Made by a program: the position numbers and the translations under genes. The notes beneath the pieces were generated by a model, which saw nothing but the letters and a program-made list of their open reading frames with translations, did not search any database and was not told where the DNA came from. Source: Octopus sinensis (taxonomy: Eukaryota). From it: a stretch of 64,000 bases of DNA. Location of the stretch: the NCBI RefSeq assembly GCF_006345805.1, contig NC_043017.1, positions 13,826,001-13,890,000 on the forward strand, read 5' to 3'. Below, one piece after another: positions 1 to 64,000 of this stretch; the stretch's first letter is position 1; each line of letters opens with the position of its first letter.

Positions 1-1525
1 GTTACTAGGGTAGGGATAGGGTATGGGATAAGGAGCCATCATCATTCCAAGCCAATAAATAACCACTGAATGATAGGGGAATGTTAAGGTGACAGATCAC
101 TAGTAGGGAAATAAACCACAGAATGGTTAGGGAATAGTTAATTTTAATTGATTGATCAAACCCTGTAATGTTTCTCTTGATTCATTTGATTGATATCCCA
201 GTGATTGATGCTCAACAGTTAGGCAAACAATTATGGCCAGAAGGATACTAATAGTACTGGTATATAATGGTATCTCTTGTACTTTAGTAGAGGATATTTA
301 TAGCAATACTGCAAGTTTTTACTTTAGTGTTTAAATCAGCCATATCTGGCCTAAATATTCTTCTTGTTTTATGTTTAAACCAGCCAGATCTGGTCTCTCA
401 TACATATCCTTCAATGCCATTGTATAATTGCATCATCAAAATCTCAAAGCCATGAGGCAATGCATGATTAAATTCAAAACAATATGATTAAATAAGCATT
501 GCATTTTACTGAGTAATCTGAATGCTAGAGGGTTAAACAGCAGTTGTCTGTTATATGGATGGTTAGATTTCTGTTGGTTTCAGTGATCAAGGATTCAGTT
601 ATTTGATCTACTGAATTACCTGCTCCTGAATTAATGTGTAAGTAGCCAAACATTCCAAAAAACTTGTACTCTTAATGTAATTCTCGAGCAGTGTCAGCAT
701 AATTCAGTGTATGAGTATAACAAGGCAGTGCATTTGAATTACATGTAAAGTTCATTTGATGAGCTTCTGTATGCAATTTCACTCACCAAGATCTTGATTG
801 ACCCAAGGCTCTAGAAAATGACATTTGCTGTAGATGCCACTCAGTGGGATCAAATCCAGGGTTTTGTGGTTGTGAAGTGGACTTTACCATTTGGTCATAT
901 TGCCATACTCATGATAGAAAAGAGAAGCACTTTACTTAGCTAATGGTCAGTCTTCATTAAAAAGCAGACATCCAATCAGTCAAGTCAAACCATGACTGAC
1001 TAGCCATGCCTTCTAAAATGAGAAATCAAAATAATTGGAGGAAAAAACATTGCAGCATTTAAAAAAAATAATTTATTTTCAATGAGTCATAGGAGGAAGG
1101 GCCATGATACTTTCCAGGAATTATGGGATTGGTGAGATGCAATTATTCTCAAACTGGAAGTTTGACCTAAATATATTTAGTATATCCTGATAAAGGCATC
1201 CAAAAACCCAGTGGTGGTGGTGGTTGTGGCGCTAACTCAGTCTGACACCTCTCATTTATGTTCTCAGTTCAAATTCTATTGAGGTTGACTATGACTTATT
1301 TTTGCAGGGTTATAAGAAGGGATGCTTTGTTGCTCATAAAAGTAAAGAGTTCATGTTGAGAGTAGTGAGTATTCTTTACTCCTGCCATGTACAAAGTATC
1401 ACCTCTCCTGCTGGTGCACCACAAAGAAGTGGTTGGTGAGAGAGTGGAATTGACAAAGGTAAACACGGTTTATTAGTCCCCGTATCATCAAGGAATGACA
1501 ACCTGTATAGTGTTACTGGCATAAG

Positions 1526-1919
1526 GTGGAGGCGCAATGGCCCAGTGGTTAGGGCAGCGGACTCGCAGTCATAGGATCGCGGTTTCGATTCCCAGACCAG
1601 GCGTTGTGAGTGTTTATTGAGCGAAAACACCTAAAAAGCTCCACGAGGCTCCGGCAGGGGATGGTGGTGATCCCTGCTGTACTCTTTCACCACAACTTTC
1701 TCTTACTTCCTATTTCTGTTGTACCTGTATTTCAAAGGGCCGGCCTTGTCACTCTCTGTGTCACTCTCTGTGTCACTCTGAATATCCCCGAGAACTACAT
1801 TAAGGGTACACGTGTCTGTGGAGTGCTCAGCCACTTACTCGTTAATTTCACGAGCAGGCTGTTCCGTTGATTCGGATCAACCGGAACCCTCATCGTCGTA
1901 ACCGATGGAGTGCTTCCAC
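1526..1919 (+). mobile_element. tRNA-derived SINE family B, full length
   Basis: A box TGGCCCAGTGG, B-box-like GTTTCGATTCC; TSD TGGCATAAG/TGACATAAG; ends GTGGAGG...CTTCCAC. Confidence 0.9.
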
Positions 1920-2712
1920 TGACATAAGATATATGTGTTTAGTGATCATGAAAGAGAATTCAGCTATGGAAAACAAACTGAAAATGTAGGAGCACCAGTC
2001 TGTGAGAGCAGTGGTTCCCAATAATGGGACTTCCAGGAGTTTGAGGTGTATGGACACCTAGCCACTATTTTCCCCAGGTCTACACTCACCTGGAGTTGTA
2101 GCACCTGTCCAGCCATGGGTTAACTCATATGTAAATCACTGGAAGTGAAGGACTCCTAGTTCTCATTAGAACTTCTTTCAAGGAGAACGTAAACTTGTAT
2201 TAAAAAAAGCAACAAAATAAGCCTTAAATGCAGTTGGTTTCTGATTGTCTTGACCTCTGTTGTGCCCCTAGTTTTATAGCTGATTGCATTGAAAAGTAGA
2301 TTCAGTGCTGTGTAAAACTCCAAGCTCTCAAAAAAAAAAAAAAACCCAATTTATGTGCAGCAACTTAGAATTGCAGAACATTTGCCATTTGCACAGACTT
2401 AATGGGTTTAGGAAGTGGTCTCACTCAGTCACAAGTCAAATTCTCCACATTCGCATGCATGAACGAACATACACACACACACATGAACACAAACAAAAGC
2501 TGTGTGGTTAAGTTTACCTCACAACTGTGGGGTTACAGGTTTGCTTCCACAGCACATTATTTTAGGGGCTGTTTCCTACTGTAGGTTCGGGTCAGTTGTG
2601 GAACCCCATTTTATGTGTCTGTGTGTGTGTGTGTGTGTGTGTGGCAAGGGGACAGCCAAACAAAATAGGTTCCTAAAACAAAAATTCTTTGTGGTATTTA
2701 GTTTTGTGTATG

Positions 2713-2743
<31 letters not shown>

Positions 2744-4382
2744 TGTGTAAATTGTATATTTATATTGTAAATGTATGTGTATACAGATTTACAAGTATGC
2801 TAGTTGTTAACGTATATCATTCAGTGCTCTTATTTTGAAAGTTTTTAACTAAAAGTCTAGTTTTTAGTGTTAGTCTGTAACAGTATCATTCATTCTTTTG
2901 CTACAGGAATGGTGCTGGGACAGCAGCAGCATTCCTGTTATTCTCTTTCCATTGTATTATATATACATGGCTCACATCTATGTAACAACTGGAATATTCT
3001 ACACATTTTACTGTGTGTATGTTTGTTTGTTGATGTAATTTGAGCTCATTTTTCTTATAGTTCTGATGATGTTGCCATTTTTTCCCCCTTTTTTTACTTT
3101 AAAAACTAACACACAGTTTGGCTTTTAGTTATCTTACTGGCTTGTGACAGTTCTGGGATTGTGGTTTTCTCAGCAGTGTGTGTATATATATATGTGTGTG
3201 TGTTTAATTTATGTGTGTGTGTTTAATTTATGTGTGTGTATGCATGATTCTGTGTGTGTATGCATGCGTCAGTCTATGAAAATTGTGGGTCTGTTTCACA
3301 GTGAAGATTGTTTTTATTTTCAATTCTCACTGAGATGTAAAGAAATAAAATAAAATGTTGGTTTCTATTTATGTTTTATCTAATTGGAGATCCTGGTTTT
3401 TATAAAAGTGCTGAAATTGCATGAAAATCAATGTGGCTTGGGTACTTTTAGCAGGAGGGCCTTTAGCAGGAGTATTTTATGAGATTCTGGAAAGAATGTA
3501 GCCAAAGGAATATGTGTGTGTGTGTGTTCTGTGGCAGTTGATTTATAATGTATTTGATATTTAGTTTTTTTAAAATTATATTTACACTCACACACTGTTA
3601 ACTGCCTATTATGTACAGTATGTAGTGTTAACTATAGGTTGCAGTATATAGTGTTAACTGTCTATTACATACACCATGGTGTTAACGTTAGATTATATAC
3701 AGTATATAGTAACTGTGAGTCATTGACTTTATTTTAGGAATATCTCTTAGCTTATGTACGTGTGTATGTATGTACATATGTGTGTGTATAATCATGTGTG
3801 TGTGTGTGTGTGTGTGTGCCAGTAGTATGTCTAATACAACATCCAATGTGCATGCATGTGTAGTTGTATGTATAAAATATCACCATCGCCACCAACAGCA
3901 GCAGGTTGTCAGACATAACATTCAGTGTGTTTGTGTCTGGTGGAATATGACTGGAATGTGTTGTGAAAGTTCTTATTCTTCCATTTTTAAATATAGTCTT
4001 TAAGATTTTCAACTGTCAGTCCACTTTCTGGTAGAGTGACAATCAGTGGAGTATCAAATAAATTGCCTTGTGGTATTTAGTTTTATTTTTTTTTAGTGTC
4101 CTCACTTCAAATCCCTCTTTGATTTACTTCACCTTTTATCCTTCTGGGCCTCAATAAAGTAAGACCAACCGAGTATTGGGGCTTCACTTATTTAATTCTG
4201 CCTTATTCCTGAAATCTGTGGAGTTGTAGAAAATGTCTTGAAAGGGTTTTTAATTGATTATTACTATCAGCTTTCCCTGTCTTCATCTTGAGGTTGGTAA
4301 AATTGTGGTGGCATAGATGAGTCAATTTACCCATTAGCCAGTTATAGTGGAGTGGATGACTCCATCTACCTCCACCCGTACT

Positions 4383-4750
4383 TTCTCTTTTCTCTTTTAC
4401 TTGTTTCAGTCATTTGACTGCGGCCATGCTGGAGCACCGCCTTTAGTCGAGCAAATCGACCCCGGGACTTATTTTTTTTAAGCCTGGTACTTATTCTATC
4501 GGTCTGTTTTGCCGAACCGCTAAGTAACGGGGACGTAAACACACCAGCATCGGTTGTCAAGCAATGCTAGGGGGACAAACACAGACACACAAACATATAC
4601 ACACACATATATATATATATATATACATATATACGACAGGCTTCTTTCAGTTTCCGTCTACCAAAGACACTTGCCCAAGATGCCACGCAGTGGGACTGAA
4701 CCCAGAACCATGTGGTTGGTTAGCAAGCTACTTACCACACAGCCACTCCT
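4383..4750 (-). mobile_element. SINE family A (tRNA head, CORE-like CCTTGGGCAAGT motif, internal TA/TG microsatellite, AAGAGT tail), with internal deletion
   Basis: Matches the many other copies; flanked by a ~288-bp direct duplication. Confidence 0.9.
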
Positions 4751-6491
4751 GTTTTTTTTGTTTTTTTTTTAGTGTCCTTACTTTAAATCCCTCTTTGATT
4801 TACTTCACCTTTTATCCTTCTGGGCCTCAATAAAGTAAGACCAACCGAGTATTGGGCTTCACTTATTTAATTCTGCCTTATTCCTGAAATCTGTGGAGTT
4901 GTAGAAAATGTCTTGAAAGGGTTTTTAATTGATTATTACTATCAGCTTTCCCTATCTTCATCCTGAGGTTGGTAAAATTGTGGTGGCATAGATGAGTCAA
5001 TTTACCCATTAGCCAGTTATAGTGGAGTGGATGACTCCATCTACCTCCACCCGTACTCTGTCCTTTTCATTTATCTTATTCTCACAGTTAGGGTTGTTCT
5101 CCATTCTTGTATGTTGTTCTGTAGTTTATTATTCACTGTTCATGGGTAGGGATGTAGCAGTATGAGGTTGAGAAATCGACTTTATCACTGCATGGTTCCA
5201 GGTTCAATTTCACTGAGTGGGACACTTGGGGGAAGTCCCTCCCTACATTACCTCACATTGACTAAAACTTGGAGTGAAATTTAGTAAGCACTGAAAACTG
5301 TGGAAACCTGTTGTGTGTGTACATTGTTGTCAGTTCAGCTAAATGTGCTCTAGCATGGCCACGACCCTATGGCTGAAGTCAGTGAAATACAAAATGTTAA
5401 AGAATATATTTTTAATTACATATCCTGTTAATTTATGAGTCAAATATGAAGTAGTCACAGATTTGAGACAGAGAGAGCAACTGTCCCATTGATGTATACA
5501 GTCCTGTATCTATTTGTTGCTTGGTTAGTGACCTTTGGATGATCATTAAGTCTAATTGGTAACACAGTTACCCTGTTAAGCAATAGATACAGGTTTCAAT
5601 TCCAGTCATGAACCTGTTGCTCCTCATTTTTCTCAAAGTGTTACTTATGTCTGCAATATCTTAAAATCTTGTTTATTTTAAAATGAAATAGAGATTTCCA
5701 AGAAGCGAGTTGTTAAAATAATTGGAATGTTTATATTAAATGTCTCGGTTAGCAACAACTGTACTTGTGTTGGCCAACTTTCAGACTAATTTCTGCATGG
5801 TTTTCACTTTTACTAGTAGCTCACTCACTGGACTTTTTTCCCCTTTCTTTTTAATGAACTCTATTTAGATTTTTAAACAAAGATTTTGGGAATGTTTTTT
5901 TTTTTTGTTTTATTTTATTATACATATATTTGTAATTGTGTAGGTAGATGTATATATGTAATTACAGGCGCAGGCATGGCTGTGTGGTAAGAACTTTGTT
6001 TCCCAACCACATGGTTCCGGGTTCAGTGCCATTATGTGGCACCATGGGCAAGTGGCTTTTACTATAACCTTGGGCTAACCTAGCCTGTGAGTGAATTTGG
6101 TAGATGAAAACTGAAAGAATCTTGTTGTATATGTGTGTTTGTTCTCCACCACTGTTTGACAACTGGTGTTGAGGTGTTTATCTCCCTGTAACTGAGCAGT
6201 TCAGGAAAAGTGACCAATAGAATAAATACCAGGCCAAAACAAAAATAATAAGTACCAGGGTTGATAAGCCCAACTAAAATTCTTCAAGGCAGTGCCCTTG
6301 TATGGCTGCAATCAAATGACAAGTAAAAGAATAAAAGAATATGTTTGTGTATGTGGGTTGGGTGTTTGGTTCAGAATTCTTAGGATTTGGGTTTGATTCT
6401 TGGGCTGGATGGTATATTATGTCCTTAAGCAAGATACTTCATATCACGTTGTTTCAGTTATCTTGGCTGCACTATTTGGGTGGGTGTTTAA

Positions 6492-6711
6492 CCCTTTTGT
6501 TACCAACCCGGCTGAAACCGGCTCTGGTTCTGAGTACAAATGTCTTGTTTTCATAAGTTTTGAATTAAAATCTTCCATCAAACCTTAGTCACAATTTATG
6601 TTCCTAACACTAGCTTAATGCTGACTAAGTTATTTTACTAAATTCTTTGTTATATTTAAAGTAATTGAAAGAAACACAGAGCATCTCAAAATAAATACAG
6701 TAACGAAAGGG
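6492..6711. mobile_element. piggyBac-type MITE (family 2)
   Basis: TTAA TSD on both sides; TIR CCCTTTTGTTAC / GTAACGAAAGGG. Confidence 0.85.
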
Positions 6712-7079
6712 TTAACCCCTAAAATGGACTGGTGTCCCATTCAAGGGAATGCCTTGTATTTTTGGTTGCTTAACTGTTACTCTAGATACAAGTTTAAGCT
6801 CTGATCTAAAGGAGCTATCGGCGCAAAACTCGACTTTAACTCAAAAGTATTATCATATTTTAGTTTTCTGTTCCATGTTGCTTTGGCTTGTATGAGTTTC
6901 TCCTACAAATTTTTTCATTCACTTAGGGGATGGTTCTTATGGTTGCATGGTAATCCCATCCCTGTGTATGTGCGTGCATGCGCAAGCATGTGCATAATCA
7001 TCATACATCTCTTTCCTCACCTTTGTTTGCATGAGTTGAGTAGGTCTCACCCTCCTGACTCATGCATCCCTCTCTCCCT

Positions 7080-7419
7080 TATATATATATATGTGTATGT
7101 GTGTGTGTGTGTATGTATATGTATGTATGGATGTATATATATATATGTATGTATGTATATTTGTATGTATGTATGTATATGGATGTATGTATGTATATGG
7201 ATGTATATATATATGTATGTATATGTATATATATGTATGTATGTGTATGTATATATATATATGTATGTATGTGTATGTGTGTATATGTGTATGTGTGTAT
7301 ATATGTATGTGTATGTATGTGTGTATATATATGTGTATGTATGTATATATAGGTGTGTATATATAGGTGTGTGTGTATATATATATGTAATTATATATGT
7401 GTATATATATATATATATA
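7080..7419. repeat. Compound (TA)/(TG)/(TATG) microsatellite
   Basis: Direct reading; source of several spurious ORFs. Confidence 0.97.
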
Positions 7420-7650
7420 GAAGATATACTACTAGCCATAGATGAGGTGGATGCAAACTCAACAGCTGATACTGATGGTTTCCCAGCAATCCTCCTCACA
7501 AATAGTGAGCAGTGTTCCACAGGGCACTGTCTTGGGGCCACTGCTTTTCATAGTGGCCCTCTCAGATATGCCCTCAACTGCCTGGATAGCCACCCTTCCT
7601 AGCTCTGCAAACGATATGAAAGTCTCGCAGAAAATAGAGAACCCCAGTGA
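7420..7650 (+). mobile_element. CR1/L2-like LINE reverse transcriptase fragment with internal deletion
   Basis: DGFPAILL joined directly to SSVPQGTVLGPLLF...SAND (degenerate YADD). Confidence 0.75.
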
Positions 7651-7741
7651 TGTTGCACGCCCGCGGACGTTAAACGATGATGATGATATATTTATGTATA
7701 CATGTACATATATGTATATATGTATTTGTGTATATGTCCTA

Positions 7742-9014
7742 GGTTGGCAACTAAGTTCCTGCGGTTTTTTTAAATTTTGGAATATATTGCGTTTTTAAAT
7801 TTTGGAATATATTTTTTTTTTTTGAGAATTCTATTTTTGAATCATTTTGGAATCCATTTTGCTTTTTTTTTCCTAGTTAATTTTTGTTTATTTTCAGATT
7901 ATTAAAATGGTATATCAAGTTAAGGAAAACAAGCATTTTCGACACCTCCTTCTTTTTGCTTTTAATCAAGGTTCTAAAGCTGCAAAAGCTGCTCGCGACA
8001 TTTGTGCTGTGTATGGAGAGGGTACCATAGGTGAAAGAACCGCTCGTGATTGGTATGCCAAGTTTAAAGATGGAAATTTTGACCTCAAGGACGCACTTCA
8101 TTTTGGCCGTTCTGTTGAGTTTGATGAAGAGCAATTAAACCAACTTTTACACGAAAATTCTCGTCAGACGACAAGGAAACTGGCAGAGAAAATGGAATGC
8201 TCCCACACTGCTATAGAGAAGCATCTTCACTTGATGGGAAAGGTTCAGAAGTATGGCGCATAGGTTCCGCATACTTTAAGTGACAACAACAAAAATCGAG
8301 TCACAATCTCCACTGGTTTTCTTGCTGGTCACCACTCAACTCATGGACACAAGCAAGTATTTCTTTACTGAATCGTTACTGGCGACGGAAAATGGTGCCT
8401 GTACATCAATATGAAGCAGCGTAAGGAATGACTTAACTCCGGTAAACAAGCAACACTGTGCGTGAAGCAAGATCTTCATCCACATAAAACGATGGTGTGT
8501 GACTGGGAAGGGATTATCCATTACGAATTGCTTGAACGGAACCAAACGGTCAACACTGAACTCTGTGTTCAACTGATGGAACGACTCAACACGGCTATCC
8601 AAACGAAAAGACCTTATCGGCAGCATGGAGTTCTTCTGCTGCTCAACAATGCCCACCCTCATATCGCCAATACGACCAAGGAAGCCATTCAAACGCATGG
8701 CTGGGAAGTGCTGCCACACTCGCCGTACTCTCTTGATTTGGCACCAACGAATTTCCACCTCTTTCGATCTCTTTCAAATACAATGCACGGAGTTTCATTC
8801 AGTACTGATGCAGAATTGAGAGCTGGTTGGATCAGTTTTTCAAGTCGAAATCAGGTGATTTCGACCAACGAGGTATTGAAAATCTTGTTGAACATTGGGA
8901 AGAAGTTGTAAACAACAAGGGTGAATACATTATTGATTAATTAGTTATTATTTTTTATTAAACCTTTAAAAAAATTTTAATTTAAATAAGCGGCGGGAAC
9001 TTAGTTGCCAACCC
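7742..9014 (+). mobile_element. Full-length (~1.27 kb) defective mariner transposon
   Basis: TIRs GGTTGGCAACTAAGTTCCTGC and GCGGGAACTTAGTTGCCAACC; TA at 7740-7741 and 9015-9016; encloses the transposase remnant. Confidence 0.95.
7907..8940 (+). pseudogene. Mariner (DD34D-type) transposase pseudogene
   Basis: HTH region followed by (W>stop)VPHTL, IVTGDGKW, LLLNNAHPH (cf. LHDNARPH) and HSPYSLDLAPTNFHLF (cf. YSPDLAPxD); stops, frameshifts and catalytic Asp-to-Asn changes. Confidence 0.93.
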
Positions 9015-9801
9015 TATGTATATATGTGTGAGTGTGTGTATATATATATTGTGTGTGTGTGTGTGTTTGTGTGTATGTGTATATATATATATATATCATC
9101 ATCATCGTTTAACGTCCGTTCTCCATGCTAGCATGGGTTGGACGGTTCGACCGGGGATCTGGGAAGCCAGAAGGCTGCACCAGGCTCCAGTCTTATCTAG
9201 CAATGTTTCTACAGCTGGATGCCCTTCCTAATGCCAACCACTCCGTGAGTGTAGTGGGTGCTTTTTATAAAATGTGTAGACATGGCTGTGTGGTAAAAAG
9301 CTTGCTTCTCAACCACATGGTTCCAGGTTCAGTTCACTGTATGGCACCTTAGGAAAGTGTCTGCTGCTATAGCCTGGGGGTGACCAAAACCTTCTGAGTG
9401 GATTTGTTAGACAGAAACTGAAAGAAGCCCCTAGTGTGTGTGTTTGTGTCTGCCTGCATGCATACCCACACATGTGCATCTTTCTGTCTGGGTTTATCCC
9501 TACCACCACTTGGCAACTGATGCCCGTGTGTTTCGTCCCTGTAATCTTGTTCAACAAAAGAAACTGAATGAATATGTATCTGGCTTAAAAAGACAATAAG
9601 TGCTGGGGTTCATTAGTTTGACCGAAATTCCTCAAGGTAATGCCCCCCACATGGTCACACTGTAATGATTGAAACAAGATAAAAGGTACCTATTGTATAT
9701 GTGTATGTACATGGTATCTATGGTTACAAACCTCTTAGATATTACCAATGTATCTTGTCTTCTTTCTTTGACAGCACTCATTATTTGCTTGAAATAGTAG
9801 C

Positions 9802-9848
<47 letters not shown>

Positions 9849-11190
9849 TTTGTATGTGCAAACAAACACAGTGTCAATTAGTTGAAACATGTGAAACCTC
9901 ACTTGCAAGGTTGTTTTTTTTTTTCATATTTGGGTAAACCAAAGACTTAATGAAGAGTCAACATTATTGCCCTTTAGATTATATAAAATAACCCGCCAAT
10001 TGTATTTGTACAGTTCACTTTATTCTTTAACCCCTACAATTTACATCCCCCACTCCTTGGACTGATCTGAGAGATTATGAATTCAAAAATGGTTAAGGGT
10101 GGGGTGCCAAGATGGTAGAGTACTGTACATCTAAGAAGACTGGATCAGTTTTTCTTTTCTTCCTTTTGGGATTGATAAAGTCCCAGTGAAGTACTAGAAG
10201 AAATGGTTGTGGCCAGAAAGTCTTTGATTAGATCTGCTTCATCAGGACTGAGCTACTTAGCGTTAAATAAAAACACTGTACCATGCCAAATGTTGTGACA
10301 GGTCAGGGGTGGGGCAGATATTCAACAAATGCAGGTTGCAATCTGGTTTTTTTTTTTTTTGTTTTTGCCATAAGTGCTTCCCATCCACGCTGCCTTTGGG
10401 CATATTAATAAACTGGTGCACTGGTGCACCTTCACCTTTGCTACATAGCTGCACAGTAGCACCACCATCTGCATGCTGTGCATTCCTGTTAATTCTGCAA
10501 TGCCCCTCCCTCCTCTTCCTCTTACTTGTCAATCAATCACTACAGATATCAGCTTACAGCAGCAGCAGTTTGCTTCACTGATTGACTTAGTATATTCCTC
10601 TGTTTTCACTGTATCTCCTCTTCTTCTTCCTCTTTCTCTCAGCTACTTGGATGTTTTACTAAGAATGTTGTACTAATGCTTCATTGTATGTATATATGTA
10701 TGTATACACACACACACACACACACACTTTCACTACTCTGATCATGTTTTACTTACATTTTACTAACAGTCTATCAATGTTGTACTAAGGTTGTTGTTGT
10801 TTTTTTTGTCTTTTTGTATGACTGTTTCCTTCCAGTATCTTCATTATTCTACATTCTTTCACTCTCTTCTCTCATTCTAGGATGTATATGTGTATTGCTT
10901 TTTCTCTTTTGTTACTTCTCTCTCTCTCTCTCTCTCTCTCTAGTGGTCTATCTCTTTCTCTAAGTACTGATCAGTCAACATGCTAAAAATAATATCCAAA
11001 TCTCACTCTAACCACACACTACTTAGAGAAAGACTGTTAGATTATTCAGTCGAGATAGACGATGGAAGAAGAAGAACAATAAATAGAGAACATCTTTGAT
11101 CATGGGTTTGCTGTTTAGTGGCTGACTCAGGGTTAAACTCCTGGTCTCATCAGTTCTATTAGTGTAATAAAACTCAATGTAGATTATGTA

Positions 11191-11767
11191 CAAGAGGGTG
11201 CTGAAAAGTTCCTGGCTTTAAGGGTGTCACAAAAGGCTTTGTTAGGGGCCCAACCTTCCAAGTTCTTTTACAGGGCTTGGAAAAGCTGAAGGACCACTGT
11301 AATGTGTGAATTTGAGAGGAGAATATGTGGCTGTGTGGTAAGTAGCTTGCTAACCAACTACATGGTTCTGGGTTCAGTCCCACTGCGTGGCATCTTGGGC
11401 AAGTGTCTTCTGCTATAGCCCCGGGCCGACCAATGCCTTGTGAGTGGATTTGGTAGACGGAAACTGAAAGAAGCCTGTCGTATATATGTATATATATATA
11501 TGTGTGTGTGTATGTGTTTGTCCTCCTAGCATTGCTTGACAACCGATGCTGGTGTGTTTACGTCCCCGTCACTTAGCGGTTCGGCGAAAGAGACCGATAG
11601 AATAAGTACTGGGCTTACAAAGAATAAGTTCTGGGGTCGATTTGCTCGACTAAAGGCGGTGCTCCAGCATGGCCGCAGTCAAATGACTGAAACAAGTAAA
11701 ATCGTAATTAACTGATCCTCTTGTATGTTCTTTAACCCCAAACCAGGAACTTTTCAGTACTCTCTCG
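11191..11767. mobile_element. Mariner-type MITE interrupted by a SINE
   Basis: TA flanks; TIR CAAGAGGGTGCTGAAAAGTTCCTGG / CCAGGAACTTTTCAGTACTCTCTCG; an uninterrupted relative lies at ~34970-35186. Confidence 0.88.
11327..11700 (+). mobile_element. SINE family A inside the mariner MITE
   Basis: A box TGGCTGTGTGG, B box GGTTCAGTCCC; family body and tail. Confidence 0.9.
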
Positions 11768-14700
11768 TAAATGTATTGCTGTGTGCCAATTTTTTTTTTT
11801 TAAGGTCTTATGTTAAGCTCTGGTTTCTTGAACCAGGATTTCCTTAGTGCTGCACAGATCACCTTAGACCCAGCTAAGGAGCTTTTATACAGTAACTCAA
11901 ACTGCTAGAAATCGCTACCAATTCTCTTTGAAATCACACTTCACCCTTTTAGAAGACAGGAAGGCACATTTCTTGAATAGTCCTAGGTACATGTTCTAAA
12001 AAAATACAGAGGATCACACCTGAAATAGGTTTGTATCTTGCGTCTGCTCTATCAGGGGTAACCTTTCACTAAACAATATCAACCATTTTCTTAGAAGACC
12101 TGAATATGATGGTATAGGGGTGGAGAGTGTCAACGGTTGAAGACTGTAGTGTAATTTAATGTTACCTGATACTTGTAGCATTGGTAGCATTGATTCCTGT
12201 TGGAGAGATTATTAGTCTGAAATACCACTATCGGATTGATCTGCTATACATTTCTGACAAGTATCTGTGGGTTATGTAATGTCTTGAGTTAGGAGAGATC
12301 AACAGCTATGGCCATTTGGTCCTTATTCTCTTCTCCTCTAAATTCTTTTGAAGTAAGTGGAGATGGTGGTGTGTTGGTCAAATTCCTTACTCAGGATGGT
12401 CTTGATTTTTTTTTTTTCAACTTCCTATTCAACAAGACATTCTTTCTAGCTGTGTGTGTGTTCACATATTTCTGTGTGTAGGTGGGATGAGGATAACTGT
12501 CAGTTGGCTAAACTTCCTTTTTCAAGTTTGTATTACAGAAAAACTAAGCAGATCTAATTAACATTATTATGTCTTCAGGCATTTGCTCTGAGAGTTCCAC
12601 ACCACATTATAATGTAGGGGTGAGGTTGTCTCACTGACATAACTGCTATCATTGATCCCTTATTCGATTGACTCATTGGTTCTGAACTGGGGTCCATATA
12701 AGATTTTGTTGTTAACGTTTATGTGCAATAAATTGGTTATACTTCTACAATTCATAAAATATTTTGACAATTTTTTTTATGCAATTCCTTATATTTAATT
12801 ATAAAAATACAGTAGGATTTTTTTTTGTGTGTGTGCATCGAATGGCTTTGGGGGTCAAGTAGAGTAAAATAGAGATCAAAGGGGTCCATAAACAAAGAAT
12901 GGTTGAAAACCACTGGTTTAATTGATGTATTTCTTAAGGACGTCAAAGATATTTGTAAGAAAGAAAGCCCTTTGGTGAGAATGAGAACTGGTTGAAATTG
13001 GTCATTGTTTGAGTTCATATTGATATTGATGGTGATTGTGATAGTGATGATGTTTGTTGAGTGTGATGATGTTTTCTAATGTTCATAGAAAACCACAAGT
13101 TTGTAAGGTGAGAGCCTTGCAAGAAATAGCAGTCAAAATCACCTTGAACCACACCATATCTTTAAAAAATAGATTATTGGGTAATCTAGTTCTTTAAACA
13201 TTGAAAAATAAAGTGGGGTAGTTGTGGCTGAAATGTGATCATGGTGTGATTTGAACTCACGATGTAACATGTAACACAAATCTGCCATTTTGTTTCTTGT
13301 TCTACCAATTCTGTGTTTCCCACTGTCATAATTAGTAAGAATGAGTTTTTACATATGCACCAAAGTAGTCAATTAAATCAACCCCAGTATCAACTGGTGC
13401 TTTAATTTATCAGCTCTGGATCGTTTAAAGGCATGATTTGACTTGAAAACAAGAGTCCTGGAAAAAATACTGCCAGGTATTTTGTCCATCACTCTATCAA
13501 TTCTGCCAAGACTTCTGACTGGCATTTGGTGACAAGTTTAGTGCATTATATTCCCATTCCCATTGAAGGCGGCGAGCTGGCAGAAACGTTAGCACGCCGG
13601 GCGAAATGCGTAGCCGTTACGTTCTGAGTTCAAGTTCCGCCGAGGTCGACTTTGCCTTTCATCTTTCGTGGTCGATAAATTAAGTGCCAGTTACGCACTG
13701 GGGTCGATGTAATCGACTTAATCCCTTTGTCTGTCCTTGTTTGTCTCCTCTGTGTTTAGCCACTTGTGGGTAGTAAAGAAATATATATTCACATTCCCAG
13801 TACTTAATTGACTCCAAAAAGGATGAAAAAGCAAAATCAGCTTCAGTGAGATTTTAGTTTAAATGTAACGGGGCACAATTACATATTGCAAACTATTTTC
13901 TCTCTCTGCCATAATAATAATAATTTTAGCACAAAGTCCAGCAATTTTGAAGGGTAGAGGAAGTCAATTACATAATTACTGGTACTTATTTTATTTACCC
14001 AGAAAGCATGAAAAGCAAACAATAATACCTCTCTCTACTTTAGACAAAGGCCTGAAATTTGGGGAGAAAGGACTAATTGACTACATCAAACCCACTGGTG
14101 AAGTGATACTTATTTTGACCCCTACAGGAATGGAAGGTGAAGTCAACCATGGTGGAATTTGAACTCAGAGCATACAGCCAGAAGAAATGCTATCATACCT
14201 TTTGCCCAGCATGCTAACAATTCTGGCACCTTGCTGGCTTAACGAATAATAATTAAAGGAATCTGTGATAATTTCATGTTCTTACTTCTATGCTGTTGCA
14301 TAAATTTCTAAATCTCCATCAAATTTTGTTAAAGATTTTTTTTCTCTGTATGTCCTTCCATAGTTTTTTGGCTTGTTAAAAGTGTAACACTTATGCGCAC
14401 ATCATAACAAGCACTATGATAGGACCGATGATGATGGTAATGGCTGTAATTTCAGAAATCTGTATTAAGTAAAGATAGTAGTCCTCCCCACCCACAACAA
14501 ACTAATATCACTTGTGGAACAGCAGCAGCAGTGGTTTATATTATTCTTTGGCAGCGTGCCACTCCACATCTACCTGAAAACCTTGATTCTCTTCTTTATG
14601 TAATAATTCTTACTCATCTTGGGTTATCTCCATTGTAATTTTCAGCTTTAATCTTTTTCCACCTTCATATCCTGCATAAATAATCACCACATACTCTTCC

Positions 14701-15306
14701 CTCTCTTTCTCTCCTTCCTCCTCCTCCTTTCTCATCTTCGCCGTTTCTCTTAGCCTCTGTTTCTTATATTTATCTTCTTGTATGTACCCCCTCTTCCTCC
14801 ATTATAATCAGGACTACCCAGAATCCTTAAGCAAGACGCACTATCTCTTGTCTGTATACGCAGTTATAGAACTTCCCATTCTTGGTTCCAATAGGTGTTG
14901 GTTCATCCCTGTCTGTGTTTGTTTCTGCACTATCTTTTTCAATGAGGTGAATCTTCGTCACTCATTATCACTGTAAACATCACTGAAGAAGGCTAGGTTT
15001 TTGTGTTAGATTATGTTGCATCTCTGGTAGAAACATCAATTGTTCCTTGCAGATTCTTTCATTTACAATTTTTAAAAAAGACAAAACTCCATCTTGTCTT
15101 TCTTTCTACCAGAATATGTCAAAGACAATGAAGATGGGTCAGCCATCCATGCCAATTCTATTTGAAATTTCTTGAAATGTTGTTCCATTCTATTCACTTT
15201 CTCCCTTCCTTCAGTGAAATTTTATTTTACGTCTAAATGTTGGCAAAATTGTTAGCGAGGAAGCACAAACATACCTTGTGATCCTTGTTCTACCTGTGTT
15301 TTGGGT

Positions 15307-15533
15307 TTAACCCTTTTGTATTTAAACCGGCCATACCCGGCCAAAATAGCTAATCTGTTTTATGTTCAAACTGACCAGATCCAGGCTCTCACACCTACCC
15401 TACAATGTCATTTTACATTAAGTAATTACACCATCAAGATCTTGAAGATATGAGATAATGCATGATTAATTCAAATCAATGGGAATCAATAAGCATTATG
15501 TTTGATAGAATAATCTGAACACTAAAGGGTTAA
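15307..15533 (+). mobile_element. piggyBac-type MITE (family 1), left arm of inverted pair (includes TTAA)
   Basis: TTAA-CCCTTT...AAAGGG-TTAA. Confidence 0.9.
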
Positions 15534-15716
15534 ACTATACCAAGGGCAGATTGATGAAATAAGGAGCCAGTTAAGGGGAGGAGACTGGCTGTATTTTTAA
15601 AGTAGGAAATGAGATACTATGTATCGGTTCTGGTTCTTTGTATTTTGATTAAATGTGAGCTAGATTAATCCCCACTCTCCCTCACTGGGCTTTGGTTGTG
15701 TTTAGCCTGTTGTGAT

Positions 15717-15943
15717 TTAACCCTTTAGTGTTCAGATTATTCTATCAAACATAATGCTTATTGATTCCCATTGATTTGAATTAATCATGCATTATCTCAA
15801 ATCTTCAAGATCTTGATGGTGTAATTACTTAATGTAGAATAACATTGTAGGGTAGGTGTGAGAGCCTGGATCTGGTCAGTTTGAACATGAAACAGATTAA
15901 CTATTTTGGCCGGATATGACCGGTTTAAATACTAACGGGTTAA
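15717..15943 (-). mobile_element. piggyBac-type MITE (family 1), right arm of inverted pair (includes TTAA)
   Basis: TTAA-CCC...GGG-TTAA; reverse complement of 15307-15533. Confidence 0.9.
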
Positions 15944-16587
15944 TCCACTCTGTTGCAAGGACTTGTGTGAAGGTCACCAGTTTAAGAAGAATTTTGTCCC
16001 AAAGCCCATGTGTAGGGATTTGACCTTCCCTCTCACTATCTAAAAAAAAAAAAATTTCTTGAATAGTTAAGTATATTGGGCATGATGAGCTAATAACTAA
16101 GTCAACAAACATGGTGTTGATAACATCGTTTGTTGACTGCTTAGGTTGCATATTGACATATATAACCTACAAATGAATAGGATCAAGTTTCACTCACTTG
16201 GGTTCGGTGCTTCCATAAAAATTATCTGTCTTTTATTTGGTTTGTATTATTTTGAATTTGGTCAGTTGTTGCTTGGGGCCCACTGAAAGTAAAAATTTGG
16301 TAGAAAGCAGGCTATTGTTTCAAAGTGATCTAACTGTTGCCGTGTTTCATAGGCAAGAGTTAAGTTTGGCGGGTTGGTGATTAACAACCACTGCAGGCAG
16401 TGAAACCACCTTTTTTTTTGTATCTCTATGGTAACAGAAATAATGCACACCTGGATAAGAGCAGTGAGAATTGGAAATAAAAAGAGAAACACAGCCATTT
16501 GTGTGTGTCAAGGAAGTAGATAGTAGAAAATGTGTGTGTACATATGTATATTTGTATGCATAGGTGTATGTATTTGTATAAATATAT

Positions 16588-16781
16588 GTGTGCAGGTGGC
16601 ACGTAAAAAGCACCCACTACACTCATGGAGTGGTTGGCGTTAGGAAGGGCATCCAGCCGTAGAAACATTGCCAGATCAGACTGAGCCTGGTGCAGCCTTC
16701 TGGCTTCCCAGACCCCAGTTGCACCGTCCAACCCATGCCAGCATGGAAAGCGGACGCTAAACGATGATGATGATGATGATG
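16588..16781 (+). mobile_element. Short RTE 3'-UTR retrocopy. Others: 9096-9266(-), 17025-17185(+), 17190-17283(-), 20063-20162(-), 24609-24806(+, duplicated), 34700-34911(+), 42770-42960(-), 57078-57230(+).
   Basis: Shares the ...CCAACCCATGCTAGCATGGAAA..CGTTAAACGATGATGAT end with the RTE LINE at 38780-40336. Confidence 0.85.
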
Positions 16782-19381
16782 TATGTAAAATGTATATATG
16801 TACATGTTTGAATATATATATATTTATTTGTGTGGGTGTGTGGTAAGAAGTGTGGTAACAAGCTTCTCAACCACATGGTTAGAGAAAAATATAATCCAGA
16901 TAGGAAGACAGTTAATCACATCTTTAATGACCAGTTACAATTGTTTATGTACTAACTTTATTTCCAATGCCAATTCATGAAAAAATTCCATGTGAAAAGT
17001 CATATAATATTTATGGTAAAAAGCAGCAGTGTTGGTGCCACATAAAAAAGCATCCAGTACACTCTAAAGTGGTTGGCATTAGGAAGGGCATCCAGCTGTA
17101 GAAACCAAGCCTGGTGCTGCTCCCTGGCTTGCCAGTCCCTGCCAAATTCTTCAGTTCTTGCCAGCATGGAAGACACATGCTAAATCATTATCATCATCAT
17201 CGTTTAACGTCCGTTCTCCATGCTAGCATGGGTTGGACGGTTCAACCGGGGATCTAGGAAGCCAGAAGGCTGTACCAGGCTCCATGATGATGATATATAA
17301 TATTTATGTATGTGTCTTTGTGTTTGTCTCCCACCACTGCTTGACAACTGGTGTTTGTGTGTTTACATCTCTGTAACTTAGCAGTTTGGCAAAAGAGATC
17401 AATAGAATAAGTACAAGGCTTTAAAAAAATAAGTACTGGGGTTGATTTATTTGGGTAAAATTTTTCAAGCTGTAGTCTAATGACTGAAACAAGTAAAGCG
17501 TGTTTGTATACTCTCTCTCTTTTCCCTTTGCTCTTTTACTTGTTTCAGTCATTTGACTGCGGCCATGCTGGAGTACCGCCTTTAATCGAGCAACTCGACC
17601 CCGGGACTTATTCTTTTGTAAGCCCAGTACTTATTCTATCGGTCTCTTTTGCCGAACCGCTAAGTAACGGGGACATAAACACACCAGCATCGGTTATCAA
17701 GCAATGCTAGGGGGACAAACGCAGACACACACACACACACACATATATACATATATACGACGGGCTTCTTTCAGTTTCCGTCTACCAAATCCACTCACAA
17801 GGCTTTGGTCGGCCCGAGGCTATAATAGAAGACACTTGCCCAAGACGCCACGCAGTGGACTGAACCCGGAACCATGTGGTTAGTAAGCAAGCTACTTACC
17901 ACACAGCCACTCCTGTCTTTATTTGTCTTTATTATTTTTTTTCTACTTGTTTTAGTCATTAGACTGCAGCCACATTGGGACACTACTATGAGTTTAGTTG
18001 ACAATTCCAGGTAGTTATTCTGTTAGTCTTCTTTGCCAGATCACTCAGTTATGGGGGTGTAAACAAACCAACACCAATTGTCAAGTGGTTCTGGGGGACA
18101 AGCACACACATAGGTATATATACACATACATGACAGACTTCTTTCAGTTTCCATTTACCAAATTCACTCACAAGGCTTTGGTTTGGCCAGAGCTATAGTA
18201 GAAAACACTTGCCCCCGGTGCTACACAGTGAAATTGAACCTGGAACCATGCGGTTGAAAAGTAAGCTTACCACACATGTATATACCTATGTGTGTGTGTG
18301 TGTGTGTATGTATGTATATATATATACACAAACTGTAAAAATGAAGATAAATTTTATCTTCATTTTAACTGTATTTATATTTTGTTACACACACACACAC
18401 GCAGAGGAGGTGAGTGGGTAGTTTCCTGTAATTGAGTAATTCCTGATATCAGTCGATAACATTTTATCTGTGTATATGGGTGTTTAGTGATGAAGTGGGG
18501 TGGCATCTAAATCTGTTTGCGGTCTGTAGGTGTGTAGGGGTGGGCTATCTAGATATGTTAGAGGCGCAAAGGTGTAAAGGAGTGGATTTGGTTGCGTAAG
18601 GGTGGAGTGGGTAGCTGGATGTAACTTTGCACACTACACGTGTACATGCACACGTGCATGCACAGTTTTAATTTGATGTTAGCAAATTAGAATCAGTTAC
18701 ATTCCCCTCCTCCTGTGCCACCCCCACATCTTTGCCTTTTCTCTTTTTCTTGTTTCAGTCATTTGACTGCGGCCATGCTGAAGCACCGCCTTTAATCGAG
18801 CAACTCGACCCCGGGACTTATTCTTTAGTAAGCCCAGTACTTATTCTATCGGTCTCTTTTCACGAACCGCTAAGTTACAGGGACATAAACACACCAGCAT
18901 CGGTTGTCAAGCGATTTTGCAAGGGACAAACACAGACACACAAACACACACACACGCATATATATATATACATGTACATATATACGATGGGCTTCTTTCA
19001 GTTTCCGTCTACCAAATCCACTCACAAGGCTTTGGTCGGCCCGAGGCTGTAGTAGAAGACACTTGCCCAAGGTGCCATGCAGTGGGACTGAACCCGGAAC
19101 CATGTGGTTGGTAAACAAGCTACTTACCACACAGCCACTCCTACTTGAATATTATGTTTATGCAAAGTTTATGTGGTTGTTATGTGGTGCCTCCCCACTC
19201 CATCTTGGTGATGGAAGTGGCGTGCAATGGCTGTTTTGTGGTGTTCTAGTGGGAGAATGTGAGTAGACAAAGATGAGAATGGTGGCACTGTAACAGATGA
19301 TGTGAATGACAAGTTACTGCTGAGAGAATGAGACAGATGGTCACATGTGTTTTAATCGAAGTACTTGAATCTGTGGTTTAA

Positions 19382-19602
19382 CCCTTTAGCATTTAAACCA
19401 GCCATATCCGGCCAAAAGTATTCTGCCTGTTTTATATTCAAACTGGCTAGATCTGGTCTCTCACACCAATCCTACAATATCATCTTAAAAATTAACAGCT
19501 ACCTCATCAAAATCTCAAAGCTACAAGATAATACATGATTAGTTCAAAACAAAGTGGATGGAAAAGCATTAATTTTGGTAGAATAATGCGAACACTAAAG
19601 GG
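19382..19602 (+). mobile_element. piggyBac-type MITE (family 1); further copies at ~320-532, 20694-20911 and 62199-62413
   Basis: TTAA TSDs, CCCTTTAG/CTAAAGGG TIRs, shared internal sequence. Confidence 0.88.
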
Positions 19603-19820
19603 TTAAAGAGGTAGAAATTTGAGGTAAACTTTACATGTGTTCTTGTAAACCCATGCAGACGTGGAAAATTAGAAGTAAAACAAACGAATACATGTGTGTG
19701 TATACATATATTTTCTAATAAGCCCACTGGTTATTTGTGACACTAGTATCTGATTAGGAACTGGATTGTATATGTATATCACTGCAGAGAAATCTCTGCT
19801 ATCTCAGCTTTTGAACATCT

Positions 19821-19863
19821 ACCACTGATGAGGCCAGGGAAGGCTGAAATTACATGATCTGGT
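19821..19863 (+). ncRNA. Type-I hammerhead ribozyme motif (AUC site)
   Basis: ACCA-CTGATGA-GGCC agggaa GGCT-GAAA-TTA ca TGA-T-C-TGGT. Confidence 0.8.
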
Positions 19864-21172
19864 CGTCTCAATGGTGATGGCAGAGGAATATCTCCCACTG
19901 GCAGTATAAACATGAGTGCTTTAATGCACCATGAGTCCATGTGAGGATGTTCTTTCATGGTAACTATCACAATATTCTGTGTTCTACCACAACATCCAAT
20001 TTTGAGTGGGGATAGATATTACCATTTGGTATTAATGCTGCTTCCACTGAGAGCTCATCTCTGTATCATCATCATCATCATTGTTTAACGTCCGTTTTCC
20101 ATGCTAGCATGGGTTGGACGGTTCGGCCGGGGTCTGGGAAGCCAGGAGGCTGCACCAGGCTCATACTCAGAACTAGGTGAACCAGGCTGATGAGAGCAAA
20201 GTTACTTAGTCTTTGATATAGTACAATACCAGTGATGATCACAAACCATTAACTTCTTGACCAGTTGACCAATGCCCTGTCAATGGAAACGGGCACTAAC
20301 ATGGTTTTGTAAAACAAGATCACAGTCAAAATAATTTTAAAAACTGCCAAAACTAATTTGAGTTCTCCAACTTCTATATCTTGTCTCTAATTAAATTTGG
20401 CATCTTTAATTACTTGTTGTATAGCCCCTGGACAACACTGATCTTGCTACTCTTTCATGCAAGTAGTCACCTGAGCAACTAGGTATGATCTACAAGTCTT
20501 TTGTTTTCGGTTAGAACATCTATATCTATGTCAAATTTCTTTATTGTTAGCATTGTTTCCATCCAACATCTTCAACCATTTTTAAGATGGTAGGGAGGTA
20601 GAATTTGATGGTTATGTAGAATCTGGTTGCTAATTACACAAAAGTCTCTTTTCCTCTGATAAAAGGCGATGGCAGATATGGTGTCAGCTTTAACCCTTTA
20701 CCATTTAAACCAGCCATTATCTGGCTCAAATGCTCTACCTCTTTTATGTTCAAACTGGCCAGATTCAGCCTCTCCCACCTACCCTACAGTGTCATTCTAA
20801 AAATAAATAACATCTTCAAAGTCTTGAAGCTACAAGATAATACATGATTAATTTTTTTAAATGTGGACAAATAAGCATTACATTTGAGAAAATAATGTCA
20901 ATGCTAAAGGTTTAAATCTCCTGAGGCAACAACAACATGTAGTTTTGAAATGTGACTGATCAAGAAGACAGTGCTGCAGTAGTATGTTTATTTTGACTGG
21001 TTCCAGTTTTTGAACTGTGGCCTTGCTGGAGCATCTCTTGTGATGTACATGGTTGCTTTGACCACAGAATTTGTTTTATTGATTTACGAAGGATGACAGG
21101 CAATCTGGTGGAATTTGACAACAGAAAGAAATGATTTGCATAACCAAACACCACAAGGTATTTGGTTAAATA

Positions 21173-21405
21173 AAAGGCGGCGAGCTGGCAGAAACGTTAG
21201 CACACCGGGCGAAATGCTTTGCGGTATTTCATCTGCCACTACGTTCTGAGTTCAAATTCCGCTGAGGTCGACTTTGCCTTTCATCCTTTCGGGGTCGATA
21301 AATTAAGTACCAGTTACGCACTGGGGTCGATATAATCGACTTAATCCCTTTGTCTGTCCTTGTTTGTCCTCTCTCTGTTTAGCCTCTTGTGGGTAGTAAA
21401 GAAAT
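21173..21405 (+). mobile_element. SINE family E; other copies at 13566-13784, 43024-43255, 54748-54979(-) and 54986-55208(-), plus many degenerate ones
   Basis: A box TGGCAGAAACG, B box GAGTTCAAATT; core GACTTTGCCTTTCATCCTTTCGGGGTCGATAAA; perfect 17-bp TSD AGGTATTTGGTTAAATA. Confidence 0.9.
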
Positions 21406-22533
21406 AGGTATTTGGTTAAATAGATCTGCTTTCTCCCCCGCACAACCCCTCTAAATATTCGCTAGTCTCTCCTACTTGTCGGCTAATACTTATTGACCTT
21501 GAAAAGATGAATGACAAAAATCAGTAGTGTGAATTACCAAAGTTGTTGGATGCTCTACTGAATCTTCCATCATCCACTTGTTCTGCCTTCTGTTATTAAC
21601 GTTTAGGTAAATTAAAAACCAGTTCAGTTCACTGGTCTTTGTTTTTCTAAATTGATGTGTTCAAGTCACCCCCCCCCCCCACACCTACACCCCCCACTTT
21701 CCCTTTAGCTTGCGTTGTGCACCATATGAAGGCTGCACTGTTCACTGCTGCACATTACGCTCACCCCCCCACCCCACCCTCTGTTTTTGACATCTGATAT
21801 CCAGCTTACTCTGCCTGATGATGGTATAACTGTATGTATTTGAGCTGCTCTAAGCCAACCCATATGTTGCCTCAACTGTAAAATGATGCCAACGTGTATT
21901 AATCCGAGCTCTGATAACTTCTTCCTCTCCTCCACCTCATCATCGTTCCCACCCCGGGGACATTTTCTTCATAATTTCACATTAATCAAAGAACTTGGCT
22001 TGTACTTTTTACTTCTTTCCTTTTCTTTCATTCCATTTCTTTCGGTTGTCTTCCTCCTTATTCTTTTTCTCTCCCTTTCATTCCTTCTTACCTATTTCTC
22101 CTACTCTCCTCTACCCTCTCATTCTCTCTCTCCTTCACTTATTTATTTCTTTAATCTTTCTCATACCTTTTCTTTTTCTGTCTATCTCATCTTTACTCTC
22201 TTACTTTTACTTTCTCACCTTTACTTTCTCTTTCTTTCTCATCTCTATAAACTCAAGCACTAAACGTTTGACAAGTGCATGCACTTCTGTTTTCCTACTG
22301 AGGGCTTGATGACTACTTGCAGTATAATTAGGATTGATAACCATTTAATAATTTTATTATTATAATCAGGCGCAGGAGTGGCTGTGTGGTAAGTAGCTTG
22401 TTTACCAACCACATGGTTCTGGGTTCAGTCCCACTGCGTGGCACCTTGGGCAAGTGTCTTCTACTATAGCCTCGGGCCGACCAAAGCCTTGTGAGTGGAT
22501 TTGGTAGACGGAAACTGAAAGAAGCCCGTCGTA

Positions 22534-22566
<33 letters not shown>

Positions 22567-23967
22567 GCGTGTGTGTGTTTGTGTTTGTCCCCCTAGCATT
22601 GCTTGACAACCGATGCTGGTGTGTTTATGTCCCCCGTCACTTAGCGGTTTGGCAAAAGAGACCGATAGAATAAGTACTGGGCTTACAAAAAGAATAAGTC
22701 CCGGGGTCGAGTTGCTCGACGAAAGGCGGTCGATGTATTTGATTTACCCCCTCACCTGAAATTGCCAGCCTTGTGCCAAAATTTGAAATCATTTATTATA
22801 ATCAGTGTTGTAATATTGCTCTTGTTATTAATACTTTGCAGTATTTCTTCCGGCTGTTTGTTTTGAGTTCAAATCCCACTAAGGCTAACTTTGCCTTTCA
22901 TTCCTCCAGGGTTAATAAAATATAGTATCAGTCTAATAAACAACTAAATCCCTCTCTCAATACCTTTTGGTAGTTAGCTAAAGCATTTGTTCCGGAGTTC
23001 CAATCATACTAGTCAACTTTGCCTTTCATTTTTTTAGGAGCTGATAAAGTACCAGTTTTATACTGGGGTTCATTGTAATTGATTCTTCTTTCTTTGGCCT
23101 TGCAAACTCTAAGAAAGTATTACCTTGAGCATCTCTCTCTCCTGTGTATATGTGTGTACCAATGTTGTATTGGTCTCTTTATATTTTGCAACTTGACAGT
23201 CTGGCTGATGGAGATTGATAAACTAAATACCAAACTGGAATAAATACTAGACACTATGCTTGACTTGAACTTTTGAAGGTGGTGCCATAAGCAAGGCTGC
23301 TGTCCAAAGACTGAGACCAGTAAAAGACTAAATAATTAACTAATCTTAGCTTTTTAATTATAATAATGAGTGTTTCTAATTTTGGTACAAAGTCACAAAT
23401 TTTGAGAAGGTGGAGGTAATTGATTATTGTTATTTTTGTTATTCTTGTTGCTGTTGTTGTGAGGACGCACGACCTAGTGGTTAGGGTATTGCACTCCTGA
23501 TTGCGAGATCATGGTTTCAATTCCTAGACCAACTGGTTGGTGTGTTGTGTTCTTTGTTCTTGAGTAAAGCACTTCATCTCACATTGCCCTGTGAAAACTT
23601 CACCATCTGACATGTGGTACACCTGTTCAGGCAATATTGATTTGATGGAGGGAGTGAGCTAATGTACAGCATATACATTTGATCACTTTAAACAAATCAT
23701 TGGTGCAGGTTGTTTCTTCTCGAGCCATGCCTGGCTCATAAGGGCTGGTTTCCTTCCTGGTCCATTGCAGGTGAGCTGCAAGATGCAGGAAGAAAGAGTG
23801 AGAGAAAGTTGTGGCGAGAGAGTCAGCAGAAGTTCGCCATTACCTTCTGCCGGAGCCGTGTGGAGCTTAGGTGTTTTGCTCATAAACATACACACCGCCC
23901 GGTCTGAGATTCGAACCCGCGAGTCCGCTGCTCTAACTCCTAGGCCACGTGCCTCCACAAATAAATG

Positions 23968-24223
23968 CACCCTTTTAGAGCATAGCCAGGCTCATGGGCC
24001 TGGTTTCCCAGTTTCAATGGTGTATGTGTTCCCCAGCTGGACGGGACACACGTCCATCGCAGCGTTACTCATTTTTGCCAGCTGAGTGGACTGGAGCGGA
24101 CTGGAGCAACGTGAAACGAAGTGTTTTGCTCAAGAACACAACGCGTCGCCTGGTCCAGGAATCGAAACCACAATCTTACGATTATGATGCTGACACCCTA
24201 ACCATTAAGCCATGCGCCTCCAC
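23968..24223 (-). mobile_element. SINE family D (GTGGAGGCGC head, CORE/Ceph-like body); degenerate plus copy near 23460-23690
   Basis: tRNA-like head; body contains TTGCTCCAGTCCACTCAGCTGG. Confidence 0.75.
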
Positions 24224-24774
24224 TTTGCAGGTTGTTTGGTAAAAGCTGAATGCTCATACATCATCTTCAGTGGGAGAGTCCATCATTATTATTATCATTA
24301 TTATTGTTATTATTAAGGCAAGCTGGTAGAATTGTTAGTATGCCGGGCAAAATGCTTAGCAGTATTTCACCCAACTTTATGTTCCGAGTTAAAATTTCAC
24401 CAAGGTTGATTTTGCTTTTTGTCCTTTCAGGGTTGATAAAATAAGCACCAGTTGAATACTGGGATCAATATAATCAACTTACTCCTTCCTCGAAATTACT
24501 GGCCTTGTGCCAAAAATTGAAATCGTTATTATTACTCCTATTTTTGTTGTTATTTATTATTATTATTATTATTAGAGTGTAGCGGGTGCACCAACCACTC
24601 CGAGAGTGCACCCACTACACTCTCGGAGTGGTTGGCATTAGGAAGGGTATCCAGCTGTAGAAACTGCCAGATCAAGACTGGAGCCTGGTGCAGCCATCTG
24701 GTTGCCAGCCCTCAGTCAAAACCGTCCAACCCATCCTAGCATGGAAAACGGACGTTAAATGATTATTATTATTA

Positions 24775-24807
<33 letters not shown>

Positions 24808-25007
24808 GAGTGTAGCGGGTGCACCAACCACTCCGAGAGTGCACCCACTACACTCTCGGAGTGGTTGGCATTAGGAAGGGTATCCAGCTGTAGAAACTGC
24901 CAGATCAAGACTGGAGCCTGGTGCAGCCATCTGGTTGCCAGCCCTCAGTCAAAACCGTCCAACCCATCCTAGCATGGAAAACGGACGTTAAATGATTATT
25001 ATTATTA

Positions 25008-25045
<38 letters not shown>

Positions 25046-26959
25046 GTTATTAGCACCACCACCTGTGGTAGCGGTATTTATTTTGAAGATACAAGGTGGG
25101 GGATGTAGATGAAAACCTCTCTCTTCCCTCTCTCTAATAAATAGAAGGTGCCATCAAAATAGATGTCCTCTTTTACTGTTTTGCGAGGAATATATTCCTG
25201 GAAGTGAAATTATCTTCCTGTACCAAAATAATTCTTTTGCAGCATAAATATAGAACTGTAAAAAACAGAGGGGGTAATTAGGAACATATATGTGTATGGG
25301 AGTGTGTATATATATATATATATATATATCTATATCTGTATATATACATATACCTATCTACATAGATGTACAGTCAAGTACATGCGTATATACATGCATA
25401 CATACATATGAATATCACACACATGCATGCATTTATAGTTGCCTTCATTCTCTCACTTCTGCATTATTAATAGGCCTTTCAGCCTTGCTTTCTTCCACTT
25501 TCACTCTCCCACGCTTTTTCTTATTCTCTCACTCCCCCCCCATCCAAATGCATCACCTCCACCAAGTGGTCTATTAACACCTCTACTTTGGTCCTTTAAA
25601 GGAAAGGCAGCTAACTACTACCATTCTCTGTCGTTCCTTTTATTTCAAGAGCTATGCTGCCACTGCTGCCTCCCACACCGAATATTCCTGGATCTTCTTT
25701 GACATTCGCAGATTCTATTGACACACTAATATATCCTTGTGCTCCTCTGTGGAAAATTCTTCACCTTTTATTATTACTATTATTATTGTTGTTGTTGTTG
25801 CTATTCCCACATTAGTCTCTCTCTCTCTTGAACTTCTTTTAGACAGTTATATCTATCTATCTATCTATATTTATTTATTTATTTATTTATCAATTCATCA
25901 ATCAGTCTGCTGTTTCTGTGCTGGTTGACCACACCTTTAATCAAAGCTGTTTCAATTGTAATTAACCATTTTTTTTTTTTTGAGACATGTTCTATCTCAG
26001 ACTATGTTTTCAAATGTGTCTTTTTTCAATGACTATAAGGTATGATTTGATGGGTATTTAGTGGGTCAGCCTTCAGAAATAGCATGCAGTCACTACCAGT
26101 CTTTCAAAAAAAAAAACCCCAAAACCCAAAGAAGCTTACATTAGATAATACAGTCCTAGATGGTTCTAAAAAGATGAGATTGGTATAATTGGAATGTTTT
26201 TGATCAAATCTTGCTCAGGATTCAAATGGAATCAAATAACAACCACCCTTGTAATGACATTAAGTAAAACCTGGATAGGTGTAGAATTATTTTGGAATGA
26301 TAGGAGAGAGAGAGAGGACAGAGCGTGTGTACCTTTGTAGCTCACCACACACTGGGGTGTGGTGTGTGTGTGTGTGTGTGTGTGTGTATGTATATGTCAC
26401 AGTAGATTTTTAGATTTATTAGGGTTAGGTACACTATGAAACATTGCTTACATCTCTTGGAAGATTGCATGTAGCAAGTACTTTTCCTGTTTGTTTAACC
26501 AAATGTATGGATATATATGTGTGTGTGTGTGTGTATATATATACATATATTTACATAATTCTTCATAATTGTTTGAGTGTGCCACATGGAAGTGTTGATA
26601 CTTGTCTCTGTTTTGGATGGCACTCTTGAACAATTGTGAAGATCTCTTCACATGAAACCATTGGTAACCTTATTAACCCACAAATAAAGAATATTTATCC
26701 ACCAAAGTGGTTTTGAGCACTTATTCTCACTGTTTGATGTTAGTGTGTGTTTGTGTGAATGCATATGTGTAAACAAGTAAGACATATATGCATTGATGTG
26801 TGTTGATATTTATTAAATTAGATAACTGGTTCTGTTTACTTTAAAATTGCTGTGATTTTGAATACTGAGCTAAAAATTGTGGTTTTACTTCTTTAGAAGC
26901 AGAAATATATGTTAATACATACTGTACGCACACAACATAATTTTTCTATTTACTTTCAG

Positions 26960-27057
26960 ATATTGAGTATGGATGAAGAAAAAATGTGGTACAAGGCTGA
27001 ACAATATGGCTCAGAGGGTTATGTTCCATACAACTATATACAGTTGAAACCACACCC
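26960..27057 (+). CDS. GRB2: GRB2/Drk-family adaptor, coding exon (C-terminal part of N-SH3): ILSMDEEKMWYKAEQYGSEGYVPYNYIQLKPHP
   Basis: tttcag acceptor and gtaagt donor; 98 nt, phase 0 to 2, the same length and phase as the equivalent GRB2 exon; SH3 motifs WYKAE and GYVPYNYI. Not in the ORF track. The symbol denotes the family; orthology is not established. Confidence 0.93.
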
Positions 27058-27979
27058 GTAAGTAACAACTTCACAATAGTAATCGTACACTGCACTTGTA
27101 ATTAAATCTGCAGCAATTTGACATCAAAACATTGCGCGGTATTCTCATTTAGGTTATATTGTCTTAATTAGTGTTGGATTTAATAAGTTGTAATGTATTT
27201 TACCATGGTTATACCTGTATGTATAACTGTTGCCTGTTCTGTTGCCATTGCTTGACTTGTTAGAAATAGCTGCTAAATCTGCTTACATTACAGCTTTAAA
27301 AAATAAAAAAAGATTGACCCTTTGGCTGATGTAGTTCTAAATATTACTGAAAAAAAAGAGAGTTGGTCGTGACTGGAACATCTTTGGTCTTAAGTCAGAG
27401 CTGGCCTGTGGCTAAACAGTTATACCATAACCTGCAGAAACCAGTGAGGGAATCTTTATATGGTTGCTCAACTTGCTAGAGATAGCAGCCAAATCTCTCA
27501 AACAACAACCTGTTGTTTGTAAAAAGGACTCATCAGATAAAATAATCTGAGATAGTGTGTGTGTCTAAAAAAAAAAAAAAAGAGGGTTGTCACAGATAAA
27601 ATAGCTTTAATCATCAATCTTCTGGTTTAGAGTTGACTTGGGATTAAACAACAATTTGATCTTCAAGCCAGGGCTTCAGTGTCTGTGTGGAACCAGGGAT
27701 TTGGTATTGATTAAAACAACATCTCTGTGCCTCTTGCTGGATCACTTAAGATTCTGACCTTTGTTGTTTAACCTCACCATTCAATCCTGATAAAGTACAC
27801 AATATGACCAAAGACGTTCCAGCTGTAACTATCTCCTCATATTAAGGGACTGAACAGGTTTTTTTTATCTCTTTAACATGATAGTATGATTTGATGGCAA
27901 TTTCACTGCTATTTCTACCAGGTCAAGGTACTGTGTTGATACTTAGCATTGGCTGGTTCACTGTGACCATTGTCGTTTT

Positions 27980-28285
27980 GTGGAGGCACATGGCCTAGTG
28001 GTCAGAGCAGCGGGCTCGCGGTCGAGGGATCGTGAGTTTGAATCTCAGACCGGGCGATGTGTGTGTTTATGAGCGAAACACCTAAGCTCCTCGCAGCTCC
28101 GGCAGAAGGTAATGGCGAACTTCTGCTGACTCTTTCGCCACAACTTTCTCTCACTCATTCCTCCTGCATCTTGTAGCTAGCTCACCTGCGACGGACCGGC
28201 GTCCCGTCCAGGTGGGGAACCTATACGCCAAGGAAACCGGGAAACCGGCCCTATGAGCCAGGTGTGGCTTGAGAAGGAACAAATA
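27980..28285 (+). mobile_element. SINE family C (B-like head, different tail); second copy at 23710-23958 on minus
   Basis: GTGGAGGCACATGGCCTAGTGG head; 14-bp TSD ACCATTGTCRTTTT. Confidence 0.88.
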
Positions 28286-29230
28286 ACCATTGTCATTTTA
28301 GGTTTGTTCACTCAGGACCAACCTGTGGCTATACACTTACAACAACTGTAACAAACATTGTCAATGAATTAACTTCCCTGTCCCTCATCTCACTAAAGCA
28401 AGGCAGGGGACATAAAGAAAAGGGACTTTCTTTTTTCTGGTCATTTACATATGATGATATCTCTCACAATCTTTGTAGTTCAGGTCATGACAGCATCTGA
28501 CCAAACAGAACTACAGGCATGGAAATGAAAAACCAAACAACCTGGTCTTTAAACAGTAACACCATAACTAAATGTCAATAGTTGCATTGACTGTAAGTTT
28601 TACACAAGGATATCTGTTTCTCATATTATAGAACACTTGAAACCGCCATACCTCTTGCAGCCACACACTCCAACACTGATTGCCTACAGTGACTTTGCCC
28701 ATAAATCTACAGTAACAGTTTCAGCTGTTTTTCCCTTTCCTTTTTCTAATAAATTATCTTTTTTTTTTTTATATTTTGCATTTGATTCTTTATATCAAAC
28801 TGTTTTGTTGGACTCCACCTTCAGATGTGTTGTATCATAACCTATCAGATATTCTTGAACGAGGATCCCTTGATGTTGTCTTGATTCAGCAAGCAGGTTT
28901 ATGATTGGAAGTAATCAAACCAAACCCATCCATGGCCATTCTGTCCTATTTTTTAGTATTATGTATCTAGTGCTACATCAGCCTGTTTATATTTGACTAT
29001 TGTTTTTAGCAAGTTGAGACGCTACCATAGATTTTCTTTTATTGGCTGGTATAATATCTAAAATAGCTGCAGATGTAGCTGCAAGATTAAACTGACATTG
29101 CAGTTCTGTGATTTTAAGATCAGTCTTTGTGTGAGATCTTAGGCAGGTGTTTTTTTAATATGTTGACTAATGTCTGAGGGAAACTTAGTAAATGGAAACT
29201 ATTTGGAAGCCCATTGTGTGTGGTGTATGT

Positions 29231-29264
<34 letters not shown>

Positions 29265-29430
29265 GCACAGCCATGGTTGTGTGGCTAAGAAGCTTGCTTC
29301 TCGACCATGTGGTAGTGAGTTCAGTCCCATTATATGGCACCTTGTGCAAATGTTTTGTGTATCCCCGGGCCTTGAGAGTAGGTATGGTAGATGGAAACTG
29401 AAAGAAACTAATTGTATGTATGTGTATATA

Positions 29431-29462
<32 letters not shown>

Positions 29463-29463
29463 C

Positions 29464-29772
29464 TCACATGATCATGTGACCGACCAGACCATCAGATGTT
29501 GCTACACATCGCTGGTCACAATGCGTTCACATTGTTTTAGCCTTCGAATGACGCCACCCCGCTGGCTAAGCGAGCAGGCCAACAGAAAAAAGAGTGAGAG
29601 AAAGAGTGGTGAAAGAGTACAGCAGGGATCACCACCATCCCCTGCCGGAGCCTCATGGAGCTTTTAGGTGTTTTTGCTCAATAAACACTCACAACGCTCG
29701 TTCTGGGAATTGAAACCGCGATCCTACGACTGCGAGTCCGCTGCCTTAACCACTGGGCCTTTGCGCCTCCAC
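29464..29772 (-). mobile_element. SINE with family-B head and a different 3' module
   Basis: The first ~180 nt match family B, then an unrelated tail ending in the palindrome TCACATGATCATGTGA. Confidence 0.82.
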
Positions 29773-30789
29773 TTATATATATATATGTGTTTGTCCCCCA
29801 CCACTACTTTACAACTGGTGGTGGTTTGTTTACATCCCTGCAACTTGGCAGTTTGGCAGAAGAGACTAATAGAATAAGTATCAAGCTTAAAATTAAGTAC
29901 TGGGGTCAGTTTGATTAAACCTTTTAAGGGCATATCTTGACATGACCTTGAAATAAAAGATAAGATAAACAAATAAAAAATATGAGAGAGAGAGATCTTT
30001 GTGTTTATCTCTGCATATTTCACGTTGACATAGGAACTAAACAACATAAAGCACTTCTTTTTTTTTTTTTTTATTGGTTGTTGAGAGAATATTTAATTGT
30101 TAAACTTAGCAATCCATTCTCTCATCATATGAATAATCTGATTAGGTGACAGTTTTATTAAAAGTTAAACAATTCTGTGTTTTTAATTTTTTTTAGTTAA
30201 AAATTTGAGGGAGTTTTTAGTTGTGTCAGGAGAGAGTTTTAAAACTGTTTAACTCCCCATGGCAGCTTCAATCAAACAGACCTATGTATGATTGGAGGCA
30301 GTCCACTCATGCCTGTCCCATCTTTTTCCTAAGCTCAGTGCCTCAAGGCTTATATTATTCAGTGTGACTATCTTTTATAAGAAAGTAAGATTTGGCTGCT
30401 ATTTCCAACAAGTAAAAGGACTTCATAGAGGCTCCCTTTTAGATTAGTTAAACTATCGTGAAGGGCTTTTAACCTAGTTGTGGCCTCTTTTTGGTGTTGC
30501 ATAAAGGTTAAAAAGCTTAATTGTGTTTGCATGTTGTCAACTATCAACTAAACAAGTAGTTTGTTTCTTCATCATCATCATTATCCTTTAACATCTGTTT
30601 TCTATGCGGGCATGGGTTGGACAGTGGTTGGCTTTCATACTAATCCAGCCAGGCACCTTCTTTGCCCACTTATTCCTAGGAGGGTCGTAAGAGTAAAGTC
30701 CTCAAGTAATTCCTCTCCAGGGTCCAAACAGAAGCAACCATTATTGCACTTTCTGGCTGGATTTCTAAGTGTGACCAACTGAAACTATG

Positions 30790-31174
30790 GTGGAAGCACT
30801 CCGTCGGTTACGATGACGAGGGTTCCGGTTGATCCGAATCAACGGAACAGCCTGCTCGTGAAATTAATGTGTAAGTGGTTGAGCACTCCACAGACACGTG
30901 TACCCTTAACGTAGTTCTCGGGGATATTCAGCGTGACACAGAGAGTGACAAGGCCGGCCCTTTGAAATACAGGTATAACAGAAACAGGAAGTAAGAGTGA
31001 GAGAAAGTTGTGGTGAAAGAGTACAGCAGGGATCACCATCATCCCTGTCGGAGCCTCGTGGAGCTTTAGGTGTTTTCACTCAATAAACACTCACAACGCC
31101 CGGTCTGGGAATCGAAACCGCGATCCTATGACCGCGAGTCTGCTGCCCTAACCACTGGGCCATTGCGCCTCCAC
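30790..31174 (-). mobile_element. SINE family B, full length
   Basis: Near-identical to 1526-1919; TSD ACTGAAACTAT. Confidence 0.9.
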
Positions 31175-32029
31175 TACTGAAACTATAGATATTCCTGTCT
31201 CATTCTTGGTCTTCCCCAGGTCTCCTAACGGTTTGCTTAGCTTGAAGAATCCGTCTTTCAATTCTTTCCTGCAACATTCTAATCACATGTTTATAGTACT
31301 AGAGCTGTGACCTTTAATGCAGAGAAATAGTGGCTTGACCTGGAGAACAAAATTTTGGTTAATCGGTTGTGGTGGTGGTGGTGGTAGTGGAAGCAGCAGC
31401 AATAGTAGCATAGTAGGTTGTTAGAACTGCTAGAGCATCGGACATACTAGCTTGTGACATTTTTTCTGGCTCTGTACATTGTGAGTTCAAATCTTTCTTA
31501 GGTCAACTTTACCTTTCATCCTTTTAGGGGTGATAAAGTACTAGTCAAATACTGGGGTTGATATACTCCACTAACCCTCATCCCCTAAATTTCTGGCCTT
31601 ATCCCTCTATTAGAACCAAATATTATTAAAGCCTTGTTTCCAATAGGTAGGACTCAATCATCATGGGTTTGGATTGAACTCATGAATTTGTTTTATAGGC
31701 TGGTTATACAATTCAGTGAGTAGAACCTCTCAACCTCATTGCTTGACCTGTTTGAAATAGCAGCCAGTTCTCCTTCAAATTATACACAACTGTCTTTAAA
31801 AAACTCCAGATATGTTACATAATACAGACAAGGGTACACTGATCATGAGAGAATCACTGGATTGTCATGGTTGGAATGCTTTTTTTTCTTCTTATCAGTA
31901 GTGAGTCACTGCTTATCTGAGGTTAATAAATATAAAACAGGCAGGTTCCAGTGTGGTTATCTCTAAGGTTACCACCACTACTATTACTCTTGAGTCATTG
32001 CTCTTAGGTTATTGTCACCGCCACTACTA

Positions 32030-32444
32030 CTACTCTTTTACTTGTTTCAGTCATTTGACTGCGGCCATGCAGGAGCACCGCCTTTAGTCGAGCAAATCGA
32101 CCCCGGGACTTATTCTTTGTAAGCCCAGTACTTATTCTATCGGTCTCTTTTGCCGAACCGCTAAGTGATGGGGACGTAAACACACCAGCATCGGTTGTCA
32201 AGCGATGTTGGGGGGACAAACACAGACACACAAACATATACATACACACTTATATATATATATATATATACACATATATACGACGGGCTTCTTTCAGTTT
32301 CCGTCTACCAAATCCACTCACAAGGCATTGGTCGGCCCGGGGCTATAGCAGAAGACACTTGCCCAAGATGCCACGCAGTGGGACTGAACCCAGAACCATG
32401 TGGTTGGTTAGCAAGCTACTTACCACACAGCCACTCCTGCGCCT
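32030..32444 (-). mobile_element. SINE family A, full length. Other young copies: 17510-17912(-), 18745-19143(-), 22368-22730(+), 57573-57955(+), 59498-59902(-), 62565-62925(+). Older copies near 5965, 9280, 17930 and 29270.
   Basis: Near-identical ~400-nt sequence repeated through the window on both strands. Confidence 0.92.
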
Positions 32445-34049
32445 ATGAAAGATTTTAATTTAGCCATATTTACTTGAGCCTGGGCAGTGACAAATATCTT
32501 ACCTTTCAAGTGTGTGTGTGTGTGTGTACATACACATTGTCACTGACACAACTCCTTTCCATATTGCTAACCCATGCAGTATTGATACTCCTGTAAATAC
32601 GACCCTCCACTCCTTACAGAAATGTTACATTCCAGAAAATCTTGCCATAGTGTGGGATTCCATACACAACACCTATTTTCCATTTTCTTTCTTCCATGCC
32701 CCCGAAATAGTTCCTGCAACAAGTTTCACTCCACAGAGTCCATGCTATGGCTAGATTTCCAGAAATATGTTTCTGTAAAGCTCTGGGAGGGGGTGGGGGA
32801 TACCCGTGTGTGTAATAAAAATAGACAGATGGTTATCTGGTATCGCTACAGTTGTTTCCTTGGGTGTCTTTATTGTGACATAAGCATTATACAATTTGCT
32901 AGATTGCATAATATGTTACATAAACCATTAACTCATCAGGCCACCAAATAAACAAGTTACCAGTGACTTGTGTGTTCTCAACCTCTCAATCTAGAGGGGA
33001 TGGATAGTGGAATAAATTTATAAATATAAGGACAGTTATGGGCATTAATATCCTAAAGAAGACATCAATCTGAGCAACCTCACCAGCAAAAACTCGCAGT
33101 AGCAGAATTTACTCAAATACAGCAAATAGTTGGCACCAAGCTTGATAATTGAGCATATCAAGAACATTCAAAGGCATCTGCTGGTGCTGCTCTAAAACCC
33201 CTCATTGTCTGATATTACTATAAATTTACCATTATCTGTTCATTCACTCAACTTAATTAATCAGGAAAGAAGAGTTCTGAAAGAATATTTCAGAATCAAT
33301 AAAATATTGGCATAATTTAATGGACATTCAGCTAATTATAATACAGGGAAAATAATTTAGGGCAAAACTGCTGACTAGGTAAGTTTAGTGCAAAACTTCT
33401 GGAGGAGAAGGATGGGAGAAAAAAAGACAGGAGGAAAAGGGAAAGAAAGTAACTGAAACGGGTTAAGATAAAACAAGTTTGGGAGAAAAAAATTAGAGAG
33501 AAAGTGGTCCATGCAGTGAGAAGAAGATTGTATTAGCATAAACAACTAAAATAAAAAAATGTGCACCCCAGAGTAGCAAAAGTTGTATACATAATCTTTT
33601 CTACTGTTGACACAAGGCCCCAAAATTTAGGGGAGTGCGGGGGGGGGGGGCAGTCGATTAGATCAACCCTAGTATCCAACTGGTACATAATTTATTGACC
33701 CCGAAAAGATGAAAGGCAAAGTCGACCATGCCAGAATTTGAACTCAGAGCATGGAGACAGAAGAAATGCAGCTCGCTGCCTTAGTTGTATACGTAATAAA
33801 TCATGTATATTGTATGCATTTATGTCTGTGTGTATGTATGTATTAATGTTTGTTTTTATATTCAGTTATAGTGAAAACACTTTTGCTTTTATACTTTTGT
33901 AAATTCTTAAACAAGAATGTTGTCGACAGTGAGATTGAAGTTTTGGCCAGCTAAGCCGTCATCGGACAATGGCTGAGCTTGCAAAAACGTTGAAGTCACT
34001 ATCAACATAGTTCTTGTTTAAAAATATATATGTTTGAGTGTTGGATCCC

Positions 34050-34170
34050 CTGTCAGCAGCTTCCAGTTCCTTTTGAACTTTGAAGAAGTGAGCTATCTCT
34101 GTATCACTATGCTGTACTTTTAGGGCAACAATAACTGTGTACTTGTTCATTTGCTGGCTCACCCTGTTGT
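34050..34170 (-). pseudogene. Tc1/mariner-superfamily transposase N-terminal remnant
   Basis: MSQQMNKYTVIVALKVQHSDTEIAHFFKVQKELEA resembles the HTH N-terminus of Tc1/mariner transposases; from recall only. Confidence 0.5.
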
Positions 34171-34657
34171 CTGACGTTATTTATCTGAAAAGTAAAAAAA
34201 AAAAAAAATTTAGAAAATGTTAGGGTTCTTGAAAGAGATGTCCTCAAAAAACTGATTCAACATGTATATATGTATTGTGTAGCAACCATGAATGTCATTG
34301 GTGGGTAAACCCTTTTTCTGGAGGCATTTGATAACACTACAAGGCTAAATTTTGTCGATTTTCAAGATAAGTTGCTACTAGTTACTTCTAAAGGTTTCTT
34401 TGAACAGCCAGATGTCCGTTTACCTGGAAAGAAACAATGCGGTTAGTTATAAGAAGAGTTGAAATTAATGCATGCAAAATTTCACAGCTGTAGCATCACT
34501 CCTTCATAGTCAGCCTATGAACTTTTCAGCCCACTCTCATATATATATATGTATATGTATCTATGTGTATATATATCAATATATATTTATTTCTGTGTAT
34601 GGATTGATATGTATTTGTATGTATTGATATATATTTATATGTATGTGTATATATATA

Positions 34658-34702
<45 letters not shown>

Positions 34703-34969
34703 CCAGCCTCGCCTGGCACCTGTGCAGGTGGCACGTAAAAAGCACCCACTACACTCACGGAGTGGTTGGCGTTAGGAAGGGCATCCAGCTGTAGAAACAT
34801 TGCCAGATAAGACTGGAGCCTGGTGCAGCCTTCTGGCTTCCCAGATCCCCGGTCGAACCGTCCAACCCATGCTAGCATGGAGAACGGACGTTAAACGATG
34901 ATGATGATGATGTGTGTGTGTGTGTGTGTGTACGTATATATATATATATGTATGTGGGGTATATATATG

Positions 34970-35186
34970 TGGTGGGGTATTGAAACGTTTCTGGCCTTAA
35001 GGGTATTATGAAAGGCCTGGTTGGAGGCCTGACCTGCTAAGTTCTTTTACAAGTCTTAGAAAAACTGAAGGACCACTGCAATAAGTGTGTGAATCTGAGA
35101 GGGGAATATGTTGAATAAAATCATAATTAACTGATCCTCCAGTATTTTCTTTTACTCAAAACCAGGAACTTTTCAGCACCTCCTTA
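34970..35186. mobile_element. Mariner-type MITE, uninterrupted copy
   Basis: Same internal sequence as 11191-11767; right TIR CCAGGAACTTTTCAGCACC followed by TA. Confidence 0.82.
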
Positions 35187-35195
35187 TATGTATGT

Positions 35196-35627
35196 CTTCT
35201 CTTTCTCTTCTCTTTTTCCTGTCTGTCTTGATAGACAATGGGTCGCGCCAAGGGTGGGGCCTACTTTGATGATGAGCAGCGTCTGCTGTGACTGAACAGT
35301 CCAATTCTAGAGTGGCAGTCCCTGGAACAGTTGCTGCACACAAACATCGATGGGTACGTGTGGGGTGTTGCTGCAGTTGTCCTCCTCCTGTCCCGCCTGT
35401 CCGACCACAGCTGTGCTCTCCTTTCCTCAGCCATGGAAACGCCTTTCCTCACTGTCCGACGCCAGGCAGAGCGGACAGCAGCTGTTACCTCCCACGTGTC
35501 CACACAGATGTTGGCAGTCCTCAGGTCGCGCTTGCACACATCCCTGTATCGTAGCTGTGGACGTCCCTTGGGTCGGGATCCCGTGGTGAGTTCGCTGTAC
35601 AGGATGTCTTTAGGCATGCGACCGTCC
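35196..35627 (-). mobile_element. Young 5'-truncated RTE LINE 3' end, antisense in intron
   Basis: Uninterrupted ORF DGRMPKDILYSEL...GRPQLRYRD...FVCSNCSRDCHSRIGLFSHSRRC*; GAGAA-like tail; candidate TSD TGTATGT at 35189-35195 and 35628-35634. Confidence 0.92.
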
Positions 35628-35636
35628 TGTATGTAA

Positions 35637-35852
<216 letters not shown>

Positions 35853-36435
35853 TAAGTATCACCTTCTCTGTCTTAGATGAGTTTCCTGAGGGTCTGCACT
35901 ACCCGTGCTAGTAGTGTCTAACATATAGTCAAAGCACTTCAGACATGACCATCTCAACTTTGAGGGGTTACCTTGGACTACATTATATGTTTATTCTTAT
36001 GGGTTTTTTTTTTTTTTTCATGTTGGGATGTGATTTGAGTGAGATTTTGGTGCTATTTCTAGCAGGTGGCTCAGAGATTTGTAAACAAATTTTTTTTTCA
36101 CTTATTCACATTTTGAGGAACCAATATTGCAGAGTTGATGGTAGGGTGTTGGAAGTAGGGTGGATATACTAAATTGTAATTACTTTGTGACAGATTGTAT
36201 AAAAGACCACAAGGTATGAATCACTTTGTTGATCACCACTGTTTATAATAATAATAATAATAATAATGATCGGAATGAGTGCTAAAATGGGCACAATGTC
36301 AAAGATTTTGGTGTTGAGGTTATCTCTGCAGGTTTTTTTTATAGAAATTATAACCAGCACTGATTTGTTATGTTTCAAATCCGAATATACATAATGTAAG
36401 CAACAATGTGACAGAAGATGGGAAAATGGGTAATA

Positions 36436-36478
36436 GATGTATATGCCATATTTCAGTTCTTGCCCCTTCATCAGCACC
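36436..36478 (-). ncRNA. Hammerhead-like motif with weak stem II (AUA site)
   Basis: Minus strand GGTG-CTGATGA-aggggcaagaact-GAAA-TATG g CATA-T-A-CATC. Confidence 0.55.
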
Positions 36479-36697
36479 ACATCCAACCCATCAACTATCC
36501 ACAACTCATTGCTTAAATAACCACTAAATACAGCAGTGGAACATTATTTGTTATACCAATTTTACGTATCAAACACATTCTTGGCAGCTGGTACCTACAT
36601 ATTAATATGACTTGCATAGCAAAATACAGCATCTCTGCAAGTCATTAAAAAGATTTTGGTGTGGGTTAGAGTGAATTTGATTGGTGCTAGTACTTAA

Positions 36698-37027
<330 letters not shown>

Positions 37028-38109
37028 TAGAAATTTATCCATTTTCTAAAAAAAAATTGCTGCTAATTATTGCTGGTCAACCTTTTTCATAAAGGCATGT
37101 TTTGCTGGTTTTTGAAGAATACAACATATCTGCACTGTTTCTCTCTGCATCTCATAAAATACATCAATGCATGTTGGAGTATACACTATGGTCTTTAATG
37201 AAATGGAGGAGGTGGGGGGTCTATCTAAAGCACTAGATTAGTGGTTCTCATCCGGGTCCATACAGTCCCTTGAGAATCCATATAAAGGGAAAGGCAAATC
37301 CAATTGTAGTGGCTTTGCTTAGCCAGAGCTATAGCAGAAAACACCCAAGATGCCATGCAGTGGGATTGAACCCAGAACAAACCTTGTGGCCGGGAAGTGA
37401 ACTTCTTAGCCACATAATCATGAAAGGAAAAGTTGGGGTTCAGATATGAAACAGTGAATCTAAAATGGTAGTGTGTGTGTGTGTGTGTGTGTGTAAAAGG
37501 TGGGTGAGCAGAGAGTGGTAGATGGTGTTGTTATGTTTCTAGGTAAAGTAGAGCAGGATGTGTTGTAGCAGTTAACTTTGAAACAAGAGCTGTGGGTTGT
37601 TGTTGTTGTTGTTGGGCACTTCCAAGTAGGTGATAATTACACTTTCCCACTCACCGCTACTGACACTTCCCCTCCATCTCCTCCTCTCTAGTGTCTCTTT
37701 TCTGAAACTATAAACCCATCCAAACCCCACCTCTACACTGTGTGTATACCCTGCAAGTGACCGTTTCTTTTACTACTTCATAGTTGATGACTCATGTTAT
37801 TTTTTGATAGTTATATGTGTGTGTGTGTGTGTGTGTTTCTGTTGAAATAAATAACAACAACAAATGTCAAAATACCTACTTAGCATTGTTATTATTAAAG
37901 CAACGAGCTGGCATAATGCTTTGTGGCATTTTGTCCATCTTTATGTTCTGAGTTCAAATTCCACCAAGGTCAACTTTGCCATTCATCCTTTCAGGTTCAA
38001 TAAAATCAGTACCCGTTGAGCACTGGGGGTTGATGTAATTGACTTAACCCCACCTCTAAAACTGCTGGCTTTGTGCTAAAATTGAAACCATGATGATGAT
38101 TATTATTAT

Positions 38110-38665
38110 CATTGAGTGAGAGAGCAGTGCATGCCATCAAAGTGACACTGGGGTAAAATATATGAAGCCCAGTATACCCATCATGACTACCCGTCTGATA
38201 AGGGTACACTAGGCACATGCATCACAACCATATTTGCGCGACATGGTGATCTCATATCAAGATAAACAGCACATGACCTTGCATGTGGGGCCCAGTTAGA
38301 ATTTTCTTCTGGTCGAGTAACCCATCCCGCTCAAAAGTTCCCTGAATAATGGTTGCTTAAGGATGTTGAACAAAACACCCATGTTTCCAGGGGTGAATTA
38401 TTCAAACCCCAAAGAATTCCTCTCAACACGTGGCTGTGATGCTCCCCCACTACTTCTGCTCGTGATCAGAGATGCACATATCATCTGCCTCTAAGGGACA
38501 TGGTCAACTGGTTACGGTCAAACAACTGACAAGCAAATCTGTGCTGTTGAGCAGAATATTTGCTGTAGACCATATTTCATACCAAGACAAAACAATGTAC
38601 ATGATAACACTTCCAATCAGTTAAGATCAGAAGCCATGAGAACCACTGCCTGGTACTGCATCTAT
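38110..38665. repeat. Unclassified interspersed repeat; second copy at ~51560-51985
   Basis: Both loci share GCCATCAAAGTGACAC...CAAGATAAACAGCA...GCTCAAAA...CAAACCCCAAAG and are bordered by (ATT)n. Confidence 0.75.
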
Positions 38666-38779
38666 TATTATATTATTATTATTATTATTATTATTATTAA
38701 GAGGCCTAACAGAATCATTGGCAGATTGAAATAATTACCAAGTCATCAAATTGCAGAAAGGGTCGTAGCTCGATTAATT

Positions 38780-40336
38780 AGGAAGAGATCCATACCAGGA
38801 AGAAGCACCACTGGGTGAGGCAACTGCAGAAGTACTTCGCCAAAAATAAACCTCTGTATTTGGCTTTTGTTGAACTGGACAGAGCCTTTGACAGAGTCCC
38901 CCTCTCCCTTATCTGGTGGGCAATGCAGAAGCTAGGGATAGATGAGTGGTTGGTGACTGCCATGTACAGGGATGCTGTCAGTAAAGTGAAAGTTGCCAAT
39001 GCGTATAGTCAGGAATTTAGTGTACAAGTAGGAGTCCACTGTGGATTGGTTCTCCGCTTCCTTTCGTTTATCATAGTGCTCCAGGCTATAACAGAGGAAT
39101 TTAAGACTGGCTGCCCTTGGGAGCTTCTCTGCACTGATGACCTTGTTCGTATTGCTGAATCACTACCAGAACTGGAGAAGAAATTTCAGGTGTGGAAGCA
39201 AGGTCTGGAATCAAAGGGCCTTACAGTTAATTTAGTAAAGAATGAAGTCCTTATTAAATGGGAAAGCAGATATATCACATCTCCTTTCAGCGAGATGGCC
39301 CTGCTTGATATGTAGAAAAGATATTGATAGAAACTCTATATAGTGCACCTAATGCAAGCTATGGACACGAAGTGCAGTAGTATCACTGGAAGACTAACAA
39401 AGAAAGTTGTCTTTACATGTAGAAGGTGTGCGAGTACATTAAACACCAGGAATGTACCAAAAAATAGACTCCCTCATATATCAGGGTGGCCCCTTGGAAG
39501 TAGTTGACAGTTTCTGTTATTTAGGTGACCAAGTTGGCTGTGGTGGAGGTTGTTCTGAAAACATAGCTGCCAGAATAAGAATGGGCTGGGCATAGTTCAG
39601 AGAGCTACTTCTTCTGTTGGTAACAAGGTGCCTTACCTTCAGAGTGAAGGGCAGATTGTATGGTACCTGAGTACTAACAGCTATGCTGCGTGGCAGTGAA
39701 ACATGGGTTATGACTACTGAGAACATGCAAAAACTTGAAAGAAATGAAGCCAGTTTGCTCCATTGGATGGGTAGTGTCAGTGTGCATATACGACAGTGTA
39801 AGTGATTTGAGAGAAAAACTGGCTACGTGAAGCATCAGATGTAGTGTGCAAGAGAGAAGACTGTGCCGATATGGTCATGTAATGCACATGATTGAAGATA
39901 GCTGCATCAAGGAGTGCTGATCTCTAATTGTGAAGGAAAACATGGAAATTAGTGGTGAGAAAGGATCTTCAGACATTGGACCTAGCAGAGAGGTGACAAG
40001 GGACTGGAACTTTTGGCTCTTTGCTGTGCTTGAAAAAACATGTCAAGCTAAGTAAAATTGTTGTTGTTCTTGCATTGCATACAGGCATGACCCCTGCATC
40101 CCTCTTCAACTGAGCAATCCTAATCCTGCAGGTTTGTGGGAGCTGGTACCACATAAAAAGCACCTGTGCTGGTGCCTTTTAGAAGCACCCATGCCAGTGC
40201 TGTGTAAAAGAACCCAGTACACTTTGTGGAGTGGTTGACATGCTGCCTGGGAAGCTCTTCAGCTTACCAGCTCCTGTCAAACCATCCAACCCATGCTAGC
40301 ATGGAAAACATGTTAAATGATGATGGTGATGACGAT
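38780..40336 (+). mobile_element. 5'-truncated RTE-clade LINE (RT domain, Cys-rich insert, C-terminus, 3' UTR, (ATG)n-like tail)
   Basis: LAFVELDRAFDRVP, GVHCGLVL, LCTDDL (YADD), VDSFCYLGD, GSETW, YGHVMHM; 3' end CCAACCCATGCTAGCATGGAAAACATGTTAAATGATGAT; many stops. Confidence 0.92.
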
Positions 40337-41299
40337 TAAACAAAATAGCTTACAGTATTTGTTCTAGTTTTTTGTGGTCAGAGTTGTTGGGTGGTAAACT
40401 TAACCCATAGCCTGCTTTAACACCATTATCTGGTTCTTGGCTCCTTTTAATGAAAGGCCCACTCTTTTGCAAGTAGGCTAGGTTTCTGGTTTGAGAATAA
40501 TTACTATTGTTTCCACTTGGAGGTCCTCAAAAAGCTATCCTGCATTGCCCTTCCCTCTCTTAATAAATAAATAATTTTTATTGTCCTCATTAGTCTAGGG
40601 TTGGTTGAGTATTAGTGGTTGTGGTAGGAAAGTTAGTAATGTAGAGAAGTTGAGGCTGTGGTAACAGAGGGAGAAGAAAAGCTCTTTGTTTGAAGGCTAG
40701 AGATTGTAATGTTGTGAATGTGTCCAGTTTCTTCCTTTGTTGTGTGTAATAGTAGTACCAGCACCACCTTCCTAGAGGTGGGAGAAGTTCTCTTTTAATT
40801 ATATTTCAGCCTTTTGGAATGAGTTATCAATTGATCAGTTCTTAAGTATTTCCTGACTGAAAAGGAAATCCAGTTTTAGTTGTGTTTGTGAAGTCATCAT
40901 GAAAGATACTCAGAGTTTTAAGGGTTTTTAGCTTTTGTAGTGTAACTGTACATGTGTATGAGTGTTGTGGATCAAGATGCAATTGTGTTAGAATGATTAA
41001 AAGTTAAGAAGTTTGCTTTGCAATCATAAGGTTCTGGGTTAAAATACTACTGCCTGGTATCCTCAATAAGTATCTTGTTTTTCATGGCCTTGGGTCAATT
41101 TGTGAATGAAATTAGGTCAATGGAAACTGTGTAGAAGCCTTTTAGATTGAGTGTACCTGCAATTAGAAGTTCCCAGTCATGTCACATACAAGATATATTT
41201 CAGAAGTTTTGAGACTTTTTCAGGAGAGACATTTATCGATTTCAAAGAAGTACAAAAATAAATGTAAAAATATGAATCATAAAAATAGACTGAGGAAAA

Positions 41300-41900
41300 T
41301 AATTTGGTTTGCCTCTGCTCTGTCTCCCTAAATATTAAAACTGTTATAGGCAAGAAATTTCAGTTTCTTTTAGATAAGCATTTCCTTGTAAAACACAAGT
41401 ACAGGAAAATTTTTAGCAGATGTTCAATATCATACAGCTGCTGCCCCAATATTAAGAAAATTATCACTTGTAAACATCTCCAAGATCCCACTTCCAGTTG
41501 TAACCGTCAAGACCCTGAAGCTTGCCCACTTGACCAAGCGTGTATGATAAATTCTGTCATATGCGAGGCAGCAGTCACAGCAATACTTCAAGATAATTTA
41601 ACTGAAAAGAGGAATTTCATCAGGTTATGCGATGATTTTAAACCACCTATCTCCTTTCTGGCACATTGACAGAAGTAAAGTTACTAAGTTGGTCAGCCTT
41701 GTATAGAGCTTGAAGAGCAACTCCACACCACATACAAGTCAAAGTGTAAAATTATTGAGAAATCCATGCCATATGTTATGCATAACTGAAAGATTGTACA
41801 TTCTTTGTAGATCTAAGAATCCCAGCACACTACTGAATTTCAGATCAGAAGTTATCAGCAAATGCAAACATATGGACAAACTTCTTTTGGTGATCTAGAG
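41300..41900 (+). mobile_element. Penelope-like element remnant (RT-to-GIY-YIG region)
   Basis: NIKTVIGKKFQFLLDKHF, ISYSCCPNIKKII, CPLDQACMINSVICEA, CHMLCITERLYIL and LLNFRSEVISKCKH match Penelope-like ORF C-terminal motifs as I recall them; frameshifted. Confidence 0.85.
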
Positions 41901-42319
41901 AACACCACCCTCGCCAGATAGAGCTACTGTCTCACACACTGTCTTGCACACCACTCTATTGAATCATTCTATAACTAGCTTTGTTATGGCTTTACAGTCA
42001 AAAGGGACATAACTCTAATTTTCTTTTTTTTTTTTCATTTCTTTTTCTGTTTTTTTTCTACCCTACCAATTTTTGCATCTACTTTCTTGCTTTTTCTCAT
42101 GATTTCTCTTATTCCAGCATCCCGGTTTGTAAATTGAATAGGTTTTGTGCTCAGAGCCTGAAGATTGCTTGGAGACACAATTGCCTAGACTCACCTTGCT
42201 AATGCATTAGTAGCTCATATCTTTATACTGTGCACATTAAATATTTATCTATCTCTCACTGGATGGAGTGCTTTTTCTTGATCTTAGCAGAAAAGTAAAC
42301 TATCCATACATACATGTAT

Positions 42320-42349
<30 letters not shown>

Positions 42350-42354
<5 letters not shown>

Positions 42355-42728
42355 ATATAAACGGCAGTTTGTCTGTGCGTGTTTCTGTGTGTCTGTTAGG
42401 TTGTACCCTCACCCTGACCACGGCTTTCAACCGATTCTGATGAAACTTGACACATACATAGCCCAATGTCGTAATTCAAAACTAACGCAGCGAAAACTTT
42501 GAAAAGTTCCCCCAGTTCTGAAAAAATCGATAAATTCGACATGGGGTCGAGAATCAGAAACACGAACCACAAACTGTCTAGGGGACACAACTCCACCTTT
42601 TTTAAATCTCAAAAAAAAATGTACCATCATTTTTTCCATTTTTTTGCTATCTTTTGGCTATAACTCTCTAAAAATGCTTTATAGTTATTTCCCTTACAAA
42701 CCTGAGCAACGCCGGGTGATACTGCTAG
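42350..42728 (+). mobile_element. Non-autonomous Helitron-like element
   Basis: 5' TC after A, 3' CTAG before T, subterminal imperfect hairpin CCTGAGCAACGCCGGG, GTCTGT-type repeats near the 5' end, no TSD. Confidence 0.75.
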
Positions 42729-43889
42729 TATATATATATATACACACACACACACAGACACACCTTCATATAACGTCTGTTTTCCACGCTGGCATGGGTT
42801 GGACAGTTTGACAGGGGCTGACCAGCTGAAGGGCTGTTTAGGCTCCATGTCTGTTTTCTAAAGCTGGATGCCCTTCTTAATGTCAACCACTTCACAGAAT
42901 GTACTGGGTGCTTTTACACTGCACCAGTATCAATGCTCTTTACATGGCACCAGCACCTACGAGCCCGCAAGATTAGGGATGCTTGGCAGGAGAAGGTTGC
43001 AGGGGACGATCCTACACATATTTAGGGTGGCGAGCTGGCAGAAACGTTAGCGCGCCGGGCAAAATGCTAAGCAGTATTTCGTCTGTTCTTTCGTTCTGAG
43101 TTCAAATTCCGCCGAGGTCGACTTTGCCTTTCATCCTTTTGGGGTCGATAAATAAAGTACCAGTTTCGCACTGGAGTCGATGTAATCGACTTAATCCCTT
43201 TGTCTGTCCTTGTCTGTCCCCTCTATATTTAGCCCCTTGTGGGCAGTAAAGAAATATATATATGTATGTGTATATGCTCACACATGTGCATAAATAGACA
43301 GTGGTGATTTCCTCCATGAATGCAAATTCCATATCAGATTTTTTTTATTGTAAACTAAAAGAGATGGAGAGTGTACATTGTATGTCGTTGGCCTTGATAA
43401 AACCTGTCAAAACATGCTCGACCAGCTGGACAGGTTGAACGAACAGATCCCTCCCTACACATATGCACCATACCATGGGAGAACCTCTAAGTGATTTATT
43501 GACTTGCTAGGAATAGCAGCAAGTTTCTCTTAAATCATTCTCCTACATTATATAAAAGGAAGGACACATTGAGTAACTTAATTCTAAGAAGACAGAATGG
43601 CCATGACTCAGAAAGCCTTTAGGAGTATAGGTCTGCTCTATGAACTGTGCTTAACATATTTACATATGGGGTCTAAAGGCAACCCCACTGGTGTTGGTGC
43701 CACTATAAATTTACTTTGTGTTAGGAAAGCATCCAACCATAAAAACCAAGCTAGATAAACAAGAAACAAAAAAGCTGTCTTAGCAACCATCCAACCCATG
43801 TCAACATGGAAAGTGGATGTAAAATGATGATGATGATGATGTTGGTCATGATTTAATATATATTCATATATTTTTTGTTCTTGTTGCAG

Positions 43890-44060
43890 GTAAAAGCGTC
43901 GTTTGACTTTGATCCGCAATACCCTGAGGAGTTGCAGCTACAGAAAGGGGAGATAATCACAGTTCTAGAAAAGAAAGATGAAAATTGGTGGAGAGGAGAG
44001 AACACTCGCGGAGTGCAAGGACTGTTTCCAGCCACATACGTTTGTGAAATACAGCAGTGA
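43890..44060 (+). CDS. GRB2: GRB2/Drk-family last coding exon (C-SH3): VKASFDFDPQYPEELQLQKGEIITVLEKKDENWWRGENTRGVQGLFPATYVCEIQQ*
   Basis: ttgcag acceptor, phase 0; SH3 motifs FDF, NWWRG and GLFPATY; TGA stop. Confidence 0.95.
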   Translation, partial: VKASFDFDPQYPEELQLQKGEIITVLEKKDENWWRGENTRGVQGLFPATYVCEIQQ

Positions 44061-45050
44061 GGTCTCTCGCTTGAATTGGCATCTGTTGTCAGAAGGCAAA
44101 AAAAAAAAAAAAAAATTATATTAAAAAAAGTGAAACCAAAGCAACAGCAACAATTAAAAAAAAGATTTTTAAAAAAAAGCAATCCCTGCCAATGCCACCA
44201 CCACCACCACCACCACCATCTGTCCTTCATAAACACATTTCACTGACTGACTGACTGACTGTCAGTATGTCTGTTTGTGTATCCAAGACTTTCTATTGAT
44301 GAGAGGACTACAGAAAACTGGGAGAAGAAGCAGTCACTTTTATATATATGTTCTCCTATTCGATAAAGTGGGGAGGTAAATGAAGGAGCAGAAGAAATTA
44401 AAGCCAAACTCATTTCAAGACAAACATCTTTGACAAACCCACCGCATTTTGCTCTCGAAACAGAATCACAGTTTCACAGTGGTACCCCTAAACACACCAC
44501 CCACCCACCCACACACACATGCACACGCATATGGGTGTGTGTTCATATATATATATTGTGCGTGTGTGTGTATATCTCTCTCTATATATATGTGTGTGTG
44601 TATAAAGAAAACTGAAAGAAAAAAGATGCCCTACACATACACAGCAACAGTCTATATACTTCTACTGCTACAACACAAATTCCTTGCCAAACGGCAAAAA
44701 CTGAAGGCCCCAATCATCTCACTGGTTTGTTGGGGGGGAGTGGATGAGGGTTGAAACATCTTCCTACCCCTTCCCTGTCCCCCCACCCCCTCCAGATTGA
44801 CTCCCACTATTGTATAATATCTCACTTTGCCTCCTACCCATCACCCCCCCACACCTCACTCCACACTTCAATCGCATTTTTAAAAATATTTTGAGAGACA
44901 ATGTTTTTTCTTTTCTCTTTTCAGACGAAATTTGCTTTATCTTAGTTTGTGTGTGTGTGTGTGTGTGCATGGATATGTATGTGCATATGGATATATTTGA
45001 CAGCTTCAGGATTGAATATATTTTGTAATTATTTTTATCTTTAATTATCA
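44061..45050 (+). other. Probable 3' UTR of the GRB2-like gene (end undefined)
   Basis: Follows the stop codon; no SINEs recognised; A/T runs and microsatellites. No unambiguous poly(A) site assigned. Confidence 0.45.
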
Positions 45051-45064
45051 TTACTGTCAGAAAC

Positions 45065-45103
<39 letters not shown>

Positions 45104-45979
45104 CATCATGATTGAATATCAACTTAGCTTTTAACATTAGGAGCAGAAAGCAGTGTTATTTACCAGGTACATGTCATGTCGCCAGGGGTCAGATAGACTA
45201 TACTCTTATCTGTGTTTGTGCCTCTGTAACAAATCAGGGGGTAGTGGACTGGACTGGACTGGCAGAATGGTAAGGGCAATGAACAAAATACTTCACCAGA
45301 TTTACTTCCAATCCTCTATATTTTCTGGGTTCAAAGTCATCAGTCATGTCTCTCCCTTTCTCAGATAAAATAAGTTTCACCCATGTAGTACTGGTGCTTG
45401 ATGTTATCATCTGTTCCTTCTTCCTCTTCCTCCCACAATTTGAGGCCTTGTGATTATTATTGTTTTTTATTGCCATCATCTCTGAGAGGGACGGCAGGGC
45501 AATGAGCTATTGATCAGAGTAGTGCATGTCTATCTTCTCCCTGTAGACACAACTTTGTTATTATGCAAGCTACTAAATGCTGGCTACTCTAAACTAATTA
45601 AGTCATGTGTAATTAAGAAGTTAATTGGGGGTTGGGGGGCATTCTCTTTTTTGTGTTTCTTAATCTTCTGACTGTATAGAACGGATTCTCTGTACCTCTT
45701 CCATCCTCTTATTTGTTTTCTGAGAGAGAGAAAGAGAAGAATTCGATGTAGAGAGAAGGCCGACCTATGTCAATTAATCCACTTGTTTCATATTCCATCC
45801 ATTTGTTTGTGTGAGGGAGATTCTCTCTCCTTTGTCAACCCCTAATCCTATTGACCCTTCATATACCCTCCTCCCACCTTGATGTGGGCACCTAAAATGA
45901 CATTCAGTGAAAAATTGTCTTCCTTCCAGACCCTGGGATTCATATCCTTGCTGAATTGCTCTGCAATGCAACCGCATAT

Positions 45980-46048
45980 ATACACATGCATACACATGTT
46001 TTATATATATATACATACATACATACATACATACATGTGTGTGTGTGT

Positions 46049-46080
<32 letters not shown>

Positions 46081-46164
46081 TTACATACATATATATATGT
46101 GTGTGGTATATATATATATATATATATTTACATACATACATATGTATATATATGTATATATATA

Positions 46165-46203
<39 letters not shown>

Positions 46204-46225
46204 TACACACACACATATACATATA
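45980..46225. repeat. Compound TA-rich microsatellite; pure (TA)n also at ~59122-59210 and ~63050-63140
   Basis: Direct reading. Confidence 0.95.
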
Positions 46226-49200
46226 GCATATGTTGGATTAGCCTCTTTTGTGAAAGGACCGTCACCTCTTCCAAAATGTGATTAGAATCTGCTTTCTAGT
46301 TTGGTATTCTTCAGTTTCTGCATGCATACACACACGCACAAGCAGACATAAACAAAAGCCGTGGGGGCCCAACAGACATAGCATCATTTAAAAAATACAG
46401 CTGATGACAGTAAACCTTGAACATAAAAGGTGTTGTTGTGTCCCTCTCATCAGCTGCCCTGTGGCCAATAAAGAAACTATAATTATTATTCTTAGAAGCT
46501 GTGGAGTGGCCCAGAAATGGGGAAATTGGTAGGTTAAAATGCCTTGTAGTATTTTAGTTTAAAAAAAACTTTGCTGCCGGGGTCACCCTTGCTTTTCATT
46601 CCCTCTAGGGAAGAGGTTTGTTGAGGGGGAAATGATTGGTTAAATAAGTTTTGAGTACTGTTGGGAGTGGGTGTTGATCTTATATACAAACCCTCTCTTA
46701 CCTTTCACTAAAACATTTGTGGCTTTTGGCCCAAACCTAGAAAGTTTTATTATTTTTTTAAAGCAAAAATAGACAAAATGCCTTGCTGTGCTTAGTTATC
46801 CCTTTTTTTCATATCCTAAGATCAAATCCTGCTGAGATCAACTGCATCTTTCATTCTTTTGGGAGGGGGGGGGGGGGGGGGTGTCGAAAAATGTAGAGGT
46901 AATCAATTATAATTAATCTTACCATCTAGAATGTGCGGCTTTGCGCTTCAGGGGCTAGCTGGCAGAATCATTAGCATGCTGGAGCGAAATTTCATCCGTC
47001 TTCACATTCTGAGTTCAAATCCCGCTGTGGTCGACTTTGCCTTTCACCTTTGTGGGGTCAATAACATAAGTATCAGTTGAATACTGGTGTTGATGTAATC
47101 AATTTACCTGCTTACCTAAAATTACTGGCTTTATGCCAAAATTTGAAACCCTTATTATTATCATTTTGAGCTTTTAGTGTTTGTGGAAAGAAAGGACTTT
47201 TCTCCTTTTTGTTCTCTCCATACCCTTACTCTTTATGCATATGTGATTACATAGACATGCATATACATTCCCTACACACACTCATACATACATATATATA
47301 TATATATCTACACACTCTCTATGCACATGCCTATTCATACACTTCTTGTGCACCTACATACACTCTCACTCTACACGTACCCAAACATGTATATATACTC
47401 TCATTGTTTCTTAAATTAAGATGCTTCACCTTGTTAGGGACAACAACAAACCCTTTGTTCTGAGGACGGTGATGGTGTGTTAGACATGGTAATGTCAGAC
47501 TGAGTAAAGACTTGCCAGTATTTAGTGACGTCCCTTCACAATTCTGAGATCAAATCCCGCCACAGTTGACTTTGCCTTTCAACCCTTCCAGGTCCAATTC
47601 AAAAATAGATAAAAGGTATCACCCATGTATCCCTGGGCCCTCATTCAGTTCACTTGGCTGTATAACCATCACCCAGTTCCCCCTCCCCCCTAACACCACT
47701 ACTCTGTGGACATTGTGCAACCCTATTGAGAAATTATTCGTTGTTGCAGTAGAAACAGAGAAGAAATTTAATACGATGTGGTGGTCTGTAGGGGATTTTA
47801 TTTTAGTTTTACTGCTCCCACTTTTTCTAAACTCAGGTGAAGTCATTAACACAACAAATATTGCAACTTTTAAACAAATTAATTCTCATTTATATGGCAT
47901 TCTTTTTTTAAAGGTTTTTTAATTATTTTAATTTAAACTTAGATTTAAAAATTTTTTTTAGTAATTTTCATTTGCATTTTATTTTTGTAATAATAATTAT
48001 TATTATTATTATTATTATTTCGCCAAGCTTAAATTGCATTACTAGTATGTTAAAATGCTGTTAGATTTGTTAAAGTGTTAGCTCTGTGAAATCTGATATA
48101 TTCAATGTTTGGTTGTTATGCGTTCTTGAGGAAAAATGTGTTACTTCTCTGTGTTTCTCTCCAACACAGCACTCTCTGGACTTTAAAAAACGTTTATTCT
48201 GCACAAGTCCCATTGTCATGGACACACATAAATGTGAGAGTGGATTCACTGGCAAATTTTTGAGACATCATTGCTTGGGATTTACCAATATTGAGGGTAT
48301 TGGGCTGACTAGCATGTTGTTTTGGAGTTATTTACATTGTCAAGTGGAACAGGATGGAACAGTCAGTTGGACTAATGTGAGCGGAGGGAAGGTGTTGAAC
48401 AAAGCTGAACAGTTCTTGAGTGAAGAAGTTTGCTGCTGTTCTCGAAGAAGGATCAAATATAATTTTTTGAAATATGTTTTGTAGATAAAATATTAAAAAA
48501 AAAAGAAAGAAAAAAAAACTGCAAAAAGAAGTGGTGGTGGAATGAGAGAGAATCAAAATGAAATGCTGGTTCTTGTCCATATTTAATGATTAACAACAAC
48601 CTGGCTCTGTAAGTCTGAAACTGTTTTGATTTGCATCTAATTAGACTTTCTCTTCCATTTTATTGTGATCAAATTTTAAAGAAAGAATATGAAAGAAGAA
48701 AAAAAGAAAACAAAACAAATGCAAATAAACTGTGAAAATGGGGGAGGAGAAAAGGCAGAGATAAATTGTTGAATGATGAGAAGACTTGAATCCATTTCTT
48801 GAGATGAAAAAAAAATCTGGTTTCATGGCAAAATAGACACCATGTCAGTTACTGATCCATGATTGATCATGCTGTCGGTAACTCGTTTATGGCAACATTG
48901 ATTAATGAGTGACCATGCTGTTTAAAGTATGCTGCAACACAGTTTAACATAAATCTGAAGTTTTCAGATTTTGGTACAGTCACGTGTGCCACCGTTTTGA
49001 CAGAACTCTGTGACTTGATATTACAATAAAATAAGGAAATTACTTGAAAAAAGACGAATATTTTGTGGGAGTGAACTGTTACTAACCCCTCCATGTCTCC
49101 CCTCCCCTTCCCCCTGTAAACATACATCCTTAGAGGGTGGGGAGCTTTTCTCAGCTTCTCCTCCCTCTTCTTCCCTTCAACATTCTATCAAAATGTTTGT

Positions 49201-52200
49201 TTCTCTCACAAAAAGAAAGCAAAAAAAAAAACCAAAAATCAGCTTCCCCCCTCCCCGTCCCCCCACCACACAATGTCATTTGATTGGTAAAGCACAGCAA
49301 CAAACAGCTCTGGGAAGAATTTCAATGGGAGGGGCTGGGTTGGGTTGGGTTCGGGTTCGGGTTGGGTGGTGTTTTGTGGAATTAAGTGAAAAATAGACGA
49401 AAACAAATAAAAATGAATTCCACTGCTATAATGTGAGCTGTATCTGTTTATATGTGATGATGATGATGATGACAGGATTGTATTTTAATGAGAAAATATC
49501 TAAAAAAATTTTCTTCATGGAATCTGTAAGAGTTCTTTCTGATGGTTGTACACAGAAATAAAGTTTTTAAAAATTGCTACAAACACAATGATCTGAGCGA
49601 AAAAAGCAAAAACAAAACAATTTAATGAAAAAAAAAAAAGTTTGTGCTAAACAACAAATATTAATTTCTCTTTTTAAAAAAAAAAAAAATATATATATAT
49701 ATATATTCCAATGGTTCGTTAAAAATTCCATGTTAAACCAAATCTATACTGCTGAAAGTCTGAAGGTGGTGTAGATTTTTACAATGGAAAATATCCATTC
49801 TAAGAGCTTCTTTTTGTTTATTTTTGTTTTGTTTTCTCTCTATCCTTCCCCCACCTCTCTCTCTCTCTCTTTCCCCCTTCTCTTTTTTTTTTTCCGAAGA
49901 AATGTCTCGGAGGGAAAAAAACAATGATATTAAATTCAGCTGTTTTTTTTTTTATTTTTTGTTTTTTTTTAACTGCTTTGGACTAGTGTTATATAGAACT
50001 GCATCTCTGGTATGTGCATGCATGCATGCATGTGTGTATGTGTGTGTATATATGTATGTCTGTAAGTGTGTAAATAAACTTGCTGCTATAGTTATCTGAT
50101 ATGCTCTTAGGCCAATATATATATATATATATATATATAAACATATATATATATATGATATATTCACTGAAAGGAAGAAGGAAAAAGAACAATAAAAACC
50201 CTGTACTGTTGATATTCTGCTTTTTATTTTGTTCTTTATTTACTATTTCTTATTTTGTATTGATGGATCAAATGAGGCATGAATAGAATTTTTTTTTTTT
50301 TTTAATGTCTAAATTTTTTTTTCTTTCATTTTAGAAATCTTGTGCCTTTTTTTTTATATCTCTCACCTATGCCGATGCTCAACATTCCAATTTTCTCTCA
50401 ACACTTACAATGCTACGTCTGCTTTTATGCCCACATTGTTGTTATTATTATTGTTATCATCATTATTATTATTATTATTATTAATGTGTTTGTTAGCATG
50501 CTGGACGAAATGCTTTATGGCATTTCATCTGTCTTTGTGTTCTGAGTTCAAAATTCCGTTGAGGATGACTTTGTCTTTTATCCTTTCGGGGGTCAATAAA
50601 ATAAGCACCTGTGGAACACTGGGGTTCATACAACTGAGTTAGATACCCACCCCACCCCACCCCATCCCAAACTCGCTGGCCTTGTGCCAAAATGTGAAAC
50701 CAATACTGTATTCAAAATCAAAGGCAGCAAGCTGGTATGCCAGGCAAAATTCTTAGTGGCACATCATCTGTCTTTATGTTCTGAGTTCAGAATTCCACTG
50801 GGGTCGACTTTGCCTTTCACCCTTTCTTGGTCGATGTAATTGATTTACACCCTCCCTCCAAATTACTGGCCTTGTGCCAAAATATGAGACCATTATTATT
50901 AATGTGTGCCAATCCTATTTGGCTTGGCTTTGCCTTTCATCCTTTCAAGGGCCATGGGTTGAAGGCAGCAAAAATGAGTACCCATCAGAAACTGGATGGT
51001 TCAGTTAATCAGCACTTTTATCCCTTGTAGGCTTGGATTTATGTTAAAAAGCTATGAGTTCAAATCACACCAAGAGCAACTACACTTTTCATCCATCTGG
51101 GGCTGAATAAACAAAGTACTGGTCAAATACTGCAGTCAGATTAATTAACCCGTTTTCCTCCTACCTCTGTGCCAATGTTTTAGAATATTGGTTTCAGATT
51201 TTTGGCACAAGGCCAGGAAATATGCTTTAAAGTATTACAAGTGTTAATGGTGGGCTTTAAAGACTCAGTAGGGCTTTTATCAAAATCCATTGTGACATTT
51301 TAGTTCTTTACATGCTGAGTTCAAATCCTGCTGAGGTTAATTAAAGTGATTCAAATTCCTTTCTTCCCCCCACCATTTGCAACATTGTGTCAATTTTAAA
51401 TTATTTTTATGAGGTTGAAACCTTGCCAGGTCTTAGTTTGCATCTTTCAACCTTTGATAATTAACTGTTAATTAGTTTTGGTCAGTATAACAATCACTGT
51501 GTCCCTTTAACCAATGTTAAAGGATGTACGTGTAGCTGTGTAACATGGTGTTGTTATTATTTAGTGAGAGCAGCACATGCCATCAAAGTGACACCAGGGT
51601 ACAAATATACAAAGCCCAATATACCCAGCATAACTACATGTCTACACTGGGAATGTGCATCACAACCATATGTGTGCAACTTGGTGATCTCGTATCAAGA
51701 TAAACAGCATTAGAATTTTCTTCAGGTTGAGTAGCCCATACTGCTCAAAAGGTCCCTGAATAAGGTTTAAGGATGGACATAACACTCGAGTAGCTTATCT
51801 TGCTCAAAAGGTCCTTGAATAACGGTTGTTTAAGGATGATGAACGAAACACCCATGTTTCCAGGAGTGATTTCTTCAAACCCCAAAGATTCCTTTCGATA
51901 CATAGATATGATGCTCCCCATTACTCTTGCTCATGATCAGATGCATCAGCCACTAATGGACATGCTCAACTGGTGAAGGTCAAACAAATTTATTAATATT
52001 ATTATTAAGGTTACCACATGTAGCACATGCAAAACAAAATGCTTATTAGCATTTGTTCTGGCTTTATATTTCTAGTTCCAATTTCATAAAGTTCCACTTT
52101 GCCTTCCATAATTTCAGGGCTAGAAAACTAAGTACCAGTTAAACACTGAGTGGGGTTGAAGTAATTGTCTAGCCCTACTACCAAAATTTCAGGCCTTCTA

Positions 52201-53366
52201 CCTACAGTAGGAAGGCTTATTATTATTATTAAGGCAGCAGATGAAATTCTAAGTGGCGTTTTTATGTTCTGTGTTCCTTTCAAGGTTGATAAAATAAGTA
52301 CCGGTCATACATTGGGTTTGATGTAATGAACTAACACCCACCTCCAGGTTTCATTTTTTGCCTGCTAGTAGAAACAATTATTATTGTAAGAGTATCATAA
52401 GGTTCATATTTCGGCTCTTTATGTGTTCTGTGTACAAATGCTATTATGGTTAACTTTCAAGATTAATTAAAAGACCAGCCTAGTACTGGGGATGGAGTTT
52501 AATCTAACTAACCCTGATTATCCCACCCCACATGTTAGAAGTCATTCATATGAAAAGTTATTACACTAGTGTTAAAAAAGCATATATCTGACAGAATCAA
52601 TAGATCAATAAATAAAATTGATACATTTAGTTATCCCAGGATCTCCCCACTTCCTGTGAAATGGAGGTGTTGTCTTCCTGAAAATTTTGCCATCATCTAG
52701 AGTCCTATGATGCCAAACATGTTTTCTCAAAGACTTCCAAGTCCTGTACAGAGAGGTGTTTGGGAGAAATTGGGCTTGTATCCCTAAATTCTAGATGTTG
52801 AGGAATACAACAACACTTTTGCAAGATGGAAGATCCCTATCCCGATATCTTCTAATTTCAAAGCCCACTGTTATGGGTGGCTGTGGGTGGAAGTTTCAAC
52901 ATTGCCATTGTTCATATTGATAAAAATTATTAACCAGTTAAATTGACTGGAGTTTGATTTAATTGCCCCCCCCCCCACACACACACATGTCCGCTTTCCT
53001 CTGCCTATTATATGTGGTGTTGTGCCTCTTAGAGAAATTTCCATTATTGGTATTTTTTATCTTATGCTTTAATTCATATGTTTTTTCTCTTCCAGTCACA
53101 GAAAGAAGACAGACCCCCACCCCCCAACTGTTTTGCTCTTGTTCTTGTGTGACACTCCCTCCTCTGGTTCCTAAAGTCATCATAAAAGGAAAAAAAAAAA
53201 GTGCCATTTATAGAATGTTTTTGTTTGTTCTTTCTCTCACTCTCTTGCTCTCGCTCTCTCTCTCTTTTTCTTTTGGTTTGTTTGAAATAAATTTCAGATA
53301 TTATTTTCTGACAAAAATAAAAGAAAAGAAAAGAAATGAAAAGAGAAACTTCATACCCAAATTTAA

Positions 53367-53848
53367 CCCTTTAGCATACCGATTGCTCTGTCAAATGTTA
53401 TGCTTATTTATTCACATTGTCTTGAATTAATCAGGCATTATCTTGTGGCTTTGAGATTTCGATTATAGGATTGTTTACTTTTAGTATGACATTCTACCTT
53501 TCACAAGGTAGGAGAGTCCAGTTTGCTGGACATTGTTGTAAAGCTGAAAAAGAAGTAATTTCTACTCTTCTCCTCTGGAAGCCATCTACTCGCAATACCA
53601 GAGGGCGCACACTCTCCTACCTTGATGTAATCTCCAGGGATACAGGCATCCAGCAACAGGACCTCCGTAATGCCATGATGGACCGTGAAGTCTGGCGTAG
53701 CATGGTAAATTCCATTGTCTCGACCACGGTCGAACAATGATGATGATGACATTCTAGGGAAGATGTGAAAGCCTTGTATTTGGCCAGTTTGAGCAAAAAA
53801 ACAAATAGATCATTTTGGCAGAATATGGCCGGTTTAAATGCTAAAGGG
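53367..53848 (-). mobile_element. piggyBac-type MITE (family 1) interrupted by an RTE fragment
   Basis: TTAA TSDs at 53363-53366 and 53849-53852; TIRs intact. Confidence 0.9.
53497..53745 (+). mobile_element. RTE-type LINE 3' fragment inserted in a piggyBac-type MITE
   Basis: RRVQFAGHC...LLLWKP...DTG...MMDREVWRS; (ATG)n tail; perfect 11-bp TSD ATGACATTCTA at 53486-53496 and 53746-53756. Confidence 0.92.
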
Positions 53849-55932
53849 TTAAGTGGGATTTTTTAAAAATGTGTCTGAAAATATCAAAATAAAAGCAGTT
53901 TCCAACTATCTCACTCTCTCTCGCACACACACACATGAAATTCTGTTAAAATGAAATTAGTAGAATATAAAAAATTTATTAATGTTCAAAGACACTTTGT
54001 TCTTTGCTCATGTGAGCTAAAACTATACAGATTTCAACAGTTGCAACTGCCAGGAATCCGTTAAATATATCAAAACACTAATTAATATGAAAGTGTCTCA
54101 ACTCTGACCATTAGGTGAATGAAGTAACCATCTCATCTTTTTTTATGGATTTGGAGTTTTTTTTTAATTATTATTTTTTCTCATTTTAGTAAGAATGAAA
54201 ATGTTCCGATTGAGGTTTATTTTTCATTTCATACTCTTACTCTTTTACTTGTTTCAGTCATTTGACTGCGGCCATGCTGGAGCACCGCCTTTAGTCGAGC
54301 AAATCGACCCCGGGACTTATGTTGAGATTTCAGTACAAGTAAGAAAATAAAACAAAAATAAAATAGGACACTACAGAGAATCACCTCCAAATGAGTTTAT
54401 TTCGCCGTACATTATGACAACCTCTTGGCAGTTGTGTAACAGGGGTCATTATGCCTTTGTTTTGGATTAGGAACAACTACAAAAAGCATTTCTATTTGGA
54501 AGGTGCCCTGTTATTTAGAATCAAGTTAGGCTTTGGGCATTCTTAGACATAGTGACACGAGTGTTTCAGTTGTACATAAATTTTATAATTTTATTTATCG
54601 AGGCTGGTGGATTGGCAGAATCGATTAGAGCTTTGCAAAAAACGTGTAGCAGTCTTTTCTCTTGGCTCTTTGTGTTTTGAATCCAAATCCTGCCAAAGCC
54701 AACTTTGCTTTTTTATCTGCCCAGGGGTCAATAAAGAACCACTGAAGTATGTTTCTTTACTACCCACAAGGGGCTAAACACAGGGAACAACTAAGGACAG
54801 ACAAACGGATTAAGTCGATTACATCGACTCCAGTGCGTAACTGGTACTTTATTAATCGATCCCGAAAGGATGAAAGGCAAAGTCAACCTCGGCGGAATTT
54901 GAACTCAGAACGTAACGGCAGACGAAATACGGCTAAGCATTTCACCCGGCGTGCTAACGTTTCTGCCAGCTCGCTGCCATATACCTATTTCTTTATTACC
55001 CACAAGGGGCTAAAGATGGAGAGGACAGACAAATGAATTAAATCGATTACATCGACCCCAGTGCATAACTGGTTCTTAATTTATCAACCCCGAAAGGATG
55101 AATGGCAAAGTTGACCTCGGCGGAATTTGAACTCAGAACGTAACAGCAGACGAAATACGGCTACGCATTTCGCCCGGCGTGCTAATGGTTCTGCCAGCTC
55201 GCTGCCTTAGAGTCAATGTAATTGGTTGCTCTCCTCCTCTAGAATTCAGTCCTGCTTCTGCAACAAACAATTATTTTTAATCATATGGATTTAATTATTT
55301 TGTCATTAATTAGATTAATTTTTTTTTTTAATTTGGATTTATAGTATCTATTTGAATTTCAGACTAGAAGGGATGGTTACAGTTGGAACGCTTTCACTCT
55401 TACTAATTTAAAAAAAAAAAAAAAAGTAAAATCTCTGAATCCATAACAAACAAGATAGTCAAATCTAGACTACTCTGTGTTCTAAGGTAGAAGGAACATA
55501 TATGATTCCCTTAAGAGGAAAGACCATATTGTTAATGGTCGGAATGTTTTAATAAATTTGTGATTTGTTTATTGATCTCAGCTTTGAAATTTGCATATTT
55601 TCCATTCATGTCTGAAAAGCCAAGAGAATTGGGTAAATTCGGTTTGGTTTTGAGAAATTTCTGTTTCAGTCTATAAAGAATCCTAATGAAATAACTTTAT
55701 ATTTAGTGCAGTCCTTTGACACAGATATGTGTGTGTATACATACATAGCATTCCTTGCCATAGTTGATATATTTGTCACCTGTGGGTCTGATTTGACAAG
55801 ACTGTCACCTCAAAAATTTTAAATACGTGTGTGTATATGTATATATATAATATATATATACTTTTCGTCACTGGAAAATCGGATATATATTTGCAAAGGG
55901 AGGCCTACTTTTCATCGACAACCAGTGATTGT

Positions 55933-55977
55933 CACATGCTGATGATGGGTCAATACCCAGAAACTCGGGTCCGTGTG
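55933..55977 (+). ncRNA. Type-I hammerhead ribozyme motif (GUC cleavage site)
   Basis: CACATG-CTGATGA-TGGG tcaata CCCA-GAAA-C tcgg G-T-C-CGTGTG: all core nucleotides and stems I-III are present. Confidence 0.85.
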
Positions 55978-56251
55978 TATCATAGGTTGAAGACAGGAAG
56001 GATGGCTTCCCTTTGCAAATACTGATAGGGCATAGAAAGTGTTTCAATAGCCAGCTGAAGGAGGTGTCCTCCTGAGGCTACAAGCCACAGTAGCATCCAC
56101 CCTGAGGGGTTAGTCACATTTAAGTGGTAAATATGCTACATGATGTGTTGCAGCTACTGTTTATACCTCGCTCAGAGATTTATTATATATATATATACGT
56201 TTATATATTTGTTTTGCAAGATTTTTGATGTGAAATCGTGTGTTGAAACAG

Positions 56252-56591
56252 ATATTGTTGTATTTAGGAATGGTCATTTTGCCAGTTTAGCCAAAACACA
56301 CGCACTAACTAAACATAGATACACATAGAGGTATACACATGTGCAAATGAAGACATACAATAGGAATACAAAATAAAAAATGGCTGACTGTTAGTAAGGA
56401 GAGACACACTAAGAAGAAAGCAAAGGACCACTGATGAGGTCACAGGAGTGTGACGAAAGAACTCTGGCCAAAATAAGATTAAGATTAATGTAAAAAATAA
56501 ATAACGCTGAAGCAAAGTAACACCAAATATATAGTGCGTGTGTTTTTATTGGCTAAACTGGCAAAATGACCATTCCTAAATACAACAATAT
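56252..56591. mobile_element. ~340-bp element with ~56/60-bp inverted termini enclosing a hammerhead motif
   Basis: 56252-56307 is the reverse complement of 56532-56591 apart from one 4-nt indel. Confidence 0.8.
56425..56469 (+). ncRNA. Minimal type-I hammerhead motif (CUC site)
   Basis: GGACCA-CTGATGA-g-GTCACA ggag TGTGAC-GAAA-G aa C-T-C-TGGCC. Confidence 0.7.
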
Positions 56592-58328
56592 ATATGTATA
56601 CCCTTTAAGTTTTTTAGGGGAAACATTTTGAATATGCATATAAAAGCTCCTATTCGGTTATGCTGGCTACAGCCTAATGATGCCAACGGGCAGTACCAGT
56701 TGTTTGAGGTTGCACCAAGTTGTGCTGATATAATGTATATTTTAACTATATTTATCCTACATTATTAGTTAAAATAATAACAATAATCCTTTGATGGACT
56801 TTATAAATATTTTAATGCATTACTACTTGTATTTCCACAAATCACATGTTTTGTAAGATCATAGTCCATATTCCTGGAATGATTACAATGCGGTATCTAG
56901 TATCCATGGACATCAGTTAGATCATGTTCATGCCCTGGTATCTTCCCAGGAAAGTGGACTATGATCTTAAGAGACATGATTTGTGGAAACGCACATAGTG
57001 ATGCATTAAAATATAAATTCCATCTAAGGATTATTATTATTATTACTGTGTATAATAATATACACAGTTATACAATCACGGAGTGGTTGGCGTTAGGAAG
57101 GGCATCCAGCCGTAGAAACATTGCCAGATCAGACTGGGCCTGGTGCAGCCTTCTGGCTTCCCAGACCCCAGTTGAACCATTCAACCCATGCTAGCATGGA
57201 AAGCGGACGCTAAACGATGATGATGATGATAATAAAGAATCAGCTAATGAGTAACCTCTCAGTAGTCAATATAGTTCTCAATACTTTTGAGCAAACAGCC
57301 TTGGAATGAACAAAAAGGAGATCACTGTGTCAAAATGGTATAAGAGACTTTAATTTGAACCAGCATTAGCAGGCTAAGAGATACAAGACAAGGGAGAAAA
57401 GTGGCAGCAAATATACCACCTGCACTGACCCGTAATCCTCAAACTTGCAACATCTACAGGTTTCTTTGCAAATTGTTGGTGGGACACATTTGACATAAGC
57501 ATTATGACTGACAAAGAAAGTCTAGGTTGTTGGAATCTCATACTACAAAACCAATGGGAGAATTCATCATATAGGAGTGGCTGTGTGGTAAGTAGCTTGC
57601 TTACCAGCCACATGGTTCCGGGTTCAGTCCCACTGCGTGGCACCTTGGGCAAGTGTCTTCTACTATAGCCTCGGGCCGACCAAAGCCTTGCGAGTGGATT
57701 TGGTAGACGGAAACTGAAAGAAACCTGTCGTATATATGTATATATATGTTTGTGTGTCTGTGTTTGTCACCCCCCAACATCGCTTGACAACTGTTGCTGG
57801 TGTGTTTACGTCCCTGTAACTTAGCGGTTCGGCAAAAGAGACCAATAGAATAAGTACTAGGTTTACAAAGAATAAGTCCTGGGTTCGATTTCCTCGACTA
57901 CAGGCGGTGCTCCAGCATGGCCACAGTCAAATGACTGAAACAAGTAAAAGAGTATACATATATATATATGCGAAAACCTGTTGAGGCAAGTGAAATCAAA
58001 TTCGATGACTGGCATCCGTGCTAGTTGGGTGCAAAGAGCACCACATGAGTGTGATCATTGACCGAGCGGCTAACCAGCTCCTTACCATTGGCACATAAAA
58101 AGCACCATTCAAGTGTGATTGTTACCAGCATCACCTTACTGGCACTTGTGCCTGTACTAGTAGGGTGCCAAGAGCACCATCCAAGTGTGATTGTTGCCAG
58201 AGTGGCTAACTGACTTCCGTGCCAGTGACACAGAATATTTAACAACAATCAATAATATGTATGAAGAAAATCATATCTTTATTTTAGATGACACCTTAAA
58301 AACCCCAAAATTGTATTAATATATATAT

Positions 58329-58710
58329 GTGGAAGCACTCCGTCGGTTACGACGACGAGGGTTCCAGTTGATCCGATCAACGGAACAGCCTGCTTGTGAA
58401 ATTAACGTGTAAGTGGCTGAGCACTCCACAGACACGTGCACCCTTAACGTAGTTCTCGGGGATATTCAGCGTGACACAGAGAGTGACAAGGCCGGCCCTT
58501 TGAAATACAGGTACAACAGAAACAGGAAGTAAGAGTGAGAGAAAGTTGTGGTGAAAAAGTACAGCAGGGATCACCACCCCCTGCCGGAGCCTCATGGAGC
58601 TTTAGGTGTTTTCGCTCAATAAACACTCACAACGCCCAGTTTGGGAATCGAAACCGCGATCCTACGACCGCGAGTCTGCTGCCCTAACCACTGGGCCATT
58701 GCGCCTCCAC
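58329..58710 (-). mobile_element. SINE family B, full length
   Basis: Near-identical to the other copies; TSD TAATATATATAT. Confidence 0.9.
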
Positions 58711-59118
58711 TAATATATATATATATTCACACACACACACAATATTATTAAAATTAATAATAATATGTACGAAAATTTATGTCAGTACAACATTATCAAG
58801 GTAATCCATATTGGTGAAATTTTAACTTGACATCAGAAAACATTTTAGCTGTTCAAAAACGCTGACAAAAAGAAATGCCAAACCAAATTTGACGTAAGAC
58901 ATTTATTTATTCAACCAAGAGAGATATCATCAATTTTAGTAGATAAATATATTCGCTTTCTATGTTAGTTTTTTCTTATTTTCAACATTTTTATGTAGAT
59001 TTCAAACTGTCAAAAAATATGGAATTTATATGGTAATTTTTATATTTTATTTATATAAGCTAAATTAGTTATTCAATGACGTCGCTAAGATATGATTTTC
59101 TTCATACATATTATTGAT

Positions 59119-59209
<91 letters not shown>

Positions 59210-60857
59210 CAAAAGCTTCTTTCAGTTTCCACATACCGGATTGACTCACAAGGCTTTGGTTAGTAGAAAACACTTGTCCAAGGTTCCACACCATGGGACT
59301 GAACCATGCACCATATGGTTGGGAAGCAAGCTTCCTACCACACAGCCAGATTTACTAATTATAATATTCATGGTACCAGTAAAACTGAGATTTTGGAGTA
59401 AGAGAGAGTCCTTTGACCTCCTGGATCCTTCCAAACCATTCAACATACACCAGTATGAATGTGGATGGGAAATGATGATAAGGATATATGTACATATACT
59501 CTTTTACTTGTTTCAGTCATTTGACTGCGGCCATGCTGGAGCACCGCCTTTAGTCGAGCAAATCGACCCCGGGACTTATTCTTTGTAAGCTCAGTACTTA
59601 TTCTATCGGTCTCTTTTGCCGAACCGCTAAGTGACGGGGACGTAAACACACCAACATCGGTTGTCAAGCAATGCTAGGGGGACAAACACAGACACACAAA
59701 CACACACACACACATACATATATATATATACATATATACGACAGGCTTCTTTCAGCTTCCGTCTACCAAACCCACTCACAAGGCATTGGTCGGCCTGGGG
59801 CTATAGCAGAAGACACTTGCCCAAGATGCCACGCAGTGGGACTGAACCCGGAACCATGTGGTTGGTTAGCAAGCTACTTACCACACAGCCACTCCTGCGC
59901 CTATGTCCATCTGTCCATTCATTTAGAAAAAAGAGAACTCAATATTTTTATTCTGCTGGAGTCAGTGCCTTGCTACTCAGAGTTTCATCTGAGGGGACTC
60001 AGGGTCTTTAGGTGAATTACAACTACTCAGTCTTGTTTAACGTAAACTTACATAAGCTCCAGAATCTCTGATCTCCCTGAAAACCTGTAACCTATGCAGA
60101 ATCTTAGGTACTTAGATGGGAAACTTGACTAAATACTGGAACATGCACCCATTCACTTATATAAACAGAGAGAGAGAGAGAGAAAGAAATCAGTATATTA
60201 TAATGAACAAAGCCCTCCTGTCCTCCACTTTCTCAACATTCAGAACTGGACTCATATGAGCAGTACAGGTATGATTTTTCAGGCTAGTAAATGACCTATG
60301 CTCTTTGGCACAGATGTTGCATACATGATTTCACCACAGCAACAGGTGGCACTTGCTGGTTATTTTTCATTTTCATATGTAATTTCACACCTCCCATTGA
60401 TAGGCAAACCTGGTCCCATTCATTCCATGTTATTATGCTGTGTATGGTGCAATGTAAGTCAAATCTCTGTACATGGCTTATTTTGTGTGGCTTTTTAGAA
60501 ACAGATCTCACACATTCATACATCACAGCTCACACCAGTCACCCATGTCTCCTAGAAATATCTCATCAACACCCTTTCTAGCATTCCTCTTCAACATTTT
60601 GTGATTTCTTCCAGCTATTTCAAAATTCTCATTGCTTTCCTCCTTCTTGCCCAGTTATTTGCAGTTTCTTCTCAGTCCTTTTCCAAGATGCTGAGGTTTA
60701 TGAGGTGGATGCTTTCCATTCCCCAGCTCATCACAAACACATGGTTTCAGGATAGATTCCACTGTGGGGTTAATTGCGCAAGTCTTCTTCAACCATACTT
60801 GGGTTGGCCAATGGTTTGTCAGTGAAATTTGGCAGGTGGAAACTGTACAGGAGCCCT

Positions 60858-61130
60858 TTGTGTGTGTGTGTGTGTGTGTTTGTGTGTGCGCGTGTGTGTG
60901 TGTGAGTGTGTGTGTGTGTGTGTGTGAGTGTGTGTGTGTGTGCGTGTGTGAGAGTGTGTGTGCATGTGCGTGAGTGTGTGTGAGAGTGTGTGTGCGTGCG
61001 TGTGTGAGTGTGCGTGTGTGAGTGTGTGCGTGTGTGAGTGTGTGTGTATGAGTGTGTGTGTGTGTGCGTGAGTGTGTGTGTGTGTGTGTGTGTGTGCATG
61101 TGTGAGAGTGTGTGTGTGTGTGTGTGTATG
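60858..61130. repeat. Interrupted (TG)n microsatellite, ~270 bp
   Basis: Direct reading. Confidence 0.97.
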
Positions 61131-61869
61131 TTTGTCTCTCTTGGACAGTGGTGATGTGTTTCTGTCCAACATAAATAAATGTCCTGCATCTCAGTGATTC
61201 AATATGGGAATTCCAATGGAATAAAGCTCCTTGTAAACAAGGAAGGAAGAGCATTCAGCTGTAGACTTACTTTGTCAACATGTCTCATTCAACTCATGCC
61301 AGCATGGAAAAGATTGATATAAAATCGATGTTAATAACAATAAGTTGGTCTGGGTTTGTTAGTAGGTGGGATGGGGAAGGGTTGTGGTAAGTATTTTTTA
61401 TAAACCTCTCACCTCTTTCTTATTGACTCGGTGAAGTTAATGTTCAGCTTAAAATGTCTGCAAGATTAAACTGAAATGGGAAGAGAACTAAAGAAAGTCT
61501 GGATTCTTTATCCTGGTAGCAGAGTTAGCTCCTGCTAAAGAAGACACCAGGGGTCTCTGCTGTTGTGAGTTGTTGTTGTTGTTAAGCAACAAGACGGGTA
61601 AGGGTGATTAGGTGATGGTCTAGGGCTTAGGGGCAGGACCCCCAGAAACTTAGAAAACAAAAAAAAAATACTTTGGTCGTCTTGTTGTAGTCGAGGGCTC
61701 TTCGTTGGGAGGTGGCCCTCGAAGTCGCTGGAAATGGAGATCTCCAGGTCCAAATTCTTGGACGGCTACTGTTGTGAGTGTGAGTGAGAGTGCGTGCAAA
61801 TATAACAGTATGTGAGTACCTCCCTCCCCCGAGACAGATACTGCGAAAGGCAAAAGGGATGAAGTGAGT

Positions 61870-62102
61870 GGAAGAAAAACAGGAATTCACCACCACCAAA
61901 GAAAAGCACACTCAACAGAAGGAAAAACCAGTAGCACTGGCAGAGAGCTCCTTCAGATGCAGTCACTGTATGCATGACTACCGCTCCTGTGTGGGTCTCT
62001 ACAGCTACAACAGACACTGCACCACCATCAGCAGCTGACACAATTTCTTCAGGTGCAGATCTATGGCTTCTTGAGACTGATGGATGCCAACTACTGCTAT
62101 CA
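61870..62102 (+). mobile_element. Old RTE LINE 3' fragment
   Basis: Plus frame SSFRCSHCMHDYRSCVGLYSYNRHC resembles the RTE C-terminal zinc finger at 35.3 kb; RTE-like 3' end GGTGCAGATCTATGG...GAGACTGATGGATGCC. Confidence 0.75.
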
Positions 62103-63065
62103 TCTCCACTCACATACATTTTCCTTATCTATTTGATACTCTCTCTTGCTTTTATATTTTTCTTCTATTTTTAACAAGTTCTATCTCAGACGTTTTAACC
62201 CTTTAACATTCAGATTATTCTGTCTAATCTAATGCTTACTTATTCACATTGAATTAAACGTGCATTATCTTTTTGCATTGAGAGTTCGATGATGTGCTTG
62301 TTTATTTTTAGCATGACATCATAGGGCAGGTGTGAGAAGCTGAATATAAGCAATCTGTACATAAAACAGGTAGAATATCTGGGCTGGATCTGGCCGGTTT
62401 AAATGCTAAAGGGTTAAAGTTGATCTCTCTCTTCCCTTCTTTTCTCTGTCCCCTCCTTCGCTTCCTCTTTCATGACACCTTGGTTAAGTGCCTTCTACTC
62501 TAGCTTTGTGAGTGGATTTGGTTGATGGAAACTAAAAGAAGCTCATCATATATATATATATATCGCAGGAGTGGCTGTGTGGTAAGTAGCTTGCTAACCA
62601 ACCACATGGTTCCGGGTTCAGTCCCACTGCATGGCATCTTGGGCAAGTGTCTTCTGCTATAGCCCTGGGCCGACCAATGCCTTGTGAGTGGATTTGGTAG
62701 ACGGAAACTGAAAGAAGCCTGTCGTATATATGTATAAGTGTGTGTGTCTGTGTTTGACAACCGATGCTGGTGTGTTTACGTCCCCGTCACTTAGCGGTTC
62801 GGCAAAAGAGACCAATAGAATAAGTACTGGGCTTACAAAGAATAAGTCCCGGGGTCGATTTGCTCGACTAAAGGCGGTGCTCCAGCATGGCCACAGTCAA
62901 ATGACTGAAACAAGTAAAAGAGTAATATATATATACATATATATATATATATGCTGAGCTTCTTTCAGTTTCCATCAATCAAATCCACTCACAAAGCTTT
63001 GATTGGCCCAAAGCTAGAGTAGAAGGCTCTTAACCAAGGTATATATCTATCTATCTATCTATCTA

Positions 63066-63132
<67 letters not shown>

Positions 63133-64000
63133 ATATATATATGCATGCATATATTTCTATGTGTGTGTCTTTGTATCTGTGTTTGCTCCTCACCACTGCT
63201 TGACAACCGGTGTTTGTATGTTTATGTTCCCGTAACTTAACGGTTCAGCAAAAAGAAGGCCGATAGAATAAGTACCAGTACTTTAAAAAAGTAAATTCTG
63301 GCGTCTACTGATTTGGTCGGCTAACATCTTTCAAAATAGTGCTCCAGTGTGGCCTCAGTCAAATGAATGAAACAAATATAAGTGTTAAGGGTTCCTCACA
63401 TATCTTTTGTCCATCTTTTCTCTCGACCAATCATATTATCTCCCTTGTTGCCAGATATCTATGCAAAATAATGGACTTAGTATTGGCAGCAAATGAACTT
63501 TGAAAAACGGTAAAAATCTTGCTGCAGTATCACGATAGGTAAATTTAAGTAGAACTGATAAACAAGTATAGGCCTGTTCGTGTAAGGGAGATAATCACTT
63601 CTAGATAATACTTGATAGGATTAGAAGTTTGGAAGTGAAATGGAAGAACGAAGAAGCGCTACATTTTCGTTATCTCACCCCCATTAAAAAATTGGGTTAT
63701 CTCCCCTAACTAAAAAATTGCTTAACCCTCAAATTGATGGCAACCACAAGAACGTTATTTTGGTGTGTTTATGTTTTAAATGTTTTTATTTTTATGAATA
63801 TGAATGTTTTATGAAAATAATTTTTAAGAAAATGTTTTTAGTGTTTTTATTTGAAAAAAATTTTACTGATTTTACTGATTTTTGTTCAATATTTTTATAT
63901 TTTTATTGTTTTTATTCTGATGTTCATCAGAAACCCTCTTTAATCCTTTAATCCTTACTAATTCTCTCCCAAACCCTTCTGATCCTCTTGATTAGAATTA

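Follow-up and report, generated by a model that had tools for sequence, protein, structure and literature searches.

Does an octopus GRB2 gene carry a self-cleaving RNA in its first intron? The window analysed here, a 64-kb stretch of Octopus vulgaris/sinensis DNA whose gene is GRB2, contains on its plus strand a motif with all the core letters of a type-I hammerhead ribozyme. Most likely, this motif is a stranded and probably inactive copy of a mobile element or a coincidence, rather than a regulator of GRB2. Within that answer we favour a solo, decayed hammerhead of the retrozyme type, with a probability of about 0.5.

Coding exon 1 of GRB2 lies upstream of the window and exon 2, the first exon visible, begins at 26954, so the motif falls in intron 1, a location that the preliminary description had raised conditionally, and is in sense orientation. 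The gene is 104-118 kb long in three Octopus assemblies, with a first intron of roughly 90 kb. The segment that bears the motif is bordered by a SINE-like repeat at 19375-19607 and by another SINE from 20065. Pfam matches in the window are limited to fragments of a mariner transposase and of a LINE-type RVT_1, both far from the motif; the mariner-type fragment is situated elsewhere in the intron. The features discussed below are as follows, with their basis in brackets.

19608 to 20064, no strand assigned: segment unique within the window, bearing the motif (repeat comparison)
19774 to 19778, no strand assigned: GTATA, found again at 19904-19908 (read from the sequence)
19781 to 19814, plus strand: 5' arm of the outward extension of helix I, with ACUGC, GAGA, CUCUGCUAUC and UUGA (pairs re-checked)
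19819 to 19824, plus strand: helix I, 5' strand CUACCA (sequence, pairs re-checked)
19825 to 19831, plus strand: core C3-A9, CUGAUGA (sequence, descriptor scan)
19832 to 19845, plus strand: helix II, GGCC/GGCU, 4 bp with a 6-nt loop 2, AGGGAA (sequence, pairs re-checked)
19846 to 19849, plus strand: core G12 A13 A14 A15.1, GAAA (sequence)
19849 to 19858, plus strand: helix III with an ACAU tetraloop, not a true palindrome (sequence, pair check, self-duplex prediction)
19859 to 19860, plus strand: predicted scissile bond, C17 then U1.1 (placed by standard hammerhead numbering)
19860 to 19865, plus strand: helix I, 3' strand UGGUCG (sequence, pairs re-checked)
19868 to 19905, plus strand: 3' arm of the extension, with UCAA, GAUGGCAGAG, UCUC and GCAGU (pairs re-checked)
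26954 to 27058, plus strand: coding exon 2 of GRB2; all of the window before it belongs to intron 1

The motif occupies 19821-19863 and reads ACCA-CUGAUGA-GGCC(AGGGAA)GGCU-GAAA-UUACAUGAUC/UGGU, with the slash at the predicted cleavage position. On re-checking, every letter and pair that had been described for it was present. The invariant core nucleotides are complete (11/11) and are accompanied by A15.1-U16.1, C17 (position 19859) and three helices; the elements common to any hammerhead core (C3-A9, G12-A14, A15.1-U16.1 and H17) are all in place. Helix I joins ACCA (19821-19824) to UGGU (19860-19863) and is lengthened by C19819-G19865 beyond a U19820xC19864 mismatch, which the alignment to the HH9 model also flags; it comprises 4 bp at the core, or 6 positions if the mismatch is counted. 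Helix II has 4 bp between GGCC (19832-19835) and GGCU (19842-19845), and its 10.1-11.1 pair is a G19832.U19845 wobble, as had been noticed at the outset. Helix III has 3 bp (A19849-U19858, U19850-A19857 and U19851.G19856), and the tally of three helices holds only when G.U pairs count. In canonical metazoan type-I hammerheads, helix I counts 6 positions, helix II has 4 bp capped by a loop of 6 nt, and helix III is short and ends in a tetraloop (PMC4209133, PMC7229834). The candidate has these sizes, and its helix III also lies within the published range of 1-2 bp beyond 15.1-16.1 and a loop of 2-4 nt (PMC4209133).

How readily would such a motif arise by chance? A relaxed type-I descriptor that allows G.U pairs accepts one of the 34 CUGANGA sites on the two strands of the window. 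Given the heptamer, the probability of a match is 4e-6, which corresponds to ~1.4e-4 matches expected per 64-kb window and roughly 6 per 2.7-Gb octopus genome. The motif fails both the descriptor that forbids G.U and the one that demands G10.1-C11.1. It is quite possible, at clearly less than even odds, that there is no ribozyme ancestry at all, and that CUGAUGA and GAAA happen to stand at a fitting spacing among short, G.U-tolerant helices in an ordinary imperfect inverted repeat of an AT-rich intron. Chance matches to the relaxed descriptor across the genome, and the passing of that descriptor only, speak for such a coincidence, as does a scan of GTDB genomes, in which the one match, a comparable core and stem II pattern, lies by chance inside Sulfitobacter coding DNA. 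Against it stand the expectation of only ~1e-4 in the window and the helix and loop sizes, which are exactly the canonical metazoan ones rather than scattered over the permitted ranges. Type-I hammerheads commonly number from hundreds to more than 100,000 in animal genomes (PMC4209133, PMC7229834), and the low expectation set against this abundance, like the canonical geometry (PMC4209133, PMC7229834), counts for descent from a hammerhead.

In the scenario we favour, a type-I hammerhead like those found in animal non-LTR retrozymes and in the repeats of Penelope-like elements would have inserted long ago, as a solo monomer and on the sense strand, into the present intron 1 of Octopus GRB2. The invariant core and the flank hairpin, which closes helix I in retrozyme RNA, would be the parts that survive, while the remainder drifted: C11.1 probably became U by CpG decay, helix I would have acquired its mismatch, and helix III would now be weak and not self-complementary. 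Decay at 11.1, already proposed in the preliminary description, is plausible, since CpG o/e in the window is 0.37 and the hammerhead-like controls described below all have C at 11.1, followed by G12. A preprint gives retrozyme units of 51 to 972 bp, describes dispersed solo monomers as common, and places about 43% of Xenopus copies in introns (bioRxiv 10.64898/2026.07.22.740005). A perfect core, however, would not be expected in a copy that had drifted that far.

Covariance models offer little encouragement. In Rfam searches nothing reached the gathering score at the motif, and a search of 701 nt returned nothing hammerhead-like at E<=10. The best match in a 76-nt search was HH9, with 13.6 bits (cut-off 52) and E = 0.39; Hammerhead_1 was never among the matches listed for the motif, where the Hammerhead clan CL00010 is represented by its best overlapping match only. 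The lack of a significant score had been named beforehand as evidence against a ribozyme, and this is what the search returned. The same bases score alike on unrelated models (mir-367, 15.8 bits; archaeal C/D snoRNA, 13.5 bits), a noise-level result that favours coincidence.

Control hammerheads sharpen this point. A metagenome scan with the stem I and core pattern yielded 35 loci, about half of them resembling real hammerheads; of 18 loci tested, 10 passed Rfam Hammerhead_1 with 36-52 bits (cut-off 34). These controls were chosen by 22 fixed letters of stem I and core that they have in common with the candidate, and their scores with identical letters, against 13.6 bits for the candidate, count against ribozyme descent. 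So do the family-specific features outside the search pattern, all of which deviate. The 10.1-11.1 pair is G-C in 19/19 control motifs accepted by the hammerhead descriptor and G.U in the candidate. Control loops 2 are of the type Y-A-A-N-N-A, of which AGGGAA retains only the terminal A. At 15.2-16.2 the candidate has U-A where controls have C-G, and its helix I is mismatched. Helix III had been called near-palindromic, which holds only loosely: the self-duplex of AUUACAUGAU is predicted at -3.4 kcal/mol and out of register, and helix III of the eukaryote-type controls L011, L012, L013 and L032 is a perfect 8-nt palindrome with -10.3 to -13.3 kcal/mol. Features that the descriptor leaves free thus look random beside real hammerheads, as coincidence would have it. 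The closest control, L013, with an identical stem II pattern (GGCC...GGCC) and a 6-nt loop, counts for a decayed hammerhead. Among the loop 1 and loop 2 nucleotides that would serve the tertiary contact, the 5' internal loop is UAC or UAU in controls and ACAU in the candidate. The type-I assignment of the preliminary description stands for architecture and core, and falls short on Rfam score, palindromic helix III and homologues in the collections searched.

Beyond the core, flanking arms extend helix I outward. UUGA (19811-19814) pairs with UCAA (19868-19871), CUCUGCUAUC (19794-19803) with GAUGGCAGAG (19876-19885, one G.U), GAGA (19787-19790) with UCUC (19891-19894), and ACUGC (19781-19785) with GCAGU (19901-19905), so that the outermost pairing reaches 19781/19905. 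In-register pairing of these arms exceeds that of shuffled sequences (p = 0.009) and of genomic controls with the same geometry (p = 0.027), as expected if the flanks close helix I in retrozyme RNA; as independent evidence at p ~0.01-0.03, it also weighs against coincidence. The rod-like fold first described was overstated. Taken as a whole, the stability of the 127-nt rod is ordinary (z = -1.09 on the plus strand, -1.78 on the minus strand), and its MFE is nearly equal on the two strands, which gives no plus-strand preference. Mismatches had been explained as wobbles of the plus strand, but asymmetric internal loops and the UxC mismatch also interrupt the helices. An ordinary fold, no better on plus than on minus, is again in line with coincidence.

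The hammerhead fold lies 6.6-7.1 kcal/mol above the MFE, and real controls with a short helix III lie 2.0-7.6 kcal/mol above theirs under constrained folding. With the gap inside the control range, the computed fold does not discriminate on activity, and the gap itself counts for hammerhead descent. An argument against activity from misfolding, based on an 11 kcal/mol deficit, was dropped because the controls, when folded with the same constraints, have gaps of 2-7.6 kcal/mol. The hammerhead-constrained energy of -4.4 kcal/mol is the weakest among the motifs compared (others -6.2 to -28.8), and the hammerhead helices have an ensemble probability of at most 1%.

Could the paired arms belong to something else? 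A small MITE-like inverted-repeat insertion, or else a hairpin RNA gene that has escaped recognition, at ~19779-19905 and with an accidental core, would account for the significant pairing of the arms, the ACTGC...GCAGT inverted ends, the TA-rich flank and the GTATA direct repeat on each side, and a mariner-type transposase fragment does occur in the same intron. The GTATA repeat may, on weak grounds, represent a 5-bp target-site duplication around a unit of ~125 bp. It stands in TA-rich sequence, and its right-hand copy runs into the outermost helix. We nevertheless consider such an element very improbable: it has no second copy in the 64 kb, where other repeats are present in as many as 7 copies, it matches no Rfam family, and its arms are short and interrupted, with no inverted repeat reported at the site by a DNA-level repeat finder.

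Within the 64-kb window we found no second hammerhead motif, no further copy of the motif segment, although other repeats there reach up to 7 copies, and neither a tandem nor a direct repeat at the motif. No RT-like open frame lies within 5 kb on either side, and tblastn with 31 ORFs of at least 150 aa, stop-free frames from hammerhead-bearing metagenome contigs, gave no match in the window, where no Penelope-like coding sequence was found. None of the metagenomic loci carries the candidate's flanks, a viral scan gave no match, and a protein query made from the 63-aa ORF that crosses the motif on the minus strand led to no paralogous contigs. The Argonauta hians GRB2 locus (63.6 kb, L002) contains no hammerhead counterpart, in a comparison where introns are not alignable and only SINEs and exons align. 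Two loci of ~20 kb each, reached through LINE-RT homologues and one of them probably not octopod, hold no relative of the segment, in what was an underpowered sample. The homologues anticipated in the preliminary description are thus missing from the metagenomic, GTDB, viral, Argonauta and sampled LINE-linked collections, and its Penelope-like or retrozyme context finds no coding sequence or tandem repeat in the window to support it. The missing copies, tandem array, Penelope-like ORF and relatives count against a relic, and the single copy without relatives suits coincidence. Dimeric cleavage, also suggested earlier, would need a second copy, and the 64 kb holds none. On the reading of a decayed solo monomer, no dimeric active form would be available, and the candidate would most likely cleave poorly or never and have no role in GRB2 expression.

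Amniote HH9 and HH10 are intronic ribozymes thought to self-cleave pre-mRNA. By analogy, a functional hammerhead would cut the GRB2 pre-mRNA after 19859, as was originally conjectured, and modulate transcript output or release an intron-derived RNA. The complete core, sense orientation and intronic location are compatible with this, as are a fold gap no worse than that of real type-I motifs and a best Rfam clan member, HH9, that is itself intronic and has a helix III (3 bp plus loop) alike in shape. We still judge function very improbable. The weakest constrained energy of the comparison (-4.4 vs -6.2 to -28.8 kcal/mol), helices that make up at most 1% of the ensemble, a 64-kb window without a dimer partner, and the missing counterpart at the Argonauta hians locus with its unalignable introns all speak against it. 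Another deviation is the G.U at 10.1-11.1, where G10.1-C11.1 is highly conserved in canonical metazoan type-I hammerheads (PMC4209133). Retrozyme copies are also depleted from introns, according to a preprint whose authors read this as selection against genic insertion (bioRxiv 10.64898/2026.07.22.740005).

A living, lineage-specific hammerhead is a similarly long shot. One version would make it the founder of a small octopus retrozyme family, of ~125 nt, in which helix III is not palindromic and G.U is tolerated at 10.1-11.1. In the other, it would be an intronic ribozyme, domesticated to cut the GRB2 pre-mRNA of cephalopods and an invertebrate counterpart of HH9/HH10. If active, the motif would be a sense-strand self-cleaving RNA within a first intron of ~90 kb, in the gene for an essential signalling adaptor; relevance to gene regulation would follow only from a motif that is both active and conserved. 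If it is instead the decayed retrozyme-type copy that we favour, cephalopod genomes become worth scanning for hammerhead families, none of which is described in the literature searched, where we likewise found no description of hammerheads or retrozymes in Octopus. The locus also teaches that a complete hammerhead core may convince by eye and yet fail the family model and most hallmarks.

How, then, does the candidate compare with known systems? It resembles HH9 (RF02275) and HH10 (RF02277) in being type I, on the sense strand and within an intron of a protein-coding gene, with a helix III of ~3 bp and a small, non-palindromic loop. Its HH9 score is far below the cut-off of 52, and it is missing from the GRB2 locus of Argonauta. 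HH9 and HH10 have G-C at 10.1-11.1 and an intact helix I. The minimal hammerheads that Penelope-like elements carry in their pseudo-LTRs are also type I, with a weak or absent helix III and low activity as single motifs (PMC4209133). The candidate shares their architecture and weak helix III and perhaps a link to retroelements; unlike those elements, it has no RT or GIY-YIG coding sequence nearby.

The hammerheads of non-LTR retrozymes (RF00163, Hammerhead_1), known from Schistosoma Sm-alpha, newt satellite 2, coral, mussel and axolotl (PMC7229834, PMC4209133), offer the fullest comparison. From these the candidate differs in its G.U at 10.1-11.1, helix I mismatch, loop 2 AGGGAA and U15.2-A16.2, in having 8 rather than 6 nt, non-palindromic, between GAAA and UC, and in standing as one motif in 64 kb without head-to-tail repeats. 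It is like them in type-I topology, complete core, AT-rich host DNA and flanks that close helix I. The agreement extends to the 6 positions of helix I, whose ACCA/UGGU is identical to that of many members, to a 4-bp helix II with a loop of 6 nt, and to a very short helix III that ends in a tetraloop. Should the motif be a relic, it would be a further case of the known spread of type-I hammerheads through animal genomes by way of retrozymes and Penelope-like elements.

All of the hammerhead elements listed in the preliminary description are present when 19600-20100 is read and the outer helices are checked pair by pair. The core is laid out as follows:

19821-19824, plus strand: ACCA, 5' strand of stem I
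19825-19831, plus strand: core CUGAUGA
19832-19835 and 19842-19845, plus strand: stem II, GGCC/GGCU, with loop AGGGAA
19846-19849, plus strand: GAAA, then UUACAUGAU, then C at 19859
19860-19863, plus strand: UGGU, 3' strand of stem I

Hammerhead numbering makes G19832.U19845 the 10.1-11.1 pair and 19859 C17, which puts the predicted cleavage site at 19859/19860. Helix III comprises A19849-U19858, U19850-A19857 and U19851.G19856 around the loop ACAU, and helix I may be taken as six positions long (CUACCA/UGGUCG), one of them the mismatch U19820xC19864. Given a CpG o/e of 0.37 in the window (TpG+CpA o/e is 1.28), it is plausible that the U at 11.1 arose from a C by decay of a CpG formed by C11.1 and G12.

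A relaxed descriptor, set only as loosely as the candidate needed, was run on the 34 CUGANGA sites on both strands of the window. It demands at least 4 bp in helix I, 4 bp in helix II and at least 3 bp in helix III including 15.1-16.1, together with GAAA, H17, 4-10 nt in loop 2 and 3-8 nt in loop 3; G.U pairs are allowed throughout. Only the candidate passes (1/34). Simulated at the window's first-order composition, P per heptamer is 4e-6, for a chance expectation of ~1.4e-4 per window and ~6 per 2.7-Gb genome. The observation is real, and its chance occurrence in one window is improbable. The candidate fails stricter descriptors that exclude G.U or demand G10.1-C11.1, and the 64 kb hold no second hammerhead-like motif.

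Four outer helices (UUGA/UCAA; the 10-bp CUCUGCUAUC/GAUGGCAGAG, with one G.U; GAGA/UCUC; ACUGC/GCAGU) form the rest of a 127-nt rod-like fold, 19779-19905. They are not, as had been thought, interrupted by wobbles only; asymmetric internal loops lie between them. When the ribozyme is swapped for a clamp, the two 42-nt flanks fold at -34.6 kcal/mol, versus -24.8 ± 3.3 for shuffles (p = 0.009); of genomic controls with the same geometry, 2.65% match this energy. Such in-register pairing counts for ancestry and against coincidence. Taken whole, the 127-nt fold has no unusual stability (-37.7 kcal/mol on the plus strand, z = -1.09) and its minus strand folds equally well (-37.9 kcal/mol, z = -1.78), so the proposed plus-strand signature is not visible in energy terms. 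It is very improbable that the site is another hairpin element. In the 127-mer the hammerhead fold reaches -26.3 kcal/mol versus the minimum noted for the plus strand, and its helices have an ensemble probability of at most 1%. The hammerhead-constrained energy, -4.4 kcal/mol, is the weakest among all motifs compared, and would become -7.0 with C at 11.1. The energy gap was dropped as an argument against activity: under constrained folding the candidate (6.6-7.1 kcal/mol) falls within the range of real short-helix-III controls (2.0-7.6), so the gap does not discriminate. The 5-nt direct repeat GTATA, at 19774-19778 and again at 19904-19908, may mark a target-site duplication, which is weak evidence in TA-rich DNA; besides this pentamer, the motif site has no tandem or direct repeat.

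Human GRB2 identifies four exons in the window by tblastn:

26954-27058, plus strand: GRB2 coding exon
35706-35852, plus strand: GRB2 coding exon
36803-36985, plus strand: GRB2 coding exon (aligned 36803-36967)
43890-44057, plus strand: GRB2 coding exon

Their protein is identical to Octopus vulgaris/sinensis GRB2 over the compared part and differs from O. bimaculoides GRB2 by one residue. The first coding exon is absent from the window, lying upstream, and in three Octopus assemblies the annotated gene extends over 104-118 kb (the Argonauta hians gene over ~62 kb); 1-26953 is therefore intron 1, here >27 kb long. The suggestion that the first intron spans the site thus holds, with exon 2 at 26954 and the motif in sense, and reading it as a hammerhead-type motif in intron 1, on the sense strand, is reasonable. 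That this is an active intronic ribozyme is very unlikely. Cutting of GRB2 pre-mRNA, dimeric cleavage and Penelope or retrozyme membership, all proposed earlier, are supported by none of the tests run.

No Rfam model matches anywhere in the window at its gathering score, and a 701-nt search at E <= 10 contains no hammerhead match. In a 76-nt search the only hammerhead is Hammerhead_HH9, an intronic amniote form, at 13.6 bits versus a cut-off of 52 (E = 0.39), about as high as mir-367 and snoRNA matches to the same bases, which are spurious. The covariance models thus give the candidate no significant score, one of the three outcomes that the preliminary description had itself named as refuting. 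With 45 positions and a 4-bp palindrome as helix III, the Rfam type-I model is narrow, so failing it excludes typical membership, not hammerhead chemistry.

As controls, metagenome contigs scanned for ACCACTGATGAG..GAAA..TCTGGT yielded 35 loci. Ten control loci score 36-52 bits with Hammerhead_1 (cut-off 34), and two controls adjoin long ORFs with weak RVT_1 matches. Controls and candidate have 22 fixed letters in common, so the score difference rests wholly on the remaining features. In the controls helix I is perfect, 6 bp long and covarying (AUACCA/UGGUAU, ACACCA/UGGUGU, GUACCA/UGGUAC), G10.1-C11.1 is present, loop 2 follows the pattern Y-A-A-N-N-A, and helix III is a perfect palindrome, A-CNNNNG-U. 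The candidate departs from them at all four, which counts for coincidence. Its helix III self-duplex is weak and out of register (-3.4 kcal/mol, versus -10.3 to -13.3 in controls) and there is no partner copy, so a dimer mechanism is poorly supported. On two metagenome contigs a type-I hammerhead lies beside GOLLD RNA and tRNA arrays, a phage-like layout: L007 (169-639, 1027-1073, 1131-1904, 2652-3047), which also has a tmRNA, and L035 (1205-1252, 1645-2100, tRNAs).

The motif lies within a 457-bp segment, 19608-20064, that is unique inside the window. Repeats and element fragments in the window are:

19375-19607: SINE-like repeat (~230 bp), directly adjoining the motif segment
322-540, 15304-15534, 15716-15948 (minus strand), 20689-20916, 53362-53852 (minus strand), 62194-62418 (minus strand): other copies of this repeat
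17184-17251, 20065-20132 and others: (ATC)n SINE, an (ATC)n run then GTTTAACGTCCGTTTTCCATGCTAGCATGGGTTGGACGG, flanking the motif segment from 20065
8462-8908, plus strand: mariner-type transposase fragment in GRB2 intron 1 (Pfam Transposase_1, E = 1e-9)
38815-39312, plus strand: LINE-type RT fragment in the intron that separates visible GRB2 exons three and four (RVT_1, E = 1.3e-8)

The seven SINE-like copies are 73-79% identical to one another. The (ATC)n SINE, which also occurs in L040 and at dozens of sites in the Argonauta GRB2 locus L002, is common to this window, O. bimaculoides and Argonauta and, because Octopus and Argonauta both have it, is an old octopod repeat family. Identical match lists against Argonauta SINE copies at 24616-24784 and 24849-25017, offset by 233 bp, suggest local tandem duplication of a SINE-containing unit. 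The two element fragments are the only Pfam matches elsewhere in the window; the mariner-type one is overlapped by a 140-aa antisense ORF, and relatives of the LINE-type one include many O. bimaculoides proteins. No RT-like open frames occur near the motif, and tblastn with ORFs of hammerhead-bearing retroelement contigs finds no match in the window.

In the GRB2 locus of Argonauta hians (63.6 kb), exons and SINEs are all that is common to the window, and nothing matches the descriptor. No relative turned up when the ORF that runs across the motif was searched at the protein level, in a viral scan, or at two loci sampled via LINE-RT homologues, and the metagenome loci have nothing in common with the candidate beyond the imposed core. 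GTDB genomes yielded a single chance match, inside coding DNA of a Sulfitobacter MAG: at 1177-1212 of L038, CTGATGAGGCC..GGCCGAAA..TCTGG in alanine/glutamate-rich sequence is a hammerhead-like core plus stem II by chance. Among the LINE-RT homologues, P0166 (194 aa, 'RNA-directed DNA polymerase, partial [Escherichia coli]', from a 586-bp contig) matches the octopus fragment at 68% identity and is probably eukaryotic contamination of a bacterial assembly. L039 (ENA ERZ25069866, a 3.0-Mb contig), from a 'metagenome' assembly with Mb-scale contigs and many LINE RT and integrase ORFs, has none of the octopod SINEs and resembles a eukaryotic genome whose ORFs were called in prokaryote style. Covariation would be the strongest possible evidence.

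So, is the site a retrozyme remnant? We give a probability of roughly one half to a decayed solo retrozyme-type hammerhead. The weighing sets the ~6 motifs expected by chance in a genome against true copy numbers that in invertebrates typically run from hundreds to thousands; pairing of the flanks in register and the four non-canonical features roughly cancel. A coincidence is possible, if somewhat doubtful, and a small share of the probability is assigned to none of the readings. The candidate matters little unless genome-wide copies or cleavage data show otherwise. Canonical metazoan type-I hammerheads combine a 6-bp helix I and a 4-bp helix II with a helix III that is 1-2 bp long and capped by a small palindromic loop, and G10.1-C11.1 is highly conserved among them. 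Tandem retrozymes and Penelope-like repeats carry such hammerheads, often with dimer-only activity (PMC4209133, PMC7229834). Retrozyme units measure 51-972 bp, dispersed solo monomers are abundant, and ~43% of Xenopus copies are intronic, yet introns are depleted relative to intergenic DNA (2026 preprint, bioRxiv 10.64898/2026.07.22.740005). An intronic solo unit of ~125 bp would thus be ordinary for the class. The candidate is at most another, probably dead, member of a well-known kind.
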